This document shows positions 1 to 64,000 of a stretch of 64,000 bases of DNA, one piece after another. The notes beneath the pieces were generated by a model. The model ran no database searches and was not told where the DNA came from. It worked only from the letters and a program-made list of their open reading frames with translations. Within the stretch, counting starts at the first letter, position 1; every line of letters starts with the position of its first letter. The DNA is from Blasia pusilla (taxonomy: Eukaryota), in assembly GCA_050084515.1 (NCBI GenBank), contig CM114271.1, positions 15,500,001 through 15,564,000 on the forward strand. Reading direction: 5' to 3'. Position numbers and translations under genes: made by a program.

Positions 1-2
1 TG

Positions 3-480
3 GTGGTGTTACATGCCGACATACATGTGCAACAATATCTTTATGTTGAGAGAGATGAGATTGTACGCCACGTCTCGTTACACCTTATGGCGAGGTTGAT
101 CCATTCATATCATGAGTTGTTGTCAACATATGTATTATGAGGGTACCAACATACACTACTAGCTGATATTTCATTAATATAGGGATCTCACGACGTGGAT
201 ACAGTTTGGATTTTTGGATGGCCATGTCAAGGTCATTCATCAACTGGCCAAGCTGTTGGATTGTAGAATCTGAGGTCAAGGATGTTTTTGGGAGATACTA
301 TGAGTACTACAACACTTGCAAGAGAGCCATACATACTCTTTGGCCTATATTTTGAAGAATGTGTCATTGTTGGAAGACACTTGTACACAGATGATGACGA
401 GTGTGTATTGATAAGGGCATTGTTAGGACTTGCTGTGTTTTAGATGTTCCCTCAAAAGTGATTTTCATCAATCTAATCCT
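3..480 (+). pseudogene. C5-cytosine DNA methyltransferase catalytic-domain fragment (degenerate; runs off the window's left edge)
   Basis: Frame 3 reads VVLHADIHVQQYLYVERDEIVRH...LADISLI*...IFGWPCQGHSSTGQAVGL*NLRSRMF, with GWPCQ at 216-230. After a +1 slip in the T-run at 285-289 it reads FWEIL*VLQHLQ...YILKNV (355-363). The order matches C5-MTase motifs II (E), III (D), IV (PCQ), V and VI (ENV, here KNV). Contains stops and frameshifts. Confidence 0.8.
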
Positions 481-516
481 CTTGAACTCTAAGAGCCCTA
501 ACATAGCAAACCTATG

Positions 517-1536
517 CTCAAGGGTCTCACTTCCACAAATATGCCCCATCACGTGTGATAAAGTAAGGGGTTTTTTAATTGCGTCCCTTGGAAGACTTAT
601 TAAGTTTTGTGGAAGAACAAGAGGGTTCAATTTATTCCATGACGTGCTTAAACGAACAATGGGATCTTTATATTAATTGCCCTTCCATGGAAGACGTTCA
701 CATAAGATAGGGTAAATACTCACAATATATATATATATAAAATACATATTTGTCACATAAAATTTCTTTATATTTGTTTCAAATTTAATTTTATATAATA
801 ATTTTTCTCCCTAGGTACAAAATTCTTTGATTCTTTTCAGGGAAATTTAGAGGGAAAATGATAGTTTTTTTTAAAATGGTTTTCCTCCCTTCACCATTTT
901 CCCACAAACAAACTTGAACCGGGTTTCTCCAAAACCAAAACCCGGTTCAAGTTTGTTTGAATCTACAACAGACGTTGGCCCTTCCACAAGATCAATAAAG
1001 TCAAAGAAAAGGAAGGAAAAGAGACACAACTTACAGTGGAGACAAGAGTTGCAAAAAAGGAGTATTGGTTGGGGCGTATTGTGTATATGACTCAAAAGAA
1101 CGGTACACATTGGTCAAGACTTCGTAAGACCTTAGACTTGATGGGCGTGCATGTACCTCCTCTTGGACAAAAGGGAAGCATTTTTTGTGTCATGTGTAAA
1201 TGATACAAGTCTTCTGACCATGGTAACAACAAAGCCTTATTCACTTATGATGCAATAGATGTGCAATGGATTGATATTGAAATGGTGATTTCTAATGTGA
1301 ACTTGACAATGAAATCAGGGATATAAGATATAATATATATACTTTATTCAATTGACTTACATGCTTTGACTATATACACTCAAAATGTGAGTTGATCTTG
1401 GTGCATTTTTTTTATGGTTGAGACATGTTGGATTTAGTATTTTTGTTGGATTGTGGTTAGAATGTACTTGACACCGTTAAATTGTGGGAGAAAGTAAGCT
1501 AGGGGGATGACAAATTGGCTGATTGAGCTTCTTGCA
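517..1536. repeat. Internally deleted copy of a repeat unit, tandem to the longer copy at 1537-3909
   Basis: 517-~920 aligns with 1537-~2290 once the MITE at 1670-1997 is removed. 969-1535 aligns with 3329-3909. Confidence 0.85.
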
Positions 1537-3909
1537 CTCGAGGGTCTCACTTCCACAAATATACCCCATTAAGTGCAACAAAGTAAAGGGTTTTTTAATT
1601 ACGTCCCTCGGAAGACTTATTAAGTTTTGTGAAAGAACAATAGGGTTCAATTTATTCCATGGCCCTCTTCATGGTTGCACAAAACCGGACTAGTCCTTCC
1701 TTAGGACGGACATGGACGGACAAGTCTAGACATGTCCATGGACATGAGTTCCAAGAGATGGGACCCACACTTTTAGTCCATGATGGAAGGCAAGGCAAGG
1801 ATGAGAGGATCAATGAGGAAGGAGGGAGTGGAGATGGAGGGAGGAAGAAATGGGGGTGTATAGAACACGAAGGCAAGTAAGGGGAATGAGAAAGAAGGAA
1901 TAGGTGGGGCCCATACGTACAAGTCCTTCCATAGGATGGACATATCCACATGCATGGACATATCCACGGACACGGACTTTGTCCACATGCAACCTTGGCA
2001 CTCTTTAAAGAAAAATAGGGTCTTTATATAAGTTGCCTTTCCATGGAAGACGTTCACATAAGATAGGGTTAATACTCAAAAATATATATATATATAAAAT
2101 ACATCTTTGTTGCATAAAATTTATTTATATTTATTTCAAATTTAATTTTATATAATAAATTTCCTTCCTAGGTAGGAAATTCTTTGATTCTTTACAGGGA
2201 AATTCAGAGGGAAAAATGCATTTTAAAAAAATGGTTTCCACCCTCAACCATTTTTCCACTATTTCTCCCGATTAGACTTGAACCAAGTTTGGGTTTAGGG
2301 GAAAACCTTCCAAGGAAAGACGAACATCTGCCACTCGAAAGAGGAGCTTGCAAGCAAGATGCAGGCGGGTTGTAGGGAGGTTTGATGATCGAGCAAGCTT
2401 CGATCAATCATGTGTCGAGTTCTTCCCGAATAGCGGACATGTTGAAAATCTTTCTTCGATCCGTGATAACTAACATCTACTTGTGAAGCAAGTCAAGGCA
2501 TTCTTTTTTCAATTGGATCTACATCTTGCAATATTGGAACCTCAAACGGACTAATTGTGCTTCTCTAGAATCGTTCGTGTATGTTTATCGTTTCGGCTTA
2601 TTATTGAAGTTGGTTCACCATTTTTTGGCATTGGTTGGCATTTTTTATCCACTCTCTTGTTTTAAGGTTGATTCAGGTAAGCATGTGACCTCTCTATCTC
2701 TTTTGATTCACATTTGGTTGTGAGGGAAATTAAATTTGGTTGTAAAAGAGAGATATTTGCAACCTAATGCGCCCAACAAAAATCTTCCTCTTCTTGCCAT
2801 CTCTCGGTTGCAATCGTGTGCTTCTCCACGGAGCCACCATGCGCCTGCCTCTTGTAATGCCATCATGCGCCAACCTCGGACGAGCACTCAACTACAGTAT
2901 TCAGTTGCGCCCGTAGTTTTCCAACATGAAATGTGTGGTTGAGAGCTAAAATCAATGTTGTCTCTTGTGGATAGAGTGATCAGCAAATCGAATTTTGTTG
3001 CTTGTTTCCAATCATATTTTAATCTTTGAGCTCTCCAGAAACACTTGAGAATTTGCAACTCTTTGTGAGCGTGGTTGTCAAGCAAAACTGACTACCGTGG
3101 TGATTTCCCATGCAATAGTGCCTACTATAACTTATGATGGTAAGATTATGTATAAATCCACCCTTGTAAATTAGTTTTCTTAAAATCCTTTCATGTCAAA
3201 GGATAGGCTAACTCGAATAGCCCAAAAGACATATTACACTACTAGCAAGGGAAAGGAGCGTGATCCTAATTTCCCAACTTGTTTGGTTGATGTTGGTAGT
3301 GATATGGCAATTTTTTTTTATTTTACAGCAGACGTTGGCCCTTCCACAAGATCAACAAAGTCAAAGAAAAGGAAGGGAAAAGAGACACAATTAGCAGTGC
3401 AAGAGAGAGTTGCAAAAAATGAGTATTGTTTGGGGTGTATTCTGTTTATGATTCAAAAGAATGGTACACATTGGTCAAGACGTTCTAGGGCCTTGGACTT
3501 GATGGACATGCATGTACCTCATCCTAGACAGAAGGGAAGCATTTATTGTGTCATGTGTAATTGGTACAAGTCTTCCGGCCATGTTAACAACAAAACCTTC
3601 TTTACTTATGATGCAATAGATGTGCAATGGATTGATATTGAAATGGTGATTAATTTATAATGTCAATTTCACGATGAAATGAGGGGTACAAGATAGAATA
3701 TATATACTTGATTCAGTTGACTTACATGCCTTGACTACATACATTTAGAGTGTCAATTGATATTGGTAAGTTTTTTATGGTTGAGATATGTTGGATTCAA
3801 TATTTTTGTGGATTGTGCTTAGAGTGTACTTGGCACTGCTAAATTGTGTCTAGGTTAGTGGGAGGGAGCAGGCTAGGGGGATAAAAGATTGGCTGATTGA
3901 GCTTCTTGC
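1537..3909. repeat. Longer copy of the same repeat unit (unclassified TE-like); contains ORF 3193-3660 of unknown function
   Basis: Shares both ends with 517-1536 and has ~1 kb of extra middle sequence. Confidence 0.75.
1670..1997. mobile_element. hAT-type MITE (328 bp)
   Basis: TIRs CATGGTTGCA...TGCAACCTTG; 8-bp TSD GCCCTCTT/GCACTCTT. Absent from the paralogous site at ~640. Subterminal GGACA/TGTCC motifs. Confidence 0.85.
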
Positions 3910-6083
3910 TCAATTAAGGGATGAATTCCCCTCTATCATAGTGTAAGGATAAAATGTTGGATGTTAACTTAACTTGGTACTTTTCTTTTCTTTCAAGTGA
4001 TTGCTTTACGTAACGAATTTTAGGGTTACCAAAAATGAAAAATGACTCCTTTCAAGTACATAAGGGTGAGAAAAAAACGTTTTTCACTCATAAGTTAGGG
4101 GGTCTAGACCCTAAAACGTCGTAGGTGATGTCAAATCTGAGTAGCCGATAGGCCGAGATCTATCGTGGATAGGTCGTAGGAGCCATCGGACTATCTTGCG
4201 TGTAACTTTGTCCCACGGTGTCGGATGAGGTTGAGGATAGGTCCATTGTGTCAGGAATGTTGTTTCTAACAACTTTCATGTTGAGGTCTTTTACAGCCGG
4301 ATGACTTGTTGACCAGGTCACCCGCCCCTAGTAACCTGTGCGCGTAGGTTACCAAGGGAAGGGCTATTTTTAGGGGAAGAGCCTTTTTGCTCTTCCCAAC
4401 CCTATATAAGAGAGGAAGATGGCTTTCCTAAGCCATCTTTCTCATGTTGGGCCGTTGGAGCACCTCCCTTGTATGTGTGTGAGCTAGCACTAGGGTGCTA
4501 GCGTCCGGATTCCTTGATAGCACAGGGTGGACAAGGCTCGATATGCTGATGTAGATTGAGGAGTGGAGTTTTAGGCCGGGTGTGTCGTTTTTACTACTCT
4601 TTATTTTTACATGAGAAAGATGCCAAGGGGCTAGTGGGAATTCGTTGTTTACAAGTAGGCAAGCGATTTGCCTTGGTGAGGAGCCCCAGGAGACGCGTGT
4701 GTTGCGGGTGTTTTTCATTTTTTTGTTCAGAAGGCCGTGGGCGGAAGCGTTGTCCATTTTTCTCAGATTTTGTTGGTGCACAAGGATTGGGGACAGCGGC
4801 AGAGTGTAGTACAGAATGGGCGTCGGATGTACGTGAGTGAGGATGTCGAGAGAGAGAAGGAAAGAAGGTTTGGGTCTTGCAGTTGTCGGAGGGTGTTAAG
4901 TAAAGATGGCTAGCTAGGTTGCGGCCGGTCTAAGGTTAGGGCGCAAAGCAGGCTAAGGTTAGGGGCGACGGCGGGGCGACGGGGGGGACGGCGGGGGACC
5001 CTAAACGCCCCCATTTATTGCTCTCCCCAAAAGTTGGGGAGGCCCATAGGGGTGCGGGCCAGACCCCCCCTTTTTGTTTTCCCCGCATTTAAAGCCCAAG
5101 GGAGCCATAGGGATGCGGACCGGAGGGCAACGTGGTAGGACGGACGGTCCAACAAACGCGGTTGCGCATGGGCAACGTGGTGGCAAGGAGGATGTCGACG
5201 TGGTGAGTGACCGACATAGCTGGACAACCGGCGTGACATGATGTTTTGGGGCGCGACAGGGCGTTGCGAGAGTTGACGATGGAGGGGCAATGTGCATGAT
5301 GCCGACGGGTTGTCCCCATCTGTTGACAGGAGGATCGACGTGTTGGTCGAGGAGAGTGTTGTGTTGCGGAGATTGTCATATCATGTGGAGGAGTGCATTC
5401 CGAAAGGTATTCCGTCACTTCTTACTTATATTACTTTATGAGATTGATTACTTTCGAGGTTTTTGTCGAGGATCACATGATTTGTCTGATATATTGGAAT
5501 GGTTGAACTTGTTTTTTTGTCTAGTATGTATTTAAGGATTTTTGTTCGATGGCTATCATATTTGAGCTTTGATTTAGTACTATAGGTTAAGTTTACTTTC
5601 TGTGTAGGCTCTATGTGTGCTTATGTTGCCAACGTTCACCCATTTTCTATGACGGTAGGGAATTAAAGGGGTATGTTCAAGAAAGGGCATCATCCCCTTA
5701 TCACTTTCTATTGTGGGTTAAATTGACTTTCTGTTTAGGATCTTCGTGTGCTTACATTATGAATATTGACCCCATTTTCTGTGATACTTGTAAAGGAGAG
5801 GAAACGGGTATTTTTTTGAAAATGACATGACTATGTAAAGAGTAAATAGGCATCACTTTGAGTGTTGTAGAGTACTGTGTTATAATCAGTCCTTTCCTAC
5901 GAAGATGAAACGTGATAATTCCGATGCCATTGAGGCATTTGGGGTAGAATCTGTACTATTGAAAGGCATTCCGTCATTTCTCACAATCTTACTGTTTATT
6001 TACTTTTTTTACTTGTCTTTTTTTTGTGAAGATCACATGACTTTTCTCATGCATTATAATCAAATTCTTGTGTTCAGGTAAGT

Positions 6084-9000
6084 ATGGACATCGACAATCC
6101 TATTGACTTGACATCAACCCTTCCTCCATCGCATGAACAAGTGGAGGAGAATACACATGGAAATAGAAGTGCATTGACAAGCAGAATTCTAGCCATGAAG
6201 ATGATGGAACTCCAAGCAGACTTGCCGACCGGGTACATATCAGCAAAAGATCTCCATTGGGATATCTATAATGCAGCGTATATCCCCTGGCATAGGTTGG
6301 AGGACTTCATTATCGGGGAGGGTAATGGAGACAATGTAAACCCCACCAGATTTTGGAAGGGCACATCTCGGTGCAAAGGAGAAAGATTAGGAGAAGACGA
6401 AGGCGAGGAATCATCATACACCATGTACTATTGTGCTTACGGACCTCAAGACAAGCAACACTTCCATCAACCAGTTGTGAGCAGGTGAGCAGGTATAAGT
6501 GGTATATTTTTTTAAAGTAGAGTAATAATAGGAACAAGGAAGGTTAGACAATTAAGGTGATCAATCATCTTTTGTTCTTGTCTATAATGCATTCAATTTA
6601 TTTCCATTGTTTTTGTCCTTGCTGGAGAGATACTATATTTATGTATGATGGAATGCATTCCTCTGTTTTTATACAGGTCAAGCATTCCCAAATCAGGCCC
6701 AGAAAGTCGGCCTCGTGCCCAAAAAATTGTACGGGGAGATAGTTGGAAGCGAGGGTGTCTCTGTCACTTTTCTGTATCTGAAATCAAGGCTCTAATGCCT
6801 GTGGCTAAGATCATTTGCAAACATAGATTACATGTTGACAAGGATGGGATGCCATGCCACAGAAATAACGACCCAACAAGTTTGGACACTCCTAAAATGT
6901 ATGCTCCTAGGATCTCAAAGGAGTTGAGATGTTACATAAAAGAGAGGCTTCGACTCACGGTAAAGCCCCACCAGATTATGAGCGAGCATGGGATGATGCT
7001 TAAAATGAGATCTGACACCTCTCCTGACTTTGAGGGGAGTATGACAAGGGATGATTTCCTGCAAATGCATGATATTAAAAATGCAAAGAAGTCCTTGAAT
7101 ATGGAGACTTTCCAGTTTTGTATAGATGAAAATGAATCTTTGAGTACCTTTGTAAACCTCTATCTAGAGAAGGTCTTCTTTTATGAGCCTTATTTTGATA
7201 ATACAAGACCTTTCATATTGGGATTCCATAGCGCTTGGCAGTTGCAATTGATGGTGAAATACAGACACAACAGTGTTCTTAGCATGGATAGTACATTTGG
7301 CGCCAATCGAAGCAAGGTTTGTTATTCTCTATTCATATGTACATTAAATGAAATTTTGCAAAGTTTAATTTCATGTCTACTTGTAACAATCCTAATGTGT
7401 TGGAGTTTTGTGTGCAGTTTCCTTTGTATACCATCTTAGTGTTTGATGAGCACCACATTGGAATACCTGTAGCATGGATTTTGACCAGTAGCTCCAAGGA
7501 GGTGCACTTGGTGAAATGGCTATATGCAGTGGCAACCAAGTGTAGAAGACAACAATCCTCTTGGGAGCCAAATGCAATCATGGTAGACGATGCCAACGCC
7601 GAGCAAAATGCATTGAGGTACATTAAGGATATGCACTAAAGTATTCTCTTGCTACAGAGTCATTCCATAGCCATGTTTTGTTTTTCAATATGATTTGTCA
7701 TTCTGTTACATAGGCATATTGGTCACATGCCTTGAAGGTATTCCGGGTATTTGTTTTCAATCATGTTGTAACTCACCAATAACTTTACTTGCAGGGTAAC
7801 ATTCTCCAACTCAAGTATCATATTGTGTCTCTGGCATGTACGCCATGACTGGTTGAAGCAGCTGAAATGAAAGGTTCGATGTGCAATCATGAGAGCTCAC
7901 ATGTCAGGACGTCTAGGAGAAATTATGTACGTAAATTGGTGTGGCACATACACTTAAGGTGTGATCTTGGATGATGCAACTGTCTTGCTACAACAATTCT
8001 ATTCAGACTTCAATAAGGAAATTGAATTCATCAACTATATAAGGACTTATTGGGAGCCGAAATTAGGTGGGTGTCTTTGTTTCTCCGATATATTTGCAAT
8101 ACTTACATAATCGGTGTTTATGAGTGATATTTTCTTCAGTTGGTTCTCTAGAATATTAATATTGCAAGTGTTTGGATTAAATATAAATCCATGTATTTTT
8201 GTTTGAGCACAGGTAAGTGGGTGAAAGCGGAAACGGACTACCCTCATGCAAACCAAGATACGAACGTTGCAATTAAAGCATATCATGGAAGCATGAAAGT
8301 AGTTCTTGTTGCTGACAACAGGAGTATTGCTTGAAGAAGAGGAGACTACCTAGTTTGGAAGCTTAGCAGTTTTGTAGAGGCTTGGTATTTTCACATTCAC
8401 TTGCTGAAGAAAAAAGGTTTTGTACAAAACGCAATAGAAGAGCAATATGTGAATAATGCCGTATTGAAAGGAAGAGAAATCCCAACGGCCGATGTGCAAC
8501 TTACTGAATCAAGGGGGCAAGTCAAGATGGCACGTGCCAGGAGCCAAGAAATACCAACAAAATGGTATGAAGTATACAACTATGACACCGAATGGGGTCA
8601 TTGTGAGTGTCCTTGGTCCCTAAAGGGGAACATCTGCACGCACATGGTAAGAAATACATCTGGTTTTTTTTTTGTGTAGCACAATTTGTCACATTGTCCA
8701 TCTTCTAATGCAAGTATCATGATTTCTATGATGAGATCTCTCTCGAGATTGCAACTTTGTTACGAGAGGATTACAACGAAGAGGACCTTGTGAATATACT
8801 TGGAAGAATATTGGGCACCAAATGGGGAGGAATTGCACAACTAAAAATGACAATGAAGAATTCAAGATCTATTGAAAGTCATATCTCCGCGACCTCCTCG
8901 ATCTCAACAAAATACCGGGTTTCCTTTGAAATACTAATACAAAATCTTGTAGTACAAGTAGATTGAGATGATTTGGATATTATTTATGGTATGTTTTTCA

Positions 9001-9373
9001 GGTTTCAACTAGAATCTGATTATTTGAATCTGAAGTGTCTTTTAGAGTGCATTCCATACACAGAGACGAGTATAAGCCCTTCGCTTGAGACAACACTAGA
9101 AGTCGAAGAACTGAATTTTTCGGGTTCAACCCAAGAAATGGAGGCTACTATGGACAAATGTACTCTGAGTTGCAAAATCATTGTCATGGTAGTGACTTGC
9201 TTTTAAGAATGGCATCTAAAATGTTGAGGGAAATAAATGGTCAGATTGAGACATCAAAAGTTGTTGTTAGAAATGGCTTGACACAACAGCGTGGAAACCC
9301 CTTTCAGACATACAATGATGATTTCCAAAACAATAATTCTGTCAAACTAGTGAAGTCGAACATTGATCACTAG
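6084..9373 (+). pseudogene. Intron-containing MULE-type transposase with SWIM zinc finger (degenerate)
   Basis: GT-AG exons at ~6084-6484, 6677-7316, 7418-7617, 7795-8066 and ~8212-8646. They give KRGCLCHF..HVDKDGMPCH, WQLQLM..MDSTFG, IPVAWI, MVDD, CLWH, AIKAYH (catalytic E replaced by K) and SWIM CECPWSLKGNICTH. Several in-frame stops. The 3' end is approximate. Confidence 0.8.
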
Positions 9374-9894
9374 TCAGAAAAAGCAAAGAGACGGAGTACA
9401 CAACATGGATTAGGATATAATACAGTCTTGTGTCCATCCTAGGATGGAAACTCAAGTAGGTTACCATCCTTTCCAAAGCCAAGACCAAGAAAGAAGAGAT
9501 TGGGCATGCAAGATGAGCTAGACACACATGCAAGATCAGTGCTTTTGAATATAGATGGTGCCACATGCACGTGATTTTGTTGTAGTTTTGAGATCGGTGT
9601 ATATGGAGGATTGGGGCTTTTGGAATTCATGGAAGGTATTCCATATTGGCGGATCTTCACGAGATCTCCATGGTTAGCGGCACATATATTAACGACATTG
9701 ATCATAGGGTCTTCCGCCGGCCCTAGGCATTTAGATTTTTGAGAGAGGGACATCGCGATACATAGGGGCTCAGTTCCGATGAATATTTTCAATCTTCAGG
9801 TTCACGGGAGGTGAAGCGACTATGAATCAAGGGAAACGGAAACGAGTGTGAAGAAGTTCTTCTTATCTCCATGATTCAATTTTGATTTGTCACC

Positions 9895-10521
9895 ATGGAC
9901 AAAACTCATGCAATGAAGAGGACTAGAGGAGTGATCCAGTTCCAGCAGGCTTCCAGACCTGCACAAGGACTTAAAGAAGGGGATAGAGGCCATGAATCAG
10001 ATGGGGACATTGCAAAACGCGTGAAGAAAGGTGCTGGAAGTGTTTCTTGCTCTGAAATTTTTACTACCAACTTATCATTGTCAGATTTGAACAAAAACTT
10101 CAACGATGCATTTGTGAAGATTTTTATGGGGACTACAGGAAAGAAACCAACCAAGTCTCACAAGGGATCACTTGTAGAACTGCAAGAGTTGTCACTCAGG
10201 TTAAAGGTCATTTCATATGTTTGCAATACTCTGGAAACGAATGTGCATGGATTTCTATCTGTGGGCATTTCTCTACAGAAGCTCGAAAGTTCTATGTCTG
10301 AAAAAACCATCGATGGCTTACCTCAAATCATTGAGAAGTTTGTATTGCAGCTACAAACACTCTTGACAGATGAAAATATCCTTCAATTGAGTGTGGCAAA
10401 TAGAGAGGTGCTCCAATGTTTAGATCAGAACCGTAGTGCTTGGGAATTTCTACGTGCTCAGATTTCCTTTGATCTTTGCCCACAAAGCTTACCTAGAAAT
10501 TCCCCCCCCCCCCCTAACTGA
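9895..10521 (+). CDS. Hypothetical 208-aa protein, probably a second gene or exon of the MULE-like element
   Basis: Uninterrupted ATG-started ORF with protein-like helical composition, directly downstream of the transposase. No recognisable domain. Confidence 0.35.
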   Translation: MDKTHAMKRTRGVIQFQQASRPAQGLKEGDRGHESDGDIAKRVKKGAGSVSCSEIFTTNLSLSDLNKNFNDAFVKIFMGTTGKKPTKSHKGSLVELQELSLRLKVISYVCNTLETNVHGFLSVGISLQKLESSMSEKTIDGLPQIIEKFVLQLQTLLTDENILQLSVANREVLQCLDQNRSAWEFLRAQISFDLCPQSLPRNSPPPPN

Positions 10522-11824
10522 TGAATTCTGTTCCGAAGTAATATGTGAGTTCACATTGTGAGTAAATCTCTCAAAATTTATTTTTTTACCTCGTTTTGAT
10601 TCCATATTGTCTTACTTGACTTTAATACGTGCTTTATTTCATCTTTTTGGCCTTGGACAATTGATTTCATTGTATCACCATTAAGTATCTCACGGCATAT
10701 TGGAACATATTTTCGTAAAAAAATTATACTTTAAGAATCCTTTTCCCTGATTTTATCTATAATGAATCCCTTCATGAAGCTATCAGGGTGTTCTTTCATT
10801 ATATTCTTGGACACTAACATATAAAAAGTAGAAGTAGAGAATATACACACTCTCATTTCACAGGTAGGCAACATATCCTTTTAGATGATGTTTGGAATCT
10901 GTCCTTATTCTTTTTTTTTACAAAAATTGAGAAGATAGGTTACAAGAGTATAATGTTTTCCACTCAATGGGGATACATAAAATACTCTTCACTTCGTGGA
11001 AAGATAGTTGAGATACAGACTTCACTTCCAAAGATAACTTAAGCACTTTTTGTATATCTTCACGAATGCAGCAAGAACCTCAATAGTGATTCTCACTTCA
11101 TTCTTACGATACAGAAGAAACCCAAGGGAAAAAAAGGGCCATATGAGCCCATTAGAGGACTTGTACACAGAAAGCCTTCTATGAGAGCCACAATTTTTAG
11201 GTAGCCCAAAAATTCCCACACTTCTTTCACTGAACCGCGCACGCCATTCACATGTCCATGGGTGGGATGGGTACATGGGTGATGGGTGGGATGGGTGCAG
11301 GCTGACCTTCTGCGGATATCCGACCCACAGGGCGGATATATTGGGCTCGGCCGGAACTACTCTTCCGGCCTATTCGGGGAGTGGGTGATAGAGGGTCAGG
11401 GGTGGGATGACGGGTGGGTAGGGGCGTAGGGGGGGTTCCGGAGTTCCAGAACCCACATCCAATAAAGGCTCTAAGTTCTTAGACTACAGAGAGCTCCTCA
11501 AGGTTGCACATTGGTTCTTTCATTTAAGAATGCTTTCTGAGCATACCTGTGTTGACCTCAGGAGAATCCTTGTTGAAATCCGGGTCCAAATATAAAAGCT
11601 CCTCTCCTCTTTTGAATCATACGTTGAACCTGGGAGTAAGGATCGTCCAACAATGGAATTTTTACTAGTATTTATGGGGTTATGGGTATTTTTATTTATT
11701 TAGTTTAAAAGAATAACAATATATGGGTAATTAATATATATGTACATAGGACACGTGGATAGTCTAGATGGGAAAGAATATCGAAATGAAATTTTTAGAG
11801 GCCATAATAAATAATAAATAGACA

Positions 11825-11857
11825 CCACGGAGAATAGCTTCTTTTTAATAATATAGA
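11825..11857 (-). mobile_element. Possible Helitron 5' terminus
   Basis: Minus strand reads A|TCTATATTATTAAAAAGAAGCTATTCTCCGTGG, which resembles a plant Helitron 5' end. No matching 3' end was identified. Confidence 0.35.
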
Positions 11858-14549
11858 TTTCTTTTCCCATGTGAGATGTGAAGGGGAGTGATCATTCAGA
11901 ATTATGTGGGATTATGATAAAAGTTGAGGAGTGTAGATTACTTTTAGTGAGGAGTTCATTAGGGGATTATTATTTCTTATTCAAGGGGAAAAGTGGGGAT
12001 TATTAGAAAAGCCACAAAATTATTCTAGAATGTGTGGAAATTGGAACAAAGTTTAATGTGGTTATGTCACTTGTATGATGGTATATGGATAGTGTGGTTC
12101 TCAAAACCAAGTAGCCATTCAAGAAAATTTTTGCACAATGAAGAAATGAAATGAAATCAAAGATAAACAAGAGAAGAGATGAGTGCCAACATCGACATGA
12201 TGTAAGAAATAGTATGCAACATGGACATAAAGAGTAGGGTTGTTAATTGAGAAAAATAAGTATATTGCAGCTCTAAGTTCTGATGTTTACAATTATCGCA
12301 GTATGAATACAATAAGCTTGATCATCCATATAAAAAATCTTGTGACGATATACAAAATATGAAACCATCGGTTGAATGTATAAGCAACAATCCATAAAGC
12401 TCAATAGTTGGCCAACACATCTAGTGCTAGTTGATTATGGCAATAACCTAAACAACATCGATAAGAAGGAAAAAATATATCGATGTATGATTTTCCAAAA
12501 TAGTGTGTTTTTTGTCAATTAAAACATAAAAGCAAGGTCAGAGAAAGTGGTACATTTGTAACTTTGTTTAGGGATTGATATTAACTACAAAAAAAACATG
12601 TGTCATTGTTTGTATACATACAAGACTTTAAAATCTAAATGGAAATTTCAACTCATTTTTTTACACGTGGAAGTACTTTTCATGAAACACTTCCAACCAT
12701 AAATCCAATGGAATAACTAAGAAATGAATGGAACCTAGATTGCTTGTTTGAAATTGTTTCCCCCAAAAAATACAATTGTGTTGTTAAAAAAAAATGTAAG
12801 CGAATGAAAAAATAGTGGCTTGTTTTAATCATCATCATTTCTAATCTCATCCGAAAAATGAAACGATTGCTTTGGATTAAAAAGGACTAACGACAATCTC
12901 TCTCTTTACAGGCAACAAAGTGTCTTGTAGCTTTTTGCAAGGAGAATAAATCACTTGTCATGTTTTTCAACATCGCGTAGACATATACTAAGCTTCTTTG
13001 CGCTACCATGGAGTTTGGTTTCCATTTCTTGCGTCCCCAAGCTGCCTAATAAGTGATAGTACTCTACTTACCGAAAGAGGAATCATAGTCATTTCAACTA
13101 GTTGCTTTTTTGGAGTAGGATCTTCGTATGGAGTGATGTTGCTACTACCATCCAAGATGACACCAGCTTTCACTTGAACATCAGTTAAACAAGAAGTCTA
13201 AAAAATCAAAACACACATAAATCAATATAACATACCTGTGACATATGCGCTAATAGAAAATGTTGGTTAGATACAAACAGACGATGCCAGTGAAAGAGTT
13301 TTACCTCATGCTCCAATGACCCCATGGGATAACAAATAGTAACAATAAAAAATGAAGGATTGAATGTGGTGAAAGATTTCAATGAAACACTTGCTAGCCC
13401 TACAAAAACACGATCAAGCGAATATGCGCCAAATGCGGCGGTTGCTACTATTTGTTGAAAAGAAGGAGGCCCTTATAAACAAGAATTAACGACTACGATT
13501 GAGGTAAAGCAATTAAGGATGTAGATTAAATCATTGTAGGGTCATGAGAACATAGCATACCTTGCTGGCCAAACTACATTGAATTCCTATAAAGGCAGTG
13601 TATGTAGTCGATAAAAAAGTTGGGTGCCATAGCTTAATCTAGAATTAGTACTTTCTGAACTAAAATAATGATTTAGAGTAATAAAGTGGGATTCCATACA
13701 AATCGATAAAACCCTAGCTGAAATTAAAAATGTTGATCACTTCTGAAATATTTCTTATTTTCAATATGGATTCAAAGACTCACACCAAATGATAGTGTAA
13801 AATTCTTCAAGCCATGCTGGCCAGTTCAAAACAAAATATCACAAACTAATGCAAAATTAAATTTTCAGTTTTGCAAATAATTACTAGGAGTCCCTTTGGG
13901 ACTTTGTGGGTGAAATGAAATCCAAATTTCAATTTGCGTCGGTTGGTGTAGTGGATGATAATGAATAATTCTCACTTAATTTTCTAATATCCTCTAGATT
14001 ATCAAAGTCAATAACATCTAGTGATAAATCATCTGCCTTCATATTCAATAACAATTTTCTTAGCTCTATGCATTTTTTTAATCAAAATGGAAGCTTGCAT
14101 AGATGGTCACTGTAAGTCTATGATCACATGCATTGAAACTAACAAAATATGTTGGATTTTTGTCAATTGCAAGAGCGTGATGGTCCTTGAAACAAAGGAA
14201 AGCCCTTTTTCACTTTTGCCTTCGTGAGCTTGTGCTCATTGACCTTTAGTCCTTTTAGGATCAATGCCTCCTTTTGTACCCCAACCCTACATTATGAAAC
14301 AAAGTGTGATATATATTCTAAAGAGGAGAAGTAGAAGTGTGAATATGAACTATCTTGTTGGGGAAGCCTTGTTCGGGGGAAGCATTTCTCTTGTCGTGGA
14401 AGAGTGCATCCCATGGTTTGTGATCATTGATCATTTTGAAAATCCCTCTTTGTTACACTGCCAAGTACTAGGCAGGAGGCCCATGTTATCAGCTTATTGT
14501 ATTTGTAGTAGTGATAGTTGTATGTAGAAAACTTGTGCATATGGCTACT

Positions 14550-16653
14550 CAGGTTCTTTTGGAATCTCTTGCACCAGCACTTTTAAGGATATCTTACTAA
14601 CTCCTAACTCTTAGTAAGTTGGGTAGCTCCTCCCAGTGATATGTAAACAATACTATAAAATATCCCTGCACCCCACAATCCCCTTTTTGGGTTAGAAATG
14701 TCAACCCCTTAATATGGTGAAAGGCACCACCCATGGGCATGTAGAGATTCTCTTTTAGATAAGGCTATAATGTTTTTCCCAACTTTCTTTCCTGTAGTTA
14801 TTTGAGGTTAATTTGGATTCTAATCTTCTTTTATGAATTTTTATTTTAAGACAAATTTTATGAATATTATGTCTGAAAGGGGTATTGCCATACAGTTTTG
14901 GATTGATATTCACTTATGCTCTAGGAAGGGGGTTGTGTCAATATTTTCATGCACATTCACATTCCTACATAACATAAATTATTATCACATATACTGAAAA
15001 AATGTCATATAGTAACACAATGCTAACATAACACACATCACATCCATATATATGTAGACCATCACATAAAGAGGCTATGGAAACTCCCCCCTTGCTAGTG
15101 ATTGGGTCTCTCCAACCTAGATAGTCAATTGTTGCGTTGAAAACAATATACAACTTTACGGTGCTAAGATCAAGAGGTTGCCCCGTCGTTAGTTGCCCTT
15201 CCAAAATCCATGTCTCTCTTAATGAAAATTGACTATCCATGACATAACCATCATCCTAGAGAAATCAAATATATCCAAGGATGACATCAAACATACCACA
15301 TACCACCCTCTAAAACCACCAACCACACTACCATTGTAGGCACATACCCACTTGGATTGTGCATCTCCAACCATTGGATGTTACCCAAAATACTCACCTA
15401 GTGATCCAGAGCCATAGATTCCCAACATGAATTTGGTAAGTTCTGATAACATCAAATCACAAACATTGAGATAAGTCCAATCTCACTGTTCCATCTTCCT
15501 CCATACCAACCGACTGTAATACTTGTGTGAAGTTGTGTCATTGGTAGTAATACCACTATCATGATTGCATTAATCTCATGAATATCCACTAGGTAGTCCC
15601 ACACATCATAGGACGCCAATTTCAACGGCTCCACAACAACCTCGTCACAACTCTCTATGAAGGCCTTATTCCAAGTTGGCAGCACATATTGTTCCACATT
15701 ATGTTGCAATAACTTGCATGGGCCCACCAATGATTCCCAATCCACACATTGTATCACGCCAATTGGCACCACTTACACAACACAGTCCTACTGAATAAAA
15801 CATCATATACCATTGGTTGATCCTTTCATGGGTTATGTGCCCAACTCATCATTGAAGAGTATGTTAAAAAAAATTACCATCGTACCTCACTCTACACCAC
15901 TAACATAGCCACCTCATGATTGCTAATCTGACCAATAGGAGATCGGATCCTCCCAATAGTCCAACCTCAAACCCTTGGGATACAACACTATACCACCAAC
16001 TAGCACATCATTGACTCAATATCCATCACCAATTGATGCTAGAGCCCTCATCATTAAATTATGGGTAGGATGCTCAAAATTCACCCTCACCACTACCATC
16101 ACAATTTGAAGACTACAACTTGACTAAACATGAAGGATTGTACTCCAAAATCCAAGAGCATTCACTTTGGACAATACACCACACTAGAGGGCCCAACCAA
16201 AAAGAACAGGCCCTTTGTGTTATCCAACAAGATAACACCAAGGTATCTATCTAGCCTCGAAGGTAACTCCTCCATACAAGTTTTTTTTTCACACCATGTG
16301 GTGCTCAACTCAACCAACATCAATGGCTCCACATTTTTCTTCCCACCAAAAGATAACACTACCATGAAGGCTACCTTTCCACCCAAGGCAACAATATCAC
16401 CGCTCTTATACAATGTCACAGTGGCGGCAACCCAAAACACCTTAGACAGTCCCACTCCGACAAATCCATGGTAGAAAAAAGAGACATACAACATAGAGCA
16501 ATCATTTTCCCCAACAATATACTCAAATAGAGCTCCTCGCATACTTTTGCATTCTCTAGCAGAAAATCTACCACACCATGAGACATACTCGATCCTCCAC
16601 TAAAAACCGCACTTACTTAACTAGGACCTATCAATGGGGGCCTTGTGATACTA
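14550..16653 (-). mobile_element. Highly decayed Ty3/Gypsy-like remnant
   Basis: Minus-strand fragments FDVILG and LGNIQWLEMHNPS resemble retropepsin motifs. A degenerate PBS-like TAGTATCA lies near 16650. No intact ORF. Confidence 0.35.
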
Positions 16654-17938
16654 TTATTAGAGCATAAAGAAGAAGTTACAAAGAGGTTTTTTTTTAATCA
16701 AGAACTTCTCAAGTTTCAAGAATAACTATGAGTTACGAAGAATAAAAGGAACTATAAGGCATGAAAGATGTTTAGAAGAGTTGCGATGAAGAAATTGGTA
16801 TTTTGAAGAGATATGTGGACAAGAAAGATATTCTAAGGTACATATAGCTTAAAGATGCTCTTTGAGGGTGAGTGGCGGATCTCTTGCATATGCATGGATT
16901 TATTGAGGTTTAGCAAAGAAGTGGCAGCAGATTCAACCGAGCTCACGTTTTGACCAAAGAATTGGGATGAAAAATTATGTTCTAAAGTATATATGGTAAG
17001 TCATTGAGGAATTTTATGCAAGGCCCAAGGCACTATCAAGTAGATAGGATTTCTCTCCAAAAATCCTATGATTGAGGTTAAAAATGGTGAATGGCTACGT
17101 ATGAAGTAGGTAACATAAGTGAAGAGGATTTATGGCTATGGATTCATGTAGGTGTTGCGGAGTATCTTCAACCCAAATTGACCATCTCAAGTGCATGGGA
17201 ATCATATGCACTTCTATCATCAAGCTTGGGGGGACTATTTGATTAGCAAAGGACATTATATCCAAGGATCAATGTAGCATTAACTCATTGATTTGTCAGA
17301 GAGGATGATTATTGTGACCTATGTGGATGTGCAACTAGTACACATGTGTGTTGCAGAGGAGTGGGATAACATGGATGAATTTAAAGCATACCTAAAGGGA
17401 AAAGTAGAGATAATCAACATAGATGAAGTCTTAGATTCGGGTGAAGGGGATATAAGTCAAGAAGAACAAATAGAGAGAGACTAGACTCTACTGATGAAGA
17501 GCAACATCAGGAAGAGGAAGCACGTGGAAAGTACTGAAGAAACACCAATGGAGGTGGAGATAATCAAATAAGAGGAAGGACATGAGATTCCAATGGCTAT
17601 GTTGGTTTGATTAGGGAGACACACTATGGAAGAACTAGGGTTGAAGAGAATGAAGAAGATTATGGTAGAGAAAGAAGATAAGTCCGGAAGAGTAATGGTA
17701 GATTTGGATCCGGGGGTTTTAGAAAAGCTTGGTAATTTGTTAGAGATTACTAGTTTATAGTTCAAAGAATTGACACTTTAAGACTAGAAGTGAAGAAAGG
17801 TAGCCAAGAACACTAGACACGAGGTAGCTGGCAAATTTGGTCAATAGAATAAGCGAGTTAGAGAAAAAGATTGGAGCACATGATATAGATAAGCTATTAG
17901 ATGAAAATAGGAAGTTAAAAGAACAACTTAGTAATCCT

Positions 17939-18480
17939 CAAGGTTGCATGGAAACAGGCAAGTCTGTCCATGGGACGGATATGTCCACAGACTTGTCGCC
18001 CGAGTACTCGTATGCGAGTCCATGGCAAGCACCCAGGCAGGCCAAGCCCACAACACTTTTGAGGGTCCCATGCATCATGTAGCCATGCATGCTAGGTGGG
18101 TTGAGCCCCCATTGGGCAAGGTCAGGCCCACGCAGGGCCCATATGGCAAGCTGAAGGCCGCTGTTGAGCCTACATAGGGCCCACCCATGGCGGGTTGGGC
18201 CCCCATTGGGCATGCCATGGCGGGCTCAAGCACGGGCCTTGCGCAAGCCTAAGCATGCCCAATGTGGGCCCAACCCCCCTACGGGCCTTGTGCGGGCTAC
18301 GAGCGGGCCACAAAATTGGTGTCGGCTCGGCCCGCTCGGGTGCCACTAGGAGCTCGACTGGCTCATGGGCGGGCTTGGATGCAGGCCGTAGATACTTGAG
18401 TAAGCAGGTCCACACGGACATGTCCGTCCTAGGGACAGACATAAGTCCACGGACATGGACTATTTCTGTGTGCAACTCTC
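17939..18480. mobile_element. hAT-type MITE (542 bp), related to the element at 1670-1997
   Basis: TIRs CAAGGTTGCA...TGCAACTCTC; 8-bp TSD GTAATCCT/ATAATCCT. Shares the GGACA(T)GTCC subterminal motifs. GC-rich, GGGCCC-rich core. Confidence 0.8.
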
Positions 18481-18905
18481 ATAATCCTACACAAGGTTGG
18501 TTAGCAGAGAAAATTACATGAATCTCAGCAAGGAAAAAAGTTAGGGATTATGAAGAGTCATGCATGTTTAGTAACAATAGCATTAGTTAAGGTAGAATAG
18601 AAGGATTAGTAGAGATTTTTTCTTTGTTGAAGGATCAGGGGACTTGTTTCCAACTCCATTGTGTAGATGTGACTTAGAATTGTACATAAGTAAAAGTTCG
18701 AGAATTCTTTAATCTATGTGTGAGTTGCATATATGGAGTTGATACCTGGTAACCTTCTTTGGTGTAATCATTGATACTCGGAGTTCTAAAATTGGGAAAA
18801 AGGGGATCCTTGACCATTATATTTCTTCCTAGAGGAGTTAGATTGCTTTGACCTTAAGGAAGAACTTCTACTCTTATGACAAGGTTCAATCCCGCCTTTG
18901 AGAAG

Positions 18906-19017
18906 GAAGAATGTGAGAGGGCATTGGGATTGTCTACTCTTGTGGGACTTGAACTCTTCTCAAGTTAAAGTTCCACAAGAGTAGATAATTAATCCCCAAT
19001 GCCCTCTCCCATTCTTC
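18906..19017. repeat. Fold-back inverted repeat (~50-bp arms, 7-nt loop)
   Basis: GAAGAATGTGAGAGGGCATTGGG..GTCTACTCTTGTGGGACTTGAACT pairs with AGTTAAAGTTCCACAAGAGTAGAT..CCCAATGCCCTCTCCCATTCTTC. Confidence 0.85.
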
Positions 19018-21394
19018 TAGCCCACAATCGTTATCGTTTGAGAGACCCATTTAGGCTCACATCTCGCTTCTCTAAGTAATGCCTCATTGATGAGACGCAA
19101 ATCCATTTCCATCCTAGTATGATGTTCTTAATTGGCACGTGTTTGGTTATGAGCGTCACGACACCAATACTCACATGGTAGAAAAATGAAGCATCCCTTA
19201 CACGTTGTCATCAAAGCTATCCCAAGTTTAAACTTGGGATAGCTTGATATAGTTGGTATAGTTGATAATCCTTTAATATTTGGAGATAATTTTGGGGTTT
19301 CCATGGGTTGAATTTTGATCATCTAACCCCAAACTTGGGATACCAACCATCTTTCCTTGTTGGGAAGTTGTACAATCTTGAAAGACACTTTAGCCATGGC
19401 GCAAATGTAGTGTGCGAGAGCTCTTGTAGTCCAGGTCTTACATCTGCTGATGTCCGTTGATCGTAAGAGGCTCCATAAGACTACCTTTAAAGCGGTCTGC
19501 CTTAGAACCCAGAACTCTCTTCCTGGAATTCATGGAAGCTATCATCATCCCCCAGGAAATCACGAAAGTTGTGACGGGTTTCCTGAGTTTCAAAAAAATC
19601 GTCTTTAGCTTGAATCCGCCCACATATTCTTCGCTCCGTTGTATCGCCTTACACATTTGCGCTTCTTAATAACGAATCCGGGTCGCTGGAAACTGAATGA
19701 GGTAGTTAGGGGAAAGGGACGGGGGTGCAGAGGTCCAGCAGAATTTGTACTTCCCAGAAAGTTGATTCAAAGCTCGGAGGGGCATGGCTTATTCGTAGTT
19801 CCTCCGGTTCCTCAACTTCGTGACGACTATTGTATTCTAATTAGCCTCCCTTTCCAGCAAGACCTCACTGAAGAATAGTGCAGAATACAATTTCGATGAT
19901 GTATTGACTCGCAACTCATCTCAGATCGTACCGGTCGATGCACGGCCCTGTTTGAGAATCCCTTTCGACTTCGACATCGATTAGACGACGGTAACCTAGA
20001 TCTCCGACATCATCCCGCACCTTCAACCCCCAGTTCGTCATCAACTGTGGGGTCCATAGGCGGCAGGAAAACATCATCCCGGACATCCGAGTTCCAAACT
20101 CAATTCGTCGGCGATTTACGCTTTTAAGCTCGCTTTCAAACCTGTTCGTACACCCGTCTGCAAACAGGTTTCAAGAAAGACCGAAAGACCCTCTAGCTGT
20201 CAGTCTTATTTGTCCCACACGACATCGGAAGGATATCGCCACGGAGGAAATGCGGTTTTACATTTTCTTTGTTGTGCTGTTTCTACAATAGGGAAAGAAA
20301 GTTCTTGAAAGGTTCCTTCGAGAAGTTATTTTTAAGAAGCGCTCTTTTTTATCTTGACCCTGACGGAGTATTTCGGTCCAACCCCGCCCCTCGGATGGGT
20401 TACCCAATTTCTTGTGTATATGTCCTGTATTTCTCACTCACTCGCATAACCGGCAACCCCACTTCGTCAGATGAACTCGAGCCAGGAGCGAGTTTCCTTT
20501 CCAAGTGTAACATGGAAATGACTCGAGCTCTGCCGGGAAGAAATACATATTTTCATCTCTTGGACTACGCGTAGAGTCATGACCACAGATTTACCAATGG
20601 CGTTGCACGATAACGCGAAGCCTTGCTCGGTACCATCGCCCTTGCATGGTCCAGTCCAAGCTATGGAGAGGTTTACACATCGTTTGATGTGGACAACAAA
20701 CAAATCTGAATTTGCTCCTGTGGGGCAGACTGAAAAGCGTCAGAGCGGGAAAGAAAGTGGTGACAAACAATTACACTCTCCCTGGAATCCAGAAGACACA
20801 ACTCATCCGGGACCGGGTCTGCCAAACTAATTTATTTCATTTTTCAATGATGTTCCTCCTTCGACTACTAGCCGACGGAAGCATACTATGGAATCACTGC
20901 TACAGCGCATTCCACGACACACTGACCGAATCAATCGAACTTCCGAGGAAATTTTCTCCAGTGATTTCAGAGACATGTTTACAAGGTACACATGACATGT
21001 CCCTGTCAAGAGCAAACCACTGAAGTTGACGGAACTTTACTAACTAGAAGTAGAACTTTACTGTGCATATGTACAGCGTGCGCAATGGTAGCTCATCTCC
21101 AACAATAGTTCTACAACCCTAGCTGTCCTTGCTCCCAACTTTCACTGACGAGTTTCTGCAAAATTGTGGTCTCATGGAGCGTGAGTGTGAAAGAGACCGT
21201 GATAAGTTTACAAGTTGCATTGGCGGCGCGTACCTATAATTCCAGAGAGTGCTTCATGATCTGTGGAGAGATGAAACCAAGCAGCAGAGTGAAGTCATCC
21301 GGATGGCGACCACTCATTTTACAGAATGATTGTCGTGGGTAAATCAAAAGACCTTCTGCATTAAACGAATTGCAGGAGTAGATGAGCAGATCAA

Positions 21395-24300
21395 TCAAGC
21401 CTTCCGTTGGCTACTTCGTAGCCTACTCGAGATGAACTCTGAATTGTGCAGATTCCCGACCGGGACGGGTCGCCTCCTTTTCCCGTTCTCTTTCGTGGTT
21501 CCTTCAGGATCTGATTCGGAGTCGGATATCACCAAAACCGGAACAAGACTACCTGCAGTGACTTCACACTTCACACTACCGGAGGTTTTCGCAGCTCCGC
21601 ACCTGCTCGATTCCCTGATGCGTGGTGCCTTAGACAGAAGCATTGGTAAATTGGAACAGTCTCCAGGTGGTACTACATTGTTCGTCCGGCGTTTCTTTTC
21701 TGGAACACCAGCGTTTGGTTTGACGCTGGCAGTGTCTTCGCACTTGACTTCACACTGTTCCAGCTTATTTTGATGCGAGAGCGTCAATCGATCCTTTGTG
21801 TTCTTTTCTAGATGTCTTGGGGCTGGGACGTGCGCTGACGGACTCAAGAGTTTCCCTTCCACTTCCCCAGAGGCAACACCGATTCCGGACAATTTTGGCA
21901 AACACTCTGTTTCGAGGATCATCTGCCGCCCAGTCTCGACATCAAAGACCGCGCGTATCTCAGCCTTACGAGGGTTAGATCGTAGGGGAGATGGTGTGGA
22001 TGGTTCTAAGCAGCCATCATTAGCATTAGATTGCCCATCCGTTGCGCTTTCCATTTTCTGCTCTGCTTCTTCAGTACTTCCGTTTCCAGGTGAAGCAGAG
22101 GGATGTGATACAGCTCGGCATGTAGTCATCAGGTAATGTGCGACTGACTTATAACCCTCGGCGGCGACCTGAAATGTACCCACATGACGCAGCCAAATGT
22201 CAGCCATGGCTCTTGAGCGGATAGAATGACTCCGTCGCCGTTTAAGATTGACCAGCTATATAGTCCACGGAAAGAGTCTCTTGGATGGAATCGGAGGAGG
22301 GTAGAATAAGGCTGGCTGATGGCATGGTGAATGAGCTTATGCCCAGCATAGACTCGTTCAGATTCTCAAACGAGGATGCGAGTGCTTCAAAACACTTTTG
22401 AGAGCATTCAGTGACCGTTCTAGCTTACCCTTCTGTAGAGCAACCCTGTTGGCCTCCAACCTCGTTTCGGCCGGCAGAGGCTGCAATTGCAGATCCCTCG
22501 GCAAACAGGGCAAACCCATTTTTTGTTTGCTTTCGCTTCCAGGACATTCTCTCCATACCTGCCATCCAGCAACAGAGGACTCAACTTTCAATCACTCACG
22601 AGATTCACTAAACCGGACTAGTCACATCGTAAACCCTTAACGGAGCTAAGCCTACCATTTCATTTACAAGCTTCAAGACGAGCACGTTCTAGAGTTCGGC
22701 CAATACCGATTCTAGCTGCAAGTTGGCGAGGAGAGAAGAAATGGTATGGGGCAGAATCTGATTTTGGAAAAAAGGAAGTTATTAACTCGTTGAATAGGGC
22801 TATGATGAAACACATTTAAGTCCATGGACCCATCTGTAGTCTCACGAGATCCCTTCGTTCACTGCGATTACTCAGTCTGAAAAGTACAACTTAGGAGCTA
22901 TACACGTTTGGTAAGAGCTAACAACGATCTGACCTACAACTGAAGAGAAGAGAGAACACTTTCCACTTGTCGAGAACGAAGCGGGCAAGATATTGATCTT
23001 AGGCAGGATTCCAAGGCAACAGGTTGGTAAAAAGAGAACTGAGATTGTGTGAGTAAACTCCACAGAAGAAAGATTCCCTACCTGACCGTCTCCTACGAAG
23101 TCACGAAATCAATCAAAGCTCGAGAAATTCTTGTCCCATGCAGAACGATTTCTAAATGACGGCCGAGTGTACACAGTCAACATATTCCCTGCCGGCTCAG
23201 GTTCGGGAAATACCTCATGAAGAGACAGTCTCCACAAAATTGGCCATGGAGAGACTCGCAGGAGCTACACCAGGTACGATGACCTAACGTCTTCTGTCTG
23301 TCCAACGCAAAGGCAATGTAAGATACGCAACTCTCTCGGAAGCCGATGCCATGTACGTTGAAATCTCATATTCGTGGCCCACGACAATCTCAGCGTTGTG
23401 GAACTGCTTGTGGAACAGAAATTCATCTCCCTTACTGCAAATCTTTGGACCACCAGATCTTTCCAACGTAATAGCAATTGAGCTCGGACAAACTCTAGAG
23501 AATTCGGAGTCCGCCGCAATCGCCACAGAACTCAACTACACTTAAGAAATGATTTAATCTTGATTATCCACTGACCGAAACCAGTCCGAGGAACATGTCT
23601 AATCGCGATTTGGCCACGCAAACATCGCAATCCTTCAGTGTTCGAGTTCTTTCGAGTCTAACCTGCACTGGTGGCAAGTCTTCCCATGCACTGAGTCATA
23701 AATTCGGCTTCCATTCGCGTCATAACCATCGCGGAAGAGCTCCCATGGCGTTTCACAAGAACCCAGTAACTTCACGTCCTCCTCGGTGTAAATCTCAGGC
23801 TTTGACCCGACCAAGTTAAGCTCACGCCACGAACTCACCCTTTTCGATTCCTCCTTGAAATTATCTCTGTATGAAACGCAAGGGGTACCCTGGAGCCTGC
23901 AGATTTGTCAATACAGCGCAATACGATGAGACACGCAGAGGAACCTTCGAAAATCTTGCAGTTCGGCAGTGTCTGGCAGAATGCAATTTACCTCTATAAC
24001 CGCTGAACAAATCCGTATGCTGTAGCTACAAGTCCTGAAACCTAGTGGAGATAACTCATTGGAACATGGGCATGTCTGAATGTCCTCGCCTCTAACCTGC
24101 CCGTGGTAATCGCACCTCCCAATACTCAGTCTAACACTACACGCAAGAATGTGTTTACTGATAGCTCTTGTGACCCTAAAAGAAATCCGGTGGTAGAGCA
24201 TTCCGCCACCAAGAAGCCGCCTGGCATCTCGAGTTCGATTGGACCCGCTCAGACGAAATAGCATGGGAAGAGTCAACCCTAACCCCCGCAATCCTGAAAC

Positions 24301-24858
24301 GATGATTATTCAATGGCATAAATAGACTGTGTAACGGAGAGTGGGTTTCACTTCAGTTACTCAAGGTTGAATGTGGGTTGAGGTGATTGAAGAATGTAGA
24401 AAACTGGTTCTGCTCTGCTCTCATAAAGCTATAGTGCTCGCACTGCCCCGTCTCACTGTGAAAAAACATACGTAACAGGATAGGGGCTCAAGAGGGAAAT
24501 AGGGATATGTCTATGGAAACCGGTAAGTATACGTTGTCTCGGTCTCTCGAAAGTATGATGGGTACCTGGAAGAGCGACGCGGCGGCTGAAAGTTCAGATT
24601 CTTTATCCTGTTAAGTTTACTTTTAGCTCTAATCGCTGATTCTACGTGCTTGTTGGTCCTGCACTTCGACATTTGCTGGGAAAGATCCAGCAGACCCAGC
24701 TCCGACATACGCCTCCTGTTTCGTTCCACCCGATCATTCCTCTCTTTCTCGTATGCAATCTGCTGCTCCAGCTCCTGCGCCGACAGGGTATCATTTTCTG
24801 CAACGGCAGACGGATCTTCGTTTCCTCCGTCACCGTCTCTCTTCCTCTTCCCCATCAT
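21395..24858 (-). CDS. CDCA7-like zinc-finger (zf-4CXXC_R1) protein, 5 exons, ~504 aa
   Basis: Exons 24858-24566, 23896-23663, 23297-23214, 22558-22429 and 22168-21395, all GT-AG and in frame (1515 nt). They give KPEIYTEE..RIYDSVHGKTCHQCRQKTLGHRTWCSSCESLHGQFCGDCLFMRYGENVLEA..WVCPVCRGICNCSLCR..GYKSVAHYL. Confidence 0.92.
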
Positions 24859-24990
24859 CTCCCCCAATTCTTTACAGTTCAGTCGCTTTCTCTCACCCAC
24901 GAATCGCAGCGCAGGCCTCACGAAGAATTTCTACTCCTACAAATGAGAGAGCGATGATCGCCTTCTCCCAGGAGCTGGGTGCCTAAGCAG

Positions 24991-25140
24991 CCAACGGACG
25001 CGCCGTAAGTTCTCTCTCCCGCAGGCATTCCCAGAGCTGTATGTTATACATACATTCGGGACGACCGCGGAGGACCAAAGACACTTTTCCCGGAGCGCGG
25101 AAGGATGCCGAACGGGCAGCAGAAACCGTTCGCAACGGCT
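24991..25140. promoter_or_regulatory. Cluster of AACGG (MSA/MYB3R-like) cores plus an E2F-like site upstream of the CDCA7-like gene
   Basis: AACGG at 24993, 25111 and 25134; CCGTT at 25126; TTTTCCCGG at 25085-25093. Confidence 0.4.
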
Positions 25141-25186
25141 ACAATGTTTCCAGGTACGCCGTACATGTGAAGAATCCATATTTCAC

Positions 25187-25342
25187 GGTGGGTCGTGAAT
25201 TTGAGAAACGAGTCGGAAAGTCCAAATTATGGTTTCCATTCAAAACTAAGGGCCGGGTCCCATGGTGGGTCGTGAATTTGAGAAACGAGTCGGAAAGTCC
25301 AAATTATGGTTTCCATTCAAAACTAAGGGCCGGGTCCCATGG
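25187..25342. repeat. Perfect 77-bp tandem duplication
   Basis: 25187-25263 is identical to 25264-25340. Confidence 0.95.
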
Positions 25343-25665
25343 GCCAGCGTCGGGCACCGACGGTCCTTGTTAAAGTCGGTGATTTGCAAAGAGAGTCTTT
25401 GGTTTTGTCCGGCAGTCCTTGGTTTTCTTGCGCCCAAAAAAATTGGGCGCAAGAAATGATGTGCGTCCTCGCGACCTCCACAACCTGGTAGAAATTTGAA
25501 AAAACTCGTTCCAGTTCTAACCGTTTTTGTCGCTTCTTTTGTCGTATTCTCCCAACCGGTTGGAAGGAACCGGCTGGAAAGCCGCCGCCGGCGAGCAGTT
25601 CCAGCCGGCGGGTGGCTTCTTGGGGTCGCAAGCGACCCCAAGAAGTCGCCCATGCGACCCGGCCC
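25327..25665. mobile_element. Tourist-like (PIF/Harbinger) MITE
   Basis: TIRs GGGCCGGGTCCCATGGGC...GCCCATGCGACCCGGCCC, TAA TSD on both sides, and internal palindromes such as 25616-25645. Confidence 0.85.
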
Positions 25666-25965
25666 TAAGTGTGTGAGCCTTTGCACCCATTTGAGTTTTT
25701 AAACGTGGGTTCAAATGAATTTCTACCATAAGAGGTCGGCATTTTATGTCAATATAATGAAGAAGGGAATTTTTTACTAATAATATCAATCAATAATCAT
25801 TTGAATCGTTCATAATTATTGATCTCTTTTCTATCGACTAGTTCTTTCATATAGTTGATCAATTTTGGAAAATTTCACCTTGATTTCTGTGTAGGAGTCG
25901 TCTATGCTTCAATTAGAGCAGTAGAGAGTTTGAAATTATATTTTTTTGAGTGAAATCGTTCGTCA

Positions 25966-28900
25966 TGGAGTATTCCTCATCATCAATCACAAGCGAGAAG
26001 CTAGATAAGCAGAATTACAATGTCTGGAAGTTTCGCATGAAACAATTTCTCATGGATCAAGAACTACGGGAGCTTGTCACATGTGATGAGGCCAAGCCAA
26101 AAAGTGACTCAACAGACTTGAATGTTTGCGTCATGAACAAACGCACAAGGCAAGTAATCCACTACATTTCAATAACAATCACTTCGCCAAAGATAGGTCA
26201 CTCAAGATGTTGATATTCCGAAGGAGGTCTGGGATGCATTGGAAAAGTTGTTCCAGACATCTACAAAGGCCAGAAAGCTTCAATTGAAACAAAAATTGAA
26301 CGAAATGAGGAAAGGATCACAGAGCATCAATGATTATATTTTGAGTATCAGACATATTGTTGATCAATTGAATAGCATTGGAGTGACAGTAGAAGATGGT
26401 AATATGATTTTGTTCACTCTTTAAGGCCTTCCAAAGGATTACAAGTCCTTTGAGACCTCTATCTCTGTGAGAGAGAAGTATCCAACCTTTCAAGAGATAC
26501 GCCTAGCTTGTAGCGGTAGCTCGTCTAGTCTCCAAGAGAATGCGATATTTGTAGGTTATGGATCAAACAGAGGTAGGGGTCGTGGCAGAAACTTCCGTGG
26601 TCGTGGTGGAAATCAAGCATATGGAGGAAGAGGCACTCAATATAACGTCACTCAATCAACTACAAACCAGTACTAGACACAATCACAAGGTGGTGATGGT
26701 GGAAACCGTATGGGTCAAGGTCAACAACAGAGGGTCCTTGGATCTTGCAATTACTGTGGGATAAAGGGTCACTATACAAAGTTTTGCTTCAAGAAGAAGA
26801 TAGATATGAGAATAGGAGCCTTACAGTAACAAAACTATGTGAAGCAACAACACCAAGAACAACAACATTCACAAACAAAGCATCTCTTGGTCATGACTCA
26901 TCATATGGGAGCAATGGTCAATAAAGACTCGACAACAGATTGGTACATTGACTCTGGTGCATCAAATCACATGACCATACAAGTTAAATGGTTCAGTGGT
27001 TTGGAGCTAGTGAAAAATCCTGCAATTGTGCTCATAGGAGATGGCACTCAACATCATATCACGTATACCGATAAAGTTTTAATAGCATCATATGATCTTT
27101 GTGCTCTTGGAAATATTTTCTATATTCCTACAATTCCAGGAAACTTGATCTCTATAGGACAGATAGTGTAACAGGGTTATCAAGTGAAGTTTAACGCAGA
27201 TGGTTATTTCATTGAAACAATGGATGAGTAGAATACGATAGCCAAAGGAACTAGATCAAGCAGAGTGTTCAAATTAGATACTTCTATGTTAGAGATTCAA
27301 ACAACAATGTATGGTCAACTCGGCCAACAAGTCACAAATCTAAATGTGTGGCATAAAAGAATTGGACATATGAATCGTCAAAGATTACATAGTCTTTCAT
27401 CATCTAATATAGTAATAGGACTCCCTAAATTAGCGAGTCTTGTTATGTTAGAGGTATGTCCTGCTTGCGAATTTGGAAAACAAGCTAGATTTCCTTTTCC
27501 AAAGCAAGGTAGAAGAGCATCCATGATATTGGAGTTGATCCACAATGATGTGTGGACAACATCACAACATAGCCTTAGTGGTTGCCAGTACTTTGTTTCA
27601 TTTATTGATGACTTCTCTAGGCATATATGGGTATACTTTCTGAAAGCCAAGTTAGAGCTATTCTCAGTGTTCCAAACATTCAGAGTTCTAGTAGAGAAGC
27701 AGACCGGAGAACACATTCTGAAATTGCGTTGTGATAGAGGAGGAGAGTATCTTTCAACAGAGTTTGATGACTATTTGCGTCAGAATGGTATCCAACGTCA
27801 AGTGACTTGCAGTTACACTCCACAACAAAAAGGAATGGCTGAGAGGAAGAATCGATATATTACTGAAGCGGCACGAGCTATGCTGAATGAGAAGAACATG
27901 CCTAAGGTGTATTGGGCAGAGGCTATAGCATGTGCAGTCTTCTTAATCAACCAAACTCCAACAGCATGAGTTCATGATAAAACTCCATTCAAAGTCTTTA
28001 CATGAAGTAAACCTGATTTTTCCTTCTTGAAAGTATTTGGCTGTATTTGTTATTCTCATGTTCCTTTTGAGAGACGTCAGAAATTAGACCCCAAGTTTAA
28101 AAGATATATCTTCATTGGCTATGTTGATGGAACTAAGGGGTATAAGTGCTACATTCCATCCTCTAGGCAACTTATTATTAGTTGTGATGTTGTCTTTGAT
28201 AAGCTAAAGTCATGGTATGCTCCATCTGAGCCTATTCCATCTCTAAACTCGTTTGTTGAGGGGGAGAATATGACTATAACCAACAGACATTGTCTTCAAC
28301 TTCCCCAAGTACTAGTGTATGATTACGAGAGGTCCTAGATTAATCAGTTAAATCTGTAAGTCCATGGACGGGAAGAGTACGTATTCAGTCTGTTGACACT
28401 AGTAAGAGCACAAGTCACGTGTTAGAGGCATCTATCTCTAAACAACAACTCCGTAGATCAAGTAGAGTTACACATCCAATTCATAGATTCATAAATAAAG
28501 GTTTCCTTATGACACATCATGCATATATGATGACTACCCTTCAAGAACAGGAGCCGAGTTGTTTTGAAGGAACTACAAGCAAAGTCGAGTGGATTGAAGC
28601 TATGGAGGAAGAGCTTGCTGCATTAAGACATCAACAAACATGAGAGCTGGTTGATATACCTTCTGGTAAGGAAGCTATTGGTTGCAAATGGATTTACAAA
28701 ATCAAGTGCAATCAAGTTGGTATAATTAACAGATACAAAGCGAGATTGGTGGCTAAGGGCTATGCACAACAATATGGTATCGATTATGAGAAAATATTTA
28801 GCCCTATTGCAAAGATGGCGACTACGAGAATAGTGGTTGCAGTTGTAGTAAGTAAAAAGTGGAGATTACATCAGATGGACGTTAAGAATGCCTTCTTGAA

Positions 28901-30391
28901 TGGAGATCTATACGAGGAGGTATATATGACTCAACCACTTGGATACGAGCATCCCAAGTTTCCATTTTGCGTATGGAGGTTGAAGAAAACTCTATACGGG
29001 CTTAAACAAGCTCCAAGAGCTTGGTATGGCAAGATTACATACGTCTTACAAGAGTTGGGTTTTAAGGTATGTGATTCTGACTCATCGTTATATGTCTTGA
29101 GAAGATAAGATCATACGGTTCTCATTGTGTTGTATGTTGACGATCTCCTGATTACTAGGAGTACTGAAAAAATGGTACAACAAGTCAAGCTTAAGTTACA
29201 AGCAAAACTTGATATGAAGGACTTGGGAGAACTCAAGTACTTCCTTGGTATTGAGTTTATCAAGGTTGGAGAGAGCATGCGGTTACTACAACAACAATAT
29301 GCTCTTCATATGCTTTCAAATTATGATATGACGGCTTGTAAGCCAATCTCTATACCATTGGACTAGAATATGAAGCTAAGAATGGATGAAGGAGATTTTC
29401 TTGCAAATTCTAATATGTACATACGTATGGATGGAAGTTTGATCTATCTAACTATAACCAGACCAGATTTGAGTTATATTGTTGCCTAGAAAGCGAGTTT
29501 TTGCAAGCACCTCAAAAACCTCACCTTAATATTGTGAGGAGGACTACGCGGTATGTGAAATTCTCTATTCAATTTGGGATTCAATTTGAACCTTCTCCGA
29601 GTTTTCAATTACAAGGATTCACAGATGCTGATTGGGCAAGAAGCGTGCCTGATCGACACTCCACATCTGGTTATTCATTTACTTTGGGAAGCGCAACTAT
29701 AAGTTGGGCTTGAAAGAAGCAACCTACAGTTGTTTTATCTTCAACAGAGGTTGAGTACAGAGGAGCAACCAATGCAGCATGTGAGGTGGTATGGCTTCAT
29801 CGATTACTTGTTAAGATTGATGTTAGTAACTTAAGACCTAGTGTAATATATGCATAAAATATTACTATGATCAAGCTTGCTAATAACCCTATGTTTCATG
29901 CTCGTACAAAGCATGTTGAGGTGCACTATCATTTTATCAGAGAGAAAGTGCTTTAGGAGAAATTGATCTTATGTATATATGTACAGATCAGAAAATTGCT
30001 AACATCTTTACAAAGGCACTGTCCAAAGATAAGTTTGAGATGTTTAGAAATGATTTAGCATTAGAGATATCGATATGAGCTTGAGGGGGAGTATTGAAGA
30101 TTGAGTTAGAGACAAGCTCACGAGACACATGAACTGCTACATTTGGTACTGACATGAAGTTGGTTAGTTAGTTAAGCGCGATTATCTGAACTAGGATTAA
30201 TTAATCACGGTTAGCCTAACCCGAGACTATGGGTAAGGTTAGGGTTAGGGTTTCTTGTACATACCCTATATAATTGAGAAGGGGACCAACCTCCACTTAT
30301 TCTCTCATTGCAAATTTCATTCTCCATGGTGGTGTGTGATTGTAAGAGCCGGTTCCAACCAATTATGCTTCTTTAGCAGTTTTCCATATCA
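25966..30391 (+). mobile_element. Ty1/copia LTR retrotransposon, degenerate; 5' LTR and PBS not found
   Basis: Domains in order: gag (KLDKQNYNVWKFRMK), CCHC knuckle CNYCGIKGHYTKFC (~26746), protease WYIDSGASNHMT, integrase (WHKRIGH..CPAC, DDFSR, AERKNR), RT (QMDVKNAFLNG, LYVDD), RNase H (FTDADWA). PPT GAGGGGGAG at 30083-30091. Many stops and frameshifts. Confidence 0.95.
30092..30391 (+). repeat. Putative 3' LTR of the copia element
   Basis: Starts right after the PPT (TATTG, probably a mutated TGTTG), contains CCCTATATAA and ends ...TATCA. The end position is inferred. Confidence 0.55.
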
Positions 30392-33300
30392 ATAATATTA
30401 ATAAAAGACATCCATCTTATCCTTAAACACTCAAAACATCGACATGTGTAAATTTTACGAGCCCAATAAAATTCATGGAATCCTCCAACACGATACTAAA
30501 TAATCTCCAAAGTATGCAAGAATTGTATGCTCCACGCTTTATATAACCCACTAAAAACTCGGTAAGGGCTTGTGATGGTCTTGGCCTTGTTTTGGCATTT
30601 AGAGAATGTGGAGCTACTCATTTCCAAATCCTATATATTTTTACAAAAGGAAAGGCATAGGACGAGAAGTTTTATCTACACATAAAAGATGTTGTTGCAA
30701 TCGGTAATTGTGCTTAGACTCTACTTTTGTTTTGCATTCAACCTTCACACTATAATATATCTCAAGTAATAATATAATGTATATTTATGAATGCTAGTTT
30801 TTTATTCTTACATTTTCATGTTCTATATGGCATGTAAGAATAGGTATTCGGAAGAAAGCCCTACTACAAAAGAAAGCAGATTTTAAGGAGACTGCCACTA
30901 GACGTTCAAAATTTTTTTTTTCCATAAATTATAGTAGGGTTAGAATGGAAGAACTTCGCACCATATGATATGAGTTTCATTTGCCCTTAGTAATGATCAT
31001 ACATTTGACCTCCTCCAAAGCATCCCATCTAATCACTAGAATGAAACTTGCCCATTTGAATGGTGAGTTACTTGATTTCACTCCACCTACATTGACTAAT
31101 GACACTCCTCATGTTATGCCTTTATTGCTTGCTTTTGACACTACAAAGAGTGAGGCAACTTCATCTAATGCACCCATTGATCTCACTACATATGAACTTG
31201 ATTCTCTCAAAAGCTCACCAAGGACGAGCAAGTATGTCTAAGTTGACAAGTATTGCATTCCATTTACTTACCCCATATCTATTTTTTTCTTCAGACTCAT
31301 TTCATTCATCAAGATAAGAGTATGCATACTCACTACATTGTTTTATGTTGTAGATATTCTACATCAAAGAGTAACTAATATTTCGGCTATCTTCTATGAT
31401 ACAATATAAACCAACATCATAATTTTACTTCATGCATTAGATTTTTTTTATGCATAAACTTGCCTTGGGGCATTTTTGTTCATTACGTATATTAGAAATG
31501 AAATTTTCATCCATATTTTTTTTTCCCATCATTCTTTTCCATAACTACTTGCTTGTATATATTTTCCTCCCATTACCAAGATTGCTAAAACTTCACTAAA
31601 TGCTACACACAATTTCTTCATATATTCTGGTTTCCTCATCTTATCATCGCATGCTACTTCATATCTATCTCCTAGTATATATTACCTTTATTTCTAGTGC
31701 CTTGGTGCACTACTTACCATATTTTCTTATTTTCAAGCCCTTACTCATTGATCATTTCAAAGATTCTATTCGAAGATTATTCATTGACCCTATTCTGCTC
31801 AATTCTCTCAAAGTTGTTATGCTCCTAAGATTTGCTTCTTGAGTTCATTCTTGCAAATAAGAACCAAGCTTCCATGTCAACGTCACAATATAATCAGCTC
31901 AGCTCTTCTTCACATAGAGCATTGAATACCCTACATCCTTATACTTCTGCAGCATCACCAACTGTATCAAATTCATGTGTATCTCTCAAGGTGTATGAAG
32001 GACTATTGTTCCAGTTGGATGAGCCACAAGATCAAGATAGCACCTTAGGATATCATGTCACAACTCTCAATGGCAAGATCCATTACACTTATAGGGAAGA
32101 CCACGATGGTTAATATTCAACTCACTTAATACAAAGCTAATATTACATAGGCAATTGAGTACTTCAAGGATTTCCTAAAACACAATGGTGGTCTTATACA
32201 CGACAATCCAAAATTAGAGATGCAATAAGCTCTCGTAGAATCGCTTCTTTGTACTTACATCTAATCAAGCTATATACTTAAATATATCATACTCATTGCC
32301 ACGAACAACAAGTAGTATTTATTCATATAGCTACTCTCAACATAACAAGATTCGTATCATGTTACTTCCACTTATACTATGTGAGCATAATCTCATAGCA
32401 AATTGTTTTTCTGCATATCATTATATATTTATAATGTGGCCAACAACCAACACTTTGATTATTTGCATTCATTATAGACTTGATTACTTCAAGCTTTAAC
32501 TTTTACAAAAATACAATGTTCATCATGTATGCATGTTTACTTCTACTCAATATACTATCATGGAAGGTTTTTTCATATGCCTATTCGCAACAAACCAATA
32601 CTCAATCCAGTCACTCTTGCACAATTACTATTATCATAAGCTCATTGTAGGTTTTTTTCTATGCATTTCCTTAGATATGTTATCCGGTCACCAACCAACA
32701 TTTAGGGCATTTTCATCCACTTTGAATTTGATTATTTTGGAATTTAGTTGACATCCTTTTCGCTTTTTTTTTTTGCTTGCAACAATAGTAGTCTTCTTTG
32801 CTATTTCATTAGCTTTATTGCAAAGTTTCTCCGATGACACGCATTTCATCAAATGGGCAAGTTTCCTACCATTATAGTACCAATACATTGTCTACTTCTT
32901 GTTACTACTTGAAAGCATAAATTGTTAGATCAATTGAGTCTACCTCTACCTATATATAGTTTGCTCCTCTCAACAAGCCCCATTCAGCCAAAGTCTCAAT
33001 TCTATTCTCAATTTTTTTATAAGAGACTCTAGCTAAAGCATTTGACTCACAACTCAAATCTCCCAATATTATGTTAACAAAAATCAAAATGTTCCTTCTA
33101 TCGTCCATCTGTTGCCACTTTTTACAAGTACATATGAAAATGAATCCATTAATTATCCCAACGCATAGCTTTACGAACTCCATACATTGAATTTACCAAA
33201 ACCATTATAGCTCAAAGTTTCTAAAAAATCCATTATTCTTTTGTAATAACCAAGTTCGGAAAAAGTTGATGTATAATAACTAGATGTATGTACGATCCTC

Positions 33301-34580
33301 ACTACTATAATGGTGCAACTAAACATTTGCAACACATAGTTTTTCCATCTCTTTTATCCATCTTACGCAACTTCTTGTCTACCCATAGTTACCACATCCA
33401 TTGTAACTATGGTTTACATCTACCATTTAAATTTACTTTATAACCTAGCTATCTTTCTCTAGATATCACACTGTGTAGTATACTATGGGCGTTAGCTCAC
33501 TTTGAGGACCTATCATCGAGTGCCACAAGATAATTCATGGAGCCATTCTAATTTTTTTTTGATTTTTTTTATATTGAGCTATAAGGGAATTTCTTCATAA
33601 TTAGATTAATGTATTAATTTTTCATTCTAACTAATTAATTAAAAAAATTTGATAAGGAGAAATCAATACTTAAATTAAATTGTATTTATATTATTTGAAT
33701 TATTTTCCCAATAGAATATTCCAAAGTCTCCCTCATGTTTATAATATTTTTTCCTTTTACAATTTAAATTATTTAAAAATATTTTGTGTAAAAAATATTA
33801 TTAAAAAATTATGTTTCAAATTTATTTTGGAGGGAAAATAATTTAATATTTTGGGAAAAAATTAAAATGGATAAAAATAGAGTGTTGGGTTGAAAATTAT
33901 TCTTCAAATTAATGAAAGATATTTTCTTTCTTCACCAATTTTAATTGAATTTGATTAGGAGATAAATTTAAACTCTACACTGGAAAACAATTTGATCAAA
34001 ATGAGTGATTTCTTTTCTTAATTGAGCGATGGAGACTGAAAAAAGAAACCATAAATTATTTTTCCCCAATTAATAACGGAAAAAATGAATCAAAAAATAA
34101 GGATGCACTATTTTAAAAAATTATCTTTACTCTTTTTAATCAAGTTTTCAAAGGTTAAATTCTATAGATTCAAGATGTGTCTAATAATTTTTCACAATAT
34201 CATTCTCCGATTTTTTTAGATGCCATACTAAGCACACTCCACGACGGAAATAGACGGGAAAAGGGGTGCATCCACCTCTTGGGCACCCCGTATTCAATCG
34301 GCTATAAATCTGTAAAAGAAGTTATGGATGTGACGTGGAGTACTATGACCTAAAATTTGAGACGCCCTCATAAAGTTTAGTAGTCTCATATCATTTGATT
34401 ATGCCCACTTTCGAGTTATTTACAAGATTTTATTTTAGTTTATTCGCATCCATACTATTATTTTTGGAATGGTGACGGTTTCGGCGCTAGACACACTTCT
34501 TCTTGAGCCTCAAAATTTTTGATGCGTGACATCATATTTCTATCATATAAAATATATTTTTAACAGATTACTTTCACAAA

Positions 34581-34608
34581 CCCGTGCATAGCATGGGCAC
34601 ATTTCTAG
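34581..34608 (+). mobile_element. Helitron 3' terminus
   Basis: Hairpin CCCGTGC-ATA-GCATGGG, followed 7 nt later by CTAG|T. Confidence 0.7.
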
Positions 34609-34768
34609 TACAATTCTATAACAATCACCCGTCGAAGGGACGTCGCATGGACATCCTCTTCGTGGGCAACCCCAACTTACATGCCCTATTACACACTATT
34701 GTGGCAACATACTTGTTACATCCCTTCCAAATTTTCTTTAAGAGAATAAAATCCATTTAACCTATATA

Positions 34769-35822
34769 TCTATATAATAATTGGCGATCCCATATGCAAA
34801 TATGACAAGATAGTGAGATAATAGGACAAAATAGGAAATATGTAATTTAAAAATATTTTTCATTTTGAAATTTAAATATTATCTCCATTTTTTGAATCTT
34901 AAAAGAGTGATAGCATTTTACTTTTAAATAATACCTAACTCTCTTAAATGATTTCACTCCACCATAAAAGTTTGAACCATTTCCATTACGTGAAAATATT
35001 TCAAAGGGGACCACCAAGGTTACATTAGTTCGTTAACAGGGCCCTTAAGCGAATTCCTTCCATTTCTACTCTTCCAACCAAAAAAAAATCCACTAACTAA
35101 ATTAAAAGTTAATCTTAATTAACTAAATCATTTCCCTTTTCCATTATAATTCATTTTCCTTTCCCAAAATATGGAACATGAATTAACATGATTATTTTAA
35201 AAATATTATATTTTTCATTAAAAATTTTAATATAATTTCATCCATTTAATAATTGGAGACCTCATATGAATAATATATGAGATAATAGGAAAATATAGGC
35301 AACATGTTAGAATTTTATTGTTTGGGCCATATTAGATGGATAGAAATAGAGAGGTCCCAATCCCCTAAATAATTTTGCCCTTCCCTAAAATTTAAACAAA
35401 ATCTACTCCTTCTCCATTAAAATTTATTTTTTCTTTGCATCAAATGAGAAAATAACATTTTATTTTCTTAAATCACATAAGAGTAATAACACTTTGCATT
35501 TCTAAGTAATTCTTTTCCTCACTTAAAATTTAAATGATATCCCAATCCCCTAAGTAATTTTACCCTTCCATAAAATTTAAACAAAATCTACTCCTTCTCC
35601 ATTAAAATTTACTTTCCCTTTCCATCAAATTTGAATTAAGGCACAAATTCTAATTTTTTGGTTATTATCATAATTATTCCAATATTACTATTTATAATCA
35701 CCCATTATAATATTAAATAAATTAATAATTGATTAACTAATTTATTTTCCTATTCCACTCAAATCCCTATCCGTTTTCCCTCTCTATTTCTACCCATCTA
35801 ATATGGCCCAAACAATAAAATT
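34769..35822 (+). mobile_element. AT-rich non-autonomous Helitron-like repeat with an internal 44-bp inverted repeat
   Basis: 5' end A|TCTATATAATAATTGGCGATCCC is homologous to the minus-strand end at 44143. Inverted repeat at 35311-35354 / 35779-35822 (1 mismatch). Internal direct repeat at ~35355 / ~35540. Confidence 0.55.
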
Positions 35823-36646
35823 AAGAAGTCGACTCCAAGTGCAGAGCACGCAAAATGCAAGTTATTTTGTATGTTTCTCGACCATAGGATATAAGTTTTT
35901 AACGGTCCCATGTTAGCATCCGTGCTAATATTAATTCTCCCATTAATACGGAATAGAATAGTATCCACAGTGTTATTCCTAGCCTTCTTTAGCCGTGACC
36001 CGATTCTTCAGCCGTCTCCCGATTCGTGATCTCCAAAACCGAACGTTGGCAGTGTTCTTAGACCTTGGCAGCGCGTCGTGTTACTCGGGATTTCGCTTTG
36101 TTACTCCCTATCCCTACTGCAACGTTAATCCGAATCCGAATTCGATTCATTTTGTGTTAATCTGACTAATCCCCATGTATTGTATTTTCGTTGTAAAATT
36201 CAAAACCCTAAAAAGGGGCCGTTATATTATAACCCCACCCCTCTCTAGAGCCCCATATTGGTTTTCTTATCATTTTTGAGCATGCTAATAAAAAAATCAT
36301 GCTAACTAGTGTTTCTGATTATTTAACCCCAAACCCCACTAGGGATGTCAATTTACTACCTATCCGGAATCGTCCGGGGTAGGTCGGCCGGCCCGGAAAG
36401 TCACTGGGCTACTCCCGGAAGAGGAGAGGACGGCAATTTTGCGCTGGCCCGTTTATGTTAGCGACCGACCTTAAATCCACGGAATACCCGAGAAGAATTG
36501 CAAACGGGTTTTTACAAATACCCGGCTAAAGGGATCCGGGGACACTCAAACACCCCTACTGTCCCCCCATCGGAGACGCCCTTGAGTGAACCACCGGGAA
36601 CGGGCAGGGTGCTCACGTGGCTAGCGCGACTCGTGCTGCTGCAGCG

Positions 36647-36795
36647 GACCACAGTTCACAGTCGAATAACGTGGGTGGAGCTGGATCAGGAGGCGGTGCT
36701 GACCGCAGTTAACAGTCGAATAACGTGGGTGGAACTGCATCAGGAGGCGGTGCTGACCACAGTTCACAGTGGGTGGAGGTGGATCAGGAGGCGGA
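36647..36795 (+). repeat. 54-bp tandem repeat (~2.8 copies) upstream of the RPL6 start codon
   Basis: Units start at 36647, 36701 and 36755; the third lacks 10 bp. Confidence 0.9.
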
Positions 36796-36866
36796 GAGGG
36801 GTGAGGTATGCGAATAGATAGCGAAGAACAGCAATCCCGGCCTCTCTGCTCCAGAGCTCCTCGGCT

Positions 36867-37891
36867 ATGGCGTCCCTGCACTGCGTTTTGGGTTCCTGTC
36901 ACGCACCCAGGTGGGCGAATTCCTCCGCTACCTATTTGAGATGAGACTTCTCGTGTAGTTATGCCTTTTTATTTGTATTGTTTGATGAGTTTGCAACCCG
37001 TGAGGGCAATGTTGCGCGGAGAGGAAGGGTTTAAGATTTTGTGCGCAAAATGAGTAACTGACTGTTTATGGCGGTTGGTCATGGATGAGAAGTGGCATAC
37101 GAAGCACGTTCACAGGTGATGCAGTGGTTGCAAGACCGTGTGCAGTTTCGACTTCCTCCAGTTCAGGGGTTCTGAGAATCGAATGTAAGGAATCTCGGAT
37201 TGGAAAGGCACCCATTGATGTGCCTAAGAATGTAACCCTCACTCTGGATGGACAGAGTTTGCTCGTCAAGGGTCCTCTTGGGGAGCTTAGCAGATCTTAC
37301 CCTCGCGAGGTGCAGCTAACTCGCGATGAGTCCGGGAAGCTTATTGTCACCAGAGCCATGGACACTCGCAAAGCTCGACAAATGCACGGACTTTTCCGGT
37401 CTCTCTCTCTCTCTCTCTCCGATATACAGCTTCCACCCAATCGAATTTGTTTGTGCCCTGACGTTGCGAATAATCTTAGCAGGCAATCTGATGAGCATGA
37501 AAAATGAATGAGCACTCAATTTTTTCTCACTGGAATCGTTTTGTGTGTGATCAGAACTCTCACCGACAACATGGTGGTCGGAGTGACAAAGGGATTCGAG
37601 AAGAAGCTGCAGCTCATTGGTGTTGGATACCGTTCTGCTATCGACGGAAAGGAGCTGACACTGAATTTGGGATTCTCCCATCAAGTAAGGCTGCCGATTC
37701 CGGATGGCCTTACCGTGAAAGTGGAGGAGAACACCAAATTGACCATATCAGGACGTGATAAGTGTGCAGTAGGAGATTTTGCAGCTGCCATTAGGTCTTG
37801 GAGGCCCCCTGAACCATACAAAGGCAAGGGTATTAAGTACCAAGATGAGGTCATCAGACGCAAGGAGGGCAAAGTAGGAAAGAAGAAGTAG
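36867..37891 (+). CDS. RPL6: Plastid 50S ribosomal protein L6 (uL6c), nuclear-encoded, 3 exons, ~228 aa
   Basis: Exons 36867-36910, 37093-37398 and 37555-37891. A Ser-rich transit peptide is followed by [63 protein letters not shown]. Confidence 0.95.
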
Positions 37892-40315
37892 AACTTGTTC
37901 TTGAGTAGTCTAAGTTTAAATTCTTTAGCGAAAATTGTGTCATGTACCTGCGCGAAGTACATGGCTCTTCGTTTTCCATTATCAAAATAGAATGGGATTA
38001 TTCCTACTCCAGCAGCGTGATTATTTGAGGTGTTGGGTGCGTCAAATGGGATGTGGATTTCTCTCAACTGGAACGTAATCATACCCTCTACACGGGGTCT
38101 GGGAGCGTCCGGGCATCTGTAGTGCGTTTGGATGACGGATGGAGTAGGGTGACGGTGTTTCAGGTGAAAAGTAAGACGTCTAGGGCGTGCTGGATACATG
38201 TGTGCACGAGTTCTAGCGGTTCAGCACAGTGGTTGAGAGTTCTTCCGCTGGGTTAGTGAAGGTGGATTTGAAATTGAACAAGATGTTGTAGATGGATTTT
38301 GTTCCTTGTGATAACAATGCGCGTGCTATAGGCAAATTAGATAACGTAAGGTCTTCCACCATTGTGCGTTCCCTGATGATTGAAATCATCAGGGAACCCT
38401 GTAGAACCCTGATCACTACTTCTTCCATCAACGCACCTACCCAATCGCGTAGCTCTGGAATCGCGTGCTTATATACCTCAGCCTGGGCCCGTGATTCGGC
38501 ATTCCCATACGCACGCTCGTGACATTTGACACTTCGAAGCTGTTGACAAAGCTCGACGTACCACCATTGGAATGAGCTCTGATGAGTTCAGGTCTACGCA
38601 CCAGGCCTCGATCTGGATGGCAAGCGCTAGGTCGAACAGGCTTGGTGGGTTTCCCACGGTTCCCACCTTTGTCTAGAAGCGTGACATCCAATTTGTATGC
38701 GGCCCCTCCGACTTTGAGGTCGATGTAGAGTTAGTAATGTGGCCGATGGAAATATGAAAATTATTATTCTAGTCAGAGATGGTGGTACGAATCAGCGTAC
38801 ACAAATTAATGAGGGTCTATACAAATTAATTTTTTATTTTTTTATAATTAAATTTATGAGTGGCAAATATAAATGTGTTTACAAATAAACAAACACACTC
38901 TTATAATAATATAAATATATAATGACAAATATAAATATGTTTACAAATAAGAAAATATTTTCTTACAATAATATAGATATGTTTTTTTCGGACATAAATG
39001 TATTTGCAAATCCAAAAAGAAATAGTATTTTAAATAATAATATAAATATATTTTATTATGACGCCAAAGACATTTGGATCCGATAAACCTAGATGTATTT
39101 GCAAATCAAAAAATAGTATTTTAAATAATAATATAAATATGTTTTATTATGAAGCCAAATTGGAGCCGGTAAGCCTACCACAGCCAGGCGTGTAAAGGGA
39201 ATGTCCCTCGGTATGAAATCTCTTTGTGTCGGGGTCCCATAATTTGCACGCCCTTGAATGATTTTAGCTCCAATCCGATTGAGATCCTATGTTCTTTATC
39301 TAGGAATTGGATCCCTTTCATTAAGTAACAAGTAAAATCCATGTTATCATAAAAACGAATATGTAACATCACAAAGAAGAGACGAAGAAAAGAATGAAAG
39401 AAAATGGCAACAATTTAACTCAACTTCATAACTTTGGTTGGTCAAGCCTCAATTAATTGCGAAACGAGTTGTTATTGAACTTTAATATTATCGTTTCAAC
39501 ACAGATTTGATGAAAACTTTTAGAAAAATATCGAAGGAGTTCGCAATTTTTCAATGTTGTGTACTCTAGTTTGTCTACTTGAAGTAGATTTCAAATGCGC
39601 CATTATGGGCTCCAGCAAGTGAGAAGTGAAGAAGCCATCATCACAATTTGCAACCGTGGCCAAGTGGTAGGCCCACACATGGTGGCAAAATTTAAGCTGA
39701 AACCTTTGAATTTGCCAACATGGCGATGCACCTTTAGAACATTGAAAACTTCCTTCTTATCCTTCATTTACAATCGCTAATGATTCTCTGACCTAGTGAT
39801 TCACAATCTACTGGAACAGGTCTATTCTTTCCGTCCTATGGACACAGATGGGAGCGCACGTCACTCGATCCTCGCGCCCAAGTTCCATCCACTCTTCTAC
39901 TGTTTGGGCTAATTGGTACCGCGTTCGGCCTACCCCTGTTCATTGCCATCCGCAGTCATTCCCCCTTTTTGGAAGCATCAGGATTAATGTGAACGTGCTT
40001 TTCGGCGGGAGTGAGAGTTTTGCCAGTGTTCTGCACGTTTACCCCGTCTGAACTTCTGCAAACAACGAGAGAAGAGGTTCCCATCTTGCAACCATCTTCA
40101 ATTCGGCAATTTTAGAAGCCAGAATGGGAGTGGGAGACCAGGGTTGCAGGAGAAAGTTCCTAGTAGGGAGCGTGTAAATATGCAAGCTCAGTTCCCAGAA
40201 GTTCCCTCAAAATCTCAGTTCGTCATTTGGGTCACTTAGAAGATGGAGCTGTAAAAAATTGACGAAGTTCTGTAGAGAGACTACATCAGAAGTGATGTGG
40301 AGAGATAATGCCATT

Positions 40316-40439
40316 TGTATTGAGGAAAAGCAATACCATGTGTATTGAGGAAAGACAATACCGTATATACTGAGGAAAGACAATGCTAGGTGTATTGACA
40401 ATACCGTATGTATTGAGGAAAGACTACCAGACGTATTGT
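40316..40439. repeat. Degenerate ~25-bp minisatellite
   Basis: About 5 variants of TGTATTGAGGAAAGACAATACCGTA. Confidence 0.7.
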
Positions 40440-41411
40440 GTGTCCCACGCTTCCCCCAGGTATCACTTCAAAGTTCAGATAAGACCTATCATTCACGAGT
40501 CCCTCATTCCGCCAAGTCTGTTGTCTTATGAAATGCGGATGGATATCTGTGATTTCTCTCAATTAAACTGCCCATGGAACCATTCTTTACTAACCATCTA
40601 GTACTGGTTATGGATTACTCTCGAATCAGGGTTATCCTTGCGACTCGTCGAGTAATTCCCAAAGGGTAATCTAAGCTAACCCTCATGAATCCGAGTTCGA
40701 AAGTTTCCCTGGGTTAAGGGCCTTGAGAATCCGGAATCCAGAGGGTGGCCACAACACTTACGTAGTGAAGGATTAGGCCCCGCTATTTCAAATCACTCCC
40801 AAAACGCAACCATGCAGCCCTTCGTTTTGTTAACCCAACTTCCACACAATAAGCACACTTACGTGCAGGAAAATGATATTTCATATCTTCAGGATGCAAC
40901 AGCATTCACCCTTGACCTCCAAATGAGCTCCTCGAGTGAGCCCCAAGAATGTGCTTGGACCTCCTGCCCCACCAACAGGGTTTGGGCTCGGAGATAATAA
41001 GCCAAGTAGATGTCATCGGGTGCAGAATGACACTTTGTTGTGGTTTTACATTTTATGTGACAGTTTGTAGACATTCAACGGTGTAAATTTCAGCCTTACT
41101 ACTGCTAGCAAACTCGAATGGTAGGCAGAATAAGACGAGCTTAATCCAACCATCCTCATGAAACCTCAAGTCTAATGACAGGCCCCCATGATTTGAAGGT
41201 TCTAAGGACGCAAGCTTTGAACAGCAGATAGAAATGAGCATATGCCATGGATTGACAAAAATTTGCCAAGGATACAATTCTGTTTGATTTGATTGACTCG
41301 ACAAGAACCTGTAAGGAATTAGGACAAAAATTATCAGGTCCCGAAATGGCAACCAGCAGCTGGATTGCCAGGGCAACAAAAAGCCACACTGAGCACACTT
41401 TCTGGGTTCCT

Positions 41412-43327
41412 TCAGACAAATGTGTTAGGCCTGGTTGCCTTGTAGGTGGTCTTCAACTTCCTGGAAGGAGGTCGGATCTTGCGGTAGATCAGAGGGAATT
41501 TGATTTTCGACTCCTCTGACTGCTCCGTACTATCACGCTTCTTTTCGTGGAACTGCTTCGTATTCTCACGCTTGCAGAGGGAATCAGGTACGGTCGCGGT
41601 CTTGATGATCTGAATGCAAGGAAAGCGAACTCTGTGGCGAGAAGCCATCTCATCGTACATCTGCTCCACGGCTCCGTTCAAGGTGATATCTCGGTACTCC
41701 TTGTACATGTTATGGTAACCTGTCCTACTTTGATACCTAACCCAGATACCAAAATTCTTGATTGTAGTCGGGTTTTTCTCAAATATCTGCAATGATTTCC
41801 CCACGTCGAGACTCTCAGCTTACAAGAGATACCAACGACATCGGAACACATCATGATGGTCTGTTGATGTTCCAGCACTACGCCAAACAGTGTTCAGAAT
41901 GAATGGGACATTTTCGACTATTAGGAATAAAATCAAAACGAAGAATACAGTGCCGGAAACTGGAAGAAGAGTCCATATATCCACATCTACAAGGCGATTG
42001 GCACATATCCAGCGCCAATTCTCGAAGACCTAATGAGAGAGATAAGTACCTCATTGATCGCAAGCATTTGACCGTGAGACTTCTTCACCTTTTTCAACTT
42101 CCTGAGGAAGTACCTGAAATAGTACAGAAACAATGATGAGACCCGATAGCCGGCACCTGAGTACAGAGACAGTTGCGTGGACACAGGCAGTTGAACTAGA
42201 ACTTTGGGTGTACACGAACAAAACCTCGGAACCGGACGCAACAAACGAGCATACAAATGAAGGGATCGTGATGGATGAACTCACCAAAATTTGGACTTAG
42301 CTCGCACCTCATTAGTTGCCCAGAGCTTCATCCGGTAAATCTTAGGAGACTCATTGGTGGGGGTCGGCAAGGCGCGGCCAACCACCTGATACTGGTGAAA
42401 CTGCACATTGAAGAGATCCAGAATAGTGACATACCATTACTTTCAAAAGAAGTTCTAATCACCACATCTGCCATACGAAACGGGGAGCGACCGACTGCTA
42501 TGCCGTAGGCGACACAGGCCCTAAATTAGTCTCGGAAATAATCGGGACGGGAACCAACATAGTGGGGTTCGTTTGAATCCCCGCCGTAGCGACAACCTAT
42601 GTCACATTTCTACCAAGGAATGGATTTCCCGGAATGTCCTCAACCTGCCAATTACTAACGTTCTATTCAATAGACAACAATCCTCCAACCCTTCAAGGCC
42701 TCGTTACACTAATTTGGAAACTTCTAGAGAACACCTATACTTCATTTACAAGTTTTCTTGAAGGCACTGGCTGCGCTCGCAGTACGTGCAGCTGCTACGC
42801 AATCCGGGAGGGTGCATGTCGGGGAAGAGAATCAGCTGACAGACGGATGTTAGGATACGTTACAGAATTAGGTCCCACAACCCTCACTCGAAATAATGGA
42901 TCACTTCGACATGCCATTCTTCTTAGAGTACTTCTGATCCTCAAACTACAGAGTGCCCTGCTGCTGGGTACGGCGGCTGTGTGTATGATTCCCGAGGGTA
43001 GCTAATACTCGCATGCGCGCAGCATTTGCCGGTGGCAGACCAAAACAGAAAAAGAAAAGGATACGCTACGACGATGAGCCCACTCAAACTAGGTTTACAC
43101 ACTTACAGTTCGCTTGGGAAATTGCTTCTAACCTTACATCTAGTGTCTGGACATACGCAGATATCTGTGCTGAACACCGCTTCAATGAATCAGGAGTCAC
43201 AATAGACTCTTCCCGGTTAAAATCGACAACGAATTACAAATATTCTTTGGTTTGACATACAACAAGAATTGGGAGATCTGAAACAGGTGGGTGACGACAT
43301 TTCGGTAGTACATACCCGAAAACTCAT
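41412..43327 (-). CDS. RPL18A: Cytosolic 60S ribosomal protein L18a (eL20), 4 exons, ~188 aa
   Basis: Exons 43327-43316 (MSFR), 42400-42285, 42113-42050 and 41786-41412. Translation [70 protein letters not shown]. Confidence 0.95.
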
Positions 43328-43716
43328 CTTTGAAACGCACTTCACTCCACCGCGATTGGAACAGCAAGTGTTAGAGCACGCAGAGCTCCAACTGCGAGAA
43401 AGGAGCTGCAGAGGCAGGGGAGTGGCGCTTTAGAACAGCAATGTTGTTACCCCGCCCGAGCAGCGCTGCTCTGAACCCGTAGCCCTAAATTGGACGGCAG
43501 ACAAGATCCGCATCTAATGGCTAGCAGTTGCCCTAATACAAACCACGGTTTCAACACTCCGTCGGAAACTCCGACGCCTGGTTTAGTGGCAACCACAGTT
43601 CGTTTGCCTTGACAGACTGCGTGAAAATGTGTGAAGTTACTAGAGGTCGAAGGGCAATACTTAGCCGTGGGACTTCTTTCATGATGTATTCTTTTAACTA
43701 GTTAGCATTTTTTTAA

Positions 43717-44143
43717 CTAGATAAAGCTCGTGCTATTGAAAAATATATATAATATATATATATATATATCCAAAATTATTTAATTTATTTTTATTTCTTA
43801 AATATTAAAAGATTAATAACGTTCCATTATTTTAAATCATTATATTCTTAAATTAAAATTTACATAATATCCCACTCCCCTAAATAGTTTCACCTTTCCA
43901 TAAAAGTTTAAATAATACCTACTCTTCCCTTTCTATTCCTTCCACCAAAATAATATCTATTTATTAAAGAATTATTTCATTATAATTAATGAAATCATTT
44001 CCTTCCTCCATTCGAATTCATTTTCCCTTCTCAAAATATCAAGTGTGAACTAAGGGACAAAATTGAGAACTTGTTACAATTTTATGTTGTTATCTCACTA
44101 TTTTGTCTTATAATGCATATAGGGTTGCAAATAGTAATGTAGA
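43717..44143 (-). mobile_element. Short non-autonomous Helitron (427 bp)
   Basis: Minus strand runs A|TCTACATTAC...CTAG|T. The 5' end and internal blocks are homologous to the element at 34769-35822. Confidence 0.6.
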
Positions 44144-45399
44144 TTAGTAAAAGTGCACCATGAAGGAAGGATCATTTTCTTTTATGAAATTTTTAATTTA
44201 AATTTTCAAAAAAAAATAAAGGAAATTTTATATAAAGGAAGAAAGGAAAATTTGAAAAGATGAAGAGGAAATGAACAAAGTGATAAAAAGTATAAGAATG
44301 CATGGTAACTTATGGAAACATCACTTTGTACACCTTTTTGACTTTTTGAATATATTTTTAATTTCATAATTTTTATTTTGCAGTATGGTGTGTTGTGCGT
44401 ATACACATCGCTACACAACATACATCGCTGTCATTGAACATACACACAAACATGCAAAATCAATCAAATCTCTCACAACAAGCTCTCCATGGTATGCTCT
44501 CTCTCATATGTCAAACCAAACTCACTTTCCTAATAAGAGGCTTGGGTTACACACACAAAGCAAGGAGGACCATAGCTCCGCCGCCTCATGCCAAGAGGTT
44601 CAACAAAGAGAGAATGAGCTCTCAAGCTCTCTCTCTTGGAAGTATATCCCCTTCCCTCTCCCAAGCTCTCTCCACGATAACCTATGCGTGTAGGTCACCT
44701 TCTTAGCTCTTAACTTACTGTACCGGGTCAAGGGTCACTCCCAAAGTGGAAAATCAATAATACCACAAACGATAACTTAATCGAATTAGTAAGTTCCTCA
44801 ATATGGCTCCAAATGAGCCGAAATGAAGGGAAAACTTGTTCTCTCAGGTTACCCGTGCCCTCACCAGGTTATCCCCAATCTCTTAAGGCTTTCATCCAAT
44901 ATCTTTGAAGGCGCTCTACTAGATCTCGTCGATCTATCCCAACAGACGTGACAGGTGGGAGAGTAGTCTCATTGAGTCATTGCTATGATATAAGTATCCT
45001 TGTTTTAAGTGCGTATGGTTGTATATGTTGTCGTGTGGAAGCGAGTGCTTGAGAGTGTATCTTGATATGAGACTCGTGTAATATCCCAATATGGGAAGTG
45101 TGTAGGATTAGTATTAGTCAATTTGGTAGTATACCAATATGTGTGTTATGTCATGCTCTAGGATTTGGTTGTAATCAATGGTAGTCACCACTTTATTGTG
45201 TGAGTTGGTGACATGTTGTCATTACTAGTGGTATTGAGTGAGTGGTAGCATATGAGTTTTGATAGTGTGTGGTTGTTGCCAATGGTGGTGTATGAGGCAC
45301 CGTGTTGTTATTTTGGCATTCTCTTAGAGTTCTCATGGAGATTATGGTGCAAGTAATCTCTTAGTCACTAGGAACTAAACAACACAACACTTAACCTAC

Positions 45400-48300
45400 A
45401 CTCTCTCAGACGAAGATGTGTACGACACAATATCAAGAGGCGCGGTGCAAGAACATTGTATGCTTATCTATTCTCTCATCAACACTGAACAACTATAAAC
45501 TTGGGCATCCCACGTGGGCTTATATCCCCACATCCTCATACATTAATAATGCACCTAACATCTTCACAAAATGCCAAACTACTATAAATATCTAAAACCC
45601 AAAATTCCCTGACAAGTGTAGGAAAAAGACTAGAATGAGTGACTTGAAACCAATGTCAATTTGGCTCCTCACATTTTGCAACTCAACCCTAGCTTGGTCA
45701 TGAAACAACTCCTCTCTTCAGCAAGCCGTACTCCTTAATGCTGATGTGATGCAATCATATTTTGATGGTGGGGATGATGTCGCCTTAAATGCCACAATGA
45801 CAATATGGAACAACTTCAAATAGCATGACACTTGATAATAGGATGCGGAAACTAGTGGCATCCCTTTTTCTGTCCTCAAAAACATGCTTTGCTCCTCAAC
45901 GCTGGTGTAGTTGGGCGATTGAGATCGTGCAGTGGAGCCACAAGCGACACATTGCAAAAGGTCACATGACATTTGGGACACTACTTATAGTAGGTCGATG
46001 ATGAGACAACTACAAACAACATTACCTGACCATACCTCATGTTTGTGCAAGGTGCCTCATTGAAAGTCACCTGCCACACACATACCTCACTCATATAAAC
46101 CTCATGTACCTACCAATTGCAATTGGGTCCACATCACTCATTTGCACATCCATTCCATGCTTCCTATATATCGTGGTGCATGAATCACTTCCGCCCATGC
46201 ATAAAAACAAAATGCAAAATTATTTCTAGAACACCCCCTTAGACTCTAGGGTAGACTCAAACCATCCTCCCATATACATACTCTAATTCCATATATGGAT
46301 TTATATACCCATTCACAACTTTACCACTTACTATCTACCTTACCCTAGACATTACCTATCTACTTACACACTTCCTACTACCTATCTACCTACTTACATC
46401 CATTTTCTACGTCACCTTGCTCACTATGAGCATGCGCTCTATCCAACATACCAATCAATTCACAGTACTAGTCTCGGGAAACTGTCGTGCGAATCCACAT
46501 CGTCATACAACATACATCGCTGACATACCATACTCACATACATACATAACATTGACGAGAGCATCCACAAACATAAGTGTAACACAACTGAAATCCGTGA
46601 AAGACCTACTGTCATAAAAACACGTATAGAATCACATACAATCGAGCCAAACCCACTCCACGATGGGAGAATCTAGGTTGAAGCTTGCGGGAAACACCAT
46701 AGCCAAGAGCTCTACTCACTACCAAGACTAACTCCCAACGCAATAGGCTCAACTCAAAGAATTGACTGTTCTTTGGGTGCACTCCACACTATATCCTCCA
46801 ACCTAAGAGCGGGCCCTACTGGGAAAGTCACCCCCAACTGAGTAACCCCCAACCCTATGTATGAAACCGCATCTCTACCTAGCCACTACGGTCCTACAAA
46901 AGGTATGGCCTCTACTAGCACACTATACTCTACGACATAATCCGTATGGTCATGACAAAACCTATTCCCCATCAACATCTCACGTCCAATTAGGGCTTGC
47001 ACAACCCATTTATTTGCGAGTTGCTTAACATTTGAGGCCTATAAGCATTTTTTCTAAGTTGTAATGTTGGATTAGCTACAACTTCTACACCATTTTGTGA
47101 CACCATCTTCCCCTTTTCACAAAGTTACTCTTTATTTGTGGTCGAGACCCCAAAATCTGTCACCAAACCCAAAACAAATGCTTCTGCGCACTTGGATCTC
47201 ACTCTTGCCCTCATACACCATATATAAACCAAAGTGGCATATTACTTACTAACTTTCATGCACAATTACCATTCTCCCTCTCTCCATGCTACATGTAGCA
47301 ATCCATGTGTACTTCTTACATGTTCCCTCAAAATTGTTATTCCAAAAACTGGCTTATTTGCTATCCTCACAATAGTCCAATTGTGTAGAATTGCAAGTAT
47401 TCTCAATGGCAAAACATATAACTCCAACCAATATACATCCCTAAATTACTATCAAAACTACCTCTTCCTCATTATTACTTTTGGGTAGTTAAATCCAACC
47501 ATATTATAGTCTTGCATTGTGAACGTTTCCCTCACATTCTGACTTGAATGCTATCTCCAATATGGCAAAACCATCAACATGGAGCCACTATGCTTGCATG
47601 CATGTACTTGCAAGCAATCTCAATATGCACACTATCAATCAATCTCCAACAATGAAATTTTGGCTGCATACAACGTCACATTCCTTGGTATCCTTATATA
47701 AGCTCCAAGCCCCCCTATCACCCTTCACACCTAAGTCCACACCCATTGCAATCTAGTATTTGGCCTCTCGTTGTGAAAATCCCTAAAAACATGATGTTTG
47801 AACAATGCTATCATGACTTTGAGTTCAAAAGTTCCTAACAACTAGTTGGGCTTGATGATTCCAATGTAAAAGACACAATAGAAGTAAATTGAGGGAGTCT
47901 TATGCGATTCATCCATTGATATCTTCTAATCGCATAAGACGCCCTCAATTTACTTCTCCTGTGGGGTTCTAATTTGGACTATGATCATTCACCATGTGCT
48001 TGTACTCCTTCATTGCCTCCACAAGTCACCATTTCTTGAGTATTCCTTCTTGTTCTATCACAGGAGCAAGCGATCAAATGACTAGCAACTCCTTGTCTTG
48101 CTCAAATTTAGCTCCCATAGTGTTGGTTCCAATCATAGAGATTGGCAAGAAAGAAACACTATGGAGTTCTTTGTAAGCAACTACATAGGAAAGAAAGAAA
48201 AATCCCAAGTTACACCCAATCTTGCATGTCCTACATCGCCTACATTGTGCCACTCAAGAACCCCAATGACTTTGCTTCTTGGAGATCTGGAAAACTTGGC

Positions 48301-48600
48301 CTCCAATCTAATCATATTGCTTCACTCAATCTGATTTGATACACCTGTCCAACTAAATATGATTTGATAATAACATCCTACTTCTCTTACATATATCCAT
48401 GTGCACGCAACCATGATCCACAATCTGCAATCTTCCGGACCTTCACATATCCATGACTTATATAGTTCTCTTGTGGGCTTGCATTAAATGAGAAGATTAA
48501 TTTCATTGATGTCCTAAAGCTTTCCACATTCAAATTTCCACTCACAATACACAAATCCTAAGTTTGCTTACACAAAAAAACACAAAAGATAAAGTGACGT
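45400..48600 (-). mobile_element. Highly decayed Ty3/Gypsy pol remnant
   Basis: Minus-strand fragments LRICV.. (~48560) and VAPLHDL..EEQ (~45930) resemble RT and the RT/RNase H connection. Boundaries are approximate. Confidence 0.4.
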
Positions 48601-51138
48601 CGGCCTCACAGTTCGAACTAAAGCTTCTTGCATGTCACTCCACCCTAGTCTATTCTTGGAAGGCTCAACTATGTGTTGTGTTGGTTGGTGACAAGTCATC
48701 TTTTTGGAGCCTTAGGGACTTGGCGAGGGGTATAATCCAAGTCGAGGCTAACTAACCAAGAAACCTCCAAGTAGATTCCAAGAAAGCTCCTCAAAGGTCA
48801 TATGTGCACATAGGTTATCGAGGGAAGCCAATAGGTCAACCCTGGCCTCTCCACACCTAAATATACATATAGCCTAGCTATTGAGGCACACTATCTACTC
48901 TTGTTCAACTATAAATACTTTATAATATTTAAAAAACGGAGAAAACACAACCTAGACCTTGATTCGAGCATGGCATAGAAATTTTTTCAACTAACAATGA
49001 AAACTATGAAATTTGAGGATAGATGATGTAAGTAAGAGTTTAAAATAGGAAATAAAGCAAATAAACCCATGCATACACTACAATACAAATTATAACTTTT
49101 TCATAAGATAGTGTTGGCATAAAAAATTGAAGAGAGCTTATAAAAATCCCATAGCTATACTATTATGTGAGGAGGGCCTCTTGGATGGCGACACCTAACT
49201 TTTGCGCAATGTGTCAATTGCGTGTCTTGAGAGTCTACCATGTGTCATGCTTTATCTCATTATCACAACTTACCTTTTCAAATTTAAAACTACTTTTTTT
49301 TACCCCAAAGCGGTTACTCAATGGATCCCTAAAATTCCATAGAAGTGAGTAGAGAAGTGAGTAGCATGAGTTCATTTCTCTTGAGTGCTTCTCACTTTCC
49401 ATGAGAGACAGTAGCCTCAATTCTCATTTCCTATTACTCAATTTAGGCTGACTAGGCGTGTTTAGTGGAGTAGTTGCTATTTTTTTTTAGTAAGCTAAAT
49501 GACTAATGGTTAAAATTTAAAATACATGCAAAGATTACCGTAGGCTGGTGGGCTTCATGTTCAAGTGACGCAAGCAACAATGACCTTAAGAAAAAAGAGA
49601 GGAGCTCTTTTAGTGGAGAATTTCATTAAGCAATATTTTATTGATTTTCAATCCGAGTCAACTACACATCAAGAACGTGCTGATCATATTAGAGAGTAGT
49701 GAGTACTTGAAGCAATAATGAGGGTGAACTTTCATGATTTCTTTATTATTATAGTTGAGTCTACAATGCTTGCCTTAGACTTGAACATTAAAAAAAGAGC
49801 TCCACATCATCTCCTACTATGAAATGTAACACATTTCTTTTGAATACTTGGAGATCAATACTTCTACAAAGGCGGCCAAGACTTCCACCTTATCAATAGT
49901 ATGTATCTATCCTCCTAGGCTAAACCTTCAATCTGCTTCATTTTCGGCATGTTGATTTGTCGCCATCAAGATTAGCATGCACAAACACAAAAATCAATGA
50001 TTAATATTTGGTAGTTGATTTTCTCCCTACTTAACCATTATCCAGTGTCTGAATGTAAAATTCTCAAGGGAGTACTTCACAATGATTAGATGGATAGCTA
50101 AAACATCAACACAAGGAAAGAAGCCAGTGATCTTGACTATTGGGCTGTCAAAAAATACTTTGGAGTAAAGTCTCCAAATGTCGTTACTTATGTGAGAGAA
50201 TACAATAAATCAACTTCATCAACACAATACATTAGACCAGCAAGCCCAAAATACTCAATTTTGAATCCGAAAATCATAATAGATCCAAATGTCAAGTAGT
50301 CTATAGAAAAATGATAGAGGAAATGGCAAGGGAGGTTTAGGAGTCATGAAAGTCCTAAAAAGGACTACACTGTTCAAGTAGGCAAAACTACACGAGAGTC
50401 ACTTGCATATTTTTCAAGTCCATCTGATCAACTTTTTGTGATTCAACTCATGAGTCCAACCCTTCAAGAAATTCTACCTCACTCAAAAATTATCTCAAAT
50501 TTTCAACCAACTCAGATTCAGAGTACTATCCACCTCCTCAAGAGTCCCTCGAGTATGAACAAGTAGGTGCTACACTAAAGGAACCTATTGATCTTGAGAG
50601 CTCATAGAGGAAAAGACTCAAGTTCGAGTCCTAGAAGGCTCATGTCAACTCTTGGATGGGCACTTACATATACCAACTATGTAGAGCTCAGATGTATTTA
50701 GCTGAATCAAAGAAAAATGCTCTTCAAAAAGTCATATCATAAGTGCGACAACACTTGAGATTCTCACTCTTATTTATGAATCCTATTCATGTGCAAATGT
50801 GTGATCTCACTGATTTTTTTTTCCCTTTTCCACTTTCTCTCCTTTTGTCTTCTTGCACATGATCGCATCTTTTAATCATCTCATGCCCGCAAGTTGCATT
50901 GCAGAAATCAATAGTAACTTAGGTGCGATTTAGGCAAGAAACTAGATAAGGAGGGATGAGCGTAATGAGCAAATTAAGAGCAAGCAAGAACATGTAACTG
51001 AAAGCAAGTAATAGGAAAGAGCCATAAAGGATTTTTGAGTAGCCGCGACCAAGCAACAATGAGCAAGGGCTAACATCCAAATGTAGAAAGGAGAGAGACA
51101 AAATCCAAGAGTTACATGGAGAAAAAATTTGAAGAGAA

Positions 51139-51141
<3 letters not shown>

Positions 51142-51211
<70 letters not shown>
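51142..51211. repeat. (AG)35 microsatellite
   Basis: Perfect AG dinucleotide run. Confidence 0.97.
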
Positions 51212-51212
<1 letters not shown>

Positions 51213-53488
51213 CCAAGAGCCTTTCTTGGTATGCCAAAATTTGGTGCTAGAGCGGCCAAGAGGGGAAGAGCAACAGAGAGCCATAACTAAGAGAAGAGAA
51301 TGCCAATAGCCGAGTCTTGTGGTCGAAAGTCCTTGGGTTCCTTTTATTGGAACTATGTTTTCATTTACGTGCTTTATAGGGAGCTAATCTATAGAGTCGA
51401 GAGTTGTGCACTAGAGCATCAACCAGGAATGAGGGGGTTTGTGGGTCAAGCAAGGATGTGAATCGAGGGCAGATTTGAGTTGAGACTAAGGTACACATCT
51501 ACCTGAGTAGAAGGGCCCAGACGTCCATACTTAAGCCACCGCCAAGTAGAGAAGGAATCAAAGGGCCAAATTTAGATGCCCTAGATTGGATGGCCAGATC
51601 TAAGTCCCAAGATAAAACATTTATATTTGGGGGGAAGATGGACGGTTGGATGGCCACTTGCACTCTTTTCAATTTCTGGTATCTCTAAGGGTCCTTTTTT
51701 TCTCAATATTTCATACGTTCTCCTTCCCTACGGAGGAAACATAAAAAATCCTAACTTCAAAAAAATTTCCCCAAACATGTCTTCTACCCTCATGTTATGA
51801 TTTCTTGTTTGGAATTTTTTTTCCTTACCATATCTACTTTCTTCATATTACAAATGTCCTCTGTCTTTCATGAGATTTTTCGCATATTTTCTTTCATTGA
51901 TTGTAGATTCTATCTATGCCCACGTATGACCTTTCAAATTTTTTGCCAAACCATTGGTTTTATTTCATTATTCTTACATGGCGTTTTATTGTTCAAGTCA
52001 TTGTAGGGGAGTATTGAAAGAATGCAGAAGGAGTCATTTCATGACATAACAAACCTACCACTTCCAAACACAAGAACAAACAATCCATCGGCTTCATAAA
52101 TTAATTCAAACATCTCCAACGTACGTTAACTATTTTCTTCATTCCATTATGCTTCGTATTTTATATAATGTCATAATATTATGTTTAGGTTAAAAAATTA
52201 TGTAGAAGTTACTAATTTTGTGGAGTAAGAACTACACACTCTCTATTCCATCAAAACCTCTCGACATATGTGATTTTCAAAGAGATTTACATGGCGAGGC
52301 CCTAAGATAAAATCGTGAAATTTGTGCGGAGAAATTAGCTATTCAAATGATATAAGCACATCTTCCTTGAATATCCCCAATGTAAGTTCCTTCCTTTGAA
52401 ATTTTTCATCTGATTTCCTTTTTTTTCATATTTATCCCAAATATCATTTAGGTAAGTTAAGACTTATTAACTTCATTGTGTGAAAAAACATATTAGAATA
52501 CCATAAAACCCTAGGGATATACGATATTTTTGAAAAGTATTGCATGGTGAGGCATAGAGACAAAATCGACTCATTCATGGGCAATTCCCTCCAAAGGAAT
52601 ACATCTTCCCCAACTTCAAATAATGCCAATGTAAGTTAATTCTACAGTAAGGTATTTGACTCTACTTTATTTTGACTTCATTGTATGAAAACTATTTTTC
52701 TGGACCTCCTCTTCCATCAAATTCTACATATATATACATGATTTTATGAAGGTATTATGGGCTGAGGCACAAAAAAGAAAACAAGCTCTTTGTATAGAGA
52801 AGTTGGCACATGAAAAAGAGAATAGATGGATTTATCAGAGGGAAAATAAATGGAGAAGGCGTGCCCTTCAACAAGACTTGGATGGTGCTCTTATTATAGA
52901 GGTAATTCAAGATGATATATATAATGTCCCATTGGACTCTCCAATTCAAGATGTTGTGAGATATACACAGATTTGATTACGTGACAATCCTTTTTTTTTG
53001 GTTAATTTGAATATTTTTTCAATGAAAATTATAATTTATCTTTTAGGTGTTTAGGTGAGAATAATGCTATGGATATTCCTTCTCATGATAGGAATACTTC
53101 CGATCCTCATTTCATTCAAAAAAATATATCCTGAAGGATATGGGGTTGAGATACCTAGTGTGGCAATCATTAAAGAGGAGGTGTGTATTCTTGGAGATCA
53201 AGAACATGAAGCCGTTGAGGATGCTTCCATACTTGAATTATTGAGATATGTTATTGAGTTATGTACATGAAAGAATTGAGAACATACTTTTACACTTTGT
53301 GAATGGAAACCCAAGAGTCAGAGGAGCTATGCTTCCTACTTCAACAAATGTTCATATATTGGCTAATATGCGGAGGATTGTAAAAGTCAACAAGTTACTC
53401 AAGCTTGCACTCATTCAAAACTTCAAAGAAAGTGATGTAAGAAATTGGGATGCCTTTAATTGTAAGTCGATAAATATGTTGTCTTACT

Positions 53489-53627
53489 ATTGGAAATATG
53501 ATTGAGATATGTCCTTCATGTCATGCTTATCATTGGAAATATGAGAACATAAAGGCTACAAGGTTTCCCAACTCACCTTTTGGTATATTTTGCGATCATG
53601 GAAAAATACAACTTCCATTATTGAAAA
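53489..53627 (+). pseudogene. Helitron Rep/Helicase N-terminal Cys-rich fragment
   Basis: IGNMIEICPSCHAYHWKYENIKATRFPNSPFGIFCDHGKIQLPLLK matches the IGxM..CxxCxAxxWxxE..CCxxGKxxLP pattern. Upstream ORF pieces at 52746-53480 are probably the same gene. Confidence 0.7.
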
Positions 53628-54555
53628 CGAGGGGGCTGGTATTCCGGTAGGAGAGAGAGGAAGAGAGGAGAGACTCTCTTCTAAAAAAGGACAAAATCCT
53701 CAACCTCTCTTCAAAACTTTATTCTATTTTTAAAGATTCTCCTCTACTTCAAATGCAAGAAATGTTTAAAAGAGAGTTACTAGTGGACCAGATTGGGGCA
53801 AAAACTAACCTCATTGTTTCAGACCAAGTTCTGAAAATGGAAATGTGAAGCCCTCTTTGAACATGCTTAAATCACTCTCTATGTAAGCCACATTAGGGTG
53901 TGAAGGGTATCAAAGTTTTTACTAGACTATTTGTGTAAGCGAGATTTACCAAATTTCTATGTAAGCCAACAAGAGTAACTACAGTGGACTTAAGGAGTGA
54001 AGGATGAGGCTTCTCAATAGACGAAAAGATTATGGGCTCTTATTCCAAGACTCCCAGCCTCATTCCCAACACTTTCTCAGAATTCAACAACCAGTTATGA
54101 CAATCTTGAAGAGAAAGGAAGTCAAAGAGAGGAGAGATGATTTGCTAATAGGCTTATTCACAAACTCCATTATTCCTTCATTATAGTTTGTCAGAAATGT
54201 GTATGTTGCAAGAAATAGATATTAAAGATGGACTTGAACTTGGAAGTAGAGGATACAAAAAGTAGTAAAGAGACAGTGAGGATGTGAGGTTGGTACAAAA
54301 TGGAGGATTGCAATTTTTCCAAGAATGACTCAGAAGACTAGGAGGCCATGGATGACATGCAAGACTTGGCTAAGCAATGCATATATGGAGTCTTTTATTA
54401 AGTTGATGGATGTTTGGAAAGTATGGTTAAACACAAATGTCATAAGTTAAGGAAGCCAAAGTGATGAAGGAAATGACAACTAGTTCTGGGAGTAGCGAAA
54501 AATCATTGGAGACAAATGGAATTGAATTTTGATAATTGACCAACCTAGAAGTCAT

Positions 54556-57500
54556 TCCTACAAGAGTCGGAATCCCACAAGTTGCAGGATATGAGAAGAG
54601 AAGTTTGCAACCTCTTAGAAGATTACATGTTAGAAAAGTATGGTTTGAAATGAATGGAGGAAAGAGAGGAAAAGATATAGGCATTCATTCATGAAACTTG
54701 TCGGAATCCGACAGGTTGCATGACATAACTAAGTATAGGAAGAGTTGTAAGATATGACTAATCAGAGATAAGGAAAAAAAATGAATGAGAGGAAAGATAT
54801 GACCACTGAAAAATTGAAGGAAATAACCTAACCTACATGTGAAGATATGATAGGAAACCCACAGGTTCCATTCAGATTAGAGGTTAGAGAAAAGAAAGAG
54901 CGAGTGAGATGAAAAGGATGCAATCATACAGACTTGCAACCTGTCGGAATCAGATAAGTTGCATGAGAGGATGGAAATTAATTAGGGTAACAAGAAGGAA
55001 ACATCAATATGAAGAAACGTTAGGAAACACACAAATTCCATTTAGACATGCAACCCATCGGAATTCGACAGATTGGAAGACATGACGACGACTATAACAA
55101 TTATGAGACATGACTCTCAAAGGCAAGAAAAAAAAGATAAGGAAGGACAACATTGTCACTGCATGACATGGCTGCTTGCAACCTGCCAGAATTCGATGGG
55201 TTGCAAGACCTATCATATTTGAAAATTCTTGCTACTCATAACAAAACCTTGGTTACAAAAAAGAAAAAGAATGAAGGCAGTCATCTGAAATTCATAGTAG
55301 GCAATCATCTGGACCTCCAACCTGTTGCAATCCGACAGGTTGAATGACATAATGTAAGCAAAAAGGGCTCAAAAGAAAACCTCCACTGGCTGCATCCAGA
55401 CATGCAACCCGTCAGGTTGCAAGATATGACAGCAAAAGAAATAGTTGTGAGACATGACTTATTAGAGGGAAGACAAAAGAAAGGTTAACATCGACACATG
55501 CGCAACCCGTCGAAATCCGAAAAGTCACAAGACATAAGAACTAAAGAATTTCAGGAGACATCTTCACATCAATGCGATAAAATCATAGCAAGTATAGAGG
55601 TTCCATTCTGACTTGCAACCTGTCGGAATTTGATGGGTTGCAAGACATACCATTTGTCCACAAGAGATTACCAGAGCAAAAAATCGATTTCAACATGTCG
55701 GAATTTAACAGCTCCAATAATACCAAACCATTAAAATCAAGAAAATTTTATGAAAAACATCAAATTCCTTTATTACAATTCGTTTTCAACTTGGATATTT
55801 ACATTGGATTACCTAAACTAGAAAATCTAGTCTATGATCTCTTTTGCCTCGTCATTTGCAAAATTGTTCCTAACTCTTATTGGTTCTTGTATAAGGGACT
55901 TATCTGGGCTATCCACTAGCTCCTCTTCACAATTGTAGGTGAGGATTGAGAAACAAGGAGAATTGGAGAGCCTTCTCCCCCTAAAAACACCCATATCGAT
56001 TCCATGTGGCCCAACATAAGTCCCAACGTCTGTCCCGACAAGTTACCTTGTATGTTCTACAAAGGGACACCCATCTAGAATCAATATCATCTAGAACCCT
56101 AAACCTCCGCTTGAAACCACTACAACCCAACTCCAAACGCTTGAAATCCAAGACACCTACGCACTCACTTGTCATCATTAGAGAGCTCTTCTAGAATCAC
56201 CGCCGACTTTGCTCGCATAATTTTTGGAATTACTGGTAGTGACGATGGTATCATCACCAATGGCTCTCATGCATGTGCACTTTTCCGTGAAGGCGACCTA
56301 TAAAATCTTAGTTACCTCTCCTAATCCGCCTTTGCCTCATGATAAAGTGCAAATAGCTGCTTCCTTGACTCCATGCACAGAATGTTTCTTCCACTTTGCT
56401 AGAAGGCTCTTACATTGGCCCCAAATAGCCCCACCAGATCTAAGACTAGGTCACCAAGCCTCGAGGAGAGCTCCACTAGGGTTTGCATAAGCGTCGTAGA
56501 CTTTTCCCTCCCTCCAAGACGCAACGTTCCTTCCTCCATGACAATTCCCGGGGATGAATTGTAGAGGCTGTTCAATGTGTAACCATTGGAGGCAGGATCA
56601 CAATGATCCTCGATCTAAAAAATCTCGGACCTATGCTCCGGTCTGATGAAACAATACACATACAAATACTTGGACTGTGCAGAAGAAAATGGCAAAAGCA
56701 TGTAAGCTTTAAGGAGGAAGTGTTTCAAGGAATGATTTTCTTGCAAAGCAACCCAACGGATCCCAACGGGTAGCAAGTATTAGAATTTTGATGCATAGTT
56801 CTAAAACACTACTGAGCAAAAAATAGTCATAAACTTTGGAGGGGCCCATGCAACCTGTCAGGATCTGACGGGTTGCTCAACACCTCCTAATTGAATAAGA
56901 CTCAATTTGGATCCATGTATTTGGGTGTATCTGCAACTTGTTGGAATCCGATGAGTTGTAGAATGTGTTGCACGTGCTCACATAAAAATGGGATTTTCAA
57001 ACTGTCGGAATCGGGGCGTAGGAATAATGTACTCCCTTAAACCAAATCCGATCAAATATTTGTAGTTTGATTTTGAGGACTTACCCAGAGTTGTTTTGTT
57101 GGAGATCTCAACGGCGAATCATTCTTGACTATCCAAGACTGCGCCGTCTACCACTTCAGTGATCGCTTGACGCAATGCAAGTTGAAGAGCTCAATTTTGC
57201 AGTCTCTAGTCAAAACAAGGAAACATCCCTTATCACTCAGATACACATTTGCGAAGGAGAACATCAATGCGATCTGATCGTATATGAAGGGAGACTTCTA
57301 ATCTGGAAGAGTGTCGCGTGGTTCATTGTCTCACAACCTGAATCCCAATGTCAAATCTACAATTAGGAGATCAACTGTAATCTCCTTAGCTATCCCATTG
57401 ACAATCTATGGGGCATGTACACCATATGATAACAACCCGATTCCAACGGTTTGCAAATCCTATTTATCTATCAGCAGTCACGAATGCTTGTGCCTCCGTA

Positions 57501-58651
57501 TTAACTTCAAAATACTCCTCAACCTTCAAGACATTGAGGATCTCCTCCTTGCCAGTTGCAGCTGCATCATAGAATGCTTGTAACGTTTGGTCGCTAAGCT
57601 CCTATTGGTTGTTGAAGTCCGACCAGACTGGACAATTCAGAACTCCCCGATCGATTATTGCTTGAGCCATCTCCACGTCGTACATGGAGAATCCATGTCC
57701 ATTTGGAGGAGCAACCCACAATTTGCACGCGACGGTTTTTCGTTGGCGTCTAGTAATTGCCTTCAACTCCTTGATGAAATTCGGGATGAGCTCGGAGTTG
57801 CATCTTGCTCGCCGTGTACTTCGTAGTTGCCGACACAACACCATGGATGAACTTCGTGCTCTCGGAAGCTGAAACCTTCTCCCTGGGCTCCAACACCAAT
57901 GTTGCATTTCTCTTTGCTACCTGGATTTTAGACAAGCATAGAATTGTAACGATTGCATCTTAGGAGGTGTATGTGTTCGCACAAGTCTTCTTCTTGATTT
58001 GTGCTCTGTTAGTGAGCATCTCATCGACCACTTCGTCTCCTAGGAATCCTTTGAACTGAGCAATGTGCAATGTAAGCATCTTCTTCATCTGTCGTATACT
58101 TGGATCCAATGATGTGTGACATTCTCTTCCAAAACGACCCTTCAAGGTTCAATCCTCTGTTATAGTTCATATATCATGCAACTTGTTGGTTTTAGACAAG
58201 TTGCACAAAGACTAACATTGCCATACACAAAAAAATACGAACATCTGACCTTTGCTTGCAACTTGTCAAAGTCCGACAGGATGGAAAATTTCCTTTAGAA
58301 AGCTTCTTTGGTAGATGGCCTTGGGAGTTGCAACAACCCGTCAGTGTCCAAATGGTTGCACCGCCATGAGATAAGTCTTTCCAGAATACAACCTATTGGA
58401 ATCCGACAAGTTGCATCCAATCCCTGTCGGAGTCTGAGAGATTTTGAATCCCTCGACTTATCGATTGACGGATCGGCCTTTTTGCAACCTATCGGACTCC
58501 GACGGGTTGCAATTTCCCAGCAACTTGTGGAGAATGACATTATCTTAGAGTCTTAGAGTCTCAACTCCAATGGGTTGCTTTTCGTCCAAAATTATACAAC
58601 TCTCGGATAAATTCTGTAGGAGTTGCAACCCGTCGGACTCCGACGGGTTGC
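54556..58651. repeat. About 20 dispersed copies of a 29-bp palindrome, consensus TGCAACC(T/C)GTCGGA(A/C)TCCGAC(A/G)GGTTGCA
   Basis: Copies at ~54560, 54692, 54935, 55049, 55177, 55316, 55403, 55501, 55614, 55690, 56748, 56849, 56932, 56997, 57433, 58177, 58257, 58330, 58387, 58483 and 58624. Confidence 0.9.
56316..58156 (-). pseudogene. Spliced beta-class N4-cytosine/N6-adenine DNA methyltransferase-like gene (N6_N4_Mtase fold), degenerate
   Basis: Exon 57405-57085: IVNGIAKEITVDLLIVDLTLG..FANVYLSDKGCFLVL..SWIVKNDSPLRSPTKQLW. It splices GT-AG in phase 0 to the exon starting at 56674: SKYLYVYCF..REKSTTLMQTLVELSSRLGDLVLDLVGLFGANVRAF*QSGRNILCMES. An unknown N-terminal region lies at 58156-57480. 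Confidence 0.7.
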
Positions 58652-58669
58652 CCCTGAACCTAACTAGTG
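58624..58669. mobile_element. Transposon terminus: CACTA-type right end (...TAGTG) or Helitron 3' end (hairpin + CTAG|T)
   Basis: GCAACCCGTCGGACTCCGACGGGTTGC-CCCTGAACCTAA-CTAGTG. The palindrome copies stop here. Confidence 0.55.
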
Positions 58670-59436
58670 CCTGGTATCTCCATTGGTACGATGGATGCTC
58701 CAAGACCAATCTATCACATACTCCTGCATCTTGGTTTCAACCACCCCTCTTAAGGTGTTATTCTAATAAGGTGTTTCACCCAATTCTCAACAGAAGTTGC
58801 ACACTAGCTCTTCATGCAATCCATATCATTTTCCATTTCAGGTTTGTAAGTGATTACCCTCATCTGCATGGTTCAGTGGAAGACCTTGTCAGAATGTACA
58901 ATCTTTCCATCTCTTGACGTTTTAAAAAGTGAAATCTAAAAGAAGTTGAATTTTAATTTCAAAAAAGATATGCCCAACTAGTGGAAAACTGAATCTCCTC
59001 ATAGTGACTTGTTTCCTTGTCACTTGAGGCTCTCGATATCCCCTCTGCTGCCACACTCGAGGGCTGCATTTTGGAGTTTCATGCAACAAGAACAAATTGA
59101 CAGGAAAATTTTACGCAGACAGATTATTCCATTCCCATCCAAGTTTTCCTTCGAAACTGAAAGCATTCCCAAGTTGGAAGACCAGGCAACAGATGTTTCA
59201 GATTGCGGTATCACATTTAAATGAAAACTAGAAATTAAGTTGAATCTGGCTCAGTGGAGCAATAAATAATCTGAACGCATCACTAGGTTGTAAGGAAAGC
59301 ATGATTGAACAAACTCACATTTACACTTGGTTCAACAGTCTTAATGCCACCAAACCTCACTCCATTCAGATGTGCGTTAACAGAATATTTTTTCCTGTAC
59401 TCTTTAGTGGTTATCTACAGAGCAGCTACCTGACGT

Positions 59437-60498
59437 TTATGTGTGAGGCTTAAATAAGCTAAGAGGTACAGAAAGCCTTACAACTGGACCCACAAACGAC
59501 AACCAAGTTAGTAGATACTTGCTCAAGACATGTGGGGTAAGGTTGACTGACCCTATGGGACTGTTTTCTGAATAATGAGAGGAAGCATCTGGACTAACAG
59601 CAACGGCTGTTTGCATGTTGAGCATGTGCTCTACCTGACGAGATTCTGGGTCTAGCTCTGGAACACAACCCTTGCTGCCTTCATCAGAGAGAAAAAGTGA
59701 CATTATACAACTCGTGCCACAAGGATGCAGGGAGAACCATGGTCGATGTAAATACGGATGCTCCTGATCAGTAGAATACTCATGGATTAGTTCCTGTATA
59801 TGAAATTAATGACAAAAATTACCCGTCCCTCTGAGTTCTCTGGTATTCTAACTGAAAAGATCCAGAACTCAACTGGAAAGGCCATTTTCGCACTCATTAT
59901 TCTTATGATTACAATCACAGCTTTGGAGCAGAAATAGACACTTCGTCCACTTGGAAATGAAAATTGAAGGCTTGTTTCTATTTGGGGGGATGACAATCTT
60001 TCACTCCAAGGCCCCCCTTCTAGAAGACCACAAATATTGTCCAGAATTGTCCCCAACAACTGCAAGAATGGAAGGACAACGTAATTGTTTATAGTGGGCT
60101 ACCTCTTGTGTAAGAAAAGTCCACTTAGATTCTTCCATCAATTGGACTGATTGTGATGGCAGGATTCGTTTAACATGGGCCAGGTCCAGAAGTTTTCCAT
60201 CTGCAAAGCACAAAATAGCTTCACTTGAAATCTAAATGGATTGAAAAAAAACCATGAATTACCTATATAAACAACTTGGCATTTCACAAAAGAGAAGTTC
60301 CAATTCAAGTTAGGTCATCATTGATCTGATTTTGTACAATAAATGGAACAGATTTATGACAAGATTTGATGTAGGATAAGGATGCTCTATACCAGGATAG
60401 TAAGCTCGAAAGAAGAGAACAGGAACCCTGTATGACTCGCTGTAAACAATATGATAAGTGCCATACGAATATTGTTCAGCTGGATGAGTCTTCATTAC
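59437..60498 (-). CDS. ATG10: Autophagy E2-like enzyme ATG10, last three exons (5' exons not found; probably beyond the window)
   Basis: Exons 60498-60393 (YHIVYSESYRVPVLFF), 60200-60103 (DGKLL..WTFLTQE) and 59763-59437 (EHPYLHRPWFSLHPCGT with the catalytic Cys..YLLTWLSFVGPVV). All in frame. Confidence 0.92.
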
Positions 60499-60899
60499 CT
60501 GTCATTACCACTACAAATTGAACACTTTAAGGTGAAACATTTTTCTGATCAACTTTAATTGAGTTCTTTTGATGATAGATGGTTCATCATGTTAGCTAAA
60601 TTGATCCTTAACTCCTTAGAGATATCTACGTGTGCACAACTGCAAAACCACCAGTAAGAACGATCAAAGTGATCAAGGATTGATTCATCATTTATCAATG
60701 CAGCTAAAACCAGTTCCTAAATTCCTCAATTTTAGTTCAACTCCCTGTAGGTTATCTCAGCCAGAGATTAACCAGAGCTAGGCGGCGGATTGTACTCATT
60801 CAGTAGTCCCTGTCTTAGCCTTGTGAACATTGAGACAATGCCCTGGTTGGACGGTGGTATAGATGGACTGGAATAGGTGTGGACGGGGGAAGAAGTGGA

Positions 60900-63800
60900 A
60901 TATTACCCAATCTGAGGAGGAAGTACTCATCATACAAAATGTCTATGAGTAGTTTCCAGGTGCTAGCCACGAAACTCTTTACAACACTCTACCTTTCGTC
61001 GGTGGGGTGCCTAAAAGACGTTACTAACCAGTGCAGCAGCTTTTGGCATTGACTCTAGGCTACTGGATTTGAAAAGCAGCTCAGCTCGTACCAGCATAGG
61101 TCGTTGCTCCTTAGCAGTAAGTTCTGCTCAAGTAACCAGCTAGAGATTGGAAGTTTCATCCCCACCAACACATAAGGTGCACGACTTTGATTGTGTTACT
61201 TTCATGATCTTTTTGAGGTTCAATGGGACTTTCCCTGTTGTGAACTTCAATTTGAGCTGGGTTCCCAAACAAGGAGTCACCCACAGACAGTTCTTGAGTT
61301 TTGCTAGTTTAGACTTCAAGTCTGACTTTTTGGTTCCTTCATAAATGTTCTGTTGATGTGAGTGCTTTGGTTATGGGGTCCACTAAGAATTTCTCCCCTC
61401 GGCTTCCACCATTAGTGCAGTAACAATCTATTGAACCTGTTTCGTCTAAGATTTGGCCCACTTCACTTGCCTCCTTTGGTCAAAGTGGCCCCAGCAGCAC
61501 TTTAGGGTAGTGATGGGGATCCACTACTTCCAGCTAGCTCTACAATTTACCTTGGTGATGTCACGAACATCCTCAAGTGGCTCCAAATTCGGATCTTCAA
61601 CCAACCCTAGCAGTTTGTGAGGAAGTTCAGATTCTACCTTGATGCACTCTCATCTGCAAAGCTTCAAATCTGTCCATTACTTTGAAGTTAGCATCCCATA
61701 TTGCCTTAAACTATTCTACATAGGGTCGAATAGTGTGTAGAATGACACAGCATTTTACTTGAGATGTGATATTGTGGCAGTGGAGAAATCCGGTCAAACT
61801 GTTTACTTCAAGCGGCTTTTCTCAGTAGTTTTCTTGATGTGAACCTCCACCATAAAGACCTATGAGAATACAATTCCCAGGTAGGTGTATGTGAACACCC
61901 GAGGAATCTCCTGTTTTACCCCATGATAGTGCTGATCATGGTCCCCCACATTGCCTCTAAAGTTGAGACATTTGCCTCTTAACTCTACATGTCACACCAG
62001 ATTTTGGACACGGACCATCATCTCCAAAGTCTTGACCAATCATCAGGGAAACAACATAGCTGCTACCCACCTGGATGCCTAGTCACTCAACACACTCTGC
62101 TCACATGGTTGCATCATTCTTGGTCCTCGCTCAAGTGACATACACTCCTCTTCCTTTGGCTATGGTTCTCTTGAGCTCCAGGGTTCACCATTTAAAACTC
62201 TACTAAATATGAAAAAACTCTCCGTCAGAAACCTCAGCAGCATCTTTCACTCCACGCTAGGACCATGTCCACAATAGTTCTAGTGTAGCCAAAGGTCTTG
62301 ATGGTAGATTTGAATGAGAGTCACATGTGAGGAGAGTTTTTTCCAGCTTACCAACAGACACTTCCTGTTATTGTCATTTCTTGATCACTCGTTGGTGGTA
62401 TGGAAGGGCACCTAAACCTCTACTATGATTCTGTCCAGACCTACTGATGATAAAAGCTTCCAATATCTAGGGCATCAAACATAACCTTCCCCATCGTAGA
62501 TAGAATTTATCGTCCACCCAATGTAATTCACAATTGAGCTTTCATTCTCCTTGAAGTGGATCCTGCTTCAGCACACCTTGTGCCTAGTTTTCAATGCCAT
62601 TTTTTAAGTTCCCAGAGCATCCTGATTATAACTTTGAGCCATTTCCAAGGATTCATGCATCTTCAAACATCACAGTCTCAGCCTGTGGGTCTGCGCCGTG
62701 TCCTACCAAACTACTGAAGGCTCCTAACAGGACTGTGAAACTGGAGGCAATTAGCTTTCAGACTATTAAGCCTATGTAAGACTTCGAATGCAACCACAAC
62801 ATCTCACTGTGGGTGAACAGGTAAACATACCCCATATACAGATCTTTTGAGTTGCATTTAGCTCGAAATTTGATCTGTGTCCTGTGGTCATACTCCAGCC
62901 CTACGCTGGTGTATCACACCATGAAGTCTCAAATGAAGAAACCAATACCTTTCATACCTTTGTTGTTGTTGGCCTTTGTCGTACATTTCTTTCCAAACCA
63001 TACATAGTGTGGCAATGGGGGTATCTCCTTTGAGATGGTTTTCCTTGACTCCTGCCCAATGTGATTTTTCAGCAAGCAGCAAGTAACCTCTAGATGCTTC
63101 ATCAGATGAGTTATCCCATAGAAATTCCCTGTTCTCAAATGGAGTCTGGTCACAAGGTGTGGTGAGGGCCAGTGTGTATGCATTATGTGTTGACGTTGCT
63201 TCTCACTACAATCAAGCCTCTTCATATGCAGAAGCTTGATTGGTGAAATCTTGAAGAGCACTAAATGTGTTGGGAGTGTAGGGCACCAGCTGCTTTGTGG
63301 GGTGAGGTCTTGCGTTTGTTCTAGATTCACCCTTAATGATCATAGTCCTCCAACTGTAGGCTTCTCTCAAGTCCAGAGACACATGAACTTTGATGCAAGT
63401 AATGTATTAGCCTCCGCTGCCCTTCATGGTTGTCTGAAAGACTCATTCACTACAATACATTATCCAAATAATCTCAGTAGTAGCCAGAGATTCGAAGCCC
63501 AAAGCTGTGCACATCATCTTGAATGACACAAAATCCACTGATGGACAACACACCAAGCATGATCATGAGCACCTGCAGTCTCCTCCCATTGACTGAACCT
63601 CTGTATCCAGCCTGGGATTGAGGCGCCTTGAGACATTGGATGTACACATGTAGGTACTCCCCACCCAGATTTGGGGTTGTTGAGCTTCTGCAAACCCCTT
63701 CGATAGGTGAACATATACTCCATGCTACCTTGGGAAGGCCTTGATAGGTTGGGCTTTGGCCGCTGGTTACGTGTACAGTTTTAGCGAAGACCTTATTTAG

Positions 63801-64000
63801 GATCTAGGAAGAATGTTTGAGATTCCAGTCTGAGAGTCCAGACATTGGCAGACTATCCTCTTTGTAGGAAGGAGGCGGAGAGTAAGTCCTTATTATCCTC
63901 GTGTAGAGCTTACCAAAGTTGCAGCATCAGTACAATTATTGCCACGATCATTTTCTTCAAGTTGTTCTTCCTGCATAGACACCCAGCAGTTAACTATCGT
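60900..64000 (-). mobile_element. Degenerate L1-like LINE (ORF2 remnant), probably inside an ATG10 intron
   Basis: Minus-strand fragments GFFI/WFLHL (~62940), EAFIISR (~62450) and FTYTYLGIVFS (~61880) resemble the L1 ORF2 FFH, Q.AF..GR and YLG motifs, in the expected order. Confidence 0.55.

Follow-up and report, generated by a model that had tools for sequence, protein, structure and literature searches.

The window analysed here is a 64,000-nucleotide (64-kb) stretch of Blasia pusilla DNA, in which a methyltransferase-like stretch of the minus strand is accompanied by a cluster of palindromes (Table 1). The putative relic is situated downstream of an ATG3/ATG10-like gene that is expressed. 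The earlier note had read this stretch as a beta-class amino-DNA-methyltransferase gene, split by a spliceosomal intron and carried inside a transposon-like element, and all the peptides it quoted were recovered at their places on the minus strand. TVDLLIVDLTLG, ANVYLSDKGCFLVL and WIVKN occupy one frame (hereafter the upstream block), which holds three stops in 105 codons. KYLYVYCF and EKSTTLMQTLVELSSRLGDLVLDLVGLFGANVRAFxQSGRNILCME share another frame (the downstream block), which has two internal stops and a possible natural stop soon after the end of the domain. RNA depth was 0 on both proposed exons in three RNA runs (sampled at 6-12%), and it was 3-12 on the neighbouring ATG-like exon in the same runs. 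With these stops and this lack of RNA, the copy is dead, as had been claimed.

Table 1. Coordinates of the features of the locus (positions in the window).
Feature	Position	Strand	Basis or remark
27-bp palindrome cluster, GCAACCYGTCGG-ANT-CCGACRGGTTGC	54559-58651	.	on the flanks and in the interior of the methylase-like stretch
Broken frame, PF01555-type remnant (downstream block)	56316-56674	-	Pfam, hhalign, shuffles, P0003
AdoMet-binding C-terminal module (motif X/I/II region)	56345-56569	-	part of 56316-56674
Proposed GT..AG intron, 410 nt	56675-57084	-	splice-site letters
Proposed 'exon 1' (upstream block), with TVDLLIVDLTLG, ANVYLSDKGCFLVL, WIVKN	57085-57399	-	no demonstrable methyltransferase coding
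Frame of 151 codons, one stop	57464-57916	-	bin 57623-57839 high-copy, depth about 86

Several lines of sequence evidence support the downstream block being a real relative of the beta-class N6/N4 DNA methyltransferases. First, PF01555 was the sole Pfam family matched across the six frames of 49000-58998; it aligned to the downstream block over profile positions 165-217 of 221 with E 0.002-0.003, at 18-18.6 bits (18.6 and 18.0 bits, below the gathering cut-off of 26.7 bits). Second, when the downstream block was compared with three phage PF01555 enzymes, none of 500 shuffles equalled its score for any of the three (z 4.9-10.3). Third, a profile made of the downstream piece and of its relative P0003, described below (profile A1), aligned in hhalign with a profile made of the three phage enzymes (profile A2) with a probability of 95% and an E of 3.7e-8. 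Fourth, M.RsrI came top in a PDB sequence search with the downstream piece (E 0.094), and six of the eight PDB chains listed with profile A1 were N6/N4 DNA methyltransferases, the E-values with this profile being 0.005 for DpnA, 0.011 for RsrI, 0.67 for MboIIA and 1.5 for 2zie. Fifth, all four PHROG matches of the downstream block were DNA methyltransferase families. The motif I region, which reads DLVGLFGAN in the window and DLSDGCGAS in P0003, aligns to the DPFxGSGTT of the three phage enzymes, DpnA and RsrI; its glycines are partly retained in both sequences, and the P, F and S/T residues are substituted. This region fits the last quarter of the PF01555 profile, and the frame stops shortly beyond it. 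The one module that can still be recognised is the C-terminal, AdoMet-binding one, with motifs X and II and the G-x-G loop of motif I.

When 1.84 billion representative proteins were searched exhaustively, P0003 was the one credible relative (E 1.1e-4). This 107-aa ORF covers the same module as the window piece, with which it shares 28 of 60 residues (47% identity; BLASTP E 6e-14). Taken alone, it matches PF01555 over the same profile positions (E 0.063; 13.6 bits, below the 26.7-bit cut-off), PF01555 clusters make up 23 of its 30 neighbours in the protein atlas, and 19 of the 20 places listed in its tblastn search of phages lie inside annotated DNA methylase genes. No other relative was obtained at E<=0.001 in the exhaustive protein search, repeat-driven matches being set aside. 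Three further hits, P0001, P0002 and P0004 (E 7e-6 to 5e-4), come from long proteins of tandem-repeat type, matched over 4-6 stretches, and we judged these matches to be repeat-driven. No full-length relative was found among longer proteins, and profile A1 found no close relative in viral, metagenome and prokaryote-genome contigs; across all searches, the family counts two members, the window copy and P0003.

A chance resemblance, with no methyltransferase ancestry, is highly improbable. It is true that the matches of the window piece are all weak (Pfam below the cut-off, best PDB E 0.09) and that the AlphaFold2 model of P0003, computed from a two-row alignment, is useless (pLDDT 44.7). However, independent libraries all rank DNA methyltransferases first and over the same motif region, both the shuffles and the hhalign E-value speak against chance, and P0003, an independent relative, behaves alike. 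We also regard it as quite unlikely that the lineage never held a complete gene and that about 60-110 codons of a methyltransferase C-terminus were captured by repeat DNA, or left over from a bacterium or a virus. Such a fragment would fit with the C-terminal module alone being detectable, with P0003 being likewise a short ORF over that module and with the failure to find longer relatives. Yet the window copy and P0003 have non-canonical residues in common (STT for QKP, DL for DPF), which at 47% identity suggests a diverging protein family rather than a single dead fragment; P0003 may represent a single exon from a longer gene, and the viral, metagenome and prokaryote-genome contigs yielded no close relative.

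The catalytic half (motifs IV-VIII), which the earlier note had placed in the upstream block, is not supported by the sequence, since this block cannot be told statistically from shuffled sequence. It had no PF01555 match in Pfam, no methyltransferase match in NCBIfam or PHROG and no PDB match at E<=10. Its scores against the three phage enzymes were equalled by 453, 466 and 101 of 500 shuffles (z -1.1 to 0.7), and hhalign against profile A2 returned a probability of 0.45% (E 0.13). No (D/S/N)-P-P-(Y/F) catalytic motif IV was found, the sole candidate reading DLTL within this chance-level block, and the claim that DLTL marks motif IV is supported by none of Pfam, PDB, shuffles and hhalign. As the upstream block scores like shuffled sequence, the order of motif IV before motif I could not be demonstrated on the window copy. 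Of the proposed beta-class gene, the PF01555-type downstream remnant is supported and the upstream catalytic half is not; the N6_N4_Mtase match expected from Pfam was obtained for the downstream block (E 0.002), below the cut-off, and for the upstream block there was none. The 151-codon frame located further upstream matches no Pfam family and has no homologue among longer proteins, and querying the protein atlas with a 104-aa frame from there gave nothing above chance (best score 0.83, recognition 2102).

These results bear on the reading closest to the original proposal, that is a beta-class methyltransferase gene of two exons (motifs IV-VIII in 57399-57085 and X-I-II in 56674-56316) with a genuine spliceosomal intron between them, the whole being the cargo of a DNA transposon with palindrome-marked ends. 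We consider it unlikely. Both phmmer (with a Xanthomonas phage enzyme) and hhalign (with A2) do place the best local match of the upstream block exactly on motif IV, and the spacing DLTL ... LSDKG ... WIVKN ... YLYVY fits the family order, as judged by eye against the three phage sequences and unscored; nevertheless, that block was at chance in every test. The splice sites are good, in that the proposed intron (57084-56675) opens with GTAAGT and closes on a stretch of pyrimidines followed by CAG (TTTTCTTCTGCACAG), and its removal joins W to S in phase 0. However, of the 30 GT x AG pairs in the vicinity, ten hold the frame, eight of them with no added stop, so that the in-frame join is not diagnostic. 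RNA reads were present on neither exon, and no spliced joint at 57084/56675 occurs among the RNA joints listed. The spliceosomal intron, for which the splice-site letters are the argument, is accordingly not demonstrated, its GT-AG letters and phase-0 join having been confirmed. Palindrome blocks do lie on either side of the two frames, and PF01555-carrying transposons are known from red algae, but palindromes also occur between the frames and within the proposed intron itself, which contains three full units (56748, 56850 and 56933) and a half-site at 56997, and neither termini nor a transposase were found. The Rfam family mir-1420 scored 29.7 bits (gathering threshold, 70) on two palindromes of the proposed intron, and we took this match as a hairpin look-alike.

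The setting appears to be repeated, palindrome-rich DNA rather than that of a single-copy host gene, in agreement with the earlier note. Seventeen of the 18 full palindrome units in the window fall in the cluster, where they are spaced by 55-245 bp within blocks. The half-site has 34 matches in place of the 2.78 expected (none of 100 shuffles attained 34), and 31 of them lie in the cluster. DNA-read depth reached about 200 in bin 58491-58707, as compared with about 0.6 on the single-copy flank. It was 4.1-5.4 in the exon-2 bins and 9.8-11.5 in the exon-1 bins, whereas five single-copy bins averaged 0.63, a baseline that amounts to a handful of reads. These depths suggest several diverged copies of the methylase-like region, roughly 6-18, a rough estimate because 3067 of the 3158 DNA reads (97%) overlap the stretch only in part. 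Of all these reads, no more than 45 were at least 99% alike, and 2835 were less than 95% alike. Considering the palindrome-rich repeat block together with these roughly 6-18 diverged copies, the gene has therefore probably spread within the repeat.

That the methylase-like stretch is transposon cargo is plausible but unproven. The palindrome cluster and the raised depth agree with the transposon-like carrier put forward earlier; its ends, a target-site duplication and a transposase were not found. The palindromes are clustered as subterminal repeats are, with some of them also internal to the block. Comparing the left and right flanks returned palindrome matches and chance-level words only, the inverted-repeat list for the region holds the palindrome units and no further terminal inverted repeats, and inspection by eye revealed neither CACTA-type ends nor a flanking target-site duplication. 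No transposase was detected in the six frames (E<=1 in 53500-58998, E<=0.1 in 49000-53499), nor any reverse transcriptase or SET domain in 49000-58998. The flanks of the region have no LTR pair or long repeat, and there is no tandem array. A full-text literature search with the palindrome half-sites returned unrelated papers only.

Overall, we judge the locus to be a decayed relic. We propose, with a probability slightly better than even (roughly 0.55), that it is what is left, without transcription, of a gene for a divergent DNA amino-methyltransferase-like protein of PF01555 type (beta-class family), and that it lies in repeated DNA. This gene, which presumably once encoded a complete enzyme, would sit inside a 4.1-kb block of repeated DNA whose 27-bp palindrome appears to be very abundant in the genome. 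The carrier, possibly mobile in the past, was most likely a non-autonomous DNA transposon of which remnants are left, and the palindromes may be its putative protein-binding subterminal repeats. The window copy would be inactive now. As this copy is dead, its value is therefore that of a pointer to a family in the host genome, the locus itself having no function to study.

To our knowledge, PF01555 enzymes are rare in eukaryotes, where few acquisitions have been described (Marchantia DN4MT1, bdelloid N4CMT and red-algal PAG2). Were a further, very divergent lineage to travel in repeat DNA, it would be one more instance of mobile elements that bring along an enzyme of their own to modify DNA. 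As compared with the beta-class enzymes M.RsrI (1eg2), DpnA (5hek) and M.MboIIA (1g60), the window block aligns with motif X/I/II and the domain end, and its frame ends soon after these motifs, as would fit their permuted order. It differs from them in having STT in place of their QKP and LDL-x-G-x-x-G in place of their LDPF-x-GSG, and in being stop-broken, with no detectable (D/S/N)PP(Y/F), in a eukaryotic setting and with no expression in the three RNA runs. Regarding the palindromes, the subterminal repeats of En/Spm (CACTA) elements are short motifs bound by TnpA, arranged as inverted tail-to-tail pairs, which extend over several hundred bp on both sides of the element; the 12-bp TnpA motif, too, contains CCGACA. 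The inverted short motifs of the window recall them, as a lead only, but neither CACTA termini nor a transposase were found, inspection showed no 3-bp duplication, and the window palindromes also occur in the middle of the block.

As far as their available descriptions go, Marchantia DN4MT1a/b and bdelloid N4CMT are host-domesticated beta-class N4C methyltransferases that gained introns after transfer. Like the window remnant, they are eukaryotic representatives of this Pfam family. However, they are described as intact and expressed host genes, single or in tandem, with TSPPY/SPPY motifs and shown 4mC activity, whereas the window remnant is dead, apparently multi-copy, unexpressed and devoid of the catalytic motif.

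The idea of a PF01555 gene aboard a transposon is already described in red algae. According to the accessible part of that report, giant Plavaka (EnSpm/CACTA), Mutator, Zisupton and Fanzor-type elements carry PAG2, an accessory gene combining PF01555 and SET, and inverted-repeat arrays lie inside these elements beside PAG3 (bioRxiv 10.1101/2025.02.11.637652). Similarly, 66 N6_N4_Mtase genes are given for Asparagopsis in the part of PMC12115072 that was available. Our search of the literature for a land-plant transposon with PF01555 found none, and red-algal cases only. The exhaustive protein search returned no PAG2-like relative. Unlike the PAG elements, the locus yielded no SET, ParB-like, 2OG-oxygenase or transposase remnant (E<=1 in 53500-58998, E<=0.1 in 49000-53499), and its block measures about 4 kb as against 17-19 kb for the red-algal elements, PAG2 being compared here by its published description only. 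The host, whose genome comes to about 3 Gb in a rough estimate from read depth, is also probably no red alga. What the two have in common, within the limits of that description, is a gene of PF01555 type placed in eukaryotic DNA that is multi-copy, largely degenerate and, for the window, putatively mobile, and the inverted-repeat arrays adjacent to PAG3 recall the palindrome cluster of the window. It is decidedly doubtful that the relic represents an undescribed family of land-plant DNA transposons, with 27-bp palindrome arrays and their own divergent beta-class amino-methyltransferase accessory gene. If it did, this family would be the counterpart of the red-algal PAG cassette, and its intact copies might write 6mA/4mC on, or bind to, the element's own palindromes.

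In the three minus-strand frames of 56200-58250, all the peptides quoted in the earlier note were found, in two blocks read in different frames: an upstream block, the putative exon 1 (105 codons, 3 stops), and a downstream block, the putative exon 2. They had been joined into a two-exon gene for a beta-class amino-DNA-methyltransferase carried by a plant transposon, an observation confirmed in part and an interpretation supported in part: the downstream block stands as a methyltransferase remnant, whereas the catalytic half is not supported and the intron is no more than putative.

Features of the methylase-like stretch and its surroundings. DNA depths are from reads of the same species label (~1% of the run, 82% likeness threshold).
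Feature	Position	Strand	Observation
TVDLLIVDLTLG, ANVYLSDKGCFLVL, WIVKN (upstream block)	57399-57085	minus	common frame
KYLYVYCF and EKSTTLMQTLVELSSRLGDLVLDLVGLFGANVRAFxQSGRNILCME (downstream block)	56674-56316	minus	frame other than 57399-57085
Palindrome left block	54559-55641		
Palindrome right block	58178-58651		
ATG3/ATG10-type autophagy E2-like gene, exon	59437-59805	minus	PF03987, E 1e-12
DNA depth, single-copy baseline, five bins	right of 58925		mean 0.63
DNA depth, exon-2 bins			4.1-5.4
DNA depth, exon-1 bins			9.8-11.5
DNA depth, one bin	57623-57839		~86
DNA depth, bin with two best palindromes	58491-58707		~200

As judged from its sequence, the family resemblance of the downstream block is to the beta-class N6A/N4C enzymes, and the following lines of evidence agree that it is a methyltransferase remnant. 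First, PF01555 (N6_N4_Mtase) was its sole Pfam family (E 0.002-0.003); the match falls at the motif X/I/II end of the permuted domain (profile positions 165-217 of 221), and its 18-18.6 bits lie below the Pfam cut-off of 26.7 bits for membership. When all six frames of 53500-58998 (E<=1) and of 49000-53499 (E<=0.1) were scanned with Pfam, PF01555 was again the only relevant match. Second, all four PHROG matches were DNA methyltransferase families (best E 2e-4), and the best NCBIfam match was a DNA methyltransferase subfamily. Third, exhaustive HMMER against 1.84 billion representative proteins returned four at E<=0.001, three of which, long tandem-repeat proteins with several matched stretches each, were set aside. 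The fourth, P0003, an unnamed 107-aa ORF and the sole member of its cluster, comes from a Logan contig and has 28/60 residues in common with the downstream piece (BLASTP E 6e-14). P0003 alone matches PF01555 (E 0.063; profile positions 168-208), among its 30 protein-atlas neighbours are 23 clusters with PF01555 in every member, and tblastn against 50,697 phage records (best E 5e-3) placed it inside annotated DNA methylase/methyltransferase genes at 19 of the 20 places listed, the remaining one being a capsid gene (E 3). Both peptides are divergent, with STT replacing the canonical QKP and LDL..G..GA replacing LDPF.GSGT. Fourth, the PDB sequence search with the downstream piece ranked M.RsrI first (E 0.094), methyltransferases being 4 of the 8 chains listed; with A1, the two-row profile of this piece and P0003, 6 of the 8 chains listed were N6/N4 DNA methyltransferases (E-values: DpnA 0.005, RsrI 0.011, MboIIA 0.67, 2zie 1.5). 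Fifth, three phage enzymes, each a clear PF01555 member (E 7.6e-42 to 5.8e-25), were compared directly: hhalign of A1 with their alignment gave a probability of 95% (E 3.7e-8; 54 columns, motif X/I region), and the Smith-Waterman score of the downstream piece with each enzyme beat 500 of 500 shuffles (z 4.9-10.3). Together, these library, PDB, P0003, hhalign and shuffle results make a chance resemblance very unlikely.

The catalytic half claimed for the upstream block failed every test. PF01555 was not matched in Pfam (sole match DUF4321, E 0.12), the PDB gave nothing at E<=10, and NCBIfam and PHROGs gave no methyltransferase; the block was missed by a six-frame scan run without filters, whether the query was the three phage enzymes or their profile, its alignment scores with the enzymes were matched or beaten by 453, 466 and 101 of 500 shuffles, and hhalign gave a probability of 0.45% (E 0.13). 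Its best local alignment does fall on motif IV (SVD..L.D.PY) by two methods, which speaks for a complete two-exon cargo gene; the candidate reads DLTL, motif IV was not found in the window copy, and we regard such a gene as unlikely. A catalytic half, and hence the motif order, is possible on this copy. Capture of no more than a C-terminal fragment is improbable.

The 410 nt between the blocks (57084-56675), taken in the earlier note for a spliceosomal intron, start with GTAAGT, end with TTTTCTTCTGCACAG and join W|S in phase 0. These splice-site letters are good, but splicing itself was not borne out: of 30 GT x AG pairs nearby, 10 preserve the frame, 8 of them without an added stop, so that an in-frame join has little weight, and RNA depth over both exons was 0 in the 6-12% sampled from each of three RNA-seq runs with the same species label. 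With its in-frame stops, the silent copy is dead, as had been noted. Since the 410 nt contain three full palindrome units and one half-site, they can be explained equally well as inserted repeat DNA. A sub-threshold Rfam mir-1420 precursor match (56745-56879, minus; 29.7 bits, gathering score 70, E 0.0033) covers two palindrome units and probably reflects no more than a long hairpin. A 41-nt inverted repeat (56975-57015/57436-57476; 80% complementary, 420 nt apart) brackets the putative exon 1 with a half-site in each arm, so that this exon could lie within a small foldback-like unit.

The palindrome unit is 27 bp long (GCAACCYGTCGG-ANT-CCGACRGGTTGC) and occurs in the left block, the right block and the proposed intron. 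At <=8 changes, 17 of the 18 units in the 64-kb window lie within 54559-58651, as do 31 of the 34 half-sites at <=2 mismatches (2.78 expected; 0/100 shuffles reach 34). By read depth, the palindrome would be a high-copy repeat genome-wide, and the methylase-like stretch would belong to an old low-copy family of, as a rough estimate, 6-18 copy equivalents. Among 3158 DNA reads placed, 45 were >=99% and 2835 <95% alike, and 3067 overlapped the stretch only partially. About 120 reads (run X10, at 58484-58651) link palindromes like 58625-58651 and 58484-58510 through a 38-letter G+C-rich spacer absent from the window, which indicates closer arrays elsewhere in the genome. The short high-depth segments 57623-57839, 53500-53720 (~107) and 55670-55886 (~64), with sharp loose ends at 57799, 53720 and 55825, derive from other high-copy repeats, and one of them falls within an unexplained upstream frame (57602-57916). 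Another ~200 bp (58705-58911), multi-copy in DNA (depth ~46) and free of Pfam and Rfam matches, has heavy RNA coverage in both directions (59-84 and 15-28), from expressed paralogous copies, since fixed positions distinguish almost every read from the window.

The transposon carrier is favoured by the clustered palindromes and raised DNA depth, but around the block we found no terminal inverted repeats besides the palindrome units, no tandem array, no long flanking repeat and, on inspection, no flanking duplication, and the six-frame Pfam scans of 49000-58998 (same thresholds) gave no transposase, reverse transcriptase, SET, ParB or oxygenase remnants. Atrophin-1 matches at ~51140-51215 are spurious, coming from a (GA/CT)n microsatellite read as a SLSLSL/RERERE run. 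Ty1/copia-type remains lie at 27232-29108 (plus; gag_pre-integrs E 1.5e-12, rve E 3.5e-11, RVT_2 E 1.8e-50). The methylase-like block sits just downstream of the 3' end of the expressed ATG3/ATG10-like gene, whose exon, 2 kb away, has RNA depth 3-12 on the minus-strand-transcript side (reads ~59150-60000).

We propose that the locus most likely began as a divergent PF01555-type gene, which would have spread as part of repeat DNA and of which a decayed, silent relic is left. Regarding mobility, we infer a carrier that was probably a non-autonomous DNA transposon, the palindromes being its putative former protein-binding subterminal repeats.

This dead remnant may point to a new transposon-associated methyltransferase lineage; no land-plant transposon carrying a PF01555 gene was found in the literature searched. 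Marchantia DN4MT1 (bioRxiv 10.1101/2021.02.12.428880) and bdelloid N4CMT (PMC8885841) are, unlike the window locus, host-domesticated, intact and expressed genes. The closest analogue in kind is red-algal PAG2, a PF01555+SET gene in giant Plavaka/EnSpm, Mutator, Zisupton and Fanzor-type elements, which also bear inverted-repeat arrays beside the ParB-like PAG3 (bioRxiv 10.1101/2025.02.11.637652). For Asparagopsis, 66 N6_N4_Mtase genes are reported (PMC12115072). A transposon-borne PF01555 enzyme is thus of an already known kind.
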